A stretch of DNA of 64,000 bases from positions 12,755 to 76,754 of the forward strand of contig JBGCGH010000043.1 in NCBI GenBank assembly GCA_045110695.1, read 5' to 3'. The notes beneath the pieces were generated by a model. It worked only from the letters and a program-made list of their open reading frames with translations. It ran no database searches and was not told where the DNA came from. The translations under genes and the position numbers were made by a program. This document shows positions 1 through 64,000 of this stretch, piece by piece; the first letter of the stretch is position 1; each line of letters starts with the position of its first letter. This stretch comes from Bdellovibrionales bacterium (GTDB lineage: Bacteria; Bdellovibrionota; Bdellovibrionia; Bdellovibrionales; UBA840).

Positions 1-743
1 ATCAGTGGCCCAAAGAATAGGTACAAGACTGCAGCGAAGGCTAGATACGGACCAAAGGGAATGCTCGACTTTAGTCCGTCCCTTGAACTAATAGCGGAGA
101 TAAGCCCCGCGAAAGCTCCTATTACGCTGGCCACAAATATAACAAAAAGAATGGATTGAATTCCAAGATAAGCCCCTATCCAAGCAAGAAGCTTTATGTC
201 TCCCCCGCCCATTCCCTCTATTTTTCTTATAAGGAGGTAAAAATAGGCAATGGCAAATAAGAATCCACCACCCACCAAAAAACCCCAAAGTGCTGAATCA
301 AAATCCCTCATCGGGTTTAAATAGGCACCCAACAAGCCTAACACGATTCCAGACAAACTAAAAACATCAGGAATAATTCTATGATCGATATCAATAAAAC
401 TAACTACTAGTAAACCAAAACCAAAAAACAAGAACTCTAAACTTAGCCAAGTAATTCCAAACTTATAGACGATAGCGGTAAATAAAATTGCCATCAATAG
501 CTCAAAAACTAGAGTTCTCCAGCCGTAAAAGGAACCGCAACTACGACACTTAGCTTTTAAAAGAATTGCGCTTATTATCGGAATATTATCGTACCACTTT
601 AATTTCTTATCACAATTCATACAGTGGCTTGCTGGTTTAACGATACTTTTTCCCTGTGGCAAACGGTCAACGATCAGATTGCCGAAGCTTCCAAAGCAGG
701 CACCAACTATAAAAACCCAGATATCTACAACGAAACTAGGCAC
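1..743 (-). CDS. pilD: Type IV prepilin leader peptidase/N-methyltransferase (peptidase A24); 3' end runs off the window start
   Basis: Not in the ORF track because there is no stop inside the window. My minus-strand translation reads ...WVFIVGACFGSFGNLIVDRLPQGKSIVKPASHCMNCDKKLKWYDNIPIISAILLKAKCRSCG...VSFIDIDHRIIPD...IEGMGGGDIKLLAWIG...IPFGPYLAFAAVLYLFFGPL. It has the CxxC...CxxC box and the two Asp motifs typical of PilD. Start provisionally GTG at 743. Confidence 0.8.
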   Translation of the reverse strand, partial: MPSFVVDIWVFIVGACFGSFGNLIVDRLPQGKSIVKPASHCMNCDKKLKWYDNIPIISAILLKAKCRSCGSFYGWRTLVFELLMAILFTAIVYKFGITWLSLEFLFFGFGLLVVSFIDIDHRIIPDVFSLSGIVLGLLGAYLNPMRDFDSALWGFLVGGGFLFAIAYFYLLIRKIEGMGGGDIKLLAWIGAYLGIQSILFVIFVASVIGAFAGLISAISSRDGLKSSIPFGPYLAFAAVLYLFFGPL

Positions 744-1503
744 AATCTTTCCTACGAAAGAAAAAGACCGTTAAACAAATAAAAAGTCCTGTCCAGGCCA
801 ATGCACTCATAGCAGAAGAGCCTACTATTTCAAAAGACGGCAAATCCTTAGATACAGCAACAGATTTCCAGTTCCAACGCTCTAGATTTGGAAAGATATA
901 ATTTAGAGCCTCTGCCGTCCCTCGAAATAGCCGTGAGCCGGAAGATTGAGCAAAGTAATTTAGACTATCCAACCAATGACCAATGATAAAACACCCCATA
1001 ACGAGTGTAATACTTAAGAACGGTTTGGAATAAATTCCAAACATCATTGTTAATGAAGTTAAAACTATAGCTTCCAATAGCATCCCCAAAACCCCAAGAG
1101 AGAAAGCTAAGTCCACAGGAATCGCCATTGCGGTCAAAACAGCTACCAAAACCAAAGCTAGCCCCAAAATAAGTACAAGTTCGACTAACACGAATCCAAA
1201 AAACTTACCTAATATGAATTCACCACGAGAAATAGGCCTAACAAGTAAGGTCAAAATGGTTTGCTTCTCCAGTTCCTTTGAAACAAGTGTACTTCCAACA
1301 AAAATAGAAAGCACAATAACCGAAAGATGCATTCCTGCTAAACCAAAGTCGATTACAATTCGCTCTTGCTCGGCAAAGCTGAGACCAGCCATCGCGCGAC
1401 TCAGACCTATAATCAAAATAGCAAATAAAACAAGACCATAGAGAATTCTGTCTCTAATAATTTCTTTGAACGTGTTTACAGATATGGTTAGAACTTTTCC
1501 CAT
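736..1503 (-). CDS. ABC-2 type transporter permease
   Basis: 255-aa polytopic hydrophobic ORF (e.g. ILYGLVLFAILIIGL, FGFVLVELVLILGLALVLVAVL). Its start overlaps the stop of the upstream ABC ATPase gene at 1503. Confidence 0.7.
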   Translation of the reverse strand: MGKVLTISVNTFKEIIRDRILYGLVLFAILIIGLSRAMAGLSFAEQERIVIDFGLAGMHLSVIVLSIFVGSTLVSKELEKQTILTLLVRPISRGEFILGKFFGFVLVELVLILGLALVLVAVLTAMAIPVDLAFSLGVLGMLLEAIVLTSLTMMFGIYSKPFLSITLVMGCFIIGHWLDSLNYFAQSSGSRLFRGTAEALNYIFPNLERWNWKSVAVSKDLPSFEIVGSSAMSALAWTGLFICLTVFFFRRKDCA

Positions 1504-2366
1504 TATTTATTCAACTCCACGAACACATCTTCTAAGCGCGTACGTTTTAAAGTGATTTCATGAATTGCTTTTCCGTCTAACCTCAGCTGATCAATACAAG
1601 ACTGTAACTCATGGTCCTTTACCGTGAGACTTTCAACCGTCGAATCTTGCTTATAAAAGGAAATCTCATGCTCTATATCCATTCCAGTAAGAAGTTTTTT
1701 CAACTCACCTTCAAAAACACAGTCCCCTTTACGTAAAATCACAAGATTTTCACTAAGCTTTTCAACATCATCAAGTAAGTGAGAACTGAAAAACACTGTT
1801 CTTCCCTCAGCGCCAACCTCTCTTATAATTTCTGCGACCTCAAAGCGGCCATCTGGATCTAATCCAGTCATTGGCTCATCCAACACAACGAGTTGAGGAT
1901 CATGGATTAGACATTGAGCTATACCGATTCTCTGCAACATCCCTTTGGAATAAGCCCTTAGCTTTTTCTCTTTGGCATGAATTAAGCCGACTCTTGTCAA
2001 AACTCTATCAATTCGCTGATTTAAATCCGTTTTTTTGATCTGCCCAGACAGAGCAGAATAAAACTCAAGAAACTCTCTTCCATCTAGATACTCATAAAAA
2101 AATGGACGCTCCGGCAAAAAACCTATATTGGTTCGCACTGAATTGTCTAATGGCCTACCATCAAACAATATCTCTCCGGAATCTGGTATTAAAAGACCTA
2201 AAATAGATTTAATACTAGTGGATTTACCAGCACCATTAGCTCCCAAGAAACCGGTGATTTTCCCAGCCTCCACATTGAAACTTAAATCATCAATGGCCGG
2301 GATTTTCTTTAACCAAAACTCCGAACGAAAACTCTTCTTAAGATTTTTTACCTGGATTCCACTCAT
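1503..2366 (-). CDS. ABC transporter ATP-binding protein
   Basis: Walker A GANGAGKST, ABC signature YSKGMLQRIGIAQ, Walker B LVVLDEPMTGLD. Coupled to the permease gene. Confidence 0.9.
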   Translation of the reverse strand: MSGIQVKNLKKSFRSEFWLKKIPAIDDLSFNVEAGKITGFLGANGAGKSTSIKSILGLLIPDSGEILFDGRPLDNSVRTNIGFLPERPFFYEYLDGREFLEFYSALSGQIKKTDLNQRIDRVLTRVGLIHAKEKKLRAYSKGMLQRIGIAQCLIHDPQLVVLDEPMTGLDPDGRFEVAEIIREVGAEGRTVFFSSHLLDDVEKLSENLVILRKGDCVFEGELKKLLTGMDIEHEISFYKQDSTVESLTVKDHELQSCIDQLRLDGKAIHEITLKRTRLEDVFVELNK

Positions 2367-2369
2367 CGA

Positions 2370-3011
2370 TTATATCTTCATCTTTGGGTCATTAGTGTAT
2401 ATAAATTCCATTCTTATATGCTTATATTGCTCCAACTTGTACCGCATTTTCAGCAATCGTAACATCAAAGCTTCGTGGTGAGAATTGTCCAAGTGTCTAA
2501 TTTTCTTAACTTCCTTTAAAATAAACTTCTTTGCACCCGGTGGGTGAAAACAGAAACCTCGCGCGAAAACAAAGCTCCCTTCAAAGGGTATAATTCTAGC
2601 ATCAAATATTTCGTCTGGGTTAAAACCGATTGAAATCTCGGAGTCCTCAAGAATCACTTTCTTCTTCGTAAAAAGATCTCTAACATAGACATCATTTCCT
2701 TTTGTTTTTAAAAATTCAAAAAGACTGTGTTTAGTTTGCGAAAGCTTCTCAAGTTCATTTACCTGTAAATCGTCTGAGAACTCATTGGACTCCAGTGCAT
2801 AGCGGATTGGAGATAGATTATGACTTAAGAGTTCCCGGGAAAAAATATACCAATCTAAAAATTGAGCCATCCTCGGTTCAAATTGATGGTTTTCTTCGTC
2901 GACAATACCAGCCATCTCAAAAAACTCTCTTTTAGCATGCTGAAGCTCTTCAGTGAATTTTTCACTGGTGAAGCACTTCAGAACTTTTTCCGTAACCACA
3001 TCCACGTTCAT
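2370..3011 (-). CDS. Hypothetical cytoplasmic protein
   Basis: 213-aa ORF packed 3 nt upstream of the ABC ATPase gene on the same strand. No motif I can name. Confidence 0.5.
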   Translation of the reverse strand: MNVDVVTEKVLKCFTSEKFTEELQHAKREFFEMAGIVDEENHQFEPRMAQFLDWYIFSRELLSHNLSPIRYALESNEFSDDLQVNELEKLSQTKHSLFEFLKTKGNDVYVRDLFTKKKVILEDSEISIGFNPDEIFDARIIPFEGSFVFARGFCFHPPGAKKFILKEVKKIRHLDNSHHEALMLRLLKMRYKLEQYKHIRMEFIYTNDPKMKI

Positions 3012-3069
3012 ACTAAAATTATCCGTAATTTTTATAAAAAGGTAAAGAACAGGCTTTGCAAACGCCTAT

Positions 3070-3765
3070 TTAGCGAGCGTTTGACTCATCTAAATCGACC
3101 CAAAGCCTATCAAATCTTATTTTTGAACTTTGACTACCTGACCACTGAAAACTGAGTACAACCTTATTTACTTTTGCTACGATATTTTCCACCGGAACAG
3201 GTCCCCAATCCCGTGAATCATCTGAAGAATCTCTGTTGTCACCAACCACAAATATTTCCCCAGGCCCAACACTAAATTCTTTATCTACCAAATCTAGAGA
3301 TTCATTTTTTCTCAGTAAAATCCCGTAGGAGTTAGCGCCTACAGACTCAATAAATGACTCATAGTAGTTGGAACCAACAAAGTCGAAATTATTTTCACCA
3401 GATTTCCGCCCCAGTATTTCGCCATTTACAGTAATCCCCTGCTCATTAAGAATAATTTTATCTCCACCAAGCCCAAGTATTCGCTTAACATAAAAAACCG
3501 AGGTCTTTGGGTGTCTGAAAATCACAACATCCCCTCTTTTTAAATCAGAGAAAACCCCAGGTAGTACAGAGGAAATTGTTTTGGAAAAAAATTGATAAGG
3601 TAGTTTGTAACCCAGAATGATGTCTCCAACATATAGGTTTGGCAGCATGGAACTTGTTGGAACCTTATATAGTGAAACAGCAAACACCCTGAAAAACATG
3701 GCGAGACTCAAAGCTATGCCGAAGCTAATTATGCTCGCTCTGTGTTTTTTTAAGAATGGGCTCAT
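3070..3765 (-). CDS. lepB: Signal peptidase I (S26)
   Basis: N-terminal TM helix plus the S26 boxes: PTSSMLPNL (Ser), RGDVVIF, FYVKRILGLGGDKI (Lys), GDNRDSSDDSRDWGPV. Lies downstream of lepA as in many bacteria. Confidence 0.85.
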   Translation of the reverse strand: MSPFLKKHRASIISFGIALSLAMFFRVFAVSLYKVPTSSMLPNLYVGDIILGYKLPYQFFSKTISSVLPGVFSDLKRGDVVIFRHPKTSVFYVKRILGLGGDKIILNEQGITVNGEILGRKSGENNFDFVGSNYYESFIESVGANSYGILLRKNESLDLVDKEFSVGPGEIFVVGDNRDSSDDSRDWGPVPVENIVAKVNKVVLSFQWSGSQSSKIRFDRLWVDLDESNAR

Positions 3766-4471
3766 AAGAGTCTACCTTTTTTGGAAAACGCCACCAGTCT
3801 ATTGTAAACGGATCACAAAAAGATGCAATACTCGCTAGGCTCTTTTTACAACTAAACCAAATCATATCTACTCTTCCAACTAGGCTCTCCAAATCAACTA
3901 GGCCGATTTTTCTTGTATCATTAGCAATCTCTCTGTAATCCCCAAGAACAAAAAGTTTTCCTTCAGGAATTTGGACGGTATCAGAATTATACAAACTTAG
4001 CTCGGTCTGATTCAACGTATGAAACTCAACAGAATCATAAAAATCCACCTTTGTATGATATCTCTCTAAACCTTTAGGAAAATCCTTAGCCTTTAGCCCT
4101 TTAATATCTTTGGCCGAAGCAATACCCGGCCTACTGGCTAAAATATTTTCTAGGGCGAGATAAGTATTTTCAAAACGAACCTCCTGCCCTGGCAAACCTA
4201 CTATCCTAGATATCATCATTTGGTCGCTATTTTCTGGATGCTCAAATACCACAATATCTCCCCACTCAGGAAGATTTCTAGCTCCTATCTTGCCAAGAAA
4301 CGGCAACTGAAGCCCATAGGAGAATTTATTTACAAAAACATAGTCCCCAGGGAATAAAGTAGGCAACATATGTGAGGTGGGAATACGGTAAGACTCATAA
4401 AAACTAACTCTTAAAAAGTAAGCCATATAAATTAAGATTATAAATAGAAAAAAACCTTTTAACTTCTGCAT
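3725..4471 (-). CDS. Signal peptidase I-like paralog; box D Lys replaced by Ser
   Basis: TM helix, PTSHMLPTLFPGDYVFVNKFSYG (Ser box), WGDIVVF. Box D reads MMISRIVGLPGQEV instead of (Y/F)xKRxxGxPGD, and box E is degenerate (GDYREIANDTRKIG). Overlaps the next lepB by 41 nt. Confidence 0.7.
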   Translation of the reverse strand: MQKLKGFFLFIILIYMAYFLRVSFYESYRIPTSHMLPTLFPGDYVFVNKFSYGLQLPFLGKIGARNLPEWGDIVVFEHPENSDQMMISRIVGLPGQEVRFENTYLALENILASRPGIASAKDIKGLKAKDFPKGLERYHTKVDFYDSVEFHTLNQTELSLYNSDTVQIPEGKLFVLGDYREIANDTRKIGLVDLESLVGRVDMIWFSCKKSLASIASFCDPFTIDWWRFPKKVDSYEPILKKTQSEHN

Positions 4472-4482
4472 CTAGCAATAGT

Positions 4483-6282
4483 CTAATCATCAACCTTCAA
4501 TATCGCAAGGAAAGCCTTTTGGGGAACCTCGACCGTACCGATCTGCTTCATTCTCTTTTTACCTTCTTTTTGCTTCTCAAGAAGCTTTCTTTTTCGAGAG
4601 ATATCTCCACCATAGCACTTGGCGGTTACATCTTTTCGTAAAGCTGAGATCGTTTCTCTGGCAATAATTTTTGCCCCGATAGCTGCCTGTAGAGCAATTT
4701 TAAATTGCTGTTTAGGAATAAGCTCTTTCATTTTTTTAGTAAGCTCTCGGCCTCGGTAATAGGATTTACTCTCATGCACCATTAACGCCAGTGCGTCCAC
4801 TGCATCGCCATTAATTAGAATATCTAGCTTTACCATATCGGATTCTTGGTAATCCAAAAACTCATAATCCATCGAAGCATATCCCTTAGAAATGGATTTT
4901 AGTTTATCATAAAAATCTAAAACCATCTCAGCCATGGGAAGCTCATATTCTATCATCACTTTCGTTTCTGTTATGTACTCTAGTTTTATTTGACGCCCAC
5001 GCTTGTTTTCACAAAGCTTGAAAATTCCACCTATATACTCTTTTGGTGTATGAATTGTGGCCTTAATATATGGCTCTTCTATTTTTTCAATCACTGATCG
5101 ATCAGGCAAAGCCGTAGGATTCTCAATTTCATTCATCTCGCCGTCTGAGGTATGAACTTTGTAAACAACACTAGGGGCCGTTGTAATTAAATCTAGATCG
5201 AACTCCCTCTCCAGACGCTCTTGAATAATCTCCATATGGAGAAGGCCTAAAAAACCACATCGAAGTCCAAAGCCAAGAGCTGCTGAGGATTCAATTTCAT
5301 AGGTTAGTGAAGAGTCATTTAGACATAGCTTTTCAATGGAGTCTTTTAACTTTTCATAATCAGAAGCATCTATGGGAAAAATACCGGAAAAAACCATCGG
5401 CTGAACATCTTTAAACCCTGCTAGGGACTCTTCAGCTGGTCGCTTGGTGTGAGTAATTGTATCACCCACTTTTACATCCCGAATATCTTTCATTCCACAG
5501 ATCACAAAGCCCACTTCACCGGGACAAAGCTGATCCACCTCTTTTGGAAATGGCTGATAGACTCCAAGTTTTAAAACATCGTAATCTGAATCGTTGGACA
5601 TAAAACGAATTTTATCTCCCTTTGCAATCGTACCTTCAGCAACTCGAATAAGAATAACAACACCTTGATAGGAGTCGAACCATGAATCGAATATCAATGC
5701 CTGAAGAACAGACCCCTTGTCACCTACCGGAGGAGGGATGTTTTTTATTACCGCCTCCAAAATCTCTTGCAAACCTATGCCCTCTTTGGCACTTGCTAAA
5801 ACAGCCTCTGAGGTATCCAAGCCAATTACTTCCTCAATTTGAGTTTTTACCATTTCAGGTTCTGCTGCTGGAAGGTCAATTTTATTTAGAACAGGAACCA
5901 GTTCTAGATCATTTTCTATTGCTAGGTATACGTTTGCCAAAGTTTGAGCCTCAACGCCCTGGGCCGCATCAACAACAAGGAGCGCACCCTCGCAAGCGGC
6001 CAAGGATCTTGATACTTCGTAGTTAAAATCCACATGGCCTGGAGTATCGATTAGGTTTAAGACGTAATCATTTCCATCTTTAGCTTTGTAATCTAAACGC
6101 ACAGTTTGGGCTTTAATGGTAATTCCACGTTCACGCTCGAGCTCCATATTATCTAGAAACTGCTCCTTAGCGTCCCTATCAGACAAAGTTCCTGTATATT
6201 TTAGAAGTCCATCGGCAATAGTGGATTTACCGTGATCAATATGGGCTATAATTGAAAAATTACGTATGAACTTGTTATCCAT
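4483..6282 (-). CDS. lepA: Translation elongation factor 4 (LepA)
   Basis: 599 aa. GTPase motifs [22 protein letters not shown]. Characteristic LepA C-terminus ...[17 protein letters not shown]. Confidence 0.97.
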
Positions 6283-6352
6283 TTCATTCCTAGGAAAGAT
6301 CTTACTTCTTTTTTAACAAATCGTTGGAAATACAGCAATTTAAAAGGCAGGC

Positions 6353-6385
6353 ATTAAAAAAGCCCAGGCGATGTGCCTGGGCTTT
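6353..6385 (-). terminator. Rho-independent terminator after metK
   Basis: GCCCAGGC (6362-6369) and GCCTGGGC (6375-6382) form an 8-bp GC stem. On the minus strand the stem is followed by a T-run (A-run 6355-6361 on plus). Confidence 0.7.
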
Positions 6386-6406
6386 AAACAAACATATTTC
6401 TAAATA

Positions 6407-7558
6407 TTAAAGGTTACTTTTAAGAGCATCTACTTTGTTTACCTGCTCCCAAGTAAACTCAGCACTTTCTCTACCGAAGTGACCATAAGCCGCCGTTTTA
6501 GCATATCTTGGCTTAAGTAGATCGTATTGCTCTACAATCGCAGCAGGGCGTAAATCCCAAGTCCTACCCACTGCAGCAGCAATTTTTGCATTTTCCACTG
6601 TCTCCGTTCCATAAGTATTCACCATGATACTTACTGGCTCAGCAACACCAATGGCGTAAGCTAACTGAACTAAACATTTATCCGCCAGTCCTGCGGCCAC
6701 AATGTTTTTGGCAACATGTCTTGAGGCATATGCAGCTGATCTATCAACCTTCGATGGATCTTTTCCAGAGAAAGCTCCACCACCGTGAGCTCCATGCCCA
6801 CCATAGGTATCCACGATAATCTTTCTTCCCGTCAGGCCGCAATCTGCTACAGGACCACCAAGAACAAATCTGCCCGTTGGGTTGATATAGTATTTCGTTT
6901 TATCATCTACCCAATCCGTTGGGAGGGTATGCTTTACACATTCTTCCATTACTGACTCTTTCAATTGAGCCATGGACACATCTTCAGAATGCTGAGTAGA
7001 CAACACTACTGCATCGATTCTTTTTGCTTTTCCGTCAACATACTCAATTGAAACCTGACTTTTTGAATCAGGTCTTAAGAAATCTAGAGTTCCGTCTTTC
7101 CTTTTTCCTGCCAAATTTTGAACCAGCTTATGAGAAAGAGAAATGGAAAGAGGCATTAACTCTGGGGATTCATTTACTGCGTAACCAAACATAATTCCTT
7201 GGTCACCAGCTCCCTGCTCTTTACTACTATCGCTATCCACTCCCATCGCGATATCCGGAGACTGCCTATCAATAGAGGTTAATACTGCACAAGTTTGATA
7301 ATCAAAACCTTTATCGGAATGATCATAGCCAATATTTTTGATCGTGTTTCTTACGATTTCTGGCATATCAACATAACAAGTTGTTGAAATTTCCCCGGCG
7401 ATAACTGCCATTCCAGTAGTGATCATTGTTTCACATGCCACTCTTCCTTTTGGATCCTGCTCGAGGATTGCATCTAGGATGGAATCACTGATTTGGTCAG
7501 CCATTTTATCTGGGTGGCCCTCAGAAACGGACTCACTTGTGAATATATAGTTTTGCAT
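6407..7558 (-). CDS. metK: S-adenosylmethionine synthase
   Basis: 383 aa. Motifs [46 protein letters not shown]. Confidence 0.97.
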
Positions 7559-7659
7559 TTAAAAAGCCTCCGTAGGTTGTTCAAGACGGATCAACCTAAC
7601 AGAGGCAAAAATTAGCGTCAAATAAAATGAATTAACACTCTCAGAGTGCTAATGAGGGT

Positions 7660-8049
7660 TTATGCAGCCGACTTTCTCTGCACCCCAGTGAGCTTAGAAT
7701 AATCCATCTCAAGCTTATCATTTAAGCACTCTAAAGTATGTACCCCAGTATGCTCTTTTTGCTTATGATTTTGAACTCTGCCCTTGGTTTTCTTTAGTTG
7801 CTTTGCAATCTTCAATACAGACTGATCAATGGCTTGAAACATATTATGTCCATAGCCCTTGGCAACATAAAGATGGTCCTTACATTGAATTCTCAGCTCC
7901 GCTAAATTCTCTCTACCCTGCATACCAATAACGAATTCCGTTGATATGGGTTTTAGTTTAAATTTATCGAGTTTTTCCAATTTGGTAATCGCGTATTCGC
8001 GGCTAGCTTCTGAGTTTTTCACGTGCTTAAAGACAATCTTTAGTTTCAT
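7660..8049 (-). CDS. hpf: Ribosome hibernation promoting factor / sigma-54 modulation protein family
   Basis: 129 aa, MKLKIVFKHV...S.A.REYA..KL.KL.KF pattern. Lies immediately downstream of rpoN, the conserved position. Confidence 0.8.
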   Translation of the reverse strand: MKLKIVFKHVKNSEASREYAITKLEKLDKFKLKPISTEFVIGMQGRENLAELRIQCKDHLYVAKGYGHNMFQAIDQSVLKIAKQLKKTKGRVQNHKQKEHTGVHTLECLNDKLEMDYSKLTGVQRKSAA

Positions 8050-8202
8050 TCATACCTCCTGAAATCTGCCTTTCTGATCGGACAAAAGTCTAGGAAACAT
8101 AATAGGAATCTAGGCACTGAATCAATTTGATACAAATATAAATAGGCTCAATTTTAGCTGAAACCCGCGCCTAAAGCTAAAACAAAGAAGGCCGCGGAAC
8201 TA

Positions 8203-9663
8203 CTAGAAGTATTTTTTACGTTTACTGGAAGGCAGGATGCCAAGAGCGTCCCGGTATTTAGCAACGGTACGTCGGGCAATTTTAATCCCATCCTTTTTAA
8301 GAAGATCGACAATCTTTTGGTCACTCAATGGAGCTTTTGGATCCTCTTCAGCTACCAAATTCTTCAACTTCACTTTCACTGACTCAGAAGCCAGGGAATC
8401 TCCGTCTGTTTTTGCAATACCTGAATTAAAAAAGTGTTTTAACTCAAAGATTCCTCGCGGTGTATGCATGTATTTATTGGTGGTTACACGGCTGACAGTA
8501 GATTCATGCATTCCAATATCATTGGCTATGTCTCGTAGGATCATAGGCTTGATATGTTGAGGACCTTTATCGAAAAAGTCTCTTTGGTGCTTCACAATAC
8601 TTTCAGCAACCTTATATATAGTCCGTTGACGCTGATGAATGGACTTAATCAACCAAACGGCAGACTTCAATTTATCTTGAATATAGTCTGTTGTGTCCTT
8701 GGACTTTGTCTCGCTATCTTTTGGCTTTGCCTTATCTTCCTTCAAAACATTTTTATAAAAATTGGAAATTTTTAACCTTGGTAATCCGTCTTCATTCAAG
8801 GAAACCACATACTCGTCACCCACAGGATATACATATACGTCAGGGGTTACATAGTGGGTTTCGTTATTTACGAAGCCCCTTCCTGGCTTAGGCTCCATAG
8901 AGTATATGATCTTTGAAATATCTATGACTTCTTCCATTGAGATTTCCATCTCTTTTGCGATCGCTGGATAGTTTTTCTTTTCTAGATTGGGAAGGTGTTT
9001 GTCTATAATTTCAACCAAGTGATGAGTATCTTCTTCCAAGTGTTTAGCCTGGATCAGTAAACACTCTTTTAGGTCTCTGGAGCAAACTCCAGGGGGATCA
9101 AACTCCTGTAGAAATGGCAGAAGCTCTTCTAGATCTTGAACAGAAACCCCTTCGTCCTCTGAGATTTGCTCAAATGGTGTTTTTATATAACCATCGTCAT
9201 CAATATAACCGATCAGGATTGCTCCTTGATCTTTCTCTTCGTCGTTAAAGCCAGAAAGATTCAACTGCCACATTAAATGATCATAAAGTGTCTGCTGAGA
9301 TGAAAATATATTTTCGTAGTTGGCAATTTCATCATTAGAACCCGCCGCCATATTTTGCAACTTACCTAAATTATTATTATCTTCAAAGTAGCTCTCCCAC
9401 TCAAACTCATCTTGCTTGACTGGATCTTGCATTTCAGATTTTTCTTCTTTTGAAACCTCTTGAAGTTTTTCTTTGTTTTCGAAGGACTCTTCCTCCATAA
9501 CTTCATGCACTTCCTCGAGAATGGGGTTCTCTTGCATCTCTTGTTGAACCATACTCTCTAGCTCTAAACGAGAAAGCTGCAACAACTTAATCGCCTGCTG
9601 CAACTGAGGTGTCATCCTCAAGCTCTGTGAGAGCTTCATTCCCATTTTCATTTTCATTGCCAT
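8203..9663 (-). CDS. rpoN: RNA polymerase sigma-54 factor
   Basis: 486 aa. N-terminal LSQSLRMTPQLQQAIKLLQLS region I, acidic linker, C-terminal HTH and RpoN box ARRTVAKYR. Confidence 0.95.
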   Translation of the reverse strand: MAMKMKMGMKLSQSLRMTPQLQQAIKLLQLSRLELESMVQQEMQENPILEEVHEVMEEESFENKEKLQEVSKEEKSEMQDPVKQDEFEWESYFEDNNNLGKLQNMAAGSNDEIANYENIFSSQQTLYDHLMWQLNLSGFNDEEKDQGAILIGYIDDDGYIKTPFEQISEDEGVSVQDLEELLPFLQEFDPPGVCSRDLKECLLIQAKHLEEDTHHLVEIIDKHLPNLEKKNYPAIAKEMEISMEEVIDISKIIYSMEPKPGRGFVNNETHYVTPDVYVYPVGDEYVVSLNEDGLPRLKISNFYKNVLKEDKAKPKDSETKSKDTTDYIQDKLKSAVWLIKSIHQRQRTIYKVAESIVKHQRDFFDKGPQHIKPMILRDIANDIGMHESTVSRVTTNKYMHTPRGIFELKHFFNSGIAKTDGDSLASESVKVKLKNLVAEEDPKAPLSDQKIVDLLKKDGIKIARRTVAKYRDALGILPSSKRKKYF

Positions 9664-9675
9664 AGACTTAGTCCT

Positions 9676-10398
9676 CTAAAGTTGGAAGTTCTCACCTAAA
9701 TAGAATTTTTTAGCAACCTCTGAGTTTGCAATTTCCTCAGCTGTTCCCACTACTTGGATCTCCCCCTCCTTAAGTATATACGCATGATCACAAATACCCA
9801 AGGTTTCCCGGACATTATGATCGGTAATTAGTATTCCTATACCTTTGTTGGTGAGGTGCCGGATAATTTCCTGAATATCACCCACTGCTATGGGATCTAT
9901 ACCAGCGAAAGGCTCATCTAGAAGTAAAAATTTAGGATCACAGGCCAAAGCACGGGCAATCTCCACTCTGCGGCGCTCACCACCGGAGAGCATATAGCCA
10001 AAAGACTGGGCCTTATTGGACATTCCAAATTCATTCAATAGTTGCTCTTTTTTTTCCTGCTTTTGGGCGCCTTCATAGCCCTGACTCTCGAGAGCTACCA
10101 AAATATTATCTTCAACAGTCATTTTTCTAAAAATGCTAGCTTCTTGAGGCAAGTAGCCAACGCCGTTGCGGGCACGCTGGTACATCGGCATATCAGTAAT
10201 ATCTTTTTCATCCAATGAAACACTACCAGTGTCTGGCTTCACCAAGCCAACAACCATATAAAAAGAAGTTGTTTTTCCGGCACCGTTGGGACCCAATAAG
10301 CCCACAACTTGACCAGAGGAGATTTCAAAACTCACCCCCTTAACCACTTTTTTGGCTTTAAAACTTTTCCGTATCTCTTTTACTGCAAGAGTACTCAT
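9676..10398 (-). CDS. lptB: LPS export ABC transporter ATP-binding protein
   Basis: 240 aa. [36 protein letters not shown]. Conserved position directly upstream of rpoN. Confidence 0.9.
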
Positions 10399-11393
10399 AT
10401 ATCCCCATCAAGTAAGACTGGTTTTCCAGATTGTATATGGGCCTTGGCCCCTTCAACTTTTATCTTATCATCCTTGCCGGAGAAAGTAATACTCTCCCCC
10501 ACCAATTCATCCTTAGACTTTAACAGACGAGGCTTTCCCGTCATTACAATTTTATTGATTTTTGCATCAATACTGAGCTTTTCTGAAAAGGCTTGTTCGG
10601 TTTTTGATGTTAGCTCCACCCCTCCCAATAAATCAAAAGTATTCACTTCATTTTTCAGACGATCCATTTCCATTATCGCCTCAGCTCCTTTTATTAAATA
10701 TTTTTGATAGATTACTTTTACATTTTCGTTAAACCGGGCAATAGAGTTTCCACTTTGCTTGTCAAAAATTACAGAGTCGGAATTGATTTTCATTTTTTTT
10801 CCAAAATTAGAAATTTGCTCACTAGCAACTTCCCCTAGAACCTGAATTTGGTTTGTATTCAGGTTTGCATTCATTGTTTTACCCGTGACATTCATTATCT
10901 CTTTCGATTTACCTCTGTAGGATAGCCCGAGGGAGTCTTGAGCAACCAGGCTAGAACTTTCTGAAAAGTATTTTAAATCTTGAGTAGTAAACCGATAGCC
11001 ATCGGAGCTAACAACATCTACGCCACCAAAGAAGTGCATATCCTTATTATCAACATTAAATTTGGCGTAAACAGATTCAACTAGATAAGTTACTCCAGCT
11101 GCGGCAAAAAAAGTTACTTTAGATTGATTAAGTTTCCAAAGCTCAGCAGTCTTTAAGGACTCTGCACTTTCCGCGATCATGTCCCATCGCTTTACACCAT
11201 CTTCAGCCTCCACGAGCTTTACTCCCAACATTTTTTGTTCGGTATCACTCGATAGATCTGAAGAAGAAAAGAACTCCTCAGCGCTTCTCAACTCCAATTC
11301 CTCAGGACTCAAAAAACTAACCTGAACAAACAGTCCAATAGTTAGCAGCAGGGATATATAGTAAAATAGACTTCTCAATCTCTTTCCTCTCAA
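10395..11393 (-). CDS. LptC/LptA-like (OstA-fold) LPS transport protein, possibly a fusion
   Basis: 332 aa, TTG start, N-terminal TM anchor ([17 protein letters not shown]). The rest is beta-rich, and the C-terminal half resembles LptA (F.ENVKV....YLIKG..A....; G.V.L......A.S.KL..D....KIV.TG.P.L). Has a 4-nt overlap with lptB. It is the only lptC/lptA candidate at this locus. Confidence 0.55.
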
Positions 11394-11588
11394 AGTCTTA
11401 TTATAATAGATATATATCCAATTAACACTTCAAAAAATGGGGACTGAACCCAGGTCTCAACTTAGACCCAAGACTCTGGCCTAAATAAGGATTTAAACTA
11501 CAATATTTGCTTAGAAATAACTCAAGAATCCTACCAAAGTCGGTAGATTCATCACAGCTTCGGAGACATAAGCTTTGGAGTAAGAGAG

Positions 11589-12533
11589 CTATTGTTGAAT
11601 TTCTACTTTGAATTTATCAGGCCAAACAGAAAATTTGCTAAAATCTATGTGGAAATTTTTGACTACCCTTCGCGACTCAATCTTCGATAATCGGGAGTAG
11701 TAGTTAACAAACTGAGCTTGGAAAGAAGTCCGCTGGCCGGCCAGAACAGAAAAAAGAAACTCGAAGCCTTGCTGAGAATACGGGACACTTTCATATTTCA
11801 ACTTTGCTTTTTTATTTTCCCAAGCCTGAACATTTCCATTGATCGAGTGTCGTTTTTCAAAAACGAAGGATTCTTTATCCGCCTTAATATTAAAGCCAAC
11901 AAAATCTTCCCCGTCTATATCATGATTCAATACAAACTGAAGCCAAAAGGTCTCGCCCTTTGCATCTATAAGAGGAATGGCGCCAAAACTATAACATGAA
12001 GGAATTCGAATAGGTGAAAGCAGGCAATAACTTTTTACTGACCCACTAAAATGATTGATTACAACTACTCTCTCTAAATCAGAAGGACTAATTGGTTTAT
12101 CATACTTGTCGTAAAAAAACTTTTTTGTTCTGTAGATCGGTGACATGGTTTTTTGAAAATCAGTTTCCGGGTCTCCAAAGAAACGTTCTAGCCAGTTTTT
12201 AGGTTTTGAATCTAAACCGTACTCTTGGATATCGCTGCTTCCATCAAAAAACGGCAATCTAAGATTAAACCATAAGCTTGAATCATCGAAAGAAACTATG
12301 GCAGTCTCCGAGTCTGTTTCTATTTGAATTTCAGAAAAATCTTCTAGATTTTCTTTATGAGCGTATAAAAGTCCCTGTGAATTCGTTTTTGAGGATTGGA
12401 TAAAAGATCTTAGCATTGGTCTTAGCTTTGTATCTACCGAGTCCTGAAAAGCCATAAAGTCATCTTCTAGTTTTTCGTTAGAAAAACTATTCAAAGAAAA
12501 AAAACTTATGAACAAAATCAAAAAAAGATTCAA
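11589..12533 (-). CDS. Hypothetical secreted protein
   Basis: 314 aa with a signal peptide (MNLFLILFISFFSLNSFS). 3-nt gap from the upstream gene. Confidence 0.5.
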   Translation of the reverse strand: MNLFLILFISFFSLNSFSNEKLEDDFMAFQDSVDTKLRPMLRSFIQSSKTNSQGLLYAHKENLEDFSEIQIETDSETAIVSFDDSSLWFNLRLPFFDGSSDIQEYGLDSKPKNWLERFFGDPETDFQKTMSPIYRTKKFFYDKYDKPISPSDLERVVVINHFSGSVKSYCLLSPIRIPSCYSFGAIPLIDAKGETFWLQFVLNHDIDGEDFVGFNIKADKESFVFEKRHSINGNVQAWENKKAKLKYESVPYSQQGFEFLFSVLAGQRTSFQAQFVNYYSRLSKIESRRVVKNFHIDFSKFSVWPDKFKVEIQQ

Positions 12534-12536
12534 AAC

Positions 12537-14039
12537 CTAATACCTCGCCTTGCATGCCGAAGTCTCTATGGATCTAAAATCGGCTCTATTAACTATTTCA
12601 ACTATCGACTGAACAACCCGTCCCATATCGGCAATGTGCTGGGCCTCTTTATTGCTGGGAGTACCGTAGAAGATAAACTGGGAAGCTTTTCTCAAGAAGA
12701 ATTTAGTAACATCTTTGGGCGATTTTGACTGCATTTTTTCACTCTCTAACTGCTTAAAAAACTTATCCAATTCTCTTTTCTCTAGTAATTGCTTTTGCAA
12801 CTCCATTGCTTTGCCTGTGACATGTATTTTTTTCCCCATTCCGTAGGTGAGGAACATTAATGCGACGGAAAGCCCTGTTAGCATAAGTAAAGTTTGGTTA
12901 TTGGTTCCACCAACCATATAGGTTTGCATGCTGGTAACGGCTCCAAAGCTGCTTATTAGGGCCATCAAATTAAATCTAATACTGAGGTTGGAGCGTTTCT
13001 CCATTATACTTTCCAAGCGGTCCTGGTTTAAAGTCTTCTTCAATAGTCGTAAAGCAAAGTCGTCACTAAACGCCTTTTCAAAAACCCCTTGAAAAATAGC
13101 AACTACAGTTCCTAAAGCAAGTCCCAATAACCAATAGTGCATAAGGGAGTCCTGAATGATATATCCAAAGGAGGCGTAAATTAGAGGCGTAATTGCACTA
13201 AAACCCAACTCTAGCAAAACAAAGTAAAACATTGTTTCAAGTTTTAAGCCCATCACTTCTAGGTGGGCCAGTTGCCTAAATAAATTGATAGCTTTATTAG
13301 GATGTTGCTCACTACTGATATGTGAATCAAACATATGTTGGTAGAGAGGATTAAAAATCGCAAAACCTGCACTTAGAACCATCGTTAAATTAACAGAGGC
13401 ATTGGCCACCATCAAGGGCTCAGAAACTAGAATTAAAGCAACCGACACAGCAACATTATTTATAAAAAATCGAACTACGCCGATCCCAATATCTTTAACA
13501 GTTGTTAGGTGCCCATATTTTTTATCGAAGACTTCCATCAAATGAGATGGATTATACACTTTTGAACTCTTTAGTTCTAAAAGTTCCCTACGTCTTTCTG
13601 ATGTTACTAGTCTCTCTGTCTCTGCCATGCTGTACTTAAAACTTTTGTCTTCCATAATAGCGTGAGCGTTTAGACTAACTGTCGCATTAGGGTTGGACTG
13701 TTTAATCTGGTTAAATAACCCAAGCATAGAAGACTTCATATCTCCCGCTTTTGAAACATCATGAATTTTCATTTCCATCTTGATGTCATCGGGATTGTTC
13801 GAAGTTCCCTGCATTCGAACTTCGTAGCCACCCTCCTTAAGCGCAAGAATATCTCTATTCTCACCAAAAGGCAGCTTAACAGAACTATTGGAACTTGGAT
13901 TTGTCGAGTTCTGCGCATAAACAAGGAGCGGCGACAGACCTATACTGAAGATTAAAAATGATTTGATTAGTGCATCCACAAAAATACGCACGATACTTCC
14001 CGTCCTTAATTTATTTAAAATAAGAGGCAGATTTCCCAA
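12537..14039 (-). CDS. Hypothetical polytopic membrane protein
   Basis: 500 aa, TTG start (uncertain). N-terminal signal/anchor, a soluble domain of about 170 aa, then at least 6 hydrophobic helices and a charged C-terminal tail. Confidence 0.5.
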   Translation of the reverse strand: MGNLPLILNKLRTGSIVRIFVDALIKSFLIFSIGLSPLLVYAQNSTNPSSNSSVKLPFGENRDILALKEGGYEVRMQGTSNNPDDIKMEMKIHDVSKAGDMKSSMLGLFNQIKQSNPNATVSLNAHAIMEDKSFKYSMAETERLVTSERRRELLELKSSKVYNPSHLMEVFDKKYGHLTTVKDIGIGVVRFFINNVAVSVALILVSEPLMVANASVNLTMVLSAGFAIFNPLYQHMFDSHISSEQHPNKAINLFRQLAHLEVMGLKLETMFYFVLLELGFSAITPLIYASFGYIIQDSLMHYWLLGLALGTVVAIFQGVFEKAFSDDFALRLLKKTLNQDRLESIMEKRSNLSIRFNLMALISSFGAVTSMQTYMVGGTNNQTLLMLTGLSVALMFLTYGMGKKIHVTGKAMELQKQLLEKRELDKFFKQLESEKMQSKSPKDVTKFFLRKASQFIFYGTPSNKEAQHIADMGRVVQSIVEIVNRADFRSIETSACKARY

Positions 14040-14162
14040 AAGGCCCTATATTTTAAATGGCTTACTCAATTCTACTACTTGTCTTGCAATCCGCTTACCA
14101 AGAGTTCCTTTCTATAAAATTCGCTAATGATAATCAACTCTAATCACCTAAGGAGGTGTTTC

Positions 14163-14315
14163 GTGGCATTTTTTATAAGAACAGGCTATAGTAGAAGGAA
14201 ATACATATACTATTTACCTGGTTCCATAAGCACGAGTTTGAGCTCCAAAAACTTAGCTTTTTGTATAGGGCTATGTAGAGGGTTTTCACCTCCTTTTCAA
14301 AGCTTAGATCATTGA
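14163..14315 (+). CDS. Possible small basic protein (50 aa); very uncertain
   Basis: Perfect SD AAGGAGGTG (14150-14158) lies 6 nt (from the GGAGG core, 14152-14156) before an in-frame GTG at 14163, within track ORF 14127..14315. The composition is not convincingly protein-like. Confidence 0.2.
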   Translation: MAFFIRTGYSRRKYIYYLPGSISTSLSSKNLAFCIGLCRGFSPPFQSLDH

Positions 14316-14478
14316 ATTATTTATATTGGCCAGCCCAAAATGGGCCCTCTTTTAGCTTTCTCCCACGTAGAAAACCCTCTGAAATTGGGCCAACAAGACG
14401 AAATTCTAGCGAGACTAGGCTTTGATCATCCGTTTTTATAAAATCTTAATTTTAATCTCTAAAAGCCGATACGTAAGT

Positions 14479-15177
14479 ATGGAATTAAAATGTTTTACTT
14501 TTGTAGATAATTTGGTGGAAGGTCCTTTTTCAAAAGAGGAACTCAATCATTATTTAGAATCGCATGAAAATGCTAAGCAGATACAAGTTTGGTGGAAAGG
14601 TCAAAAGCACTGGTCTTTTCCGAAAGCTTTTCTACTTCATGAGCCTGAAGAAAATGTATTTGATATTCGTAAAAGTAAAGCCATCTGGTTCGTTGAAAAA
14701 GAAGGAAAAGTCCAAGGCCCACTTATTAGAGATGAAATGTTACAAGCCTTGAAAGACTCTAAGAATCTAAGTCAGGTTAAAATTTGGCAAAAAGGACAGA
14801 AGAGCAAAGCGACCGTATATCAACACAACGACCTACAAGACTCTCTAGGGATTGTTCAAAGAAAGTCTTCTCGGGCCCCAATTGTTGGAGAAGTAGAAAT
14901 CAAGAAAGAAAAGGAAACCATTCATTCTAAAATCACCTCCATCTCTATGGGGGGCTTAGGTGTTGCTGACACTCCAGATCTGGTTCAAGGTGAAATATTA
15001 GATTTAAGAGTAACAAGTCCCCTTTTAACAATGGAATTTAGCTGTAAGGGACAAGTTCGTTACAATAGTAATACAAGAACAGGAATAGAATTTGATACAA
15101 TCAACGCTGAAGCCAAGGCTAGTATTATGGAATACGTAAAGCAATTTTCTATTGATGAAAAGAAGAAGGTTGCTTAA
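14479..15177 (+). CDS. GYF_2-GYF_2-PilZ domain protein (putative c-di-GMP receptor)
   Basis: Start moved to ATG 14479 (MELKCFTF...). Two GYF_2-like repeats: GPFSKEELNHYLESHENAKQIQVWWKGQKHWSF and GKVQGPLIRDEMLQALKDSKNLSQVKIWQKGQK. C-terminal PilZ motifs RKSSR...(D/N)xSxxG as ITSISMGGLGV. Confidence 0.75.
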   Translation: MELKCFTFVDNLVEGPFSKEELNHYLESHENAKQIQVWWKGQKHWSFPKAFLLHEPEENVFDIRKSKAIWFVEKEGKVQGPLIRDEMLQALKDSKNLSQVKIWQKGQKSKATVYQHNDLQDSLGIVQRKSSRAPIVGEVEIKKEKETIHSKITSISMGGLGVADTPDLVQGEILDLRVTSPLLTMEFSCKGQVRYNSNTRTGIEFDTINAEAKASIMEYVKQFSIDEKKKVA

Positions 15178-15180
15178 AAG

Positions 15181-15792
15181 CTAAAGCGAGGCCTGGTCCT
15201 CTATCTCTTCTTCTGCGTCTTTCTTAAATTTATTTTCGACCGTTACAACAGCAAAATTTATCTCAGAGGCACCCGCTTCCGTCAAAGTAAACATTAGTTT
15301 CTTAATCGTAAGGAAATCTATTGTCTTATCTGCCTGCAAAGTTACTCGCCTAAAATCCTTATCAAATTTGTCGGTATCTTGAACTTCTGCAACGACTTCC
15401 TTCAAGCGACTCGAGGTTCGGTTTATAAAGCGAGTTTCCTCAGCCTCAACCACAGATTTAAAAAACTGAAATAGTGGATAAACAAGCCATTGTTGCTGGT
15501 TTTTAACCGAGCTTAACGGAATCACTTGATTGTCGTTTAGAAAAATCATATCTTTCGACACTATTACTACGTTAGCAGGGTTGAGTTCTCGAATTTGAGT
15601 CGCTTTGGGTAGCTGAACATCGTTTCTTAGCCTAATCACTTCGCCGGTTTCTTTATAGTTCTGAAGTAGAAAGATTGTTAGAACTGTAAACATATCAACC
15701 ATAGCCGTAAGAGAAAGCATGACCACAGAGTTGCGCTTAGCGGGCTTAGCTTTTCCTCTTCTGTTTCTGATACCTGGTACATGAATTGGCAT
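15181..15792 (-). CDS. ExbD/TolR family proton-channel subunit (AglQ/AglS-like)
   Basis: 203 aa. Basic N-terminus, then a single TM helix with the conserved Asp (LTAMVDMFTVLTIFLL). Last gene of the operon. Confidence 0.8.
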   Translation of the reverse strand: MPIHVPGIRNRRGKAKPAKRNSVVMLSLTAMVDMFTVLTIFLLQNYKETGEVIRLRNDVQLPKATQIRELNPANVVIVSKDMIFLNDNQVIPLSSVKNQQQWLVYPLFQFFKSVVEAEETRFINRTSSRLKEVVAEVQDTDKFDKDFRRVTLQADKTIDFLTIKKLMFTLTEAGASEINFAVVTVENKFKKDAEEEIEDQASL

Positions 15793-15801
15793 TATCAGTC
15801 C

Positions 15802-16263
15802 TTACTGTGTTGCGACAGCAACTTCGGGGAAGCCTGCGTTAAGAATCGCATCCATCCCTTCAATCATGTCATTATATTCCAAATTATCCTGTAAAGAAAT
15901 TGTAGCACTGGAATTCTCTGGAAATCTCTGCTTAATTTGAACTAGCTGGTTGTAAAGCTCCATCTTGTTAAAATTACCTTCTAATTTGGGTATTTGAAAA
16001 CTAGAGTTTTGAAGCTTAACTATGTAACCAGTATTTGTGAGTCGGATCTGTAAGAAAATATCTTCTACTTTTTTAATATTCTGAGAATCATTCCCCGTGT
16101 TCTTTCCATAAATAGAACTACCTAACTCAATCATTGAAACCTGGGTCCAAACTGCTGTTACAAGCAGAAATATGATACAAACACTCATCAAGTCGATGAA
16201 AGGAACCAAGTTTGGTTCTACATTAGTCTGTCTTCCCTCTGATGGTCCATCTATTTGAGCCAC
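15802..16263 (-). CDS. ExbD/TolR family proton-channel subunit (AglQ/AglS-like)
   Basis: 153 aa. LVPFIDLMSVCIIFLL TM helix with Asp. Confidence 0.8.
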   Translation of the reverse strand: MAQIDGPSEGRQTNVEPNLVPFIDLMSVCIIFLLVTAVWTQVSMIELGSSIYGKNTGNDSQNIKKVEDIFLQIRLTNTGYIVKLQNSSFQIPKLEGNFNKMELYNQLVQIKQRFPENSSATISLQDNLEYNDMIEGMDAILNAGFPEVAVATQ

Positions 16264-16273
16264 TAATACCTAC

Positions 16274-16936
16274 TTATGATTTAAGTTTATCACGGTTACT
16301 TACAACTAGATTCATGATCTTCATACTCGTTTCTTGCATATCATTTATCGCTTTACCAATTCTTAGCTGGTAGAAGCCATAGGCAAGTAGAGCTGGAATT
16401 GCCACTGCAAGTCCCGCTGCTGTACAGTTAAGTGCGTGCGATATACCTTGCGATAAAAGTTCAGCTTTCTGAGCAGCATCAGCCTGAGAAACAGCCGAGA
16501 AACCAATGATCAAACCAATCACTGTACCCAGTAAGCCTATCAGAGTGGCCACGTTACCAGAAACCGCTAGCATAGGCGTTAGGCCTTCGAGCCTAGGAGT
16601 TTCCTCTAATACAGCTCCATCTAAAGCGACTTGCACTTCTTCGTCAGGTCTTCTATTTAAAACCTGCTTTAAACCCTCTTTTACCGTGTTAGGTAAGGGA
16701 GCATTTTTATCTTCACAAATCATTATAGCTTCGCGAATATTTCCGTTCAGAATCTGCGGAAATACCTTTGATACAAAATCGTCTTTATCAACTATGAGTC
16801 GATGTAGAGCTATGAATCTTTCAATAATTAAGAAGACCGTTAGTAAACCTGTTAAAGCGATGAAATACATTGCTGTACCACCATCATTAAAGGCTTTAAT
16901 TAACCAATGAACTTGTTCCACACTTACCGGTTCCAC
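16274..16936 (-). CDS. MotA/TolQ/ExbB family proton channel (AglR-like)
   Basis: 220 aa, 3 TM helices. C-terminal GLLGTVIGLI...AL..TA.GL.VAIPAL..Y motif typical of TolQ/ExbB. Confidence 0.85.
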   Translation of the reverse strand: MEPVSVEQVHWLIKAFNDGGTAMYFIALTGLLTVFLIIERFIALHRLIVDKDDFVSKVFPQILNGNIREAIMICEDKNAPLPNTVKEGLKQVLNRRPDEEVQVALDGAVLEETPRLEGLTPMLAVSGNVATLIGLLGTVIGLIIGFSAVSQADAAQKAELLSQGISHALNCTAAGLAVAIPALLAYGFYQLRIGKAINDMQETSMKIMNLVVSNRDKLKS

Positions 16937-16951
16937 TGCAATCCTCCTTGA

Positions 16952-19126
16952 CTACCTTGCCGAGAAAGCGAAAGGGAAAGAGATTTTTGCTTCCGCACCC
17001 TGAGGTGGTTCTGGAAATCTCCATGTCTTAAGCCTTCTTATTAAACATTTTTCTATATTCTTGTTATTAATGGTACTTTTTTCTACTTTAGCACTACCAA
17101 CCCGCCCTTTAGCCCTAATAGTAAAGCCAATCGTTACTTTACCGGATAGGTTAAAATTTCGGTTCAATTCAGCATCATAACAGGCTTTAATTGCAGCCTT
17201 TTGATTTAAAATAACTCTTCGAACAGCCTCTCTGTCTATGTCTCCGAGGAATTCCTCTCCCTGTCCGCCGATATCGATTCCGGTTTTACCCTTCTGACCT
17301 AAGTTACCATCACCGTATTCATCTAAACCTGAGCCTTTACCTTTGGTATTAATATCAGTTCGTCCATAAGTCTCAGTTCCCTTGCCACCTGCTGATACTT
17401 CTTTGAGACCACTGGAGTTGTTACTTCCACCACGGCCACCACCAGCGCCAGTGACCTTTTGAGAGGCCCCACGAGTAGCGTTTGCACCCTTAGTTAATTT
17501 CGCTACTTTTTGTTGAGTTCCGCTATTTGCAAAAACCCCCAGTAGACCTGAGCTTTCAATATTAGGTTTTTTCTTCGTTTCATCTCCCTGCTTTTTCTTT
17601 GGCTTTCCTTTAAAACGACTAGGCTTCTTTGCCCCCCGTCCTTTTTTAGCAGCAGTGGTTTTCATTTTTTCTCGAATAGGATTTTTTGCACGCTTCACAG
17701 CTGCGGCCTTACCCGGATTACCCTTCGCTTTTTTAGGAGTTTTTTGATCCACCCTCGATGGACTTTTAACTATTCGTGATTTTCGAGCCTGTGTATTTTG
17801 TTTCACAGGTGCCGGTGGTTTCTCTGGGCGATTAAAAATAAAGGTAGTTACCTTTTTCTGTTTCTCTTCGAGCTCCGGTTCATCTAAATCTTTATAGATT
17901 GTGGCGACAGTATATAGAATCAAAGAAAGAGCCACTGCTAGAACAAATACCATCAGCTCATGAGGCTTCAAACCACTCAATGGACCTAAAAATAGATCTG
18001 CCGATTCTTTAGTATTAGAAATATAAAGACTAAGACCGCTTTCTAAGTCGAGTCTGAGCATTTCACCTTGCTGTAGCTCCAGAACAAAAAAAGCACCATT
18101 AGGATTGAGCCTTCCTTGCCTAGACGCTTCCTCTAGACTGATGGAATCAGATTTATTAATAAACAGCCGTCCCCTTTTTTCTTTAGGAACGATGATCTGA
18201 GAAACAGACTGGAAATTTCTGAGTAATAGTTGGGAGCTTGGTATACTATCGATATTTGGAATAACGACTTCGTTCTTAGGATGGGAACCAAACTTAACAT
18301 CTCCCTCGTTTTGTATTCGATAAGTTTCTAATACCCTATCTCCCCAAGATAATAATATTTCAAGCCCAACACCTTTTTTAGGAGTCAGTATACTGTCTAA
18401 ATCTTCATAGGAGCTTTCAGGAGCGAATGTAACTTTTTTCCTTGGAACCATTCCTATTAGATTATCGGGGCCCGGCCTCTCTTCCACTTTATCTTTTGGA
18501 GGAGTGACTGTTGCTTCAACCATCCTATCATCATCTAAACTAGATGCAGAGACTGAGCTAACTTCGCTTGGCTCTTTAGAAGTAGGTACTTCAATAGGTA
18601 TTTGAACATTTGTGACAATAGTTTTTTCGTCCTGTACTTTATCTACTGAGCCTTCTGCAGTATCCGCTTCGACTTCTTGCTCAACAGCTGGAACTTTTGG
18701 TATTTCTGGAATCTTAATATCTGGAATACTGGGCACTGGTTCAGGTTTTTTTGTAATCTCAGGAACAGTTGCTGGTACTGGAGGTACAGCAGTTTTTACT
18801 GAGATTGCCTCTGGTTGGAATGCCTTTGGAATACCAACGTGGAATTCAATTAGCGTTTCGCCAAGACGTATATTATCTCCTGTTTGAATAGGATGATCCA
18901 GAACAATTTCATTGTTTAGAAAGGTGCCTTGCTCAGACCCTAAATCGCAAAGGTAAAAATCACTTCCTCTTTTTTCAATCATTGCATGGATATTAGAGAT
19001 AGCTACATCATCTAGATTTAAATCCACATCTGCATTTCGTCCAATTACAAATTGATCCTTATTCACTTGTTTAACTTGAGCTACTTTGCCATCAATAACG
19101 ACACGTAAAAATATTGGAGTGCTCAT
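16952..19126 (-). CDS. FHA domain / single-TM / TonB_C-like (AgmX-GltG-type) protein
   Basis: 724 aa. N-terminal FHA (FVIGRNADVDLNLDDVAISNIHAMIEKRGSDFYLCDLGSEQGTFLNN), Pro/Glu-rich linker, TM LMVFVLAVALSLILYTVATIY, Lys-rich and Gly-rich low-complexity region. The C-terminal domain of about 90 aa (IKACYDAELNRN..LSGKVTIGFTI...G.V..A.V..S......IE.C...R.L..W.FP.P) resembles TonB_C / the AgmX C-terminal domain. Confidence 0.7.
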   Translation of the reverse strand: MSTPIFLRVVIDGKVAQVKQVNKDQFVIGRNADVDLNLDDVAISNIHAMIEKRGSDFYLCDLGSEQGTFLNNEIVLDHPIQTGDNIRLGETLIEFHVGIPKAFQPEAISVKTAVPPVPATVPEITKKPEPVPSIPDIKIPEIPKVPAVEQEVEADTAEGSVDKVQDEKTIVTNVQIPIEVPTSKEPSEVSSVSASSLDDDRMVEATVTPPKDKVEERPGPDNLIGMVPRKKVTFAPESSYEDLDSILTPKKGVGLEILLSWGDRVLETYRIQNEGDVKFGSHPKNEVVIPNIDSIPSSQLLLRNFQSVSQIIVPKEKRGRLFINKSDSISLEEASRQGRLNPNGAFFVLELQQGEMLRLDLESGLSLYISNTKESADLFLGPLSGLKPHELMVFVLAVALSLILYTVATIYKDLDEPELEEKQKKVTTFIFNRPEKPPAPVKQNTQARKSRIVKSPSRVDQKTPKKAKGNPGKAAAVKRAKNPIREKMKTTAAKKGRGAKKPSRFKGKPKKKQGDETKKKPNIESSGLLGVFANSGTQQKVAKLTKGANATRGASQKVTGAGGGRGGSNNSSGLKEVSAGGKGTETYGRTDINTKGKGSGLDEYGDGNLGQKGKTGIDIGGQGEEFLGDIDREAVRRVILNQKAAIKACYDAELNRNFNLSGKVTIGFTIRAKGRVGSAKVEKSTINNKNIEKCLIRRLKTWRFPEPPQGAEAKISFPFAFSAR

Positions 19127-19380
19127 TTATCAAAATCTCCTAATTCAAGCTTCTTCCCAGTACTTTCCATTTCGGGAATAAAGTCTTCTCTAAGTTGTAA
19201 CATTCGATTGAAGTTGAATCGTTTTCTTTGCAAAAGATAAAATAGCTCAGGTTTTTGAATATCACCCTGAACCAGTTCATCCTCAAAATCTATCTCAATA
19301 ACACGCTTCCCTTTTTGGTTTTGTGCCAAAGTAGTCTCACTAAAAAGTAAAAAAAGCATTAAGGGTAATAGCCACTTCAT
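19123..19380 (-). CDS. Small secreted protein (positionally equivalent to gltF)
   Basis: 85 aa, signal peptide MKWLLPLMLFLLFSETTLA. Has 4-nt overlaps with both neighbours. Confidence 0.45.
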   Translation of the reverse strand: MKWLLPLMLFLLFSETTLAQNQKGKRVIEIDFEDELVQGDIQKPELFYLLQRKRFNFNRMLQLREDFIPEMESTGKKLELGDFDK

Positions 19381-20243
19381 TTACCACCTCCAGTAGGAAC
19401 TTTGGATTTCAAGCTTGAAATACGCGCCCTTAAATTTCTAATTTGATTACGATATTTGGCATCAGAATTTATCGCCTCGATACGAATCAGCTCAGACTCT
19501 GCAGATCGATAGTCTTTTGCATCGACATAGGCTCGTACTAAATTTATTCCTATATTTACAAGCCTATCTGATTTTGAATAAGCTTGCTTAAGAAAATTAA
19601 CTGCTTTTTTTGCCTGACCATTCATGGCTAGACTCACTCCGTAGTTGTTAATTAAAGTAAAATCTTTGTCGTCAATATTTCTAATAAGCTCTAGAGAAAC
19701 TAAGGCTGATTTGTAGTTATTGTACTTTAAATACAATTTCGATAAGTTATGTAGAGCCACTAAATTGCTTCTGTTTTTAGCTACGGATTGTTTGAGAGTT
19801 TTTATAGCCTGAGAATCATCACCTTCAATTTGATCAAGGATCGCCAAATTATTAAGGACGGCACTTGAGTTCTCAGCTGACTTAGATGCTTTTTCCCAGA
19901 ATATCCTAGATATACCATATTTTTTTTCTTTGTAGGCTGCCATTCCTAATGCAAAGTTAGCAGAATAATTTTGTGGCTCTCGTTCTAGAATTATAGAAGA
20001 TAGCCTACGGATTTCACGGCGATTGTTTTTTAAAACGGCTGCCTTAAGCTTTTCCTCTAGACTTGGTTTATTATAGGTAAATTGTTGCTCTTCTTTCTCA
20101 AGTATTTCTTTACTTGATCGCTTATCGTTTACCGGAGAATCCGTTTTAGAATCTGTTGTTTTTTTATCACCGCTGGAACAAGCTTGAAGTAGAGCCAAGG
20201 TAAGTATCAATAGATTACTTTTCAACATCGAAACCTCCCACAT
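19377..20243 (-). CDS. TPR-repeat lipoprotein (GltE-like)
   Basis: Lipobox LTLALLQAC. The likely true start is the Met at 20228. Multiple TPR-like A..YN.G......G....A repeats. Confidence 0.65.
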   Translation of the reverse strand: MWEVSMLKSNLLILTLALLQACSSGDKKTTDSKTDSPVNDKRSSKEILEKEEQQFTYNKPSLEEKLKAAVLKNNRREIRRLSSIILEREPQNYSANFALGMAAYKEKKYGISRIFWEKASKSAENSSAVLNNLAILDQIEGDDSQAIKTLKQSVAKNRSNLVALHNLSKLYLKYNNYKSALVSLELIRNIDDKDFTLINNYGVSLAMNGQAKKAVNFLKQAYSKSDRLVNIGINLVRAYVDAKDYRSAESELIRIEAINSDAKYRNQIRNLRARISSLKSKVPTGGGK

Positions 20244-23200
20244 CTAAGCGCAACCATTTCACAAACTTATCCTCTTTGTATCTTTCTGGATAAATCTGAG
20301 TTAATTCTTTGTATACCGATTTAGTGTCGCTGTTGTAGACATCTAACTCATAAGATCGACGGATTGCCGTTTCATAGTTTTCATTTGCTGTTTGAATCAT
20401 TGGATTGGCAATCTGACCAATTCTAGATTTATATTCAGCTACTTGATCTTTTTGAATTGCTTTGGGAATTGGGGCAGCGAGTATCGCTTTTCCGAGGTGT
20501 CTATAGGCTCTACCCGCCCACACCAAGGCCTTTACGATTTGATCTCCCGAGTTTAAAGAAATTATTTGACCATATTCTTTATTCAAAGCATCCAGAAGTT
20601 GGATCTTTTTCTGAACTACTTGAGCCTGCTTTTGAGGATTTGCAGGTATTTTTAGGCCTACGAATTCGTTATACTTGCGCCTGCTGAGTTCAAATCGGGA
20701 CTGAGCGATAAAATATTTATTTTTTGCATTTTTATAAGTAAATGCCGATTTTCGATACCACTTTAAAGCATCTTTTTCGTTTCTAAAACTATCTGCCAGC
20801 TGTCCTAATTCAAATGCGGCTTCGCTAGCTTTATTTAGGTCATAGATAGTTCCACCGAGAAAGAGTTTATAGAATTTAATCGCCTGACGTCGCTTCTTAT
20901 TTTTTTGGTACATTTTGGCTAGTTCAAATTGTGCATTCTTTTTTTCCTGTCCTCTTGAGATTGCTGCCAAAGCTGCATAGCTATAGATCGCCTTAGAATA
21001 GTTATTCGTACCTCGATAGATTACAGCGCTGTTAAAATAAAGATTTTTTCTAATTTTGTCCTTTTTGTATGTATCGGCATACCTTAAAAATAGTCCGGCC
21101 GCTTTTTCTAAATCACCTATTTTCTCGTATAAGTTTGCCTGAAGTAATATTGATTTTTTCCTAATTTCCGGATTAAGCTTGTTAGTGTTGTTTATAGCTT
21201 GTTGATACAAACCGATAGCCTCAAGCACCTTTCCAGATCTCTCGTAGTTTACGGCTGCATTGTATTGAGCCACTGGAACCAAGGAACTTTTTCCATACTT
21301 TTTAGCAAATGCTAAGAAGCTAATCGCCGCTTTTAAATACTCACCTTTTTTCTCATAATCTTGCCCCTGATTAAAGGCGGCTTTCTCAACAATATTTCTA
21401 ATATCGTTAGTTAAGTTTTTATTCGCCTTGAAGCCAGGTGTTAATAGAAGCTCGTTTCCAACTTTTGCCATACCGCTAAAGTCTTGTTTTATATTGTATA
21501 TATCAAGCAACAAATTTGCAGAATACTCTGCATACTTAGACTTAGGCGCTGAACGAACAATAGCTTTAAATAGGGTCTCTGCCTCAACAAAACGATTGTA
21601 CTCATAATATACTCTAGCCAATCTAAATCGAACCTCAATACTCTCACTTGAGTTTGGAAACAACTTGATATGATCCGTTGCCGCATTAACAAACCTTTTT
21701 GTTTCAGAAGACATATTCACTGGTTGATCAGATTTAGACTTCTTCTTTGGCGATTGAGGAAGAATTTGTTCCATAGAAATGAGTCTGTTTAAACTTGCTT
21801 TTCTAGTAAATTTCCCCGTTTTACCGCCTGTTTTAATAGACCCGGCGTACATATTTGCAGCCTTGGAAAACTGATCTTTATCAAACATCAATTCCCCAAA
21901 ATAGAAATATAGTTCATGGGCAAATCTACCGTTAGGAAAATATCTAAAGTAAAGGTTATAACCAAATTTCGCCTCATCAAAGGATGTACTAGATCTGGTG
22001 TTTTCATGAATTTGATGCCATTTCAATGAGTGGATTCTTAGGATTTTCTCTCTGTCGAAATTCGCATCCTGCACCACGGAACCATCTGTCTTATTTTGCG
22101 CATACCACTGAGAGTTTTCAGAAAAATCTTTTAGCCAGCGAACAAGCTCCCTTTTAAAAGACTGCTTTGCTCCAGCATTGGAGTAGTTGAGTACAATTTG
22201 CTTTTGGTACTGATAAGATTTTTTAGCTGATGGATCCTTAGCGATCAAACTCTTAAATATACTATCAGCAGATCTATATTTACCTTGATTTGAGTATGTA
22301 TAGGCTAAGTTTTCAAGCATCTGAGTATAAGATTTGCCACCCAACCTTCTAAAGAAACTCTCAGCCTTTGCTGGATCTCCTCCATAGGAATAGAACATTA
22401 CAATATCTCTCAATCCCTCAGTGGCAAGTCGGATTCTAGCCCCACCACCTTGCTCTTGTTCTTTTTTAGCTCGAACAATAAGTCTCGCCAATCTTTTCAC
22501 TGATTCTTTATGGTTCCCCATTCTGTAGGCACACCATGCACTCTTATACATGGCAAAACTGTAGAGCTTAGCATCTCTACTTTTTAGTACTCGGATATAA
22601 AGGTCGTAGGCTTTTTTCCAATCGTCTCGTTCAAAATGGTACTCTGCCAAGGCAAAATTAGCTTCAACAACAAATGGGGATTTAGGGTAGTTTTTAATCA
22701 ATTTTGTGTATGTAGACTTTCCCTGCTTAATCTGACCTAATTCAAATTGAATATAGCCAACGAAAAACAAAGCTTGGTCGATTCGACTGTCTTTTGGAAA
22801 ATCTTTGATAAACCAACTATAAAGCTGTGTTGCTCGTTTATAGTAGTCTTTCACAGGTTTAAGATTTAATTTTGGCCTTCTCTTTCTTTTACTTTTGGAT
22901 TTTTCGTAAGCCTGGATTCTTCTATCGTAATCACTAAATATCCGCTGTTCCACTAGACGGGCTTTTTCTACATAAAGCTCACCCTGGCGCAACCAAAGCT
23001 CTCCTCTTCTTTCACTTTTTTGATACTTTTTGATCAGCCTAAAAAGCCTCTCTATACCATCATCAACAACAGCCTCAAGTTTTGCCACTTTATCGGCACT
23101 TTGACGCTGCAAAATTTTAGCTGAAGGCGGTTTTATTTTAGATAAATCCCTTGAGGTCGCTTCATTTTGAACTTTTGTAGACTTGGTGTTAAAATTTAAT

Positions 23201-23331
23201 TTTGTCTTAGTCTTTTTAGATTTACCGATATTTTTTATATAATCACCAATCGTTTTTTGATTCTGAGCCTGAAGACTAGAACCTAAAAACAATCCTGATA
23301 GTAAAAATAATGTTATCGCTATATTTCTCAT
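20215..23331 (-). CDS. Large periplasmic TPR-repeat protein (GltD/AgmU-like)
   Basis: 1038 aa, signal peptide, TPR-like repeats throughout (repeated ALF.LG..Y...G.Y..A...F pattern). Confidence 0.65.
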   Translation of the reverse strand: MRNIAITLFLLSGLFLGSSLQAQNQKTIGDYIKNIGKSKKTKTKLNFNTKSTKVQNEATSRDLSKIKPPSAKILQRQSADKVAKLEAVVDDGIERLFRLIKKYQKSERRGELWLRQGELYVEKARLVEQRIFSDYDRRIQAYEKSKSKRKRRPKLNLKPVKDYYKRATQLYSWFIKDFPKDSRIDQALFFVGYIQFELGQIKQGKSTYTKLIKNYPKSPFVVEANFALAEYHFERDDWKKAYDLYIRVLKSRDAKLYSFAMYKSAWCAYRMGNHKESVKRLARLIVRAKKEQEQGGGARIRLATEGLRDIVMFYSYGGDPAKAESFFRRLGGKSYTQMLENLAYTYSNQGKYRSADSIFKSLIAKDPSAKKSYQYQKQIVLNYSNAGAKQSFKRELVRWLKDFSENSQWYAQNKTDGSVVQDANFDREKILRIHSLKWHQIHENTRSSTSFDEAKFGYNLYFRYFPNGRFAHELYFYFGELMFDKDQFSKAANMYAGSIKTGGKTGKFTRKASLNRLISMEQILPQSPKKKSKSDQPVNMSSETKRFVNAATDHIKLFPNSSESIEVRFRLARVYYEYNRFVEAETLFKAIVRSAPKSKYAEYSANLLLDIYNIKQDFSGMAKVGNELLLTPGFKANKNLTNDIRNIVEKAAFNQGQDYEKKGEYLKAAISFLAFAKKYGKSSLVPVAQYNAAVNYERSGKVLEAIGLYQQAINNTNKLNPEIRKKSILLQANLYEKIGDLEKAAGLFLRYADTYKKDKIRKNLYFNSAVIYRGTNNYSKAIYSYAALAAISRGQEKKNAQFELAKMYQKNKKRRQAIKFYKLFLGGTIYDLNKASEAAFELGQLADSFRNEKDALKWYRKSAFTYKNAKNKYFIAQSRFELSRRKYNEFVGLKIPANPQKQAQVVQKKIQLLDALNKEYGQIISLNSGDQIVKALVWAGRAYRHLGKAILAAPIPKAIQKDQVAEYKSRIGQIANPMIQTANENYETAIRRSYELDVYNSDTKSVYKELTQIYPERYKEDKFVKWLRLDVGGFDVEK

Positions 23332-23338
23332 CTACTTC

Positions 23339-24949
23339 CTATTTACAGCTACTCTTGCCGAGGTAGTGATAGTTACCTATTTCATCCAACCAATATTCCC
23401 CAAGATATGGCCAATACTCGTAGCCATTCTGGATATAAAAATCTCTGTCTGCATTATTATCTATAGTTTGCTCTTGGCCTGAAAGAATTTGAGCACGAAG
23501 AGTATCTTTTTGAGAGTTGGCCAACTCAAATCTAGCAAATTCTTCTTGTTCTTCGATTCTTACGACTTCTTTGTAGTACTTAACCAAATAACCCCTGACA
23601 GATAAGCCAAGTCTTCTTTTAGCTGCCTTAATTCTCTTCTCTAAAAGCCGAGACAAATTCTTACCTACTCTAGAATTTTGCCATTCTGGCGATAGTTCAC
23701 TTAATCGGTCTTTTTCAGAGACTAATTTAAAAACGTAGCTAACACCACTTTGAACATCACCTTGGTTATAGATATTTTTATATATCATCGTTGGTAAACG
23801 ATACTTTTTAGAGTCTATTTCCTGACTAAAATTCTCATAATCATTATAAAACACACTGAAATCGTTATATATTTTATTCGACCTTGGCTTCGATTTTAGA
23901 TAAGACCGAATGTCTTTAGCTACTGGAATATATATACTTTTAAATAAATCCAAAGTTTTTGCCATTTCATCGTATTTACAAATATAAAGGTAAACTATAC
24001 CCCTCAATAATAAGGATTCCGGTAAGAAATCATTTCTATAGTAGTCAGAGTGAAGTGTGTGGAAATTACTAAGTACGGATCTAAACTTTCCGGTCCTAAG
24101 CTGAGCCCAAGACATTTCAAAAAGCCCCTCATGCCAAGCTTCGGAATCCCTTGGGACTTGTCTATAGTATTCAACCGCTTTATCCCACATATTTGCCTGG
24201 TAATAAGACCTTGCCAGCCCTAAAACAGCCGCAACTCGGTTATCATTTGTAACCGGAGCGTCTTTATAGCTTTCGAGAAGGTTTTGAAACTTTCTAACTG
24301 CCAATCTGGGTTTTCCAATTTTTGCTGATATATACGCAGACTTATACTTAGCCCTGGCATAAAACGCGCTACTAGAACGAATCATCTCATAGTACTTTAC
24401 AGCATTGGAATAGTCTTTTTTACGTTCGTACACTTCAGCGATTCTAAATCTTAAAAGATCCCACCTAGATTTAGGGAATTTCTTAATCTCAACCTTTGAA
24501 AGCGCATAGTTTAGTAACCGACTATCTTCAAGATAACTCGCAGATATCACAAGTTTTTCTAGAGCCCGATTTATGTATTTACTATTGCCGAGCTGGATGG
24601 TTCCAACAAACTGATAAGAGGCTCCTTGGTAGAGCTTCATTTCATAAAGCATCAAGCCAAGTAAATATTTGATTTGAGGGCGCTCTTTTCGAAATAGCTT
24701 GTCCTTACTTAATCTATATAAAACCTTAGTTGCTTGCTCATAGTTTCTTGCTCTTGCAAGACGAAGAGCAAAGGACATTTCACGGGCTTTATTTCTTTTG
24801 TAACGGCTTTTACGTTTTTTTCTCTTCTTTGATTTAGATTTTTTAACATTGCTCGTTTTTTTCTGAGCATAGACATTGTCAATACCACCTACTGTAGCGA
24901 CACCGAAACCTAGAAACATGGAGAGTATGATCATTGCGATTTTAATCAT
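23339..24949 (-). CDS. TPR-repeat periplasmic protein (GltC-like)
   Basis: 536 aa. Signal peptide, Lys/Arg-rich stretch (KKSKSKKRKKRKSRYKRNK), then TPR-like repeats. Confidence 0.6.
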   Translation of the reverse strand: MIKIAMIILSMFLGFGVATVGGIDNVYAQKKTSNVKKSKSKKRKKRKSRYKRNKAREMSFALRLARARNYEQATKVLYRLSKDKLFRKERPQIKYLLGLMLYEMKLYQGASYQFVGTIQLGNSKYINRALEKLVISASYLEDSRLLNYALSKVEIKKFPKSRWDLLRFRIAEVYERKKDYSNAVKYYEMIRSSSAFYARAKYKSAYISAKIGKPRLAVRKFQNLLESYKDAPVTNDNRVAAVLGLARSYYQANMWDKAVEYYRQVPRDSEAWHEGLFEMSWAQLRTGKFRSVLSNFHTLHSDYYRNDFLPESLLLRGIVYLYICKYDEMAKTLDLFKSIYIPVAKDIRSYLKSKPRSNKIYNDFSVFYNDYENFSQEIDSKKYRLPTMIYKNIYNQGDVQSGVSYVFKLVSEKDRLSELSPEWQNSRVGKNLSRLLEKRIKAAKRRLGLSVRGYLVKYYKEVVRIEEQEEFARFELANSQKDTLRAQILSGQEQTIDNNADRDFYIQNGYEYWPYLGEYWLDEIGNYHYLGKSSCK

Positions 24950-25707
24950 CTGTAGTCAACCTCCGGAAAAAAGAAGCTCGCGCCAAAAGTTAAATGTATA
25001 TTCGTATTGAGTGACTCAGTGCTGTCTTTTGGAGTGGCGTTATACCAAAAGAAGCTAGTGTCCCATCGGATAGTTAAAGACTTGCTAAGAGCAAAGTGCT
25101 GACCAAAACCAAAATGTGCCGTGGGGGCCGACTCACCAGAGGAAGTGTTTGTGCTCCCCGCACCAAAAGTCAGGTAGGTTTCAAATGGAATAATGGAATC
25201 TTCAAAAAATGCCATTTTCCCGTAGACAGGAGTATATTTGGCATCGATCCCATAGAAAGATTCAGGAGTAACTGCCAAATCAGAGTCTACACCCCTATCT
25301 TGTAAATCGTTTGTAACTTTCTTATTGGATACTGAAGAAGAGAAGGCATTTAGCTCTAATCCCCATTTTTCTGTAAAATAATAACCGGCACGGAAACTAA
25401 GTATCTGGTTTACAAAAAAGGAATCATTTAAAATAACGCCAATGTTGGGAAAAAGTTCGAATCGTTCTGTTTTTGAAAGATACTTCCTCTGAATCATAGC
25501 TACATTTTTAAACGGTGAAAGAAACCTTAATCCAGATACATCTTCTATCTTCAAATCTTTAAGGTTAAACTCTCCTTCTCTTTTCTCATCTGCACTATCT
25601 TCCGCCTCATAAAGGAAGTCATCCACACCTGAATCTTCCGATCCTTGCTGAGCAAAAAGTGGCAACGTAAATGCTATACCTAAAATTGTAATCCATTTTA
25701 AAAACAT
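24946..25707 (-). CDS. Outer-membrane beta-barrel-like protein (GltA/GltB-like size class)
   Basis: 253 aa. Signal peptide, alternating hydrophobic beta-strand pattern, aromatic-rich C-terminus (GASFFFPEVDYR). 4-nt overlap with the downstream TPR gene. Confidence 0.5.
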   Translation of the reverse strand: MFLKWITILGIAFTLPLFAQQGSEDSGVDDFLYEAEDSADEKREGEFNLKDLKIEDVSGLRFLSPFKNVAMIQRKYLSKTERFELFPNIGVILNDSFFVNQILSFRAGYYFTEKWGLELNAFSSSVSNKKVTNDLQDRGVDSDLAVTPESFYGIDAKYTPVYGKMAFFEDSIIPFETYLTFGAGSTNTSSGESAPTAHFGFGQHFALSKSLTIRWDTSFFWYNATPKDSTESLNTNIHLTFGASFFFPEVDYR

Positions 25708-25876
25708 TTCATCCGTCCAATGGTAGAATATCTCTACTATAGACTACCGAATAAGGTGGGAAGAAAGTAGCAAGTGAAGGCTTTTTAGACTTTGATCTAT
25801 GAGGTTTTTCTTAGAATAAACAAGTATTTAGCTTTGTATTTTAGATTGTATTGGACAACTTAGCTTCAACTAAAGC

Positions 25877-26620
25877 CTATAAGAATGGAAAGAAAGAAAA
25901 CACACCGAACATTAAAGTCATATTAAAGAAATTTTCATCCTCAAAGGGTGGAGTGTTGACCGTAGAAGCCCCCAGAAAGTCTGGGAAAATATAATTTTGA
26001 ATTCGTAAATCTAGATTAAGACCCCAATTGGGACTGAAATAGAATTTTTGTATAACTCCAGCCTGTAGATAGGTCGCGCTTTCACCACCATAAGTAATGG
26101 AACCCAGACCAAGGATAGTGGAAGTGGATAGATTATATACCCCTTGCTTGGTAATACTAATTTTCCCGTAGTAAGGGGTGTATTCCCAATTTAATGCGGC
26201 ATAACTCTCAAGCAGTGGTACGTTATCCCAGTCACCAATGTTGATTGGTGGTCCTGAAATTTGGTCCTGAAAATTATTTCCTGAGGAAATGTAAGAACCA
26301 TAATCCACTGATACAGCGTGAACTTCATTAAGGTGGTAACTAAAATGCAATCGAAGGAGGTTATTATCAAAAAATGCATCGTTCAGTGTCGAACCTAGTG
26401 CAAATCCAACTTCTCCACGATTTTCTTTCACCACGTTTCTTTTTCGTAAAACTTTTTTCACTCTAAACACTGGCAATACGGTCTCTGTAGCCAATTCTTT
26501 TTTATTAATTTTAATTGTTTTCTGTTTCTTCTCTTCTGAAAAAGCGCCAAGAGCGAATACACTACAGATAGAAAAAACAATAAGAGGTTTGATTTTATTA
26601 AACACTAGAGCTCCCGTCAC
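25877..26620 (-). CDS. Outer-membrane beta-barrel-like protein (GltA/GltB-like size class)
   Basis: 247 aa, paralogous in pattern to 24946..25707 (YTP.YGK...., ...FG.G...). C-terminus FGVFSFFPFL. GTG start overlaps the end of kdsC (an alternative GTG lies at 26605). Confidence 0.5.
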   Translation of the reverse strand: MTGALVFNKIKPLIVFSICSVFALGAFSEEKKQKTIKINKKELATETVLPVFRVKKVLRKRNVVKENRGEVGFALGSTLNDAFFDNNLLRLHFSYHLNEVHAVSVDYGSYISSGNNFQDQISGPPINIGDWDNVPLLESYAALNWEYTPYYGKISITKQGVYNLSTSTILGLGSITYGGESATYLQAGVIQKFYFSPNWGLNLDLRIQNYIFPDFLGASTVNTPPFEDENFFNMTLMFGVFSFFPFL

Positions 26621-27101
26621 TGTACTTTAATAGATAATCACATATCTCCCGTACAGCACCTTTTCCACCTTCTCGCTTTGTAATGTAGCTGGCTTTTTCC
26701 AAAGCTTCATCAATAGCACCCGGTACAGTAACCGCAAAACCTACACGAGAAAAAAGCTCAACGTCATAAATATCATCGCCAACATAAGCAATCTGGTCAG
26801 CTCTCAAGTCCGTTTTTTCTACAAAGTCATCAAGAGCAATCGTTTTATCAACAATGCCATTATAAAAATGCTCGATTCCTAAGAATTCGACTCTCTCCGT
26901 TACATCTCGTGATTTAGCACCAGTAATTACACCTATGATAAAGCCTTTTTTCTGAAGTAATTTAATGCCGACGCCGTCTCTTACATTATAGCGGCGAACC
27001 CATTCACCACTCTCTGTCCATTGGACACAAGCATCTGTTAGCACGCCATCTACGTCTAACACCAAGGCCTTAATATTTTTTAATTTTGCGATTTCTAACA
27101 T
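26598..27101 (-). CDS. kdsC: 3-deoxy-D-manno-octulosonate 8-phosphate phosphatase (HAD)
   Basis: 167 aa. LVLDVDGVLTD, GV.ITG..S..V..R...LGI, VGDD..D motifs. Lies downstream of kdsD. Confidence 0.85.
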   Translation of the reverse strand: MLEIAKLKNIKALVLDVDGVLTDACVQWTESGEWVRRYNVRDGVGIKLLQKKGFIIGVITGAKSRDVTERVEFLGIEHFYNGIVDKTIALDDFVEKTDLRADQIAYVGDDIYDVELFSRVGFAVTVPGAIDEALEKASYITKREGGKGAVREICDYLLKYSDGSSSV

Positions 27102-27245
27102 AACTACTCTCCATTCTGCCTTTTTTTCAGCCCTGAGTCCCTTTGAATTACCAATCTCACTACCTTAGTCATAGTGAGATCTAAATCAAAACCTTTGCTT
27201 TATCTAATGTAACTTTTAATATCAGGATCAAAGTCTGTGGGCTAC

Positions 27246-28229
27246 CTACTTAATTTTGGCTCTCAACAGATCCTGAAGGTGAATTATGCCAATAGGCTGA
27301 ATTCTAGAGTCATTTTCTTCAACAACAAATAGAGTTTGAATTTGAAACTGCTCCATTAAGAACAATGCTTTTTGGGCCATTTCTTCAGGATGTATAGTTT
27401 TAGGTTTGCTCGACATTAAACTTCTTACCTCAACATCCAGAGGAGACTCTGCTTTTTCCAAGCTACGCCTGATGTCACCATCGGTAACAATACCTAACAA
27501 CTCATTATTATCCCCAACAATCCCAGCGACTCCTCGGACGTCTTTACCCGTCATCCGAGTAATTACCTCTCTAAGAACATCATGAGGCCTAACCAATGGG
27601 AGACTCTCGCCGGTATGCATGACATCCCTTACTCTTGTTAAAAGCTTCCTTCCCAAGGATCCACCGGGATGATACTCGGCATAGTCCTTTTCCTTAAAAC
27701 CTCTTGCTGAAAGAGTTGCCATGGCAAGGGCATCTCCTAAAGCTAAACTAACAGTAGTACTTGTAGTTGGAGCTAAGCCCATAGGACAGGCTTCTTCATC
27801 CACAGAAATATCCAAGATCACTTGGCTTGCAGAGCCTAACTGCGAATCAGGCTTACTGGTCATTCCTATTAAAGGAATATTTTTTCGTTGCACATACGCG
27901 ATCATATCGTTGAGCTCAACTGAATTTCCGCCATTACTAATCATAACAACAACATCTGCTTTAGTGATAATTCCCATATCACCATGACTTGCCTCGGCAG
28001 GATGAACATACAAACTGGGAGTTCCAGTGGAGGCCAAAGTCGAAGAGATTTTTTTTGCAATATGACCCGACTTTCCAATTCCACTAAAAACAACTCTACC
28101 CTCGGTGTCTAAAAGTAGTTTCACCGCCTTCTCAAAATTAGTATCTAATCGCTCTTTCAATTTTAAAATAGCTGCCGCTTCAATATCTAGTACTTTACTA
28201 GCAACTTTTAGTATCTCGCTCATAACCAT
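27246..28229 (-). CDS. kdsD: Arabinose-5-phosphate isomerase (SIS + tandem CBS)
   Basis: 327 aa. SIS motif GIGKSGHIAKKISSTLASTGTPS and a C-terminal CBS pair. Confidence 0.9.
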   Translation of the reverse strand: MVMSEILKVASKVLDIEAAAILKLKERLDTNFEKAVKLLLDTEGRVVFSGIGKSGHIAKKISSTLASTGTPSLYVHPAEASHGDMGIITKADVVVMISNGGNSVELNDMIAYVQRKNIPLIGMTSKPDSQLGSASQVILDISVDEEACPMGLAPTTSTTVSLALGDALAMATLSARGFKEKDYAEYHPGGSLGRKLLTRVRDVMHTGESLPLVRPHDVLREVITRMTGKDVRGVAGIVGDNNELLGIVTDGDIRRSLEKAESPLDVEVRSLMSSKPKTIHPEEMAQKALFLMEQFQIQTLFVVEENDSRIQPIGIIHLQDLLRAKIK

Positions 28230-28233
28230 ATTC

Positions 28234-29991
<1,758 letters not shown>

Positions 29992-30723
29992 CTAACCTCT
30001 TTGCGCCAATATATTTTCTATTTTTAAAATATCCTCTGGAGTATCAACGCCCCATGAATCAGACTCCACCATTACCACTTTTATTTTAGCTCCCAAATAT
30101 AGAGCTCTCAACTGTTCCAAACCCTCCGCCATCTCAATAGAACTCGGCTCAGATTGACAAAACTCTTTCAAAAAACTTTTTCTGTAAGCATAGATACCGA
30201 TATGTTTTACACTAGTATCTAAATCCATCTTCTCCCTACTAAAAGGCAGAGCAAAGCGACTAAAATACAGAGCTTCATTATTTTTATTTAGTACAATTTT
30301 GGCCGTCGTCTGAGATTCGATCTCATCGAAAGCCTTGAACTTTCTCCCCATGGTTGCCATTTGGATATGATCAACATCAAAAGCTTTCAGTAAAGGATCA
30401 AGGCATCTACCATCAAATAACGGCTCATCCCCTTGTACGTTAATCACCACATCAACATCTAAACCTTTGATAGCTTGATAAACTCGATCTGTTCCGGTGG
30501 GCAACTCACTATCCGTCATCACTGCAGTGGCAAGTGGACTTGAGTTTACAAGGTCAAAAATAGCATCATGATCTGTAGCGACCACAACATTCTCAACAGA
30601 TTTTGATTTAAGGACACCTTCAATCGTCCAAAGTATCATTTCTTTACCATTAATCTTGGCAAGTGGTTTTCCAGGAAAACGAGTAGATGCATATCTTGCC
30701 GGAATCACAACAGCTGTTTTCAT
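29992..30723 (-). CDS. kdsB: 3-deoxy-manno-octulosonate cytidylyltransferase (CMP-KDO synthetase)
   Basis: Start moved to MKTAVVIPARYASTRFPGKPL (ATG 30723), which forms an ATGA overlap with the upstream small ORF. GDEP motif NVQGDEPL. Confidence 0.9.
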   Translation of the reverse strand: MKTAVVIPARYASTRFPGKPLAKINGKEMILWTIEGVLKSKSVENVVVATDHDAIFDLVNSSPLATAVMTDSELPTGTDRVYQAIKGLDVDVVINVQGDEPLFDGRCLDPLLKAFDVDHIQMATMGRKFKAFDEIESQTTAKIVLNKNNEALYFSRFALPFSREKMDLDTSVKHIGIYAYRKSFLKEFCQSEPSSIEMAEGLEQLRALYLGAKIKVVMVESDSWGVDTPEDILKIENILAQRG

Positions 30724-30959
30724 AACAGTCCTTTTAATCTCAAGATGGAAACCCATATTCCAAAAACAAAACAACTCATGAATAAACTTATACCCAACAG
30801 AGCTGCAAAAATAGTAAACCTATCAAAATCAATCTGTCTAAATTGCTTAAAGGGACGCCATCTATTAAAGAAGCTTTCTGGCCTCAGCCAAAAAAGAAAG
30901 GTGGCTATGGAGAGCAGTAAAATCCATAAACTAATAAACCATAAAGAGTATATCATCAC
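30720..30959 (-). CDS. Small membrane protein
   Basis: 79 aa, 2 predicted TM helices. Stop overlaps the kdsB ATG (ATGA). Confidence 0.4.
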   Translation of the reverse strand: MMIYSLWFISLWILLLSIATFLFWLRPESFFNRWRPFKQFRQIDFDRFTIFAALLGISLFMSCFVFGIWVSILRLKGLL

Positions 30960-30963
30960 ATAA

Positions 30964-31560
30964 TTACTTTTGTTCTACCCAGGCGTTATACATGAACTCT
31001 TCTAATTCAACCACACCCTTTTTCTTACTAGAGCTTACAGTGAAGGTCTTCTCAATACCACTAGCTTTTTGAATTTTAAACTTTGCATTCATGGCTTTGT
31101 TCTTACCCAATTTATCTTCTTTTGTCAGAACCAGAATAACATCGGTATTACTCGAGTAAATCCACTCCACCAGCATCGCCTCTTCTTCAGTCCAGTTTCT
31201 GCGGCAATCCATAATCAAAAGTAAGCCCTTTAAATTACCCCTAAGACTAATGTAGGTCTCAATCATACTTTTCCAAGAATCCACTTCTTTGCGACTTCTT
31301 GCTGCGAAACCATAGCCTGGCATATCTACTAGGTAATAGCCTTTACGAACTTCGAAAAAATTAAGGAGTGTTGTCTTTCCGGGGGTTCCTGAGACTTTAG
31401 CTATTCGAGTTCCAAACATTGCGTTGATTAAGGAGCTTTTACCCGCGTTGGAACGACCGATGACTCCTATTTCAGGTAAGGCATCTGGGTTTACTGGGTA
31501 CTGCTCAGGGACTACGGCGCTGGTGATGAATCGAATTTTTCCGTTTCCTGTTAATTTCAT
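30964..31560 (-). CDS. engB: Ribosome biogenesis GTP-binding protein YsxC/EngB
   Basis: 198 aa. GRSNAGKSSLINAM (G1), DMPGYG (G3), TKEDK (G4). Confidence 0.9.
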   Translation of the reverse strand: MKLTGNGKIRFITSAVVPEQYPVNPDALPEIGVIGRSNAGKSSLINAMFGTRIAKVSGTPGKTTLLNFFEVRKGYYLVDMPGYGFAARSRKEVDSWKSMIETYISLRGNLKGLLLIMDCRRNWTEEEAMLVEWIYSSNTDVILVLTKEDKLGKNKAMNAKFKIQKASGIEKTFTVSSSKKKGVVELEEFMYNAWVEQK

Positions 31561-31746
31561 GGTTTGCCATCCGGGTTGTTTTTGGGAGTTTACTACAATT
31601 GTTGGGGGGCGGCAAAAGGGATGGAAAGAAATACAGAGGTTTTTGGGGTTTAGAGGATGAGGGTTTGGGGTGGGGTATTTGGTTGAGGCTTACAGAGGTT
31701 TGCGAGGGTTCTGCCAAAACCGAATGGCTGTGTCCGTGCTCAGACA
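31561..31746. repeat. G/T-rich tract plus the left remnant of a REP-like repeat (left flank of the IS)
   Basis: GGGG/GGG runs (e.g. gagggtttggggtggggtatttgg). 31639-31682 aligns by eye with 62178-62216. 31731-31746 (tgtccgtgctcagaca) is identical to 62260-62275. Confidence 0.6.
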
Positions 31747-31962
31747 TATATGGACCCGCCACTCTGCACAATAGAGAATGTAAAAAATAGAATGCGTACA
31801 TATATTTGACTTCATTGGTCTATTTCCAAGAGCCTAGATGAAATTCGCTGCCTTAACTCCTCATCAGTCCTATGGACTCAATAAATTGGTCCTCTGTCTG
31901 CGATAGTTTTTTTTAAGGCTTTTTCTTCTTTTAACCATCTACATTTGTGCATTTCGAACTGT
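31747..31962 (-). ncRNA. Candidate seekRNA/bridge RNA region of the IS (non-coding 3' end)
   Basis: 216 bp non-coding region 3' of the transposase. Contains GTCCTC+TGTCTG (31889-31900), which matches the two target half-sites on opposite strands. Also contains TCATCAGTCC-TATGGAC (31861-31877), which resembles the IS ends. No fold or covariance model was run. Confidence 0.4.
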
Positions 31963-32982
31963 TTAAATATCTATATACTCACCACCGTTTTTCAAAATAG
32001 CTATCATTCCTCGTACATTTTTATTCGCCAGAGATATAGCTGCACTATTAAAACCCTTTCTATTTACCTGTTCATTTATCCACCTATTTTGTTTCGATAA
32101 ATCACCTTTTCTCATTGCAGAAATAACCTTCGCTCTTGCTCCTTGAACTACCAACCTACGTAAATCCTTGTCCCCTGATTTTGTTAGCCTTGTTAATACT
32201 GTTTTTCCTCCAGTACTTCGTTGACCTGGCACTAGCCCTAGCCATGCTGATCCATGTCGGCCATTTCTAAAATTCCTAGCGTCACCTGCACTGGCTAGAA
32301 ACAATGTCGCCGTTAAAAAACCTACCCCTGGAAAACTCATTAAGCGCTTACAGCTCTCACATTGCTTTGCTATTTCTTTTAACTTATTTGTATAGTTTTT
32401 TTCCTTTTCAATGGTCTCTAAAATCTCGGCGAACTGAACCCTTACCAAATCAAGAAATACATGGCTGTGACCAAATTCATCCTTGCAGAGAAGTTCTCTA
32501 ACCCCTTCCATCAAGCCTGTACTTCCTTTCGGGAAAGTGTATCCATACTCCATAAGTAAGCCCCTTAATTGATTAGATAGACTCACTCTATTTCTAACTA
32601 AAATATCACGTACCCTGTGAAGAGATTGAATATCTTGTTGTGATTCCGTCTTGATCCCTACCACTGTTGCCCTTGGTCTACGACCCGCTTCAATAATTGC
32701 AAAGCCATCGTTCTTGTCGTTTTTCTGTCCCTTTACAAAAGGTTTTACATCCTGAGCTGGTATAAGCTTTACATCGATATTTAGCTTAATAAATTCTCGA
32801 GCCCAATAATGCGCACCTCCACATGCCTCCATATAGATGCAGTCTGGTTCAAGGTTTAGCACCTCCAAGAGGACCCTTTTTCTAGCCACCTTCTTACTCA
32901 TTAAGACCTTGTTATCATCATCATTTACTGCACAAAAATAAAAACTTTCTTTTGCCAAATCGATTCCTAATAGTTTACTCAT
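31963..32982 (-). CDS. IS110-family transposase/recombinase (DEDD N-terminal domain + Transposase_20 C-terminal domain)
   Basis: 339 aa. LLGIDLAKESFYF, IYMEACGGAHYWAREF, KNDKNDGFAIIEAG. C-terminal FPGVGFLTATLFLASAGDARNF...LGLVPGQRSTGGK. Confidence 0.92.
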   Translation of the reverse strand: MSKLLGIDLAKESFYFCAVNDDDNKVLMSKKVARKRVLLEVLNLEPDCIYMEACGGAHYWAREFIKLNIDVKLIPAQDVKPFVKGQKNDKNDGFAIIEAGRRPRATVVGIKTESQQDIQSLHRVRDILVRNRVSLSNQLRGLLMEYGYTFPKGSTGLMEGVRELLCKDEFGHSHVFLDLVRVQFAEILETIEKEKNYTNKLKEIAKQCESCKRLMSFPGVGFLTATLFLASAGDARNFRNGRHGSAWLGLVPGQRSTGGKTVLTRLTKSGDKDLRRLVVQGARAKVISAMRKGDLSKQNRWINEQVNRKGFNSAAISLANKNVRGMIAILKNGGEYIDI

Positions 32983-33078
32983 AATTTTGGACTCTCCCTC
33001 TAATTCAAATAATAATTAAACTATTATTTCGGCACTGCCTAAGCAAGATGTCATAAAAGGGGCGGGTCCATTTCATTA

Positions 33079-33155
33079 GTCCTCCGCGCCCTTGGCTTGT
33101 GCGGAACTGCGCGCGGACAAGTCAGGTTTAATTTGAAAATAGAATTAGTAAGAAG
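33079..33155. repeat. Right part of the REP-like repeat interrupted by the IS
   Basis: gtcctcc...gtgcggaactgcgcgcggacaag...tttaatttgaaaatagaattagtaagaag aligns with 62276-62350 (7-nt and 23-nt identical blocks, diverged elsewhere). Confidence 0.75.
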
Positions 33156-33196
33156 TTTTTTTCGTGGGCACGTGTTGGTAGGAAGGGGGAGGGGGA

Positions 33197-33226
33197 TAAA
33201 AAAAGGCAAACCCGAGGGTTTGCCTT
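33197..33226 (-). terminator. Rho-independent terminator after the porin gene
   Basis: GGCAAACCC and GGGTTTGCC form a stem (33205-33224). On the minus strand it is followed by a T-run (A-run 33198-33204 on plus). Confidence 0.7.
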
Positions 33227-33253
33227 ACAAGGAAATTTAAGTAAAAGCCTTAA

Positions 33254-34234
33254 TTAGAACTTAGCATGCCAGTTCCACATAAGAGTTGCAGGATCGTCTG
33301 CACCGTCAGTAGAAACGTCAGTCATAGTGTAGAAAACACCGTTCTGTAAACCTTTTGCAAGATTCCAAGTGTAACCCAACTTGATTTGGCTTGTAATAGT
33401 AGTAGCCGTTTCAAGATCTTCTGGGTGAGACTGGTAATGGAAATAGATGTCGTTCATCTCAGATAGAGCGTACTGAAGAGCTAGTCTGAAACCAGTTAAA
33501 GTAGCGTCTCTTCCGTCAAGATCACCAGAAATATACTCTAGTTGACCTTTGATCATGTCAGACATGTAGTTAAGAACTAAAGCCATTTGAGTAGAAGCCT
33601 TTTCAGTAGTTCCATCATCAGACTCGCTGTTTGAGTTGTAGAAGAAATCTACGCCAAACATACCCATCTCATAACCTAAAGAAAGTGCGTAACCGATAGC
33701 AGCATCAGCTTGACCTGACTCTAGAGAAGTCTGCTGACCGTTGTGAAGATCGATACCGTACTTGAAAGCACCGCTCATGTTACCATAACGAATACCAGCG
33801 TGCTCTTCACTTAGCTCAACATAAGTTGATCCAAGTTGTTGAAGCATAGCTTCTGAGTGCCAACGTTGGTTTAAGTTCTTGTATACTGTAGCTTTATAAA
33901 GGTTGGAAAAAACACCAAACTTCATGTGGTCGCCACCAGTAAATACGTCTTTACCTTTAATGTATGCTTTACGTAAGAAAGCATCACCTGTTACACCGCT
34001 TGTTTGAGCAGTCTGTAAAGAAAGTTTTGCACTCCAGTTATCATTGAAAGAATGATGACCAGAAATTCGAACTCTTTCTACTCCGAAACCCATTGCTGAT
34101 GTATCGTCAGCAGTCTTAGCACTTGTTTCGTAACTAAAGTTACCCAAGATGCTTCCGTGGATTCCACTGTGTTTTGCCATTGCTGTGCCACCTACTAAAG
34201 ATGCGGCCGCAACTAATAATGTAAGTTTTTTCAT
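33254..34234 (-). CDS. Outer-membrane porin (beta-barrel)
   Basis: 326 aa. Signal peptide MKKLTLLVAAASLVGGTAMA, alternating beta-strand pattern, C-terminal ...WNWHAKF. Codon usage looks visibly biased and it has its own terminator, which suggests high expression. Confidence 0.7.
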   Translation of the reverse strand: MKKLTLLVAAASLVGGTAMAKHSGIHGSILGNFSYETSAKTADDTSAMGFGVERVRISGHHSFNDNWSAKLSLQTAQTSGVTGDAFLRKAYIKGKDVFTGGDHMKFGVFSNLYKATVYKNLNQRWHSEAMLQQLGSTYVELSEEHAGIRYGNMSGAFKYGIDLHNGQQTSLESGQADAAIGYALSLGYEMGMFGVDFFYNSNSESDDGTTEKASTQMALVLNYMSDMIKGQLEYISGDLDGRDATLTGFRLALQYALSEMNDIYFHYQSHPEDLETATTITSQIKLGYTWNLAKGLQNGVFYTMTDVSTDGADDPATLMWNWHAKF

Positions 34235-34399
34235 AGATCTCTCCTAGTTGTTCACTATGTTGTTTAACTAACTAAAAGCATGGCTTATAATTTTTATAAT
34301 TTAAAGAAATAACTGACTGCATTAAAATGGCTGTTTAAAAAACTTTTGACTTCAAAAATGTAGTGAATTTGGTAACTTAGCCGTCTTCAAGGAGTGTGT

Positions 34400-34993
34400 A
34401 TGAAACGCCTCATATTGGCTTCCCAATCTGTGTATAGGAAGCAACAACTGGAAAGTTTGGGTCTTGCTTTTGATACAGAAAGCAGCAATTTGGATGAGAA
34501 TTCTCTAAAAGTAAAATTTAAAAATGATCTCGAGAGGGCTAGTCTGGAGCTTGCCAAAGCTAAAGCCCATAATGTTTTTGCTAAAATGGAAGAAAAAACT
34601 AGACCAGTAATAGGTGCTGATCAAATAGCAAGTTGTGAGGATTTGCTACTAAATAAGCCAGGTGATTTTGAAACAGCAATGCGAAGTCTTCAAAAAATGT
34701 GTGGAAAAACCGTTCATTTATATAGCTCTGTAGCGATTGTTAGCTCTGATTTGGATCATTCCTATACCAGTATTTGTAAGTTGAAGATGAAACAGCTTAC
34801 AGATTTAGAGATTGAAAGTTATTTGAAATTTGCTGAGCCTTACGACTGCGCAGGATCCTTTAAGATTGAAAAAGGTGGAATTGCTCTATTTGAGTCCATA
34901 GAAACGGACGATTATACGGGAATTATGGGACTACCTTTAATGCAGCTTTCTAAGCTTTTAACAAGCATCGGTTACAAACTTTTTAATTCCTGA
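34400..34993 (+). CDS. maf: Maf-like nucleoside triphosphate pyrophosphatase
   Basis: MKRLILASQSVYRKQQLESLG...DE...GADQ...KP......GKTV.L.S.V...AGSFKIE..G. Start placed at ATG 34400. Confidence 0.8.
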   Translation: MKRLILASQSVYRKQQLESLGLAFDTESSNLDENSLKVKFKNDLERASLELAKAKAHNVFAKMEEKTRPVIGADQIASCEDLLLNKPGDFETAMRSLQKMCGKTVHLYSSVAIVSSDLDHSYTSICKLKMKQLTDLEIESYLKFAEPYDCAGSFKIEKGGIALFESIETDDYTGIMGLPLMQLSKLLTSIGYKLFNS

Positions 34994-35000
34994 GTTGTTT

Positions 35001-35879
35001 CTAGAAGGAAAGGCCCACCGGTGCAGGGTAGTCCTTGCTGGCTAAAAATTTACCTTTTTCGTTCTTAGTGATCTCTGAAGCGGCAACTTCAGCGTCGTGG
35101 GTAAAGAAGAAAATCGTATTTTCTAGATCTAGATCAGAATATAGTTTTTCTTTTTCCTCAATGACTAGCTCCGGGAAACGATCATAACCCATGGTGATAG
35201 GTAGGTGAATCCAAGCTTTTCCAGGAATTAAGTCACCACAATAAACTATGCTTTTTTCATTGCCCCTAAAGACTCCAAGTATTTGACCTGGCGTGTGGCC
35301 ATCTGAATTTATAAATTTTAACCTACCATCAAAAAACTCTTCTTGAGACTCAGGGTCGATTATTTTTAATCTTCCCGTTTTTTCTAATTTTTTAGGAAGA
35401 TCCTTGATAAAGCTAGCCCGGTCTCTGAAGTGAGGATTGTTGGCTCGATCCCAAGCTTCCTTTCCAACAATGTAATTTGCGTTTGGAAATAAAATCGAAT
35501 CATTTCCTTTTTTTATTTCATCAAACTCAGGGAGTAGCCCTCCGGCGTGATCAAAATGTAGATGACTCAATACAACAAAATCTATGTCACTATGGTCGAT
35601 TCCAAGGTTTGTTAAGTTTTCCAAGAGAAGGTGTCTCTCGTAGGACTGGACACCAAATCTTTGAGCTAGCTTGGGTTCAAAAAAGGCTCCTATTCCCACT
35701 TCAAAAAGAATCTTTGTAGAACCATATTGTATTAACAAGCAACGACAGGCCAAAGGGATGCGGCTCAGCTCATCAGGCTCCACCCAATTCTTCCACATTT
35801 CTTTAGGGGCATTGCCAAACATGGCACCACCGTCTAACTTTTGCCTGTTGCCTTCGACGGCTGTAAATCGAATTTCCAT
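35001..35879 (-). CDS. MBL-fold metallo-hydrolase
   Basis: Start moved to MEIRFTAVEG (ATG 35879) to remove the overlap with the divergent gene. Metal motif VLSHLHFDHAGG, plus later HTPGQ and D residues. Confidence 0.75.
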   Translation of the reverse strand: MEIRFTAVEGNRQKLDGGAMFGNAPKEMWKNWVEPDELSRIPLACRCLLIQYGSTKILFEVGIGAFFEPKLAQRFGVQSYERHLLLENLTNLGIDHSDIDFVVLSHLHFDHAGGLLPEFDEIKKGNDSILFPNANYIVGKEAWDRANNPHFRDRASFIKDLPKKLEKTGRLKIIDPESQEEFFDGRLKFINSDGHTPGQILGVFRGNEKSIVYCGDLIPGKAWIHLPITMGYDRFPELVIEEKEKLYSDLDLENTIFFFTHDAEVAASEITKNEKGKFLASKDYPAPVGLSF

Positions 35880-35958
35880 TTTGATACCCTTTTGTTTCCT
35901 GCCAATATATAGTGAATAGGAAAAGATTTTGGTCCTAATGTCCAGAAGGAGATAAGGC

Positions 35959-36585
35959 TTGATTGATTTTAAGGCATTTGATTTTTTTCGCCCCATAGAT
36001 CTACCGGAAGATTACCATGTATTTGATCTCTCCAATGGCCCGGTGGAAGCGCCCGAGGCTGTGGTGTATTCTGTTGGTAAATACAACGAGCAACGGCCAG
36101 ATATGTACACTTCAGAGATCTACTCTTCGGGGCGAAATATCCACATGGGTTTAGATATTGGGGCTCCGGTCGGTACAAAAATCAAAAACTTTTATGAGGG
36201 CGAGGTGTTCTCTAGAAAATATCATTCCGACGATTTAGACTATGGTTACACTTTGGTATTAAAATACCAACTAGGAGATCAGGCCTTATTCGCTCTCTTC
36301 GGACATCTTTCAGAAAAATCCTACCTGGAAAATCCCATAGGAAAAACAATAAGAAAAGGCGAGGAGTTTGCCTATTTGGGCGCAAAACATGAAAATGGTG
36401 GGTGGCCCTCGCATTTACACCTTCAACTTAGCTACAAAGCTCCTAAAAACTGTGATATGCCTGGGGTTGTAAGTTCCAGTGCTAGAGAAGAAGCTTTGCG
36501 GCTCTATCCTGACCCGCAAAATGTTTTTGGTAAGTTGTATAACAACAAAGGAGAAAAAAATGAAAACCGCCATACTAATTTTTAG
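35959..36585 (+). CDS. M23 family metallopeptidase
   Basis: HMGLDIGAPVGTKI (HxxxD), FGHLS, SHLHLQL (HxH). TTG start after AGGAG. Confidence 0.75.
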   Translation: MIDFKAFDFFRPIDLPEDYHVFDLSNGPVEAPEAVVYSVGKYNEQRPDMYTSEIYSSGRNIHMGLDIGAPVGTKIKNFYEGEVFSRKYHSDDLDYGYTLVLKYQLGDQALFALFGHLSEKSYLENPIGKTIRKGEEFAYLGAKHENGGWPSHLHLQLSYKAPKNCDMPGVVSSSAREEALRLYPDPQNVFGKLYNNKGEKNENRHTNF

Positions 36586-36898
36586 TTTATTAGGAAGCAG
36601 CCTGTGTGCTGAAATGATTGAAAAGACCTACTTTGTTAAGGGTATGCATTGTGGAGGCTGCGAGTCTGGAGTGAAACAATCCTTACTGCATCTAGCTGGA
36701 GTAAAAAAAGAACAAATAGTAGAGGTAACCTACTCTAAACCGGATCCTGACAATGAAATCGGTAGTGTGGTCTTAAAGTTTAATAAGGACGACTACAAGG
36801 GAAAAGCTACAGACTGTAAATTGGCTAAAGCAATCAAAAAGAACCCAGGATACGATCTGTATTGGGAAAAAGGAAATCAGAATCCATGCAAGCTATAG
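36560..36898 (+). CDS. Secreted heavy-metal-associated (HMA) domain protein
   Basis: Start moved to MKTAILIFSLLGSSLCA (ATG 36560, RBS AAGGAG). GMHCGGC metal-binding motif. Confidence 0.7.
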   Translation: MKTAILIFSLLGSSLCAEMIEKTYFVKGMHCGGCESGVKQSLLHLAGVKKEQIVEVTYSKPDPDNEIGSVVLKFNKDDYKGKATDCKLAKAIKKNPGYDLYWEKGNQNPCKL

Positions 36899-37767
36899 GC
36901 TGCATTGGATTTATTTTAATTTTTCTGACTAGTTTTGGTTTGAATGCAAAGCTTGTTTGCCCGAAATTCTCTGAAGCAGAAAAGCTGGATCGCTTAGAGT
37001 ATTTTGAGCCCGAGGGGTTCAGCGCTCAAGATAAAAAGCACTTTATTGTTTTGCTTCCGGGACTGAATTATAATCCTAAAGCTAGTGAGCAAATGATTAG
37101 CGAGTTACTGGAGCATAATGTAGCGGTGTTTAATGTTTTTCTTTATGGTGCTCGTGATGAAAATTTTGAGCCTAGCTTATTACTTCCTAACCAGTGGATT
37201 GAGACTGTTTTAAAAAGTTTTTGCATGGTGGACTTACTTAGTAGTACCCAAAAAGCCAAGTGGTCCATTTTGGCCTACAGCATGGGGGGACTTTATTCTG
37301 AGATAAATTTGCAAAAGTATTCCAGCTCATTTACAAATTTAGATAAGGTAATGTATATAGCGCCTGCTTTAAATCTTAATTTTAGTATGGCCACTCTTCT
37401 TAACCTTAGAAAAATAATGGGTAGGAATTGGTGGATCCCAAATTTCAATCTTGAGAACTACCGAGCTAAGGCATTTACTAGTATAGCTGAGTATGATGAG
37501 TTTGCTACTATGTACGATCTCTATCAAAAAATGGACAAGACAGTCCTCATGATTCCAACCATTTTAGTAAAATCACCTCGCGATGAGTTGATTAATAGTG
37601 ATGGTGTATTAAAAGAGCTTCATTTGCACCGAGAGACTCTTTTTGATATCGATTTGAAAAAGTCCAAAAGAGGAACCGTGGGCAAGTATCATCTACTTGT
37701 AGACCAGCAGAGCCTCGGTCCAGACTGGGAGCATATGCAGTTTCAGTTGAAATTTTTAGCTCAATAA
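36862..37767 (+). CDS. Alpha/beta-hydrolase fold protein (putative secreted esterase)
   Basis: Signal-like N-terminus, nucleophile elbow ILAYSMGG, late His (KYHLLVD). Start may be ATG 36886. Confidence 0.55.
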   Translation: MGKRKSESMQAIGCIGFILIFLTSFGLNAKLVCPKFSEAEKLDRLEYFEPEGFSAQDKKHFIVLLPGLNYNPKASEQMISELLEHNVAVFNVFLYGARDENFEPSLLLPNQWIETVLKSFCMVDLLSSTQKAKWSILAYSMGGLYSEINLQKYSSSFTNLDKVMYIAPALNLNFSMATLLNLRKIMGRNWWIPNFNLENYRAKAFTSIAEYDEFATMYDLYQKMDKTVLMIPTILVKSPRDELINSDGVLKELHLHRETLFDIDLKKSKRGTVGKYHLLVDQQSLGPDWEHMQFQLKFLAQ

Positions 37768-37835
37768 TTCCTTGATCTCTGGTACTCTATTTGCTGGTAT
37801 CTACTAGTGTATGTAAAATCATTACAGGAGAAGCA

Positions 37836-38600
37836 ATGAATTTAAGATCTATCGCCATAAATGTCACTTTTTTAACAAGTTTGACACTCCTATTAGCCTG
37901 TCATGCTAGGCTTGCCACCCTAGAAGACCAAACTCCATTAGAAATTGAGATCGCCAGTTCTCAGGCCCTGTCGAGCGAATTGATAGAATTTGATGCTTGT
38001 ATAGACTCTGTAGTTTTAGGGCAAGGAGACGGACGAAATCGAGTAGACCTATATAGTTTTAAAGTGAAAACAGCAGTGGATTTAGCTAGTTTGGACGGTG
38101 GTTTTAAGATGAAAGGGATTTCTGCTTTAGCCGGTACCTTTGATTATGTAAAATTGAAGTTTGCCAATAGCTGCGGATCAGGAAATTCAATACAATTTGT
38201 AAATAGCAAGGCGTTGGAATTTGAAAGTGCAGAATCTTTTGACGTGATGTTGAGAGGTGTTGTTCGAGTGGCTGACAAAAGAAAGCTAGAAAAACCTTAT
38301 TTTGAGTCCTTCACAAAATCCTGTGGTGAAGAAGTTACTCGAACCAAGCCAGGTCTGATTGGTGAGGATCGAAGGGAAGCGGTGGACACTTGTTATAGTT
38401 CTAAAGTAAAGAACTTCAAATTACCTGCATCCAACTTATTTTTTGACTGGAATGCCATGCTTTCTACGATCGTAAATGCAGGGCCAAATCAAAATGTAGT
38501 TAAAATGCTCGATAAAAAGGTTTTAGGCAAACTTCGCCGTAGAACTGGCTCAAATCAAAAGCAGGTGGTGCAAGCTACTGACGTAGAAGCTAGGAATTAA
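37836..38600 (+). CDS. Hypothetical lipoprotein
   Basis: Start moved to MNLRSIAINVTFLTSLTLLLAC (lipobox) after RBS AGGAG. Confidence 0.55.
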   Translation: MNLRSIAINVTFLTSLTLLLACHARLATLEDQTPLEIEIASSQALSSELIEFDACIDSVVLGQGDGRNRVDLYSFKVKTAVDLASLDGGFKMKGISALAGTFDYVKLKFANSCGSGNSIQFVNSKALEFESAESFDVMLRGVVRVADKRKLEKPYFESFTKSCGEEVTRTKPGLIGEDRREAVDTCYSSKVKNFKLPASNLFFDWNAMLSTIVNAGPNQNVVKMLDKKVLGKLRRRTGSNQKQVVQATDVEARN

Positions 38601-38663
38601 TCCCTCTACAATTGGACAATGAAACAGCCCTATGGCATGTTCTTCCTTGAATAGGGAGAGTTT

Positions 38664-40205
38664 ATGAATAAGGTTGCCATTTTAGATTTTGGTTCTCAAG
38701 TGACCCAGTTAATTGCCCGTCGGTTTCGCGAGTTTGGAGTCTATTGTGAGCTCTTTCCCTATGACGTAGATATAAAAAAACTAGAAGAATTCGCCCCCTC
38801 TGGGATTGTGTTGTCAGGTGGCGCTAGTAGCGTATATGACGACAACGCCCCTATTAGAGATCTTGAGCCTCTGTTATCTATGGCCCCAACACTGGGTATC
38901 TGCTACGGAATGCAATTGATTTGTCATCAACTTGGAGGGCAAGTTAAGGCCGCGGATAACCGAGAGTATGGTTTGAATCAAGTCCGATGGAAGAATTGTT
39001 TTTCAGATAATTTTTCAAAAAAACTCGCTGGGAATAGTCAAAAAGTTTGGATGAGCCATGGTGATTTTGTTGAGAAAACTCCCGCTAATTTTGAGCTTCT
39101 GGCAACTAGCGAGGGAGGGCACCCGGCGGCCATAAGGTCTGATCGAGTATGGGCCGTTCAGTTTCACCCGGAAGTAACTCATACGGAATTTGGCTCCGAA
39201 ATTTTAAAAGCCTTTCTGTTTGATCTATGTAAAATTGAGGCCGATTGGCAACCAAAAGAAATAGTGAGTCAGTTAAAAGAAAATATTCAAAAACAAGTAG
39301 GGGATGATGATCATGTTCTTCTTGGGATCAGTGGTGGAGTAGATAGCTCCGTTGTGGCGAGTCTTCTAACCAGTACATTAGGACCTGAGAGAGTGCATTG
39401 TGTTTTTGTAAACAATGGTCTTCTTAGAAAAAATGAATACCTTCAAGTTTTGGAACTTTACAAGGGTATTGGTCTAAACGTGCACGGTGTGGACGCTGAG
39501 GAACGTTTTTTAAGTGAGTTAAGGGGAATCAGCGATCCGGAGAAAAAGCGCAAAACTATTGGTAGAGTTTTTATTGAGGTTTTTGATCAAAGTGTAAAAG
39601 ATCTGGGATTAAACTGTAAATTTTTAGCCCAAGGCACATTGTATCCCGATGTGATCGAGAGTGTTAGTCTTAGGGGGAGTGGTGTAACTATTAAGAGTCA
39701 TCACAATGTAGGTGGACTTCCAGAAAAAATGAATATGTCCCTCGTAGAACCATTACGGGAACTCTTTAAAGATGAAGTAAGAGCGATAGGTAGGGAGTTG
39801 GGATTACCTTCAGAGGTTCTGATGAGACATCCTTTCCCTGGTCCAGGCCTTGCTGTTAGAATTCTTGGAGATATAACTAGGGAAAAAATTGAGATTTTGC
39901 AAAATGCAGACAACGTGTTTATCTCAAGCTTAAAAGAAAGTGGACTCTACGATGAGATATGGCAGGCTTTTGTGGCTTTACTCCCTGTCCAGTCCGTTGG
40001 AGTTCAGGGTGACGGTAGGAGCTACGAGAGAGCTTGCGTACTAAGAGCTGTGACTAGCCAAGATGGCATGACGGCAGACTGGTTTGATTTTCCACCAGAT
40101 TTTATGCGTAAAGTATCGAACCGGATTACCAATGAAGTGAAGGGAATCAATCGAGTGGTTTACGATATAACCTCAAAACCTCCCGGTACCATTGAGTGGG
40201 AATAG
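38664..40205 (+). CDS. guaA: GMP synthase (glutamine-hydrolysing)
   Basis: 513 aa. GATase GICYGMQ. PP-loop SGGVDSSV. C-terminal GGLP......EPL and ...PPGTIEWE. Confidence 0.97.
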   Translation: MNKVAILDFGSQVTQLIARRFREFGVYCELFPYDVDIKKLEEFAPSGIVLSGGASSVYDDNAPIRDLEPLLSMAPTLGICYGMQLICHQLGGQVKAADNREYGLNQVRWKNCFSDNFSKKLAGNSQKVWMSHGDFVEKTPANFELLATSEGGHPAAIRSDRVWAVQFHPEVTHTEFGSEILKAFLFDLCKIEADWQPKEIVSQLKENIQKQVGDDDHVLLGISGGVDSSVVASLLTSTLGPERVHCVFVNNGLLRKNEYLQVLELYKGIGLNVHGVDAEERFLSELRGISDPEKKRKTIGRVFIEVFDQSVKDLGLNCKFLAQGTLYPDVIESVSLRGSGVTIKSHHNVGGLPEKMNMSLVEPLRELFKDEVRAIGRELGLPSEVLMRHPFPGPGLAVRILGDITREKIEILQNADNVFISSLKESGLYDEIWQAFVALLPVQSVGVQGDGRSYERACVLRAVTSQDGMTADWFDFPPDFMRKVSNRITNEVKGINRVVYDITSKPPGTIEWE

Positions 40206-40359
40206 CTCCTTATTTAAGCTAATCCGAAGCAGCACCATAAAAGAAGTTTAATGCGATTGGTTAAGTTCGCTTTAATGCAATCTGAGCTCCGTTTCAAAGC
40301 TATGTTCTAATGACAAACTGAGGATTTTTGGTAGAATTTGGTCCGTTAGAGGTGTTCCT

Positions 40360-43300
40360 ATGTCATTTGCCCATCTTCATGTTCATTCTATGTACTCACT
40401 CTTAGAGGCGAGTTGCCCACCTAAAAAGCTGGCTAAACTTGCTGCCGAAATGGAAATGCCAGCCATTGCCTTAACCGACAATGGAAATTTGTTTGGTGCC
40501 ATCGAGTTTTATCATGCTTGTCAGCGCGAGGGTGTGAAACCAATTTTAGGGATTGATGCCTATATCGCTCCTAAATCAAGATTAGTAAAAGGGGAAGATC
40601 GGGAAGCGGCGAAGATGCCTAACCGAAGAGTGGTTCTTCTAGCAAAAAATTATGAGGGGTATCAGGCTTTATGTAGAATTAGTTCCATTGGTTTTCAAGA
40701 AGGTTTCTATTATAAGCCAAGGATAGATTACGAAGTCTTAAAAGAGAACGCCGGGAATTTAATTTGTCTCAGTGGTGGTCCAAGAGGGGACATACCTTTT
40801 ACTTATTTGGAGCATGGTGAAGAAGCTGCCATTGAAAAATTACATTTCTATAAAGATCTTTATGGTGATGATTTTTACCTAGAGCTTTGTAGAACAGGTG
40901 TTGGTTTATGGAGAGATCTAAACGAGTTTTTATTGAAGGCGGCCAAGGAGTACGGGATAAATGTTGTTGCCTCTAATGATGTTCACTATTTGAAATCAGA
41001 GGAAAGCCTTGCTCAAGAGGTTTTAATTTGTATTGGAACCAATAAAACTCTTCAAGATGAATCGCGCTTTCGTCTAGGTTCTGATCAATTCTATTTAAAA
41101 AGCCCTGCTGAAATGCAGGAATTATTTAAAGACATACCCGAGGCTCTAGAGAATACTCTTAAAATTGCAGACAAAGTTGATATAGTTTTTGACCTTGAAG
41201 ACGAAGATGGAAGAAGAAAATACCATTTGCCTCTTTATCCCACCCAGGCTGGTCGGACCATGGCTGAGCAAATTCGCGTCGACACCTTAGAGGGTCTTGA
41301 GGAGCGCCGCAAAGAGGCGGAACTCAGAGATGAGCCCATAAAAGATGAAGATATGCAAACCTACTTGGAGCGTATTGATTACGAACTTGGCGTAATTAAC
41401 TCCATGGGATTTAACGATTACTTTTTGATCGTAAAAGATTTCATTCAATGGGCGAAGGATGAAGACATACCCGTAGGTCCGGGGCGAGGTTCTGGAGCTG
41501 GCTCATTGGTTGCCTACTGCTTGATGATTACGGATTTAGATCCGATTCCACATAGTTTGATTTTCGAGAGGTTTTTAAATCCTGAACGTATTTCTATGCC
41601 CGATTTTGATATTGATTTTTGTCAGGCGCGAAGACAACAGGTTATCCAGTATGTGACCGAGAAGTACGGTGAGGCATCCGTTTCGCAAATCATTACCTTT
41701 GGAAAGTTACAGGCCAGAGCTGCTATTAGAGATGTGGGCAGAGTTTTAGGAATGACTTTTCAAGAAGTGGATGTTGTAGCCAAGTTGATGCCCGATCGCC
41801 TTGGTATTAGTTTAAAAGAGGCAATAGATGAAGAATCTCGTTTAAGAGATTTAATGGAGCTTGATCCAAAAATAAATACATTGATGGAATTAGCTCAAAA
41901 GATAGAGGGACTGACACGGCATGCTTCCATACATGCTGCGGGTGTGATTATATCGGACAAACCTCTTGTTGAATACGCGGGGCTGTATCGAGGCTCAGCC
42001 GATGAGAATGTTGTTCAATATGATATGGGTAACTCTGAGAGTATTGGGCTTATCAAGTTTGATTTCCTGGGGCTAAAAACACTTACTCTGATTTATGATG
42101 CTTTAAAGTTAGTGGAGCTCAATAGAAACAAAACGATTCAACCTCATGAAATTTCTATGAAAGACCCGGGTATCTATGAAATTATGTGTGAAGGGGATAC
42201 GGCAGGTGTGTTTCAGTTTGAAGGCGGTGGTATTACCGAATTCATTAAAAAATCACGTCCAAATTCCTTTGAGGACATAACAGCCGTTACAGCCTTGTAC
42301 CGTCCAGGTCCCATGCAGTTCTTGGATGAGTACAATGGTCGAAAACATGGTAAAATCAAAATTCAGTATCTATTTGAGGAGCTGGAACCCATATTAAGTG
42401 AAACTTACGGTATTATTGTTTATCAGGAACACGTGCAGCTCATCGCCGCAAAGATCGCAAACTACTCCCTTGGTGAAGCGGATATGCTCCGAAGAGCGAT
42501 GGGTAAAAAGAAACCTGAAGAAATGGCCAAGCAAAAGACTCGTTTTTTAGCTGGAGCAAAAGAAAATGGTTTTGACTTAAAAAAAGCGGAAGAGTTGTTT
42601 GAGCAGATGGCACAGTTTGCCCAGTATGGTTTTAACAAGTCCCATGCAGCGGCCTATTGTGTGATCTCAGCGCAAACGGCTTGGATAAAACGTTATTATC
42701 CGATTGAGTTTTTCGCAGCCACTCTTTCTACGGAAATGAACAATACCGATAAGGTCGTTCAGTATATAAAGGATGCCAGGGATCACGATATCGATGTGAG
42801 GGCGCCACATATTAACTACTCTCGGAGAAAATTTACCGTCGAGGGGGAGACTGTATTTTTTGGTCTGGGTGCAATTAAAGGTGTAGGGGATAGTGCCGTT
42901 GAAGCTATTATTGAAGCAAGACAAAGTATGGAGAAAAAGCAATTTGATAGTTTGGAAGAGTTTTTTGATAATATTGATTTAAGACGAATTAATAAAAAAG
43001 TAGTAGAGTGTTTGATTAAAGCTGGTGCCTTGGATGGCTACGATGCAAGTCGAGCTCAATTGCTAGCTGGCTACGGTCGATATATGGAGCGTGCCGATGT
43101 TAAGAGAAAGGATCGAGAGGTAGGTCAGACGAATCTATTTGAAATGGATCCCAATCAAGAAGAGAAAGTGAGTCTCCCTGATTTGGAGGATTGGTCTAAA
43201 ACTCAAAAGTTAGCCTTCGAAAAAGAAGTATTGGGTTTCTTTTTAAGTGATCATCCTCTGAATGGTTACGAGGGAATTATGCGACCTTTTGTAAGTCACC

Positions 43301-43824
43301 CGATCAATAGCCTTACCCAATTGGAGAAAAAGCAAAAAGTGGCTGTTTCAGGTTTGGTTGCAACTTATAGAGAGTTTGTTACTAAGAAAGGAACCCGAAT
43401 GGCATTTGGTCAGATAGAGGATCTTAGTGGTGGTACGGAGTTAATCATCTTTCCAGACATATACGCTAAAGTAGAGGATCTTTTAAAAGAGGAAGTGCCA
43501 GTTGTTGTCAGCGGAACTTTCGAAAGAGATGACAGAGGTGAAAAAATTATCGTCGAAAAAATGGATTCCCTAGAGAAAAGGATAAAAGGATCCAAGAGAA
43601 TGTTATTTCAAATGAGAGAGGAAATGCTCGATAGAATGGATCGCTTGAAAGACGTTTTTGAAAATCATAGGGGAGAGACGACAGTTAGTTTCAAAATAGA
43701 TGTAGGTGAGGTTGGTCGTGATGTTTATTTGGACCTTCCCGAGTTTCCGGTTGAAATCAGTAATGCCCTGTTGGAAGATGTGGGTAAGATTTACGGTGGA
43801 ACTGAATTTGTAAGTTTACAATAA
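40360..43824 (+). CDS. dnaE: DNA polymerase III alpha subunit
   Basis: 1154 aa. PHP domain FAHLHVHSMYSLLE. Polymerase core GPGRGSGAGSLVAYCL.ITDLDP, PDFDIDF, FNKSHAAAY. Confidence 0.97.
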   Translation: MSFAHLHVHSMYSLLEASCPPKKLAKLAAEMEMPAIALTDNGNLFGAIEFYHACQREGVKPILGIDAYIAPKSRLVKGEDREAAKMPNRRVVLLAKNYEGYQALCRISSIGFQEGFYYKPRIDYEVLKENAGNLICLSGGPRGDIPFTYLEHGEEAAIEKLHFYKDLYGDDFYLELCRTGVGLWRDLNEFLLKAAKEYGINVVASNDVHYLKSEESLAQEVLICIGTNKTLQDESRFRLGSDQFYLKSPAEMQELFKDIPEALENTLKIADKVDIVFDLEDEDGRRKYHLPLYPTQAGRTMAEQIRVDTLEGLEERRKEAELRDEPIKDEDMQTYLERIDYELGVINSMGFNDYFLIVKDFIQWAKDEDIPVGPGRGSGAGSLVAYCLMITDLDPIPHSLIFERFLNPERISMPDFDIDFCQARRQQVIQYVTEKYGEASVSQIITFGKLQARAAIRDVGRVLGMTFQEVDVVAKLMPDRLGISLKEAIDEESRLRDLMELDPKINTLMELAQKIEGLTRHASIHAAGVIISDKPLVEYAGLYRGSADENVVQYDMGNSESIGLIKFDFLGLKTLTLIYDALKLVELNRNKTIQPHEISMKDPGIYEIMCEGDTAGVFQFEGGGITEFIKKSRPNSFEDITAVTALYRPGPMQFLDEYNGRKHGKIKIQYLFEELEPILSETYGIIVYQEHVQLIAAKIANYSLGEADMLRRAMGKKKPEEMAKQKTRFLAGAKENGFDLKKAEELFEQMAQFAQYGFNKSHAAAYCVISAQTAWIKRYYPIEFFAATLSTEMNNTDKVVQYIKDARDHDIDVRAPHINYSRRKFTVEGETVFFGLGAIKGVGDSAVEAIIEARQSMEKKQFDSLEEFFDNIDLRRINKKVVECLIKAGALDGYDASRAQLLAGYGRYMERADVKRKDREVGQTNLFEMDPNQEEKVSLPDLEDWSKTQKLAFEKEVLGFFLSDHPLNGYEGIMRPFVSHPINSLTQLEKKQKVAVSGLVATYREFVTKKGTRMAFGQIEDLSGGTELIIFPDIYAKVEDLLKEEVPVVVSGTFERDDRGEKIIVEKMDSLEKRIKGSKRMLFQMREEMLDRMDRLKDVFENHRGETTVSFKIDVGEVGRDVYLDLPEFPVEISNALLEDVGKIYGGTEFVSLQ

Positions 43825-43836
43825 AGGAAATAGATA

Positions 43837-45006
43837 ATGCGGGTTTGTTACATAATATTTTTATTTTTTAGTATTTCTCTGAGTTCTGCTATCACCGAAA
43901 CAGACGATGTTACTCTTGCCGCAAGTAGCTCCAAGAAGGATCGCTATCTTGCTGAAAAAGAAATACAAGAAAAGTTAATACTTCAGATCGGGACCACTTA
44001 TGTTAAAAGAATTGTGGGGCCAGAAGAGTTCAATAGAAAAAAAAACAACTTCGAGAAACTTATTCGTAGGCAGTATGGTAAGTTCATTCCCTTTGTTAAG
44101 CCCCGCTCTATGAAAGCTACTAATAGCGGTTATATGGGTGAGATTTTGTTCAAGATATCTCCGGCGAGCTTGAGAGAAGTTTTGGCTACCGAGGGCTTAC
44201 TTTACGAAAGTACTAAGGCCATTAGTGTTCTACCAGTAATTAGCTTCCTAGATACATTCGCTGCAAAAGACTATCGTTGGTGGACAGTTCAAGAGGGTAG
44301 AGAGGATGCATTTTTGTCGAAGCTTAAGTTTCAGTTTCAAAATAGTCTTCAAACGGAATTGTGGTCCGAAGGAGCCTATCTAATAGATCCTACAAAGTTT
44401 GAACTAGGAAAGTTTCTACCTAAGGATTTGAAAATATCTTCCTTCAGAAGAGCTGATTTACAGCGCCTCGGGAAGAGGTATTCAGCTGATATTATCTTAT
44501 ATGGTAAGATGAAAGTAAGCATGAGTCAGGAAAGTTCTGAGCAAAGTGACGTGGTACTTGAAACAAAGGCTTATCTAAGCTCTGATATGAAAATTGTCGC
44601 TGAAACTTCGCATCAGTGGATTACCCCGGCCGGGCCCTATAAAGCGGTAGTTTCTAGTCAGATGAAAAACTATTTGGACGAGTCTATTGTAAATTTAAAG
44701 GATCAGATTTTAGATTCCTGGAAGAAGGGAAAGTTTGGAACGACAGAGATATTATTGAGTCTAAAGGGGGACTTAAGTTTTGATGAATTTCAGAACTTGA
44801 AGCGCCAAATTAAAGCTTCCAATTACCAAATTAAAAACTTGTCTGATAGAAGAATAGGAAATGGTAGCTTTACTCTTCTATTGGAAATTGCCGGTCCCAC
44901 AAAGAACCTTTCGAAAGAATTAGAGGCTTTAAAGCTTAACGGCGTTAAGATGAAATCTATGAGCTCTGGAAGTGATGAACTAGTGTTTAATGTAAGTAGG
45001 AACTAG
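43837..45006 (+). CDS. Hypothetical secreted protein
   Basis: 389 aa with a signal peptide. 12 nt downstream of dnaE. Confidence 0.5.
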   Translation: MRVCYIIFLFFSISLSSAITETDDVTLAASSSKKDRYLAEKEIQEKLILQIGTTYVKRIVGPEEFNRKKNNFEKLIRRQYGKFIPFVKPRSMKATNSGYMGEILFKISPASLREVLATEGLLYESTKAISVLPVISFLDTFAAKDYRWWTVQEGREDAFLSKLKFQFQNSLQTELWSEGAYLIDPTKFELGKFLPKDLKISSFRRADLQRLGKRYSADIILYGKMKVSMSQESSEQSDVVLETKAYLSSDMKIVAETSHQWITPAGPYKAVVSSQMKNYLDESIVNLKDQILDSWKKGKFGTTEILLSLKGDLSFDEFQNLKRQIKASNYQIKNLSDRRIGNGSFTLLLEIAGPTKNLSKELEALKLNGVKMKSMSSGSDELVFNVSRN

Positions 45007-45053
45007 TCCAAAGTACCCTTGGATCTAGGCAAAATATTGGCTAAAATGATAAT

Positions 45054-45980
45054 ATGAAAATGAAAGTCTTATTGTTAGCTTTTAGTTGTGTGAGTCTGCT
45101 TAGTTGCACTGGTCTAAAGCGCTCCGAAAGTGCCCCGACACAAACAAAGTATGTTCCAATGCAGGCAAGAGGTGCGATGGGACTCCGTAAAAGAGTGGTA
45201 GTTCTACCATTTATCGATATGGTACCAGGAAGAAGTATGAAGGTTGCTGACCGTTCTCGATCGGCTTTTATAAGAAATATTTTAAAGACTAACCAGTTTG
45301 TTGCAATCAAGCCCTCTGACCTACCACAAGACGTAGAACGCTTTCGGATGACAGATAAATATAATCTTGAAGCACTTTCTAAAATGGCGAGCGGCTCAGA
45401 TGTTAAAGCAGTTATCGAAGGGAGCATTTTAGATCTCCGAGCTAAGAAACTGGGTGATCAAGTAGGAGTCTTTAGAAAAATCAGAGCGCAGGTAACTGCA
45501 AGTATTAAAATCAGAGTTTTTTCCACCGAAAACCAAAAACTGATATATGAGGATATTCGCGAGGCCACGGTTGAAACAAACACACGAGTTATGGGTAAAC
45601 ACAATCCCTCTAGTCGTGGTTTAGATGAAGACCCAAATCTGATCCGGGCTGCTATCGACAAAGCCATGCGTGGGAGTGTGGGCGGAATCGCAAAAAGTAT
45701 TGATAAATTGAACTGGAAAGGCCGTATTGCCATGATCCAAGGAGATAGAATTTTTGTAAATGCCGGTAGGCTGAGTGGCCTTCAAGTGGGGGACATTCTG
45801 AGGGTTTCTAGTGAGGGACAACAGATTTATGACCCTGAGACAGGTGTTTTCATTGGTAAAGCGCCAGGTCGCTCAAAAGGCACCATCGAGCTTGTTAAGT
45901 ATTTTGGTAACGATGGCGCAGTAGCTATTATTCATTCTGGTGGTGGCTTTACTCAAAATGATATTGTAGATATTTATTAG
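45054..45980 (+). CDS. Hypothetical lipoprotein (CsgG/LpoB-like N-terminal pattern, weak)
   Basis: Lipobox LLSC. The VVVLPFID motif resembles CsgG/LpoB-type lipoproteins. The antisense ORFs here (45041..45427, 45458..45733, 45621..45821) are rejected. Confidence 0.5.
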   Translation: MKMKVLLLAFSCVSLLSCTGLKRSESAPTQTKYVPMQARGAMGLRKRVVVLPFIDMVPGRSMKVADRSRSAFIRNILKTNQFVAIKPSDLPQDVERFRMTDKYNLEALSKMASGSDVKAVIEGSILDLRAKKLGDQVGVFRKIRAQVTASIKIRVFSTENQKLIYEDIREATVETNTRVMGKHNPSSRGLDEDPNLIRAAIDKAMRGSVGGIAKSIDKLNWKGRIAMIQGDRIFVNAGRLSGLQVGDILRVSSEGQQIYDPETGVFIGKAPGRSKGTIELVKYFGNDGAVAIIHSGGGFTQNDIVDIY

Positions 45981-46031
45981 ACTCAAAGGCTGTCATTGCC
46001 AGTTCAATATCGATAGTTTAAAACATCTTTT

Positions 46032-46673
46032 ATGAGTGAAAAAATAAGTAAAATTATAAAGGCAAGTTTTGAGGAATCCGAAAATCTTCAGCTGAACTAT
46101 ATGGAAGACGTGAAGAAAGATCTTTCTCGATGGTTCCTTTTATCAGTAGAGTATCAGCCTCTAATCACTCTTGGAAGGCGTCTTTCTCAATCGCCGGAAT
46201 TAGAAAAATGGAAAATCCCCAAACATGATGTTGTATTTACAGACAGAGGCGGAGAAGCAACCATCCATAATCCTGGTCAGCTTGTTATTTACCCCATATT
46301 TCATTTGCCGAGCTATGGTTTCACGGTAAAAAGCTATGTTCACCAGTTGGAAGCATGCTTGATTTCTTTATTAGAATCTTACGGTATTTCTGGGCATAGA
46401 GTTTGTCAGCGACCGGGTATTTTTACTGATAGAGGTAAAATAGCCTCTATTGGAATTAGAGTTCAGAGAGGTATTAGTAAGCATGGGTTAAGTTTGAATG
46501 TTTGTAATGATCTTAAGAATTTTAAAAAAATTAGCTGCTGTGGCGTTGAACAGTCTACGGTAGATTCTATGGAAAATTATGTTTCTAGCTTAGATTTGAA
46601 TTTAGTGAACTCAAAATTCCAGAAGATTTTGATAGAAAAAATATTTAATTATGAAGAAATAAACTCACAATAA
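46032..46673 (+). CDS. lipB: Octanoyltransferase (lipoyl(octanoyl) transferase)
   Basis: TDRGGEATIHNPGQLVIYPIF, GKIASIGIRVQRGISKHGLSLNV, SCCG. Confidence 0.85.
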   Translation: MSEKISKIIKASFEESENLQLNYMEDVKKDLSRWFLLSVEYQPLITLGRRLSQSPELEKWKIPKHDVVFTDRGGEATIHNPGQLVIYPIFHLPSYGFTVKSYVHQLEACLISLLESYGISGHRVCQRPGIFTDRGKIASIGIRVQRGISKHGLSLNVCNDLKNFKKISCCGVEQSTVDSMENYVSSLDLNLVNSKFQKILIEKIFNYEEINSQ

Positions 46674-46709
46674 AGAGATTTTTAAATAGAAAGTTTGTAT
46701 GAAGTTAAA

Positions 46710-46786
46710 TGGTGACTCCTACGGGATTCGAACCTGTGACCTCCACGATGTCAACGTGGCGCTCTAACCAACTGAGCTAAGGAGTC
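46710..46786 (-). tRNA. tRNA-Val (anticodon GAC), CCA encoded
   Basis: Hand-folded cloverleaf from the reverse complement. Acceptor GACTCCT/AGGAGTC, D arm GCTC-AGTTGGTTA-GAGC, anticodon arm CCACG-TTGACAT-CGTGG, variable AGGTC, T arm ACAGG-TTCGAAT-CCCGT (one A.C mismatch), then A-CCA. Confidence 0.9.
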
Positions 46787-47031
46787 CTTTAAGACTACTT
46801 TTTATATCGGATAAATAGGCTTGTCATGGCTTTTTTAGACAAAAAGCGAGACCTCTTACTGTCAAAGTACAATTCTAAGTAAAACCCCTTAGCGCTACAT
46901 TTGAGTTATATTGCTGCAAACTTGGGTTATTCAATAGAATGAAGATTCTAAGAAAAAGTCATTGAATTTATCGAACCGAATCATTGACACAAATTTAGGT
47001 ATTATAAAAAGGTCAATCTTAGCTATTACAA

Positions 47032-47328
47032 TTAATTTTCTGGATCAGTCCCAGCTAGTTTTTTACGGAGGTAATTTTCATAGTTTTTTAGAAGAATTGC
47101 CACTAATTCGTCCTCATTTATTTTACAAAGCTCGGTTACGATGGCTAAGTGTCCTGGTGAATAAGCGCAGAGACCTCGTTCAACATTCGAAACAAACTGA
47201 GGAGATTTGAATCCCAGTTTTGTCGCTAGGTCTATCTGTTTGAGTCCGCAAGCCTTTCTTTGTTTCTTAAAAAAAGCACCTATTTGCTCATTGTATGGGA
47301 TAGATGTGATGTGTATGTCCTTGCTCAT
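47032..47328 (-). CDS. XRE-family helix-turn-helix transcriptional regulator
   Basis: 98 aa. FKKQRKACGLKQIDLATKLGFKSPQFVSNVERG. Confidence 0.75.
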   Translation of the reverse strand: MSKDIHITSIPYNEQIGAFFKKQRKACGLKQIDLATKLGFKSPQFVSNVERGLCAYSPGHLAIVTELCKINEDELVAILLKNYENYLRKKLAGTDPEN

Positions 47329-47363
47329 TACTTGGTCCTTCGAAAAATGGATTGCAAAAGTTT

Positions 47364-48074
47364 TTAGCTCGCTATTGAACTCAAAGCTAAGTCGGGATTA
47401 AATCTGTATCCAGATCCATAAACGCTCTCGATGCAGCCTGCCAAATGTATTAATTTTTTTCTAATACTTGTGATATGGGTATCAACATTTCTTGCCTGTA
47501 TATGGATCGAGTCGCCCCAAATTTTCTCAATAATTTCGTCTCTACTAAAAACCTGATGACTGTGTTTTGCTAAATAGCATAAAATTTTAAATTCTATTGG
47601 TGTGAGGTTGATTCTATTTTCAATATTTTGGGAGACTAGTGAAACCGATTGAACTACCAAATCAATTTTTAATTGGTTCAAATCTATGATTTTATCTAAA
47701 GCTTTGGACTGATTTTTATTGATTTTATTTTCTATCCTAGCAGTGAGCTCAACAGGATGAAAGGGTTTCTCCATATAGTCATTGGCCCCCAAATTAAGAC
47801 CTAAAACCTTATTCTCTATAGATATTTTTGATGAGAGAATTATAGTTGGTATATCCTTGAGTAGGCTATATTGTTTCATATAACTTATAATTTGATATCC
47901 GTTTCCATCAGGTAAGATGAGATCCAATAGAATTAGATCGTATTTTCTAAGTTGTAGTTGTTCTGAGGCATCTTTAACCGTCGTAACATTAGTTAAGTGA
48001 TAACGGCTTTCTAGAGCATGTTGAATAGCTTTGAATGATATGTTGTCATCTTCTACGACAAGTAAGTTTTGCAT
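47364..48074 (-). CDS. OmpR-family response regulator (receiver + winged helix)
   Basis: LLVVEDD, DLILLDLILPDGNG, MEKPF. C-terminal LTPIEFKILCYL......FSRDEI......G......R.VD.HI..IRKK. Confidence 0.85.
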   Translation of the reverse strand: MQNLLVVEDDNISFKAIQHALESRYHLTNVTTVKDASEQLQLRKYDLILLDLILPDGNGYQIISYMKQYSLLKDIPTIILSSKISIENKVLGLNLGANDYMEKPFHPVELTARIENKINKNQSKALDKIIDLNQLKIDLVVQSVSLVSQNIENRINLTPIEFKILCYLAKHSHQVFSRDEIIEKIWGDSIHIQARNVDTHITSIRKKLIHLAGCIESVYGSGYRFNPDLALSSIAS

Positions 48075-48179
48075 ACTCTACCTCCTACAATCCTATCGGC
48101 TTTAGAATTAAAAGGTCTAGTTTTGTGAAAAGGTTTAAACAAAAGTTGGTGACTCTAGTTTCATTATGAGAATTTGTGC

Positions 48180-49379
48180 TTAAAATTCGATGTCTTCAAA
48201 TGGGTCTTCATCAGAATAAATTTCTTCATCGAGCACTTTTTCTTTTGGAATTTCGAATATAAACTCAGCTCCTGATTCAGCTAAGGGATTTAATACTAAG
48301 TCACCTCCATGGGCCACCATGGTCAATTTAGCAATGCTTAAGCTTAGCCCTGCTCCTTTGGAGTGAGTCTCGATATCTCCCAAAGTAGTGAACTCCTCAA
48401 AAATACTTTCGGAAAAATCATCTGGTATTCCTGGGCCGTGATCTCTCACATGAATATATACTTTTTCTTCATCTTCCCTAGCGGATATTACTACCGATGA
48501 ATTCTCCTTAGTAAATTGGATGGCATTACCAACAATATATTGGAAAGGTTTTTTCATCCTAGTTTTATCTATATATGCAGTTAGCTCTTCAGGTAGCTTT
48601 ATTTTAAGTTCCACTTGTTTTTCTTCAGCTACCAGGTGTAAATCTTCAATTGCATCGATAAAACAACTGCTTACGTTTTTCTGCGAAATGAAAAAAGGCA
48701 TCTTACCAGTTTTTAATTTTAGCAAATCCAACATGTTGTTTAGGATAAACATGAGGCTCTGACTCTCGCGATGGATGTCTTTATAGTATGTCATAATTTC
48801 ACTTTTATCTTCAACAATTCCAAGTGACAGGGTCTCTGTCATTGCAATAATTGCTGACAGTGGTGTTCTTAGTTCATGTGAACTTAGCGTAATTAATTTG
48901 TCCTTAGCCGCGGAAAGGTTTTTTAATTCTTCGTTTTGGGCTAGAATCTCAGAGTAACTTCGCATTAGCTCTTGCTGTTTTACTTGCACTTCTCTTTGAA
49001 GCTTTTTTTGGAAAGTTACATCCTGAAACATAATCATAATTTTATTGTTTGCCGATAAAAACCTTACACCTAAGTTGGCAATAATATTGATTCCATTAAA
49101 TCGCTTTAGCATTATATCTTGATAAAAGCCTCCATCTTGCAAAAAATCTTCTGAAAATATTCTGCTTTTTGATCTTGCTTCAACTGGATAAAGGCTTTGA
49201 AGGCTAATGCTATCCATTTTTAATTCAGGGGGGATTTCTAGGGTTTCTTTAGCTATAGGGTTCAAAAATACTGCTTGTCTAGTGTCTGCCGCAAACACGA
49301 TGATGCCCATCATCGAGAGGTTACTAACTTCCTCAAAATTTATAGATTCGTCGAGCTCTTTAACTTTTTTCTCTCCCAT
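48180..49379 (-). CDS. Cytoplasmic sensor histidine kinase (PAS-like + HisKA + HATPase_c)
   Basis: H-box LSSHELRTPLSAI, N-box NAIQFT, G-boxes DHGPGIP and GAGLSLSIAK. No TM helix. Confidence 0.85.
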   Translation of the reverse strand: MGEKKVKELDESINFEEVSNLSMMGIIVFAADTRQAVFLNPIAKETLEIPPELKMDSISLQSLYPVEARSKSRIFSEDFLQDGGFYQDIMLKRFNGINIIANLGVRFLSANNKIMIMFQDVTFQKKLQREVQVKQQELMRSYSEILAQNEELKNLSAAKDKLITLSSHELRTPLSAIIAMTETLSLGIVEDKSEIMTYYKDIHRESQSLMFILNNMLDLLKLKTGKMPFFISQKNVSSCFIDAIEDLHLVAEEKQVELKIKLPEELTAYIDKTRMKKPFQYIVGNAIQFTKENSSVVISAREDEEKVYIHVRDHGPGIPDDFSESIFEEFTTLGDIETHSKGAGLSLSIAKLTMVAHGGDLVLNPLAESGAEFIFEIPKEKVLDEEIYSDEDPFEDIEF

Positions 49380-49381
49380 GA

Positions 49382-50263
49382 TTAGCTCCCAAGGATCTTG
49401 AGAAAGCCCTCTGCTTTACTCAAAGGCTCTTTAAAGCTTTTAACTAGTTCAGGAATTTCATTCGGAGCAATACTTAGTCTTTGCAGCACTTCTTTAGGTG
49501 CGCCCATTTTCTTTTTATAACCACTATTTCCAAATCGAATGGTCTGGATTAGTAGATTTGCTAATATTACAATATCGACATACTGATTCATTTCGTCACT
49601 GAGGCCAGTTCTTAGTTTTACATCATATGTGTGGTGATGGAGGATACAATTCTGAACAGAATTGGGAAGTTTCCATTTTTCCCCCAATAGTTTTCCGATT
49701 CTTGTATGAGTCATACTTTCAAGCTGTCTTTCAGATTCAATAAATGAAAGGTTATTAGATTTAGCATGGGTTGCTATTTCGTCCAAGAGGTCTATGTCCA
49801 ACATTGCAATAGCTATCTTTCCCATATCATGCACTAGACCACAGGTGAATAGATCACTCGGTGTCTTATGCTTTATATGCTCCGCAACTACTTCTGATGC
49901 AATGGCAACTCCTATAGAGTGTTTCCAGAAAGCAATTAAATCAAAATTAGGTTCTCCCTTAATTTTAAGAGATGAAAAAACAGAGGCCGCGATCACTAGC
50001 TGATGAACTGTGTCAAAACCAAGAAAACCAATTGCTCTTGAAAGATTAGATACTCCTCCAGGAATGGCATAGTAGGCAGAGTTGGCTAGAGTCAGTACTT
50101 TAGTTGTCAAAGATTGGTCTTGCAGCATTACTTCTTCAACATCTTTAATTGTAGACATGGGGTCGGCAATAATCCGATTCAACTCTTGTACTACGACGGG
50201 GAGGGTCGGTAGATCTGCAAGTCTATTCGTTACATCATCATATGTGATTTTTTTTGCGCCCAT
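49382..50263 (-). CDS. HDOD domain protein
   Basis: LPTLPVVVQEL..I..DP......V.EV...D..LT.KVL.LANSA.Y..........A...LG, then GLVHDMGK. Confidence 0.8.
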   Translation of the reverse strand: MGAKKITYDDVTNRLADLPTLPVVVQELNRIIADPMSTIKDVEEVMLQDQSLTTKVLTLANSAYYAIPGGVSNLSRAIGFLGFDTVHQLVIAASVFSSLKIKGEPNFDLIAFWKHSIGVAIASEVVAEHIKHKTPSDLFTCGLVHDMGKIAIAMLDIDLLDEIATHAKSNNLSFIESERQLESMTHTRIGKLLGEKWKLPNSVQNCILHHHTYDVKLRTGLSDEMNQYVDIVILANLLIQTIRFGNSGYKKKMGAPKEVLQRLSIAPNEIPELVKSFKEPLSKAEGFLKILGS

Positions 50264-50300
50264 ATTCTAAGTTGCCTTCAATTTAAATCCAAGTCGAGAT

Positions 50301-50717
50301 CTAGGCTGCGACTCTAGGGAATTTATGCTCTGGAAAAATCTCCTTCAGTTTGGCAGAGATCCTTTGGAAAGTTACTGGTTTCAATATATATCCATCTACG
50401 CCAAGTTTTTTAGCACTTAGTACCTGTTCTTTCTCCATCACTGCTGTAACAAGAACAAAAGGAATGTCTTTCCACTTTTCACTTGATCTTGTTTTTTCCA
50501 ATAGATCAATCCCGTCCATTTCAGGCATCATAATGTCAGAAATAATAGCTACAATATCTTCTTTTTCTGACTCTGCATCCATCGCCTCCCAAGCCACTCT
50601 TCCGTTCTCACACTCAATGACTTTAAAATCTAATTTGAGAAGTAAGTGTTTGATAACAGTACGGTTTGTTGGTGAGTCTTCGACTAATACTATGCTTTTC
50701 TTTTTTTCTTCCGACAT
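50301..50717 (-). CDS. Single-domain response regulator (CheY-like receiver)
   Basis: VLVEDSPTNR, IISDIMMPEMDG, LVTA....., KPV. Confidence 0.85.
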   Translation of the reverse strand: MSEEKKKSIVLVEDSPTNRTVIKHLLLKLDFKVIECENGRVAWEAMDAESEKEDIVAIISDIMMPEMDGIDLLEKTRSSEKWKDIPFVLVTAVMEKEQVLSAKKLGVDGYILKPVTFQRISAKLKEIFPEHKFPRVAA

Positions 50718-50823
50718 TCTAATCCCCCTGGATTTCCTAGTGTCTTATCGGTTTGTTCTTGTAGAATGTTGATTATATAATTCAAAGGTCTGGACGCGGC
50801 GCAATTAAACATCGGTTATTTTA

Positions 50824-52038
50824 TTGATCTTTCCAATTTTTCCAACAAATATGTACTGTATGACTGCATTTACTCTTGTTCTAATTCTTTTTACCAGTGT
50901 TGTTAGTGCTTTAGCCCTAATTGCATATTCAAAATTATCAAGATTGGGTGAAGAGGTGGAAAGCCTGCAAGAAGACCAATCAAAAGCCCAGAGACTGTCG
51001 CCTGTTGAAGGCATTCATAAAGAAGCTTGGGAGTTTCTTTCAAAAAAGATGTTGGATGATTCAACAGATTTGATTTTACTGTTTGATAAAAACCAAAAAT
51101 TAAAGCTTTGGAATCGAAAAGCACAAACTTATTCAGATCTTTCCATAGATCAGGAGGCTTCAGATTTGAAGGAGATGTTTGAAGCGGATTCGAGGCTTAA
51201 GCTTGAAAACGCATTGAATGTTCTTACTGTTCCCGGGAGTGAGAGTTTTGTTGATCTTAAATTAAAAATAAAGAAAGAAGATGCTAAGGATTTTATTTTA
51301 GAAAGAAGCTTAAACGATGAATACGCCATTTCCCTAAAGAGTAGACCAAAAGTAGATTCAGATGTTAAGTTTTCTATGAACAAAGCCTTGTTTCGAGGAA
51401 TTGAGTTGCCGATTGATGAACTCAATGTATCTAACAAGCAACTTAGTAAAATTGTGTCCGACGAAAACTCTCCCCTCAATCGTGAAGAGCTGAACTTAAT
51501 CTCCAGTAGTCAAGGGGTCAATATAACCACGGTCAAAAACGTAGTTCAATTTACAAAAAGTTTTGGAAAAAATAAAAACTCATTTTCCGAAGACAGGGTT
51601 CAAAGCCAAAATGTGAACATCATTTTAAAGTCACTAAGTCTTTTAATAGGTGCTTTGACTGATAAAAATAGTGTTGTTTTTCGCCCAACCTACGAGAAGG
51701 CAATAGTCTCGGTTCTTACGCAGCCTAAGAATTTACAATCTCTTATTTATAGTTTTTTTGATAAAGTACAGTCGTCCTTCGACAAGACTGGTGTGAACAT
51801 AGAAGTTGATTTGAAAACAAAGTCAGAACCTATGGAGGTTTATTTTGAATTTGAGATCAGAGTTCTTTTGTTGGGACGAGAAATTGGCAACCAGTGGTAT
51901 GAAAAACTAAAAAATGATGGTGAAGCTTTGACAAGGTATTCGGAACAGTTTATGGAGCTTAGTTCAAACTTTGAGGTTCGAGAATTGGATGCAAACTGTG
52001 TTTTAGTATCCGTGATATGCCCAAGAGATATTACTTAA
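50824..52038 (+). CDS. Hypothetical membrane-anchored protein (PAS-like region; C-terminus may be a degenerate kinase-like domain)
   Basis: One N-terminal TM helix (TAFTLVLILFTSVVSALALIAY). Start ambiguous (ATG 50851 or 50860 are alternatives). Divergent from the signalling operon. Confidence 0.5.
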   Translation: MIFPIFPTNMYCMTAFTLVLILFTSVVSALALIAYSKLSRLGEEVESLQEDQSKAQRLSPVEGIHKEAWEFLSKKMLDDSTDLILLFDKNQKLKLWNRKAQTYSDLSIDQEASDLKEMFEADSRLKLENALNVLTVPGSESFVDLKLKIKKEDAKDFILERSLNDEYAISLKSRPKVDSDVKFSMNKALFRGIELPIDELNVSNKQLSKIVSDENSPLNREELNLISSSQGVNITTVKNVVQFTKSFGKNKNSFSEDRVQSQNVNIILKSLSLLIGALTDKNSVVFRPTYEKAIVSVLTQPKNLQSLIYSFFDKVQSSFDKTGVNIEVDLKTKSEPMEVYFEFEIRVLLLGREIGNQWYEKLKNDGEALTRYSEQFMELSSNFEVRELDANCVLVSVICPRDIT

Positions 52039-52078
52039 TTTTTGCTTTTATCCACTACCTAGTGTATCGCTATGACAG

Positions 52079-53134
52079 ATGTCATTCTTACAAAGACAAA
52101 TTTTAAATTCAGAAATTAACTTCCCGGTTTGTTTAGCGCCGATGGTAGGTTTGAGCCATGTAGCGATTCGTAAAGAAGTAGCCCGTTATATGCCAAAAGG
52201 GGCTAAGACAATATGGCCTACTGAAATGCTGAATTCTAGAAGGCTCCACTCAGAAAACATCGAGAAAACACCGGAGACCATGAGAGCTCCAGAAGAGACC
52301 CATCTAGTTCCTCAAATCTTAGCCAACGAAGAAGTACATATTAGAAAAAGTATGAGGGTCTTGGAGGACTGGGGTGCACAAGGCGTTGATATAAATATGG
52401 GATGTCCCGTGAAGAAAGCTCTAAAGCACAATTACGGAGTGGCTCTAATGGGCGATATCAATTATGCAGCGGAGGTAGTCAGGGTCACAAAATCGGCGAC
52501 GGAATTGCCGGTATCTGTAAAGTTACGTGCTGGCCATCAAGATGATCTAGGATTTTTAGGGGAGTTTGTAGATGCCATGCAGGAGAGTGGGGCGAGTTGG
52601 CTTTGCCTCCATCCTAGAATCGCTTCTGAGAAAAGAAAAGGTAGGGCTCGGTGGGGGCAGGTGGGTTTTGTAAGGGATAGGTTAAGTATTCCGGTTATAG
52701 GTAATGGAGATGTTCAATGCTCACAGGATGTTCACGATTACAACCAACTCACAAACTGCGACATGGTCATGGTCGGACGAGCTCTAATGGCAAGACCATG
52801 GTTGCTATGGCAGATTGGTGAAGATCTCGGCTTTGAGGCGCCAATTGATTTTCTAGAGGGTCAAAATGCTCCAAGGACAAGTTTCGATGAGGGGAAAGAG
52901 TTTCATCAGTTTGCTAAAAGAGTATTGTACTCCACATTTGAAATATATAATCCAAGTCTTGCTATCAGGAAATACCGATACTTTATAAAAACCGCATCCC
53001 CTTGGTTGAGCTTTGGCAATCATCTAACTAACTTGATGATGCGTTCAGATCAGGCTGAGGGGCTCGCAAAACTATTAGACGATTTTTTCAGTAAGCCACA
53101 AGCCATGTTAGCCAAAACAGATTTAAGAATCTAA
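52079..53134 (+). CDS. tRNA-dihydrouridine synthase
   Basis: LAPMVG.S....R, INMGCPVKKA (catalytic Cys), LHPR, GNGD. Confidence 0.85.
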   Translation: MSFLQRQILNSEINFPVCLAPMVGLSHVAIRKEVARYMPKGAKTIWPTEMLNSRRLHSENIEKTPETMRAPEETHLVPQILANEEVHIRKSMRVLEDWGAQGVDINMGCPVKKALKHNYGVALMGDINYAAEVVRVTKSATELPVSVKLRAGHQDDLGFLGEFVDAMQESGASWLCLHPRIASEKRKGRARWGQVGFVRDRLSIPVIGNGDVQCSQDVHDYNQLTNCDMVMVGRALMARPWLLWQIGEDLGFEAPIDFLEGQNAPRTSFDEGKEFHQFAKRVLYSTFEIYNPSLAIRKYRYFIKTASPWLSFGNHLTNLMMRSDQAEGLAKLLDDFFSKPQAMLAKTDLRI

Positions 53135-53377
53135 AAGTCCGTCGAGTTTTCCCTCACTTTCAAGGGCTGACAACTCAGAGAAACCACCAATTAATTTGTC
53201 GTTTATAAATATTTGAGGAACAGTTCTCATGCCTGTTTGTTTAATAATTTCTGCCATTTTGTCTGGATCATTTTCAAGGTTTTCTTCGACATACTCGACT
53301 CCTTTACCATCTAAAAGAGTTTTTGCATGTTTGCAGTAGGGACACCAGTCTTTTGTATACATAATTACTTTTGCCAT
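53123..53377 (-). CDS. grxC: Glutaredoxin
   Basis: 84 aa. CPYC active site, TVPQIFI, GG..E. Confidence 0.85.
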   Translation of the reverse strand: MAKVIMYTKDWCPYCKHAKTLLDGKGVEYVEENLENDPDKMAEIIKQTGMRTVPQIFINDKLIGGFSELSALESEGKLDGLLDS

Positions 53378-53388
53378 ATTTTTTCCTT

Positions 53389-55245
53389 TTAATTTAAAAT
53401 TGGAATCACGTTCACTTCGAGTTCCTGTTCTAAGTTTTCTCTAATGATCTCTACTTGATCTTTGTTCCTTCCTATACCTAGCATAAGAGTGTCAAATTTG
53501 TGAGTCTTTTTAAGAGTCATCAAGCCTTCGGCCAGATTCCCAGGTAGGATTTTAACAGTAACAATCATATCTTTATTTTGGTAGATCGGTGCAACCTGCT
53601 GAGATACAACTCGCTGTAATAATTCAAAAAAGAAACCTTCCGGATCCTTATTTTCCTCCGCATGGAAAACAATAACTTCAAATGCCTTTCCCTCCGCAAG
53701 CTTTGTTGCCTTCTTAATAGATGTATTAATTAAGCGTCTTGCGCCTGTACCTCCGGCACATACTACATAAGTGGGGAGATCTACGGGAAGGTTCGTGTTT
53801 TCTGAAAATCTTCCTAGGCCAAGTCTTAAGTCGTTTCTCTTTTCAAGTCGTTCTTCCAAGACACCCCATCGATAGAAGGCCATTAACAATAGAACTAGCC
53901 CTAAAATTTCCAATAACATAGTTTTAGCCTCTGCTTCAGAAAAATAAAGAAGCAAGAGTTGGGCGGCAGCAAGTGTGATTCCTGAAATCATTGGTATCAC
54001 AGGAATTTTAAAGCCTTTAAAATTGATAATGAGTTGAGATAGAACTCCCCTTTCAACATCCTTTCTCAGGGAACGATTCCTCATTAAAACTACACCAAGA
54101 GCAAAGCTAACCATTACAGCTAAAAAGGCCATTCCATATACTTCCTCCAGCACTGAGTCCTTGTCATGAGCGAAACCGGTCATAAACATCGCAATGAACA
54201 TAAAAGGTAAAGCAATAAACGGGTAGCCCTGAATGCTGGGAAATTTATGTGCAAGTCGTGTAAGTAGCATTTGAGGAAGGTTTCCTTGTTTTGCCATTGT
54301 AGTAGCTAATCCTATAAAGCCAACATAGGCTGTGTTTACCGCCGCAAATAGAGTAAGGGTAGCGTCAAACACTAGAACCAGAAGCAATGTTCTTCCACCA
54401 ATTTTATTTGCTAGTCCTGAAAGTAATGCAGTTCTGTTGTCTAATACCTCATCATGAGTAAGGACCGCTAAACACATAAAGCTTATCACCGGAGCAGACA
54501 GAGATACTAAGATGACTACAGCCCTATAAAGTTTTTTAACGGTTTCGTTTAATGGCTCCTGAAGTTCTTCTACAATTTGTGCTGCTGATTCAAATCCCGT
54601 AATTCCTAGAAAGGCAGCGGCAAATCCATGCAATATAGCGGCTGTTCCTAGGTCTTTAGGCATGTGAGTAATCATTTTCGACCATTGGATGTCATGTGTG
54701 AGCAAATAGAAACCGCTCCAGATACCCATTATAATTAAGAGACCAAAGTGGGTAGCGGCGATGGTGGTTACAATCTTTGCAGGCTCTTTTATACCTCGGA
54801 TATTGAGTAGTCCAAAAGTGATAATTGGAATAAACGATAGCAAGACTATCGTTCCTGAGTTGGAGTGTCCATCAGACAAAGAGGTAATATAATGGGCTCC
54901 CGCCAAACTACTTACAGCAGCTGTCGCAAGATAGGAAAGAACCGTCAGCGAGCCAACTAATACAGCGGCCCTCCTGCCAATAGTTCTTAAAACCATTACA
55001 TAGGCACCTCCGTTATAAGGGGACATTCCAATGCCTTCTTCGTAGGTTCTTTTAAAGAGCCACATCATTAAACAAACAAATAAGATAAAGAAGGGGGCCA
55101 GGTATCCTACTTTTGGGAACAATAGCCCTGTTGAATAGAAGACGGAGGTACCAATGTCGGCCCCAACAATACCCGCCCCAATGACCCAACTAAGACGGTT
55201 TGATTTAGCTAATCCCAAACTGTATTCCTTTGATTTCCACCCCAA
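53389..55245 (-). CDS. APC-superfamily permease with a C-terminal cytoplasmic (USP-like) domain
   Basis: 618 aa, about 12 hydrophobic helices, then a soluble tail of about 140 aa. Confidence 0.6.
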   Translation of the reverse strand: MGWKSKEYSLGLAKSNRLSWVIGAGIVGADIGTSVFYSTGLLFPKVGYLAPFFILFVCLMMWLFKRTYEEGIGMSPYNGGAYVMVLRTIGRRAAVLVGSLTVLSYLATAAVSSLAGAHYITSLSDGHSNSGTIVLLSFIPIITFGLLNIRGIKEPAKIVTTIAATHFGLLIIMGIWSGFYLLTHDIQWSKMITHMPKDLGTAAILHGFAAAFLGITGFESAAQIVEELQEPLNETVKKLYRAVVILVSLSAPVISFMCLAVLTHDEVLDNRTALLSGLANKIGGRTLLLVLVFDATLTLFAAVNTAYVGFIGLATTMAKQGNLPQMLLTRLAHKFPSIQGYPFIALPFMFIAMFMTGFAHDKDSVLEEVYGMAFLAVMVSFALGVVLMRNRSLRKDVERGVLSQLIINFKGFKIPVIPMISGITLAAAQLLLLYFSEAEAKTMLLEILGLVLLLMAFYRWGVLEERLEKRNDLRLGLGRFSENTNLPVDLPTYVVCAGGTGARRLINTSIKKATKLAEGKAFEVIVFHAEENKDPEGFFFELLQRVVSQQVAPIYQNKDMIVTVKILPGNLAEGLMTLKKTHKFDTLMLGIGRNKDQVEIIRENLEQELEVNVIPILN

Positions 55246-55319
55246 GCGGAAGTCTAATTCTCACATAATGTATAATCTCAAAATTAAAATGTAATTGCCA
55301 AAACTTTTCTTCTCTAAGT

Positions 55320-56333
55320 CTAAAAAGCTTTAAAATTCGTCAATTCTTGTTTAAATGCAGGGAGCTCATTCAGTCGTTTCAGTTTATCGAAAAGCTCTTC
55401 TGACTCTATATAGTTTCGAGATAAAAATTTTGTCCACTGCTTTACTCTTCGCATGGCAAAATCTTGTCCATGAATTTCTACTCCCTTATGAAAGAAGTCT
55501 TCCACTTTTTCTTTAACCTCAACCCAACTCAATTCAGATTTATTCGGGGAAATGGGGGCTTCATTTTTTAAAAAAGGAAAGCGTTTGTGAACTCTAGAAA
55601 TATTCTTGGTGCTAGAATTTTTAATTCTAATTTCATTAGCAAGACTTGGTCTCGCATAGGCACCTCTGCCAAGTAAAAAGTCATTGCAGCCGCTCACCTC
55701 TGCACATTTCTGCCAGTCTTCTGGGTTCCAAATGTCACCATTGGCAATCGTGGGGATTTGGACTTCGTCCCTCATGGAGCGGATAAATTCCCAATGAGCT
55801 GGTGGACGATAAGCTTCTCTCTTTGTTCTTGCATGTATGGCTATCCAATCCGCGCCACCTTCTTCCACCGCTTTAGCGATTTCTTTATGTAGAACTTTAT
55901 CTTCAAATCCTAGTCGTACCTTAGCAGTGAGAGGTGAATCGGGGAGTGCTTGGCGCATTTCTTTAAGAACTTTGAATATAGCACTAGGGTCTTTTAAAAG
56001 ACTTGCCCCTCCACCATGATTGTTTACCGTTTTAGCGGGACATCCAAAGTTTACATCAATCCCGAGGGCACCTAAGTTTTTTGCTGTGAGTGCATTTTCT
56101 GCCATATAATTGGGGTCACTACCGAGCAATTGAACAAAAACGGGTACCCCGCTCATTGTGCGAGCTTTATTTTTTAATTCCGGGCAATATTTATAGAAAA
56201 CCTTTTCTGGTATTTTTTGGTTTGTTACTCGAATAAACTCAGTAACACATAAATCATAGCCGCCAATTTGGGTGTATAGATCCCTTATTATGGAATCTAC
56301 TACACCTTCCATTGGGGCTAGTTCAATAAACAT
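55320..56333 (-). CDS. dusC: tRNA-dihydrouridine synthase C-like
   Basis: N-terminus MFIELAPMEGVVDSIIRDLYTQIGGYDLCVTEFIRV closely parallels E. coli DusC. NFGCPAK catalytic Cys. IHART..., ANGD. Confidence 0.8.
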   Translation of the reverse strand: MFIELAPMEGVVDSIIRDLYTQIGGYDLCVTEFIRVTNQKIPEKVFYKYCPELKNKARTMSGVPVFVQLLGSDPNYMAENALTAKNLGALGIDVNFGCPAKTVNNHGGGASLLKDPSAIFKVLKEMRQALPDSPLTAKVRLGFEDKVLHKEIAKAVEEGGADWIAIHARTKREAYRPPAHWEFIRSMRDEVQIPTIANGDIWNPEDWQKCAEVSGCNDFLLGRGAYARPSLANEIRIKNSSTKNISRVHKRFPFLKNEAPISPNKSELSWVEVKEKVEDFFHKGVEIHGQDFAMRRVKQWTKFLSRNYIESEELFDKLKRLNELPAFKQELTNFKAF

Positions 56334-56794
56334 TACTTAGCCATTTTTAGAATATGCTTAAACTCTTGTATACTGACAGGCTGGATGCTAAGTCGCTGGC
56401 CTTTCTGTACGAGCTTCATTTCAGCCAACTTTTCTGTTTCTTTAATTTCTTGTAAAGTAACAGGTTCCTTAAATTTGCTAGAGAATTTGACCGTAACACA
56501 ATGCCATCTTGGATTCTCTTTCGTAGATTTTTCGTCATAGTACTTACTTTCCGGATCAAATTGTGTGGGGTCGGGTTTTGCTTCTTTGTGAATTGTAGCG
56601 GTTCCATATACGCCCATTGGCTTTGCGTTGCTGTGGTAGAACAAAACATCATCTCCCACTTTCATGTCTTTCATCATAAAATTACGAGCCTGGTAGTTTC
56701 TCACACCATCCCACATTTCTGTTTTTACTTTTTTTAAATCATCGATAGAAAAAACATCCGGCTCAGACTTCATTAACCAATACTTTTTTGCCAC
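56333..56794 (-). CDS. EVE (PUA-like) domain protein
   Basis: 153 aa. YWLMKSEPDVFSIDDL......WDGVRNYQARNFM..M..GD.VLFYHSN. Its TAA stop overlaps the dusC ATG (TAATG). Confidence 0.8.
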   Translation of the reverse strand: MAKKYWLMKSEPDVFSIDDLKKVKTEMWDGVRNYQARNFMMKDMKVGDDVLFYHSNAKPMGVYGTATIHKEAKPDPTQFDPESKYYDEKSTKENPRWHCVTVKFSSKFKEPVTLQEIKETEKLAEMKLVQKGQRLSIQPVSIQEFKHILKMAK

Positions 56795-56974
56795 AAAAAG
56801 ACTCCTTTGAATAAGAAGACTTTCTAGCAGGTTTCAGCCTGAAAATCTGCACTACATATAAAGTTTACTGAAAAGAGAGCTTCTTCTGAGCTCCAAATTG
56901 ATACATTTGAGCCTATAATGCATTGCGGAAACTATCAGACTAAAGGCGGACCAGAAAAAATCCGAAAAGAAGTC

Positions 56975-57421
56975 ATGGCAGCGGCAAAAAAACCTAAAAC
57001 TACTCAATATGGTGTGACTCAGGCCTTGGAAGCCTTAAGTCATGTGGACCAGAAAACTCGAGAAAGCATCATGAAAAACCTTGCGGTTCTTGATCCGGAA
57101 GTGGCCAGAGAACTGGATGAAAAGATGTTAAGGTTTGAAGACCTTGTTTTAATGAATCACTCCGGCTTACAGAGTTTTATGAAGGAAATTGAAGACAAAA
57201 AATTAGTATTAGCTCTTAGAGGAGCCAGTCCAGACTTACTGAAGAAGATTTTTTCTTGTTTTTCGAAGAGAAAAGTCCAGATGTTGGGTGAGGATATTAA
57301 AAACTTAGGACCACAGCCTTTATCAAAGGTGGAGGAAGTCCGATCAGAAATAATGAAAGAGGCCAGAGTTTTTCTCGAAGCGGGAAAAATGGTGATCTCA
57401 ACAAGTGAGGAGGTAGTGTGA
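56975..57421 (+). CDS. Stand-alone FliG C-terminal domain-like protein
   Basis: Start placed at MAAAKK (ATG 56975). MLRFEDLVLMNHSGLQSFMKEIEDKKLVLALRGASPDLLKKIFSCFSKRKVQMLGEDIKNLGPQPLSKVEEVRSEIMKEARVFLEAGKMVI aligns by eye with the E. coli FliG C-terminal domain (MFVFEDL...ALKGA...RAADILRDDL..RGPV.LS.VE......GEMVI). Confidence 0.65.
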   Translation: MAAAKKPKTTQYGVTQALEALSHVDQKTRESIMKNLAVLDPEVARELDEKMLRFEDLVLMNHSGLQSFMKEIEDKKLVLALRGASPDLLKKIFSCFSKRKVQMLGEDIKNLGPQPLSKVEEVRSEIMKEARVFLEAGKMVISTSEEVV

Positions 57422-57750
57422 AGACTTTTATGATTATAGCTATGTTTCTAGCCAGCCCTTTTCTTTTTGCGAAATCAGACTTTGTAGAAAGCTACCGTCT
57501 TAATACCAAAGATTTACATGTTTACGATTTAAGTGATAAAACCAAAAGACAGTTTGCGGAAAAAACTAAAAGAGTTCCTGCCAATGCCTCTGGCTACTAC
57601 CCAGTGCTTTTTGGTGCGTTTCAGGATCAAAATATATATTTAAACCAAAGTCTTTGGTTTCAAGAGCTGGAATGTGAGAGTCTAAATGTGAGAGAGTATA
57701 AAGACCAGTTTGATTGCTTAAAAGCAACTAAATTTCGTATGCTAAAATAA
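57418..57750 (+). CDS. Small secreted hypothetical protein
   Basis: Signal peptide MIIAMFLASPFLFA (probable start ATG 57430). Overlaps the stop of the FliG_C-like gene. Confidence 0.45.
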   Translation: MKTFMIIAMFLASPFLFAKSDFVESYRLNTKDLHVYDLSDKTKRQFAEKTKRVPANASGYYPVLFGAFQDQNIYLNQSLWFQELECESLNVREYKDQFDCLKATKFRMLK

Positions 57751-57849
57751 TAGAAAAACTAAAATAATATCTTAGATGAACTCTATATTATGTAGAATTC
57801 TTTTGACCTATTCAACGATTTTGGGTGCAATAAGCTTTCAAAAGGGGAG

Positions 57850-58278
57850 TTGGCTTTGGTTTGGAATATATATAGTGCGCTATTGGGTGGAGCGATTATA
57901 GGTTTAAGTGTGTCTATCATGCTTTTGTTTAATGGGCGAGTCACTGGAATAAGTGGAATAGTTAAAGGTCTTCTAAGTCCCATAAAAACCGATATTTCGT
58001 GGCGGCTCTTGTTCGTTCTAGGCTTAGTTCTAGGGGGATTTGCCATGAAGATGTTTGGCTTTACTCTTTATTCTGAACTAGAGGTTATTGGTCGGTGGCA
58101 AGTTATTATAGCTGGTTTTATTGTAGGAGTAGGAACTAGTCTCGGAAGTGGTTGTACTAGTGGGCACGGTGTTTGTGGGATCTCGCGGCTATCCACCAGA
58201 TCTATCATTGCCACTTGTACATTTATGGCTACGGGCTTTACTACTGTTTTTATTTTACGCCTTTTAGGTGGTCTTTAA
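57850..58278 (+). CDS. YeeE/YedE family (sulfur-transport-related) membrane protein
   Basis: [12 protein letters not shown] motif, 4 hydrophobic helices. Start uncertain (TTG 57850 or 57856). Confidence 0.7.
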
Positions 58279-58709
58279 TGAAAACGGGAATTATTAGTTT
58301 TGTTGTTGGTTTCGTGTTTTCTATCGGCTTAGTTGTTAGCGGAATGACCCAACCGGAAAACATTATAAATTTTCTTGATCTGACAGGAAATTGGGATCCA
58401 AGCTTAGCCTTTGTGATGATCGGGGCTATTGGCCTTCACTTTTTTACTTTCAAATGGATATTAAAAAGAAAGAGTCCATTGTTTGCAAACAAGTTTATGG
58501 TGCCTTCTAGATCCGACATTGATAAAAATCTTTTACTAGGTTCTGCCCTTTTTGGCATAGGTTGGGGACTGGGCGGTCTTTGTCCGGGCCCTGCTATCGC
58601 TTCTTTACTTGATGGATCACTAGAGCCAGTACTTTTTGTTGGATCTAGTCTACTTGGAATGTTTGTCGTAAATATTTTAAAACCAAAACCTTTGGGAGAA
58701 AAAGGATGA
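58278..58709 (+). CDS. YeeE/YedE family membrane protein (partner half)
   Basis: Start moved to [12 protein letters not shown] (TAATG overlap at 58278). GIGWGLGGLCPGPA motif. Confidence 0.7.
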   Translation: MKTGIISFVVGFVFSIGLVVSGMTQPENIINFLDLTGNWDPSLAFVMIGAIGLHFFTFKWILKRKSPLFANKFMVPSRSDIDKNLLLGSALFGIGWGLGGLCPGPAIASLLDGSLEPVLFVGSSLLGMFVVNILKPKPLGEKG

Positions 58710-59563
58710 ACGTAAAAAGTTTTTTTGACCCAGATACCTTCACTTTAAGCTATGTAGTGTTTGAAGAAGGATCCAAAGATTGTATTATTATTGATCCAGT
58801 TTTGGATTATGATCCAAACTCTTCTTCTACTTCAAAAGAGAGTCTAGAGAAGCTCTATAAATATCTTTCCAGTCAGTCTCTAAGTCCCACTCATATTTTA
58901 GAAACTCACGCCCATGCGGATCATTTAAGTGGTGCTATAGAAATTAAAAAACGCTTTCCAGAGGCAAAACTTGGTATTGGTGAGAATATAACGAAAGTTC
59001 AAGATGCATTTAAAAACGTCTACAACTTACCTGAAGAGTTTCTAACAAATGGCTCTCAGTTTGACCTTCTTTTTGCAGATGGTGAGCTTCTGGAGACGGG
59101 CGGTCTTAGGATTGAGGTTTTACATACTCCTGGGCATACTCCTGCCTGTGTTTCTTATCTGATTAACAAGGAACATCTTTTCGTAGGTGATACCCTTTTT
59201 ATGCCAGATTATGGTACTGGTAGGTGCGATTTTCCAGGTGGAAGTGCTGAAGACTTATATACATCTATTAGCGCAAAGCTTTATAGTCTTCCTGATAATA
59301 CAATTGTATACACAGGTCACGATTATCAGCCCGAAGGACGAGAGCTCCAGTTTAAATCTACTATCGGAGAGCAAAAGTCAAAGAATATTCAGCTTCAATC
59401 CAGTACATCCGCTCCGGAGTATATTGAGTTCAGAAAAACAAGAGATGCAGGTTTAAAAACTCCCAGGCTTTTGTTGCCAAGTATTCAAGTAAACATCGAT
59501 GGGGGAAATTTGCCTCCTGCGGAAGCTAATGGAAAAAGATATTTAAAGATCCCTATTGAATAG
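58706..59563 (+). CDS. MBL-fold persulfide dioxygenase-like protein (ETHE1/Blh type)
   Basis: ETHAHADHLSGA (HxHxDH), HTPGHTPACVSY, GDTLFMPDYGTGRCDFPGGSA, YTGHDY. 4-nt overlap with the upstream gene. Confidence 0.75.
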   Translation: MNVKSFFDPDTFTLSYVVFEEGSKDCIIIDPVLDYDPNSSSTSKESLEKLYKYLSSQSLSPTHILETHAHADHLSGAIEIKKRFPEAKLGIGENITKVQDAFKNVYNLPEEFLTNGSQFDLLFADGELLETGGLRIEVLHTPGHTPACVSYLINKEHLFVGDTLFMPDYGTGRCDFPGGSAEDLYTSISAKLYSLPDNTIVYTGHDYQPEGRELQFKSTIGEQKSKNIQLQSSTSAPEYIEFRKTRDAGLKTPRLLLPSIQVNIDGGNLPPAEANGKRYLKIPIE

Positions 59564-59584
59564 GAAGCTAAGTAGTTTTAAATT

Positions 59585-59675
59585 TGAAAACTGAAAACTG
59601 AAAACTGAAAACTGAAAACTGAAAACTGAAAACTGAAAACTGAAAACTGAAAACTGAAAACTGAAAACTGAAAAG
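59585..59675 (+). repeat. Heptanucleotide tandem repeat (TGAAAAC) x12 perfect + 1 imperfect (TGAAAAG)
   Basis: Counted directly: units start at 59585+7k for k=0..11, and the last unit 59669-59675 has 1 mismatch. The repeat ends 1 nt before GAGG (59677-59680) and 10 nt before ATG 59686. Confidence 0.98.
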
Positions 59676-59685
59676 CGAGGCTGCA

Positions 59686-60045
59686 ATGAAGAAAGAGCTA
59701 GAAAATATCCAAGTGACAGAAGATGGTGTGCCAGAAATAAGGGTTAATGATCTTCATGCGATGGATACAAAGCCACTCCTTATTGATGTTAGGACATCTT
59801 CAGAATACTCTGGAGAGCTTGGGCACATTGCAGATTCAGAACATTGTGAGCTTGGTCCTGATCTTGAGAAGCGCATTACAGAACTAGAAAAAGAACAGTC
59901 CGTAATCTTTGTTTGTAGGTCCGGTAAACGCTCGGCCAATGCAACATTATTTGCAAGACAGCAGGGGATAGAATCTTCCTATAATATGCAAGGGGGCATG
60001 CTCGAATGGAATGAGTCTGGTTTTCCCATTGTAAAAGAATCTTAA
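59686..60045 (+). CDS. Rhodanese-domain sulfurtransferase
   Basis: 119 aa. LIDVRT..EY..GHI, active-site loop FVCRSGKRS, GG...W. Confidence 0.85.
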   Translation: MKKELENIQVTEDGVPEIRVNDLHAMDTKPLLIDVRTSSEYSGELGHIADSEHCELGPDLEKRITELEKEQSVIFVCRSGKRSANATLFARQQGIESSYNMQGGMLEWNESGFPIVKES

Positions 60046-60094
60046 AAACTCGTCCCTGTAATCCAACCAGGGGTAGGAAGACAATTTTTATGTT

Positions 60095-60137
60095 TTTCGA
60101 CCCAGATCGTCGAAAGCTTGTTTTTGATTTTTCTTAA
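60095..60137 (+). terminator. Probable rho-independent terminator after the rhodanese gene
   Basis: Stem TTTCGAC (60095-60101) and GTCGAAA (60109-60115), followed by gcttgtttttgattttt. Confidence 0.5.
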
Positions 60138-60180
60138 TTACTCGTGCTACTCCTTAACCAACTAAAACAATGGGGGTAAG

Positions 60181-60618
60181 ATGAGAATTTGGCCGTTAAA
60201 TATAGTTATAGTTTTGTTGGTTGCTTGCGGTGGTGGCTCTGATGTCGAAGATGGTGTAAATAGTTTTGATAACTCAGAATTTACGGGCGAATATCAACAT
60301 CAAGATTCCTATTCAACTTGGTCTCTAAAAATAAATAGAAACACCATTGGTATTGAAAGAAGCTGTCTTTTTGATCGAGGAAATGTACTCAGGCAAACTA
60401 GTACTACCGTCTCAGCCATTTATTCCCAGCCAGATGTCAGTCTTTTAGAGATACAAATCACTAAAACTAGTGAGTATCAATCTTCTGATGAGTTTTATGA
60501 GTGTTCCATTCCTTCTGTTTACGAAGGTGAAGTCTATCTGCTAGATCAGGTGAATTCAAATAAGTATGTATTAAAACGCGATACTGGCGAAGTGTTCAAA
60601 AGTTTCGAAAAGCTTTAA
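60181..60618 (+). CDS. Hypothetical lipoprotein
   Basis: Lipobox LLVAC followed by GGGS. Confidence 0.5.
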   Translation: MRIWPLNIVIVLLVACGGGSDVEDGVNSFDNSEFTGEYQHQDSYSTWSLKINRNTIGIERSCLFDRGNVLRQTSTTVSAIYSQPDVSLLEIQITKTSEYQSSDEFYECSIPSVYEGEVYLLDQVNSNKYVLKRDTGEVFKSFEKL

Positions 60619-60652
60619 TTCTAATTGGGCATCCGATCTTGTGATAGATGCC

Positions 60653-61915
60653 CTATAGATCTTTCCAACAATCCACATAGCCTGTGTCCAAGTTTTTGCT
60701 CAAAGCCCATTTCGTTGGTTGGAAAATATGGGGACCTTCAAACATAAACGCTAAGGTATCAGCCTGGTAGACTGGTTCCAGCTTTGCCTCACTTGCTTTT
60801 TTAAATACATCGCTATCAGGTCCATGGGCTGTCATAGAATTGTGTAAACTAGCGCCTCCAGGTAAAAATCCTGTTTCCTTTGCATCATATACTCCATGGA
60901 TTAGCCCCATATATTCGCTCATGATGTTTCTATGGTAATAAGGCGGTCGAAAAGTATTTTCTGCCACCATCCATCTCGGAGGAAATATAACAAAATCTAA
61001 ATTTGCTTTTCCTGGTGTATTGCTCGGTGAGCTAAGTACTGTAAAAATACTTGGGTCCGGATGATCGAAGCTCACAGAATTAATGGTGTTAAACTTTTTC
61101 AAGTCATATTTATAAGGGTAGTAGTTTCCATGCCAGGCTTCAACGTCAAGTGGACTTGAACTTAAGTCAGAGCTAAAAAAGTTTCCCTGAAACTTATAAA
61201 CCAGCTCAGCTCTTTTTTCTGAGGACTCTGCGTAAGCGGTAGGTGCCTGAAAATCCCTCGGAGCTGCAAGGCCAGAGGAACCAATGGGCCCTAGATCTGG
61301 AAGTTGTAATGGTGCTCCAAAGTTTTCTAACAAATAACCCCTAGCACTTTTATTAATAAGCTCCACACTGAACTTTATACCTCTTGGTATTACTAAAATT
61401 TCGGTGGGTGATACTTGTAGGATGCCCATCTCGGTAGATACTCTCAATCCACCTAACTGTGGTACCAACAAGAACTCACCATCTGCATTCATAAAATACT
61501 GATTAGACATGCCTTGATTACAATTATAATGATGGATGTTGGAGCCCGAGCTACCAAGAGCTCCAGAGCAAACCATTGTTTTTATGGACTTTAAAAAAGA
61601 CACAGAGTCCGTTGGAAGTTCTTCCGGAAGCCACCGATATTGATCAGGCATAGTAGGCCCGGCATCGGGGCTTGAGATAAATTTTTCTAATCCCGCTTTA
61701 GGTTGGAACCGGCCATGAGATACACTTGGACGCTTCCTATAGAGCCATGTACGGAGATTATCTATTCTTGGTTGTGTGAATGCTGAACCAGATAAAAGCT
61801 CGGCGTAGAGTCCATTTTTGAGCTTTTGAGGGGAGTTTTGTCCTTGAGGTAATAGACCTGTTTCTGTTTCTGATTCAAAGTAGTTTCTAAATCCTGATTG
61901 GTAAACTAAAGACAT
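60653..61915 (-). CDS. hmgA: Homogentisate 1,2-dioxygenase
   Basis: 420 aa. GFRNYFESE...LPQGQNSPQ....GLYAELLSGSAFTQPR, WHGNYYPYKYDL, FRPPYYHRN.MSEYMGLI.G.YDAK. RBS TAGGAGGGG. Confidence 0.92.
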   Translation of the reverse strand: MSLVYQSGFRNYFESETETGLLPQGQNSPQKLKNGLYAELLSGSAFTQPRIDNLRTWLYRKRPSVSHGRFQPKAGLEKFISSPDAGPTMPDQYRWLPEELPTDSVSFLKSIKTMVCSGALGSSGSNIHHYNCNQGMSNQYFMNADGEFLLVPQLGGLRVSTEMGILQVSPTEILVIPRGIKFSVELINKSARGYLLENFGAPLQLPDLGPIGSSGLAAPRDFQAPTAYAESSEKRAELVYKFQGNFFSSDLSSSPLDVEAWHGNYYPYKYDLKKFNTINSVSFDHPDPSIFTVLSSPSNTPGKANLDFVIFPPRWMVAENTFRPPYYHRNIMSEYMGLIHGVYDAKETGFLPGGASLHNSMTAHGPDSDVFKKASEAKLEPVYQADTLAFMFEGPHIFQPTKWALSKNLDTGYVDCWKDL

Positions 61916-62013
61916 GACCCCTCCTAAAACTTAAAGCAATTCAGTAGCTTAGATAGCAGAAGTCTATTTTTATCTATTTGTTTTGTATAGTGAAAAAAGA
62001 AATTAACAAATAC

Positions 62014-62055
62014 GCTGAGCACTCTCAAAAGACCCCCCCAGAGAGAGTGCTCAGC
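62014..62055. promoter_or_regulatory. 13-bp perfect inverted repeat about 100 bp upstream of hmgA (candidate operator or hairpin)
   Basis: GCTGAGCACTCTC (62014-62026), 16-nt spacer aaaagacccccccaga, GAGAGTGCTCAGC (62043-62055). Confidence 0.4.
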
Positions 62056-62223
62056 CTAGAAGTTGAAACGTATCAATTCGCCCCGATTAGGACTCTTCTT
62101 GGGTAGTTTATAATTTATCTTTGGAGGAAATAGAAATTATAAGTTTTGTGGGACGCTATAAGTCATATTTATTTTGCGGGTTTTTTGGGCTAAGAGTTTT
62201 TGGGTTTGGGTATTGGCAGTCGA

Positions 62224-62350
62224 CCTCTTCTTTATTCTAATTTCAAACTAAAGCTGGCTTGTCCGTGCTCAGACAGTCCTCCTCGCGGGGCTCGTGCGGA
62301 ACTGCGCGCGGACAAGCCAGCTTTAGTTTGAAATTAGAATAAAGAAGAGG
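62224..62350. repeat. REP-like palindromic element: 42-bp perfect inverted arms around a 43-bp GC-rich core. This is the uninterrupted paralog of the IS target.
   Basis: 62224-62265 (cctcttctttattctaatttcaaactaaagctggcttgtccg) is the exact reverse complement of 62309-62350. The core 62266-62308 contains gctcagaca|gtcctcc. Confidence 0.9.
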
Positions 62351-62540
62351 GCTCTTTTCTTGGAATTTATGATGGGGGGGAAGTGAAAGGATGGTGATGG
62401 GGTGGTGGTGTTTTGGGACTGGTGGGGGGGGGGTGTGTAGAAAGTATAGGGTTGGTTGCTTGTTTATTGGGGGATGGGAGTGAGAAGGGGGTGGTTTTGA
62501 TTGGGGTGGTGGCATAGGGATTGCTGTATTAAGGGGTAGA
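62351..62540 (+). repeat. G/T-rich, C-depleted low-complexity tract with G7 and G10 homopolymers
   Basis: By my count only 7 C in 190 nt. G7 at 62374-62380, G10 at 62424-62433. Run pattern GGGGG-at-GGG-agtgagaa-GGGGG-tggttttgatt-GGGG at 62469-62506. Confidence 0.85.
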
Positions 62541-62559
62541 GCCGAACAAGGAGGCCATA

Positions 62560-62709
62560 ATGACACTGAAGAAATGGATAATTGCTGGATTTGCTTTAGG
62601 GATGATTGGGTTTGGAATTAGTATGAAATCTAATACACAAGAAGTGAGTGTAGTTAAAGATGTGGAGAGCAGCCGTACGCTGGCTTGTGTTCCTTGCTCC
62701 TCTAAATAG
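62560..62709 (+). CDS. Small membrane/secreted peptide (49 aa), below the ORF-track cutoff
   Basis: MTLKKWIIAGFALGMIGFGISMKSNTQEVSVVKDVESSRTLACVPCSSK. Strong SD AAGGAGG 5 nt upstream of the ATG. Hairpin terminator 70 nt downstream. Confidence 0.5.
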   Translation: MTLKKWIIAGFALGMIGFGISMKSNTQEVSVVKDVESSRTLACVPCSSK

Positions 62710-62777
62710 ATTGAGATTTTCAGTTCGACTTTAATGTCTTGCTGTTAAACTGTGCAAAAACTGTGAGTGTTTATACC

Positions 62778-62802
62778 GGGGCCTTTTAGGCCCCATTTTT
62801 TT
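62778..62802 (+). terminator. Rho-independent terminator
   Basis: GGGGCC-tttta-GGCCCC followed by attttttt. Confidence 0.75.
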
Positions 62803-62976
62803 AGAGTTGATTAGCTTCTACTCAATCCGAATTATGAATTTCTTTGTAGGGTGCATTATCTAGTGCCTTCCTTTTTAGTCTAGGTTATCTCATTATCATT
62901 AACAATCGAACCCCTATAGCGACCGGGATTTTGAATGAAGGACAAGCTATGGGGCACATAAAAAAGGAGCCAAACA

Positions 62977-63432
62977 ATGGCAGGTTTAAACAAAGTTATG
63001 GTAATTGGTAGACTGGGTAATGACCCTGAGCTTAGACAAACAGGTGGTGGACAAGCTGTTTGTACAATGAATCTAGCTACATCAGAAAACTGGACAGACA
63101 AGGAAGGTAATCGTCAAGAGCGTACCGAATGGCATCGTGTGGTGGTTTGGGGTAAGCAGGGTGAGAACTGTGCAAAGTACCTTTCCAAAGGTCGCCAAGC
63201 CTACGTAGAAGGTAAACTACAAACTCGTTCTTGGGAGACTCCTCAAGGTGAGAAAAAATACACAACAGAAGTAGTTGCTCAAATGGTTCAATTCCTTGGT
63301 GACAACGGGAATGCTTCTCAAGGCAGATCTAATAACAACAATACAGCTAGTTCTAATTCCAACGAGCCAGACTTTTCTCAAGATTTTGCTCCGGAGCCTT
63401 TCTTCGATAGCAATGAAGAAGTCCCTTTCTAA
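62977..63432 (+). CDS. ssb: Single-stranded DNA-binding protein
   Basis: [20 protein letters not shown]....G.AV....LATSE.W.DK.G...E.TEWHRVV.WGK.AE. Gly/Asn/Ser-rich linker and acidic tip [17 protein letters not shown]. Confidence 0.95.
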
Positions 63433-63463
63433 ATTTAAAATTAAAAAAAATAAAACTTTCCGA

Positions 63464-63494
63464 AACGATCCCTTAAAACGGATCGTTTTTTTTA
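63464..63494 (+). terminator. Rho-independent terminator after ssb
   Basis: AACGATCC (63464-63471) and GGATCGTT (63480-63487), followed by a T-run. Confidence 0.75.
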
Positions 63495-63507
63495 TTCTAT
63501 TGAATAA

Positions 63508-63777
63508 TTAAACCTTTGTTTTAATTGTGTTTTCGTCCTGTGTAAGATCTTGATAAGTATGAAATAGTTCTAATAAATATCTCGTATTCAAATGTAGATG
63601 GATCCTATCTGTAAACTTTACTTCAGCAAAAGCACCGATGAAAAAGTACTCTGGTCGTGAGTAGTTCTGAGGTAGAAATGGTTTAACCAGGGGAATAAGA
63701 CTTTTGCTAAAGAGCCAATCTATATTATTTTTTATCCTTACGTGTTTATTATCTTCCACAGGTAGCACGGCCGACAA
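63508..63777 (-). CDS. Hypothetical protein (weak)
   Basis: 89-aa ORF, TTG start, no recognisable motif. Its 5' end conflicts with a possible plus-strand start at 63704. Confidence 0.3.
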   Translation of the reverse strand: MSAVLPVEDNKHVRIKNNIDWLFSKSLIPLVKPFLPQNYSRPEYFFIGAFAEVKFTDRIHLHLNTRYLLELFHTYQDLTQDENTIKTKV

Positions 63778-64000
63778 AAACTATAATAAAAGTGAAATAT
63801 CAGATGCGCGATTCGGAACCGAAGAGCGACAGGAATTCTTAGAAAAAGCTCATAAAATTAAAAGTGAAGTGGGTAAGAGTATCTTCGGTCAAGATAGAGT
63901 AGCGGAAGTGTTGCAGGCCAAAGCATTGCAGTACATCGAAACCTTTCCATCAAGAACTGGAGAACCAGTGTCTCTAAATTTGATCGGCCTGCCTGGGGTT
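63704..64000 (+). CDS. Partial AAA+ (Clp-D2-like) ATPase; N-terminus uncertain, 3' end beyond the window
   Basis: Not in the ORF track (no stop). The frame is open from 63671. The translation ends ...KSEVGKSIFGQDRVAEVLQAKALQYIETFPSRTGEPVSLNLIGLPGV, which is the xIxGQDxAxxxV....R.......P....L.GPxGVGKT pattern just before Walker A. Possible starts are TTG 63704 (gives a signal/anchor-like LKSQSILFFILTCLLSS) or GTG 63869. Confidence 0.45.
   Translation, partial: MLKSQSILFFILTCLLSSTGSTADKNYNKSEISDARFGTEERQEFLEKAHKIKSEVGKSIFGQDRVAEVLQAKALQYIETFPSRTGEPVSLNLIGLPGV

What the first reader, a model, noticed from the sequence alone, without database searches (positions are those of the whole stretch)
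31861..31902. Candidate seekRNA/bridge-RNA guide segments matching both target half-sites and both IS ends
The target is CAGACA|GTCCTC. Inside the IS 3' non-coding region, 31889-31900 reads GTCCTC-TGTCTG. That is the right half-site as written, followed directly by the reverse complement of the left half-site. An RNA made in transposase sense (CAGACAGAGGAC) could therefore pair with opposite strands of the two halves, the geometry described for IS110/IS1111 bridge/seek RNAs. About 20 nt away, 31861-31877 (TCATCAGTCC-TATGGAC) juxtaposes a 9/10 match to the right junction (tcattagtcc, 33073-33082) with an exact copy of the left IS end (tatggac, 31749-31755), as expected for a donor-binding loop. 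A specified 12-mer in 216 nt is unlikely by chance, but I allowed some freedom in the pattern.
Basis: partly seen in the sequence, partly recalled or inferred. Interest (0 to 1): 0.7.

Follow-up and report, generated by a model that had tools for sequence, protein, structure and literature searches.

The report
IS1111-type insertion sequence guide RNA

Summary
Window 31747-33078 (minus strand) is an intact 1,332-bp IS1111-group insertion sequence. It has a 339-aa DEDD transposase, 11-bp subterminal inverted repeats and a 216-nt 3' non-coding region.

A covariance model built from 26 relatives gives one hit in the window, 31785-31928(-), 80.4 bits. The same model also hits IS4321 and IS5708. 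The consensus fold has two internal loops, with 95% of cells paired against 71% in shuffles.

I compared RNA columns with flanks and IS ends in 56 non-redundant elements. That fixes four guides:
- Target loop, 5' side, complementary to the right flank: CAGACAG in the window, 31894-31900.
- Target loop, 3' side, equal to the left flank plus core: AGGACUG, 31865-31871.
- Donor loop, 5' side, complementary to the left IS end: AUUUCAU, 31838-31844.
- Donor loop, 3' side, equal to the right IS end plus core: AUAUAUG, 31799-31805.

An unoccupied copy of the target lies at 62267-62284.

Verdict: a new member of a known kind, of modest interest.

The parts
31747..33078 (-). Complete IS1111-group insertion sequence, 1,332 bp. 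The boundary is ambiguous by 1 nt because a T is shared between the left IS end and the right flank.
   Evidence: Subterminal inverted repeats. Flanks rejoin to match the unoccupied paralogous site at 62267-62284. The same end architecture is seen in 69 loci.
31963..32982 (-). Transposase, 339 aa, with DEDD/RuvC-like N-terminal domain and Transposase_20 C-terminal domain. It contains GLVPGQRSTG, which fits the GL-P----(S/T)G motif.
   Evidence: Pfam PF01548 at 5.6e-15 and PF02371 at 4.2e-20. ORF and translation. 35-39% identity to IS4321, IS5075, IS5708 and ISShdy1 transposases.
33061..33078 (-). Left IS end in transposase sense. It is a 7-nt terminal extension TAATGAA (33072-33078) followed by the subterminal inverted repeat ATGGACCCGCC (33061-33071).
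   Evidence: The family pattern is YRATGrr followed by ATGG(A/T)C.
31747..31760 (-). Right IS end in transposase sense. It is the subterminal inverted repeat GGCGGGTCCAT (31750-31760) followed by the 3-nt extension ATA (31747-31749).
31785..31928 (-). Bridge/seek RNA scaffold of 144 nt, with two internal loops.
   Evidence: It is the only hit of covariance model R1 in the window: 80.4 bits, E 1e-21. Consensus structure and covariation.
31894..31902 (-). Target loop, 5' side: right-flank guide CGCAGACAG. CAGACAG pairs with the target top strand C|TGTCTG. Eight of the 10 scored positions are complementary.
   Evidence: Alignment columns 30-38 are complementary to right-flank bases +8 to +1 and left-flank base -1 across 56 elements.
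31874..31892 (-). Hairpin P3 between the two target guides: GGAC-CAAUUUAUUGA-GUCC.
   Evidence: P3 pairs covary in the family: 3 of 4 pairs show changes on both sides. The closest relative has GGC...GCC at this position.
31865..31871 (-). Target loop, 3' side: left-flank guide AGGAC plus core UG. It equals the target top strand AGGAC|TG and would pair with the bottom strand.
   Evidence: Columns 69-74 equal left-flank bases -5 to -1 in 80-93% of 56 elements, z 9-11. Column 75 equals the core base. In the window, 7 of 8 scored positions match.
31851..31918 (-). Helices closing the target loop. P1 is CCUUAAA (31912-31918) with GUUAAGG (31851-31857) in the model alignment; the flanking G31919 and C31850 can extend it by one pair. 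P2 is (A)CU (31905-31907) with AGG (31859-31861).
   Evidence: All five pairs of the main P1 helix show changes on both sides.
31835..31846 (-). Donor loop, 5' side: GAAUUUCAUCUA. AUUUCAU (31838-31844) is complementary to left-end bases 3-9, ATGAAAT.
   Evidence: The positions just 5' of the conserved CAU pair with left-end bases 6 and 7. The Watson-Crick rate is 91% and 61%, and 95% at both once wobble pairs count, z 7.1 and 5.3. Between the window and its closest relative, an A-to-G change in the end matches a U-to-C change in the RNA.
31796..31807 (-). Donor loop, 3' side: AAAUAUAUGUAC. AUAUA+UG (31799-31805) equals the last 5 nt of the right IS end plus the core.
   Evidence: Columns 190-194 equal the last 5 right-end bases in 56 of 56 elements, including the two variable positions (z 9-10). 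Column 195 equals the first left-end base in 54 of 56.
31794..31848 (-). Helices of the donor loop. P4 is GC (31847-31848) with GC (31794-31795). P5 is GGCU (31831-31834) with AGUC (31808-31811). An inner hairpin lies at 31812-31830.
   Evidence: P5 is 100% paired, with two pairs changed on both sides.
33079..33084 (-). Left target flank in transposase sense: GAGGAC.
31741..31746 (-). Right target flank in transposase sense: TGTCTG. Its first T is the shared core base.
62267..62284 (+). Unoccupied paralogous target, GCTCAGACA|GTCCTCCTC, inside a long palindromic extragenic repeat.

Best explanation
This is an intact, single-copy IS1111-group insertion sequence of the IS110 family, in a Bdellovibrionales metagenome-assembled genome. 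Its 3' non-coding region encodes a bridge/seek RNA in transposase sense.

The RNA folds into two internal loops.

Loop 1 binds the target.
- Its 5' side (CAGACAG) pairs with the top strand of the right flank and reaches one base past the insertion point.
- A hairpin follows.
- Its 3' side (AGGAC+UG) has the sequence of the left flank plus a 2-nt core, so it pairs with the bottom strand.
- The two guides overlap on the target around the crossover.

Loop 2 binds the donor with the same geometry.
- Its 5' side (AUUUCAU) pairs with the top strand of the left IS end.
- Its 3' side (AUAUA+UG) has the sequence of the last five bases of the right IS end plus the core.
- Together they read the right-end/left-end junction of the excised circle.

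Joining the ends would also build a promoter, TTGTGC-17 nt-TATAAT. That promoter would drive the transposase gene and the RNA.

Shown here: the anatomy, the structure covariation and the guide-to-DNA covariation across relatives. Inferred from work on ISEc11, ISPa11, ISKpn4 and IS621: that the RNA is made, binds the transposase and directs recombination.
For: Protein:
- Both Pfam domains of IS110-family transposases are present.
- It is 35-39% identical to the IS4321, IS5075 and IS5708 transposases.

Ends:
- There is an 11/11 subterminal inverted repeat with 7-nt and 3-nt extensions.
- The same layout is seen in 69 related loci.

Insertion site:
- The joined flanks match an unoccupied paralogue at 62267-62284 in 17 of 18 positions.
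- Similarity of 88% runs over 89 nt across the junction.

RNA structure:
- RNAalifold on a MAFFT alignment of 26 relatives gives two internal loops.
- 95.4% of cells are paired, against 71.0% in shuffles and 29-40% when partners are slid.
- 124 cells show changes on both sides, against 31.7 expected.

Model:
- R1 has one window hit, 31785-31928(-), 80.4 bits.
- It has 81 hits in related loci.
- It also hits IS4321 (62.5 bits), IS5708 (52.7 bits) and a Klebsiella plasmid IS (98 bits).
- The flanks of the Klebsiella plasmid IS and of IS4321 fit the guide columns.

Guides, scored in 56 non-redundant elements:
- Right-flank guide complementarity averages 5.84 of 10, against 2.93 +/- 0.20 with permuted flanks.
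- Left-flank guide identity averages 6.18 of 8, against 2.79 +/- 0.17.
- Donor loop 3' side equals the last 5 right-end bases in 56 of 56.
- Donor loop 5' side pairs with left-end bases 6 and 7 in 95% once G:U pairs are allowed. That tolerance argues for pairing by an RNA of this strand.

Other:
- The window's own scores are 8 of 10 and 7 of 8.
- The junction promoter is present.
- The guide order, top-strand match 5' of bottom-strand match, is as reported for IS1111 seekRNAs (PMC11187229).
Against: - There is no expression or binding data for this element.
- It is a singleton. One contig in the protein database carries it and the window holds one copy, so mobility is not demonstrated.
- Rfam 15 gives no hit.
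- The single-sequence minimum-free-energy fold is not better than shuffles (z -0.67) and pairs the guide regions with each other.
- The window's P2 helix is weak: ACU instead of the family's CCU.
- The right-flank guide has only 7 contiguous pairs.
- For ISEc11, an 82-nt RNA reported to carry the two target matches was sufficient in an assay (PMC11187229). I infer that it lacks the second loop, so the role of that loop in IS1111-type elements is not established experimentally.
- 20 of the 56 relatives score 3 or less of 10 on the right-flank guide. I did not resolve whether this reflects alignment register or wrongly called ends.
Confidence: 0.88

Rival explanations
1. The adjacent 12-mer CAGACAGAGGAC carries both target guides, and 31861-31877 is the donor-binding loop.
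For: - The strings match the flanks and ends exactly or 9/10.
- The 12-mer is unique in the window.
Against: - The columns homologous to GAGGAC match the left flank in only 12-24 of 56 relatives. The columns 23-30 nt downstream match in 45-52 of 56.
- The closest relative has the same left flank GAGGAC.
- GGAC pairs with GUCC in a helix that covaries.
- The columns under GUCCAUA do not track the right IS end. Positions -8 and -5 match in 13 of 56 and 3 of 56.
- The real donor covariation lies elsewhere.
Confidence: 0.04
2. Only the first loop acts as a guide, as a short seekRNA. The second loop's matches to the IS ends would then be DNA-level features, such as internal copies of the end sequence bound by the transposase or promoter elements, and not RNA guides.
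For: - An 82-nt RNA was enough for ISEc11 movement. The authors state that how the ends are recognised is unknown (PMC11187229).
- The 3' side of loop 2 is a direct repeat of the right end plus core. Identity at DNA level would look the same.
Against: - The 5' side of loop 2 follows left-end bases 6-7 with a G:U-tolerant pattern. The Watson-Crick rate of 61% at base 7 rises to 95% with wobble, which fits RNA pairing on this strand.
- Both sides sit in an internal loop closed by helices, one of which (P5) covaries.
- The geometry mirrors loop 1.
- Durrant et al. predicted donor-binding nucleotides in IS1111 bridge RNAs (PMC11208160).
Confidence: 0.08
3. The matches are chance, and the 3' non-coding region has no RNA function.
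For: - The single-sequence fold is not better than shuffles.
- There is no Rfam hit.
Against: - The structure covaries across relatives.
- The guides covary with flanks and ends across 56 elements.
- The model also hits IS4321 and IS5708.
Confidence: 0.01

Closest known systems
IS1111-family seekRNAs of ISEc11, ISPa11, ISKpn4 and ISPst6 (Siddiquee et al. 2024, PMC11187229)
   Same: - The transposase is 339 aa, the same length as TnpEc11.
- It has subterminal inverted repeats and a long non-coding region downstream of the transposase gene.
- The RNA carries a top-strand match 5' of a bottom-strand match, and the two overlap on the target.
- The target lies in a palindromic extragenic repeat.
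- A promoter forms at the circle junction.
   Different: - The target sequence differs: GAGGAC|TGTCTG.
- The host is different, a Bdellovibrionales MAG.
- The transposase is distant from the characterised members whose transposases I compared, at 35-39% identity to the IS4321 and IS5075 group (ISEc11, ISPa11 and ISKpn4 themselves were not compared).
- No experimental data exist for this element.
- That paper describes only the target matches. Here a second, end-matching loop is also resolved by covariation.
IS4321 / IS5075, classical IS1111-family members that target Tn21-family inverted repeats
   Same: - The covariance model built on the window's relatives hits the IS4321 3' non-coding region at 62.5 bits.
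- Its guide columns read the IS4321 flanks and ends. UAAAACGGAA matches the reverse complement of the right flank, GAAAACGGAA. AUAGA+UU equals the right end plus core.
- The end layout is the same: TAATGAG followed by ATGGTC, with a 3-nt right extension.
   Different: - The transposases are about 35.5% identical.
- The target differs.
IS621 bridge RNA (Durrant et al. 2024, PMC11208160; Hiraizumi et al. 2024, PMC11208158)
   Same: - One RNA carries a target-binding and a donor-binding internal loop.
- Each loop has one guide for each DNA strand around a short core.
- It works with a DEDD recombinase.
   Different: - The IS621 RNA is encoded in the left end, upstream of the gene. Here it lies downstream.
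- The order of the two guides within each loop is reversed.
- The subterminal repeats are long here (11 bp) and 2-3 bp in IS110-type elements.
- The core here is Y(G/A), not CT.
- Handshake guides as defined for IS621 were not demonstrated here.

Membership tests
IS110 family, IS1111 group (insertion sequence) | DEDD (RuvC-like) transposase with PF01548 plus PF02371 domains, about 330-350 aa | tested here: met
   339 aa. PF01548 scores 5.6e-15 and PF02371 scores 4.2e-20.
IS110 family, IS1111 group (insertion sequence) | C-terminal GL-P----S(t)G motif (PMC11187229) | tested here: met
   The translation contains GLVPGQRSTG. G249, L250, P252 and G258 are invariant in 26 homologues.
IS110 family, IS1111 group (insertion sequence) | Subterminal inverted repeats of 7-17 bp with short terminal extensions | tested here: met
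   An 11/11 repeat ATGGACCCGCC lies at 31750-31760 and 33061-33071. The extensions are 7 nt and 3 nt, as in 69 related loci.
IS110 family, IS1111 group (insertion sequence) | The longer non-coding region lies downstream of the transposase gene | tested here: met
   The non-coding region is 216 nt downstream (31747-31962) and 96 nt upstream (32983-33078).
IS110 family, IS1111 group (insertion sequence) | Sequence-specific, orientation-specific insertion without a target duplication | tested here: met
   The joined flanks match the unoccupied paralogue at 62267-62284 with no duplicated bases. The closest relative sits in the homologous site and orientation.
IS110 family, IS1111 group (insertion sequence) | A promoter is assembled at the circle junction (Pjunc) | tested here: met
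   Joining the right and left ends in silico gives TTGTGC-17 nt-TATAAT. The -10 hexamer is TATAAT in 20 of 56 relatives, and most others read TA followed by CAAT, CGAT or TGAT. Promoter activity was not tested.
seekRNA / bridge RNA of IS1111 type | Two guide segments in the non-coding-region RNA match opposite strands of the target, with the top-strand match 5' of the bottom-strand match | tested here: met
   In the window they are CAGACAG (31894-31900) and AGGACUG (31865-31871). Family covariation supports both, with per-column z of 4-7 for the first and 9-11 for the second.
seekRNA / bridge RNA of IS1111 type | The guides lie in internal loops of a conserved, covarying secondary structure | tested here: met
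   20 pairs in 6 helices, 95.4% of cells paired, and 14 pairs with changes on both sides.
seekRNA / bridge RNA of IS1111 type | A second (donor) loop matches the IS ends | tested here: met
   The 3' side equals the last 5 right-end bases in 56 of 56 elements. The 5' side pairs with left-end bases 6 and 7 in 95% once wobble is allowed. In the window the guides are at 31799-31805 and 31838-31844.
seekRNA / bridge RNA of IS1111 type | The RNA scaffold is homologous to that of recognised IS1111 members | tested here: met
   Model R1 hits IS4321 at 62.5 bits, IS5708 at 52.7 bits and ISShdy1 at 19.6 bits. It was not tested against ISEc11, ISPa11 or ISKpn4 themselves.
seekRNA / bridge RNA of IS1111 type | The RNA is transcribed, co-purifies with the transposase and is required for transposition | not testable with these tools
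   This needs RNA-seq, pull-down and transposition assays.
Rfam families | A match to a curated covariance model | tested here: not met
   Across 31000-34000 at E up to 10, only four chance-level matches to unrelated families appeared. This shows no matching Rfam 15 model, not that the RNA is absent.

The most novel reading that the evidence does not exclude
In this branch of IS1111 elements, the 3' strand of each loop may read past the core into the partner DNA.
- The target loop continues with AU, matching left-end bases 3-4.
- The donor loop continues with a base that tends to match right-flank base 3.

This would be a bottom-strand 'handshake' that pre-reads the two recombinant junctions. 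It would differ in position from the IS621 handshake guides.

The evidence is thin.
- Column 77 against left-end base 3: 80% against 77% expected. The signal is driven by a few elements such as L025, which has C in both (p about 0.02).
- Column 197 against right-flank base 3: 45% against 27% expected (p = 0.0025).
Probability: 0.15. Interest if true: 0.5.

Novelty: new member of a known kind. Interest (0 to 1): 0.3.

Why it matters
- **Annotation.** It adds one more natural IS1111-type RNA-guided recombinase, with its guide code fully read out: an 11-bp target AGGAC-TG-TCTG in a palindromic repeat.
- **Host.** It comes from a lineage, Bdellovibrionales, that is distant from the characterised examples.
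- **Family rule.** The by-product is a usable rule for this branch of IS1111 elements. It says where the four guides sit relative to conserved helices. It also shows that the donor loop's 3' side copies the right-end extension plus core in 56 of 56 cases.
- **Use.** This may help predict targets and reprogram such elements. It agrees with the published predictions rather than overturning them.

Tried and rejected
- **Rfam scan.** Scanning 31000-34000 at E up to 10 gave only chance matches.
- **Single-sequence fold.** The fold of the 216-nt non-coding region had z -0.67 and paired the guides with each other, so it was uninformative.
- **Genome collection scan.** A GTDB-representative scan with the transposase found only two relatives at about 42% identity and no second copy of this IS.
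- **First repeat finder.** My first exact-match finder for subterminal repeats missed many loci and the window itself. I replaced it with an anchored ATGG[AT]C search.
- **Finding guides by exact substrings.** This was noisy for short matches. I replaced it with a column-wise analysis on the model alignment.
- **The 2-3 nt after the conserved CAU on the donor loop's 5' side.** I tested whether they pair with left-end bases 1-2. There was no signal, z about 0.
Neither does.
- **Other copies in the window.** I looked for further copies of the IS or its RNA and found none.

Full report
**1. What is at the site**

The flagged bases lie in the 216-nt stretch between a minus-strand ORF (31963-32982, 339 aa) and an inverted-repeat copy.
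- The ORF carries both Pfam domains of IS110-family transposases: PF01548 at 5.6e-15 and PF02371 at 4.2e-20.
- The 11-mer ATGGACCCGCC occurs twice in the window, in inverted orientation, at 31750-31760 and 33061-33071.
- Read in transposase sense, the element is: left flank GAGGAC | TAATGAA-ATGGACCCGCC ... transposase ... 216-nt non-coding region ... GGCGGGTCCAT-ATA | right flank TGTCTG.
- The identical protein is on record once, from a Bdellovibrionales metagenome-assembled genome.

**2. The observation**

GTCCTCTGTCTG is unique in the window.

The target and the ends are independently confirmed.
- A search for the rejoined flanks finds GCTCAGACAGTCCTCCTC at 62267-62284, a 17 of 18 match.
- An alignment of the rejoined flanks to that region runs at 88% identity over 89 nt straight through the insertion point.
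- The site lies inside a long palindromic extragenic repeat.
- The closest relative has a transposase 60% identical (P0002). It sits in the homologous position of a homologous repeat, GAGGAC|...|TGTTTG.

**3. Relatives and end architecture**

- The genome collection held only two relatives, at about 42% identity.
- A metagenome scan with a 26-protein alignment gave 80 loci at 38-45% identity.
- In 69 loci I could place subterminal repeats beginning ATGG(A/T)C.
- The left extension is always 7 nt (YRATGrr). The right extension is always 3 nt (ATA, GTA, ACA, CTA or AGA).
- The first base of the left end usually equals the first base of the right flank, which marks a shared core base.

**4. RNA structure**

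- A MAFFT alignment of the non-coding regions of 26 elements is well conserved.
- RNAalifold gives two internal loops closed by helices P1/P2 and P4/P5.
- On that alignment, which was not fitted to any structure, 95.4% of cells are paired. The figure is 71.0% in shuffles and 29-40% when partners are slid by 1-3 columns.
- 124 cells change on both sides, against 31.7 expected.
- A covariance model from this alignment (R1) has a single hit in the window, 31785-31928 on the minus strand, 80.4 bits.
- It has 81 hits in the related loci.
- It also hits the 3' non-coding regions of IS4321 (62.5 bits), IS5708 (52.7 bits), ISShdy1 (19.6 bits) and an unnamed Klebsiella plasmid IS (98 bits).
- Rfam 15 has no matching family.
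- The single-sequence fold is uninformative.

**5. Where the guides are**

For 56 non-redundant elements I compared every variable alignment column with every position of the flanks and IS ends, using row permutation as the control.

Four blocks stand out.
- (a) Columns 30-38 are complementary to right-flank bases +8 to +1 and to left-flank base -1.
- (b) Columns 69-74 are identical to left-flank bases -5 to -1 in 80-93% of elements (z 9-11). Column 75 equals the core base.
- (c) Columns 190-194 are identical to the last five bases of the right IS end in 56 of 56 elements. This includes the two variable positions. Column 195 equals the first left-end base in 54 of 56.
- (d) The bases immediately 5' of a conserved CAU pair with left-end bases 6 and 7. 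The Watson-Crick rates are 91% and 61%, and both reach 95% once G:U pairs are allowed (z 7.1 and 5.3).

Summed over elements:
- Right-flank guide complementarity is 5.84 of 10, against 2.93 +/- 0.20 with permuted flanks.
- Left-flank guide identity is 6.18 of 8, against 2.79 +/- 0.17.

The same columns read the real flanks and ends of IS4321 in its Tn21-type inverted-repeat target, and of the Klebsiella plasmid element.

**6. The window's RNA** (coordinates)

- P1 is 31912-31918 with 31851-31857.
- The right-flank guide is CGCAGACAG at 31894-31902. CAGACAG is contiguous, and 8 of the 10 scored positions pair.
- A linker A sits at 31893.
- Hairpin P3 is GGAC-CAAUUUAUUGA-GUCC at 31874-31892.
- A linker AU sits at 31872-31873.
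- The left-flank guide AGGAC plus core UG is at 31865-31871, with 7 of 8 positions matching.
- AUG is at 31862-31864.
- The P2 3' strand AGG is at 31859-31861.
- P4 is 31847-31848 with 31794-31795.
- The donor loop 5' side is GAAUUUCAUCUA at 31835-31846. AUUUCAU is complementary to left-end bases 3-9.
- P5 is 31831-31834 with 31808-31811.
- The donor loop 3' side is AAAUAUAUGUAC at 31796-31807. AUAUA+UG equals the right end plus core.

**7.

- CAGACA is the core of the right-flank guide, so that call is correct.
- GAGGAC is not a guide. It is the last guide base, a linker and the P3 5' arm.
- Its columns match the left flank in only 12-24 of 56 relatives.
- The closest relative has the same left flank GAGGAC. 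It reads GAGGCU there while keeping AGGACUG at the family site.
- The identity in the window is therefore best read as coincidence, helped by the family's G-rich consensus for that arm.
- TCATCAGTCC, whose reverse complement is GGACUGAUGA, is the true left-flank guide plus core plus the conserved AUG and the first base of P2. This explains its 9/10 match to the flank/left-end junction.
- TATGGAC, whose reverse complement is GUCCAUA, is the P3 3' arm plus a linker plus the first base of the left-flank guide. Its columns do not follow the right end.

**8. Mechanism**

By analogy with ISEc11, ISPa11 and ISKpn4 (PMC11187229) and IS621 (PMC11208160; PMC11208158), the expected steps are as follows.
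- The element excises as a circle.
- Joining the ends creates TTGTGC-17 nt-TATAAT. A junction promoter of this kind is known for ISEc11.
- The transposase gene and the downstream RNA are transcribed together.
- Loop 2 holds the right-end/left-end junction and loop 1 holds the target.
- The DEDD recombinase exchanges strands at the shared core.

The guide order, with the top-strand match first, is the one reported for IS1111 seekRNAs. These steps are inferred and were not shown here. For ISEc11, an 82-nt RNA reported to carry the two target matches sufficed in an assay. I infer that it lacks the second loop, so the donor loop's role in IS1111-type elements is supported only by covariation.

**9. 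Verdict**

This is an ordinary though previously uncharacterised member of a known kind. The second target guide and the donor loop were misplaced.

No IS1111 structural study turned up in the paper library. The family-level guide map is a modestly useful by-product, but it agrees with published predictions.

Noticed in passing
window 62215-62355, and the IS flanks 31690-31746 plus 33079-33140: There is a long palindromic extragenic repeat: ...aaactaaagctggcttgtccg...cggacaagccagctttagttt.... The window holds two copies, one occupied by the IS and one empty. Similar G-rich stretches lie beside both copies, at 31640-31690 and 62180-62215. The IS target sits near the centre of the palindrome.
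   Followed up: partly
L003 216-1600 and L004 15-1400: In the closest relative's contigs, a second and different IS110-family element ends about 35 nt upstream of the P0002 element's left end, inside the same repeat. It has a 373-aa transposase and subterminal repeat TATGGACGACCGC. Two different IS therefore target neighbouring positions of one repeat.
   Followed up: no
L005 1330-1530: Downstream of the relative's IS lie tandem repeats of roughly 115-120 nt. One carries an uninterrupted target-like site, ...ggcgaaaaagac|tgtttaagcatggag. This supports the insertion point in that element too.
   Followed up: partly
alignment A3 columns 76 and 196, in 56 elements: The second core base in both RNA loops is G in most elements. 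It matches right-flank base 2 in 47-49 of 56, but matches left-end base 2, often A, in only 22-24 of 56. The donor and target cores therefore differ systematically at this position, which bears on where strand exchange occurs.
   Followed up: no
56 related elements: 20 of 56 elements score 3 or less of 10 on the right-flank guide, while most score 7-9. Possible causes are alignment register in variable hairpins, wrongly called right ends, or insertions at non-cognate sites.
   Followed up: no
window 31860-31905, single-sequence fold: In this element the left-flank guide AGGAC could also pair with the P3 3' arm GUCC, giving GUCC-AUA-GGAC. This alternative small hairpin is not possible in the closest relative.
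   Followed up: no

Follow-up and report, generated by a model that had tools for sequence, protein, structure and literature searches.

The stretch of DNA analysed here (64 kb in its entirety, hereafter the window) belongs to a metagenome-assembled genome (MAG) of the Bdellovibrionales and contains a four-gene operon, of which the first three genes encode the two halves of a YeeE/YedE-like transporter and an MBL-fold hydrolase, and the last a rhodanese-domain protein. The 122-nt gap between the stop codon of the MBL gene (TAG at 59561-59563) and the ATG of the rhodanese gene is the only real spacer of this operon, the other genes overlapping, and it is largely filled by a tandem heptamer array. 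The features of the locus are as follows:

57803..57831, plus strand: candidate operon promoter (TTGACC-17 nt-TGCAAT), read by eye from the sequence and unreported by the scanning tool
57844-57849, plus strand: GGGGAG, between the candidate promoter and operon gene 1 (sequence)
57850..58278, plus strand: Sulf_transp protein, first YeeE/YedE-like half, operon gene 1; translation may in fact begin with the TTG at 57856 (Pfam, ORF)
58278..58709, plus strand: DUF6691 protein, corresponding to the second YeeE/YedE-like half; start codon overlapping the stop codon of gene 1 (TAATG) (Pfam, ORF)
58706..59563, plus strand: MBL-fold metallo-hydrolase, 285 aa; its ATG overlaps the preceding stop codon (ATGA) (Pfam Lactamase_B, ORF)
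59552..59564, plus strand: 5-bp hairpin CCUAU-UGA-AUAGG across the MBL stop codon (predicted fold)
59585..59668, plus strand: 12 perfect tandem TGAAAAC units (sequence, TRF, shuffle test)
59669..59675, plus strand: degenerate unit 13, TGAAAAG, 6/7 matches (sequence)
59677..59680, plus strand: GAGG, Shine-Dalgarno (SD)-like, 1 nt past the array and 5 nt ahead of the rhodanese ATG (sequence)
59686..60045, plus strand: single-domain rhodanese protein of 119 aa, encoded at the end of the operon (Pfam Rhodanese, ORF)
60094..60126, plus strand: terminator-like hairpin (TTTCGAC...GTCGAAA) followed by a T-run, 3′ of the rhodanese gene (scan, sequence)

Neither a promoter-like (sigma-70-like) nor a terminator-like site was found in the MBL-rhodanese gap by a scan covering one promoter type, which is why co-transcription of the four genes together with the array is the simplest reading. 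An SD-like 4-mer precedes approximately half of the window's long ORFs. In many relatives, the genes for the MBL protein, the YeeE/YedE halves and, sometimes, the rhodanese lie together, in variable order; thus, the set constitutes a conserved sulfur-handling module. The split of the transporter into two overlapping ORFs (57850-58709, with the TAATG junction) also recurs in many relatives, and in several (L081, L083, L085) a Crp/Fnr-family regulator is encoded beside it; none is adjacent in the window. Directly upstream of the sulfur operon (56918-57750) lies a gene for a 167-aa protein that comprises solely a FliG C-terminal domain, overlapped by a following 110-aa ORF, the product of which matches no Pfam family and has an N-terminus resembling a signal peptide. 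On the far side of the operon, a gap of ∼1 kb (61916-62976) separates a homogentisate dioxygenase gene (minus strand) from ssb (plus strand); it has no match in Rfam and contains no convincing ORF, a proline-rich 107-aa ORF on the minus strand looking spurious.

Extent and rarity of the array

When the sequence was re-read, 12 units of TGAAAAC with zero mismatches were counted (59585-59668), which in the register used in the literature corresponds to (AAACTGA)12 at 59588-59671. The order 3′ of the array is C, GAGG, CTGCA, and the ATG at 59686, so that the last perfect unit ends 17 nt and the degenerate unit 10 nt from the rhodanese start codon. The initial annotation, which had described 12 perfect copies plus one 6/7 unit ending 1 nt ahead of GAGG, was therefore exact to the base, and its statement that the array fills most of the 122-nt gap is equally accurate (91 nt, or 75%). 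TRF delimited the repeat at 59585-59674 (period 7, 12.9 copies, 100% matches, score 180) and ranked it, by a wide margin, as the strongest of the 64-kb window. Matches to the 14-mer numbered 12, compared with at most one in each of 100 dinucleotide-preserving shuffles. The array was also the sole perfect repeat in the window with at least four copies of a 4-12 nt unit; neither a second NAACTGA doublet nor an inverted copy of the unit was present there.

Beyond the window, no close counterpart of the locus was encountered in the collections searched. The next-best homologue of the MBL protein among 5.8 billion proteins was 64% identical and encoded in a different gene order, exact-protein look-ups for the rhodanese and the MBL protein returned zero records, a locus-specific 23-mer had zero matches in metagenomes, and the MBL-to-rhodanese junction was found in none of 80 related genome loci. 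These 80 loci (∼650 kb) contained two perfect repeats with at least four copies of a 4-12 nt unit, TGAAAAC being the unit of neither, and a TGAAAAC array was absent from all of them. The search for the same heptamer at further loci, which the initial annotation had recommended, consequently returned nothing from the window or from the 80 related loci. The presence of only one array in 64 kb, together with its absence from the related loci, makes it unlikely that the element serves a whole regulon in this lineage.

Relation to published heptamer repeats

The array consists of 57% A. Its forward strand contains UGA in all three frames (KLKTEN*), and its reverse strand is free of stop codons (SVFSFQF). 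The only ORF across it, 47 aa on the minus strand, was rejected as an artefact of this stop-free reverse strand. The spacer RNA was predicted to be less structured than its shuffled counterparts (MFE −12.5 versus −16.2 kcal/mol, z = +1.31), with the SD and AUG of the rhodanese gene unpaired and the 5-bp hairpin at the MBL stop codon as the sole pairing in the centroid structure; the fold of the spacer's reverse strand was unremarkable. For (AAAACTG)12, an MFE of 0.0 was obtained on both strands, a property shared by 5 of 30 necklaces of the same composition and also by TAACTGA. Rfam gave zero matches in the operon, even at E ≤ 1, and a single tRNA was the only RNA gene found in the whole window. 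The earlier description of the array as an A-rich, unstructured RNA spacer thus agrees with the predicted fold, as does, given the intergenic position, the earlier point that a change in copy number would not shift a reading frame.

These properties are those of a class of direct repeats with the unit TAACTGA, described from marine Beggiatoaceae, Thiocystis, Cyanobacteria, and some Bacteroidetes (MacGregor 2015, PMC4679880). TAACTGA repeats are intergenic and oriented forward toward a start codon situated a few to tens of nucleotides downstream; the corresponding RNA is unstructured in either orientation, with stop codons in the forward frames and open reverse frames, and up to 43 copies occur in some genomes, upstream of unrelated genes without a functional theme (PMC4679880). 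Binding of S1, Csp or CsrA to these repeats was proposed (MacGregor 2015, PMC4679880). In the Beggiatoa-like BOGUAY genome, there are 169 TAACTGA sets, ∼90% of cases being without an SD; AAACTGA is listed in Table 3 of the same study with the same predicted properties, but only as four doublets in BOGUAY (PMC4679880).

The array of the window likewise lies in intergenic DNA on the sense strand, runs forward, and ends close upstream of the rhodanese ATG. Its pattern of forward stops in three frames and an open reverse strand is identical to that given in Table 3 of PMC4679880, and, as for the published repeats, the RNA is predicted to be free of structure (for 12 units, an MFE of 0.0 on either strand; z = +1.31 in context). 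It differs in its unit, AAACTGA, which matches TAACTGA at six of seven positions; in its host, a Bdellovibrionales MAG outside the taxa reported for TAACTGA repeats; in its position inside an operon; and in being followed by a normal SD, which ∼90% of the BOGUAY cases lack. Furthermore, the 64-kb window contains a single NAACTGA array, in contrast to the 169 sets per genome in BOGUAY. By its sequence, the array is best classified as a heptameric long SSR, the unit of which departs from that of the TAACTGA-type direct repeats by one base. It represents a published and widespread class of heptamers rather than a new type of switch; what is new are the unit variant, the host lineage, and the intra-operon position, the properties of the class having been published already. 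The initial annotation had referred to the 7-bp repeats upstream of the hmw genes of Haemophilus influenzae as the precedent, which did not hold (see below), and had overlooked the closer TAACTGA-type repeats (PMC4679880).

Intergenic heptameric long SSRs are also known from Xanthomonas (GGGAATC) and Nostoc (GGGGA(T/C)T), where they vary extensively in length and sequence among close relatives and sometimes occur in inverted arrangements; (GGGGATT)26 between pecE and pecF of Nostoc is an intra-operon example (Rehm 2015, PMC4692102). As summarized in that paper, which cites Mrazek 2007, heptamers are over-represented among bacterial long SSRs, and this is attributed to polymerase slippage (PMC4692102). 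With 12.9 copies at 100% matches in a 122-nt intergenic gap, the array of the window qualifies as such an LSSR; it shares with the Xanthomonas and Nostoc arrays the (near-)perfect tandem heptamers confined to intergenic DNA, operon interiors included, but their units are G-rich and capable of forming G-quadruplexes, whereas the one described here is A-rich and predicted to be structure-free. The STRR repeats of cyanobacteria are a further case for comparison beside these two.

Occurrence and turnover of the unit at other loci

JGI metagenomes were scanned for at least five copies of TGAAAAC and viral contigs for at least four. Arrays were found in at least 120 metagenomic stretches and in 21 viral stretches, the latter corresponding to 16 loci after dereplication by flanks. 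Among the matches listed, the arrays had between 4 and 16 perfect copies, and the GC content of the host contigs ranged from 0.21 to 0.69, which indicates that the arrays are not a mere by-product of AT-rich genomes. At least 12 copies were present in 6 of 129 listed arrays with five or more (a figure biased by the ends of short-read contigs), which places the array of the window in the upper tail. AAACTGA was found interleaved with TAACTGA within single arrays (L117, L120, L122); the flanks also mix in CAACTGA and other variants, and many arrays stop just ahead of an ATG.

Among the matches listed, 135 of 154 arrays were intergenic (by crude ORF calling), and the 3′ ends of arrays abutted gene boundaries across metagenomes. 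Within 30 nt of a gene boundary, start-facing arrays were mostly forward (27:9) and end-facing ones mostly reverse (43:17), again among the matches listed. The start-facing bias was significant overall and in high-GC contigs, where it amounted to 18:4; in contigs below 50% GC it amounted to 9:5, which is not significant. The biases in position and orientation hint at selection on placement, but are suggestive only, because of the lack of significance in the low-GC contigs and because the ORF calls were crude longest-ORF calls. Of the 51 listed arrays that had the start of a forward ORF no more than 60 nt away, 10 carried an SD-like motif; the array of the window thus belongs to a minority with the order array-SD-ATG. 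The genes downstream have diverse housekeeping functions (among them PEP carboxylase, chorismate synthase, CysRS, a subunit of ATP synthase, and thymidine kinase); a functional theme, sulfur metabolism included, was not found among the matches listed.

How common the unit is was compared with same-composition controls in the viral contigs. Dereplicated loci numbered 16 for TGAAAAC and 19 for TAACTGA, versus 5 for AAAAGTC, 9 for AAAATGC, 3 for AAAAGCT, 0 for AAAACGT, 6 for AAAATCG, and 5 for AACAGAT, that is, 0-9 for the six controls (mean 4.7), which makes TGAAAAC about three times commoner. Four of the controls self-pair strongly; the other two, AAAAGTC and AACAGAT, are structure-free and yet ∼3-fold rarer than TGAAAAC, which rules out lack of structure as the full cause of the unit preference. 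NAACTGA units are therefore modestly preferred beyond their lack of structure.

Two sets of related loci allowed arrays to be compared. The first comprises four near-identical phage contigs, the differences between which are indels of 8-22 alignment columns inside the repeat tract. In this family (L096:1265-1480, L098:3130-3340, L101:1025-1235, L109:6965-7165), the array comprises 4-6 perfect units with a higher-order GAAAAACTGAAAATC repeat 5′ of them, and lies ∼19 nt upstream of a 102-aa ORF. The second set is defined by a contig of a Wenzhouxiangellaceae-like gammaproteobacterium (L202:1-131), in which (TGAAAAC)≥10 is situated upstream of the gene for PEP carboxylase (PEPc), and by four further contigs encoding 82-89% identical PEPc (L292:1380-1503, L293:1-195, L294:1230-1503, L295:1170-1503). 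At the orthologous sites, the following were found: (GGAAACC)2; (CCGAAAC)2 together with an 8-mer array, (GTTCTTTT)7; degenerate remnants; and, at another, 11 exact copies of an AGGAGTC-type heptamer with (GGAAATC)3. All of the arrays upstream of PEPc end 51-60 nt from the ATG, beside a conserved gcgtctaccatg box. The array site thus persists upstream of PEPc, with both copy number and unit sequence turning over. Such turnover is a prediction of slippage with concerted evolution, and the change of unit is difficult to reconcile with a conserved sequence-specific reader.

Arrays of this kind do turn over by slippage, at the phage and at the PEPc loci. The earlier claim that perfect arrays of this length are prone to slipped-strand changes is therefore borne out for the TGAAAAC unit elsewhere, by the phage indels and by the changes in copy number and unit at the PEPc sites. 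Its companion, that the perfection of the array implies recent expansion or selection, does not require selection, as slippage itself homogenizes arrays. The PEPc pattern argues against a fixed sequence-specific reader and in favor of a structure-free spacer that is tolerated or selected; the persistence of the array despite unit turnover constrains the explanations for why heptamers are the favored bacterial long SSR. In their behavior, AAACTGA arrays resemble the published TAACTGA repeats, but their range extends far outside the taxa listed in 2015: they are present in a MAG of the Bdellovibrionales, in a gammaproteobacterium resembling Wenzhouxiangellaceae, on contigs of phages, and on metagenomic contigs of 21-69% GC.

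Interpretation of the array at the rhodanese gene

Taken together, the array is probably, if by no great measure, a hypermutable SSR of the NAACTGA kind that is maintained by slippage and co-transcribed with the operon. In the transcript, it would be a passive and open stretch rich in A that functions as a leader or as a standby region for ribosomes, its effect, if any, being graded. Replication slippage would have created the array and would keep its units homogeneous; its copy number would therefore be expected to vary by 7-nt steps within the population, as at the orthologous loci elsewhere. Once transcribed together with the sulfur operon, the open leader could keep the rhodanese RBS accessible and uncouple translation of the rhodanese from that of the three translationally coupled upstream genes. 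The effect on rhodanese translation would be mild and graded at most, rather than switch-like. The array would be tolerated at this place because it brings along neither a hairpin, nor a mimic of a start codon or SD, nor an antisense stop problem. A purely passive model does not explain the ∼3-fold preference over the structure-free AAAAGTC and AACAGAT. For the source genome, the array carries little weight: it is probably a hypervariable site and an assembly-fragile spot, and it may have a modest influence on the operon's final gene.

It is possible, though rather unlikely, that the array is a neutral by-product of slippage which expanded in the only non-coding space available, has no effect on expression, and will decay. 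Its absence from the 80 related loci and its being the only such array in 64 kb would fit, as would the orthologous sites elsewhere, which change their unit, shrink to two copies, or leave degenerate remnants. The lack of a functional theme among the downstream genes in the matches listed, and the general over-representation of heptamers among long SSRs, attributed to polymerase slippage (PMC4692102), point the same way. Neutrality alone, however, would account neither for the ∼3-fold enrichment of the unit over controls of the same composition that are equally structure-free, nor for the biases in position and orientation among the matches listed, nor for the retention of an array site upstream of PEPc in relatives with 82-89% identical PEPc; in addition, the array of the window halts exactly short of the SD.

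A sequence-specific role, in which the heptamer would recruit a protein that controls the rhodanese gene, is distinctly unlikely. The candidates fall into two groups: ssRNA- or ssDNA-binding proteins (ribosomal protein S1, or one with a cold-shock domain), with each heptamer taking up one molecule, and DNA-binding regulators of the ToxT/ToxR/H-NS type. The former corresponds to the proposal of MacGregor for the TAACTGA repeats (PMC4679880) and would be consistent with the enrichment of NAACTGA over the controls and the forward bias of start-facing arrays. The latter has a precedent in the TTTTGAT heptads of ctxAB in Vibrio cholerae, promoter DNA upstream of the −35 region that is bound by ToxT, ToxR, and H-NS and varies in copy number between strains (bioRxiv 10.1101/2021.05.14.444153). 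In both cases, an AT-rich heptamer is tandemly repeated upstream of a gene, but the array of the window lies between co-oriented genes of an operon, and no sigma-70-like site was found within, beside, or after it in the gap (by the scan for one promoter type), which, as far as that promoter type goes, weighs against a role at the DNA level. For Nostoc PCC7120, binding was speculated upon at recF/recO, and a translational role for (TTCAAAA)3 upstream of recF (bioRxiv 10.1101/2022.06.06.494920). Those heptamers also contain A4 and lie less than 100 nt from starts or promoters of unrelated genes; in contrast to the array described here, the unit is another one and is present in only 3-8 copies. 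Against any conserved reader stands the fact that orthologous sites keep the array and yet change the unit sequence; furthermore, only one array is present within 64 kb, and the normal SD of the rhodanese gene makes special recruitment unnecessary.

A bolder variant, regarded as quite improbable, is that NAACTGA arrays are a cross-phylum leader module, spreading horizontally or selected convergently, which is read by OB-fold proteins and in which copy number acts as a translation dial. The structure-free RNA with stops in all frames would then be read by S1 or a cold-shock-domain protein, with each domain occupying one heptamer. If true, the copy number, driven by slippage, would provide a heritable and reversible setting for the rhodanese, independent of the rest of the sulfur-detoxification operon.

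Very doubtful, too, is contingency tuning by analogy with hmw, in which the copy number in the leader would switch or grade the rhodanese and be selected as bet-hedging. In H. influenzae, the (ATCTTTC)n repeats upstream of hmw1A and hmw2A, which encode surface adhesins, cause phase variation via a long hairpin in the 5′-UTR, in which ∼10 repeats pair with a G-rich arm and which is cleaved by RNase III (PMC12721329). As there, a heptamer SSR is located directly upstream of a start codon, the hmw repeat region being transcribed and its copy number changed by slippage, and TGAAAAC arrays do vary in copy number between close relatives (phage contigs). The hairpin is nevertheless ruled out for the window: the spacer is predicted to form no stable structure, and the complementary arm is missing, as is an inverted copy of the array. 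The mechanism put forward in the initial annotation thus lacks its repeat:G-rich arm, and it also lacks the kind of gene, as the 119-aa single-domain rhodanese is a cytoplasmic sulfurtransferase that ends a metabolic, sulfur-handling operon and not a surface-exposed contingency factor; other contingency loci were not evident in the window.

That short-read metagenome assembly made or distorted the array is hardly credible as far as its presence is concerned, despite the source being a MAG and many metagenomic contigs breaking at such arrays, since it lies inside an 82-kb contig and is bordered on either side by unique coding sequence, which renders its presence secure, since TGAAAAC arrays occur in more than 100 independent assemblies, and since reads of ordinary length can cover 91 nt. 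The figure of exactly 12 copies, being the assembler's consensus, is uncertain.

Metagenomic contigs often begin or end inside (TGAAAAC)n (L121:6-117, L202:7-76, L206:7-97, L154:2-36, L163:2-43), with up to 16 copies at the contig edges. Such arrays are thus common assembly breakpoints, so that copy numbers from short reads are lower bounds. Some metagenomic arrays occur as inverted heptamer pairs, (GTTTTCA)n-short loop-(TGAAAAC)n (L137:1928-2018, L139:1182-1254), and in one (L114:3800-3990), (GGTTCAG)n and its complement (CTGAACC)n are separated by (TGAAAAC)8 as the loop; all three represent long potential hairpins.
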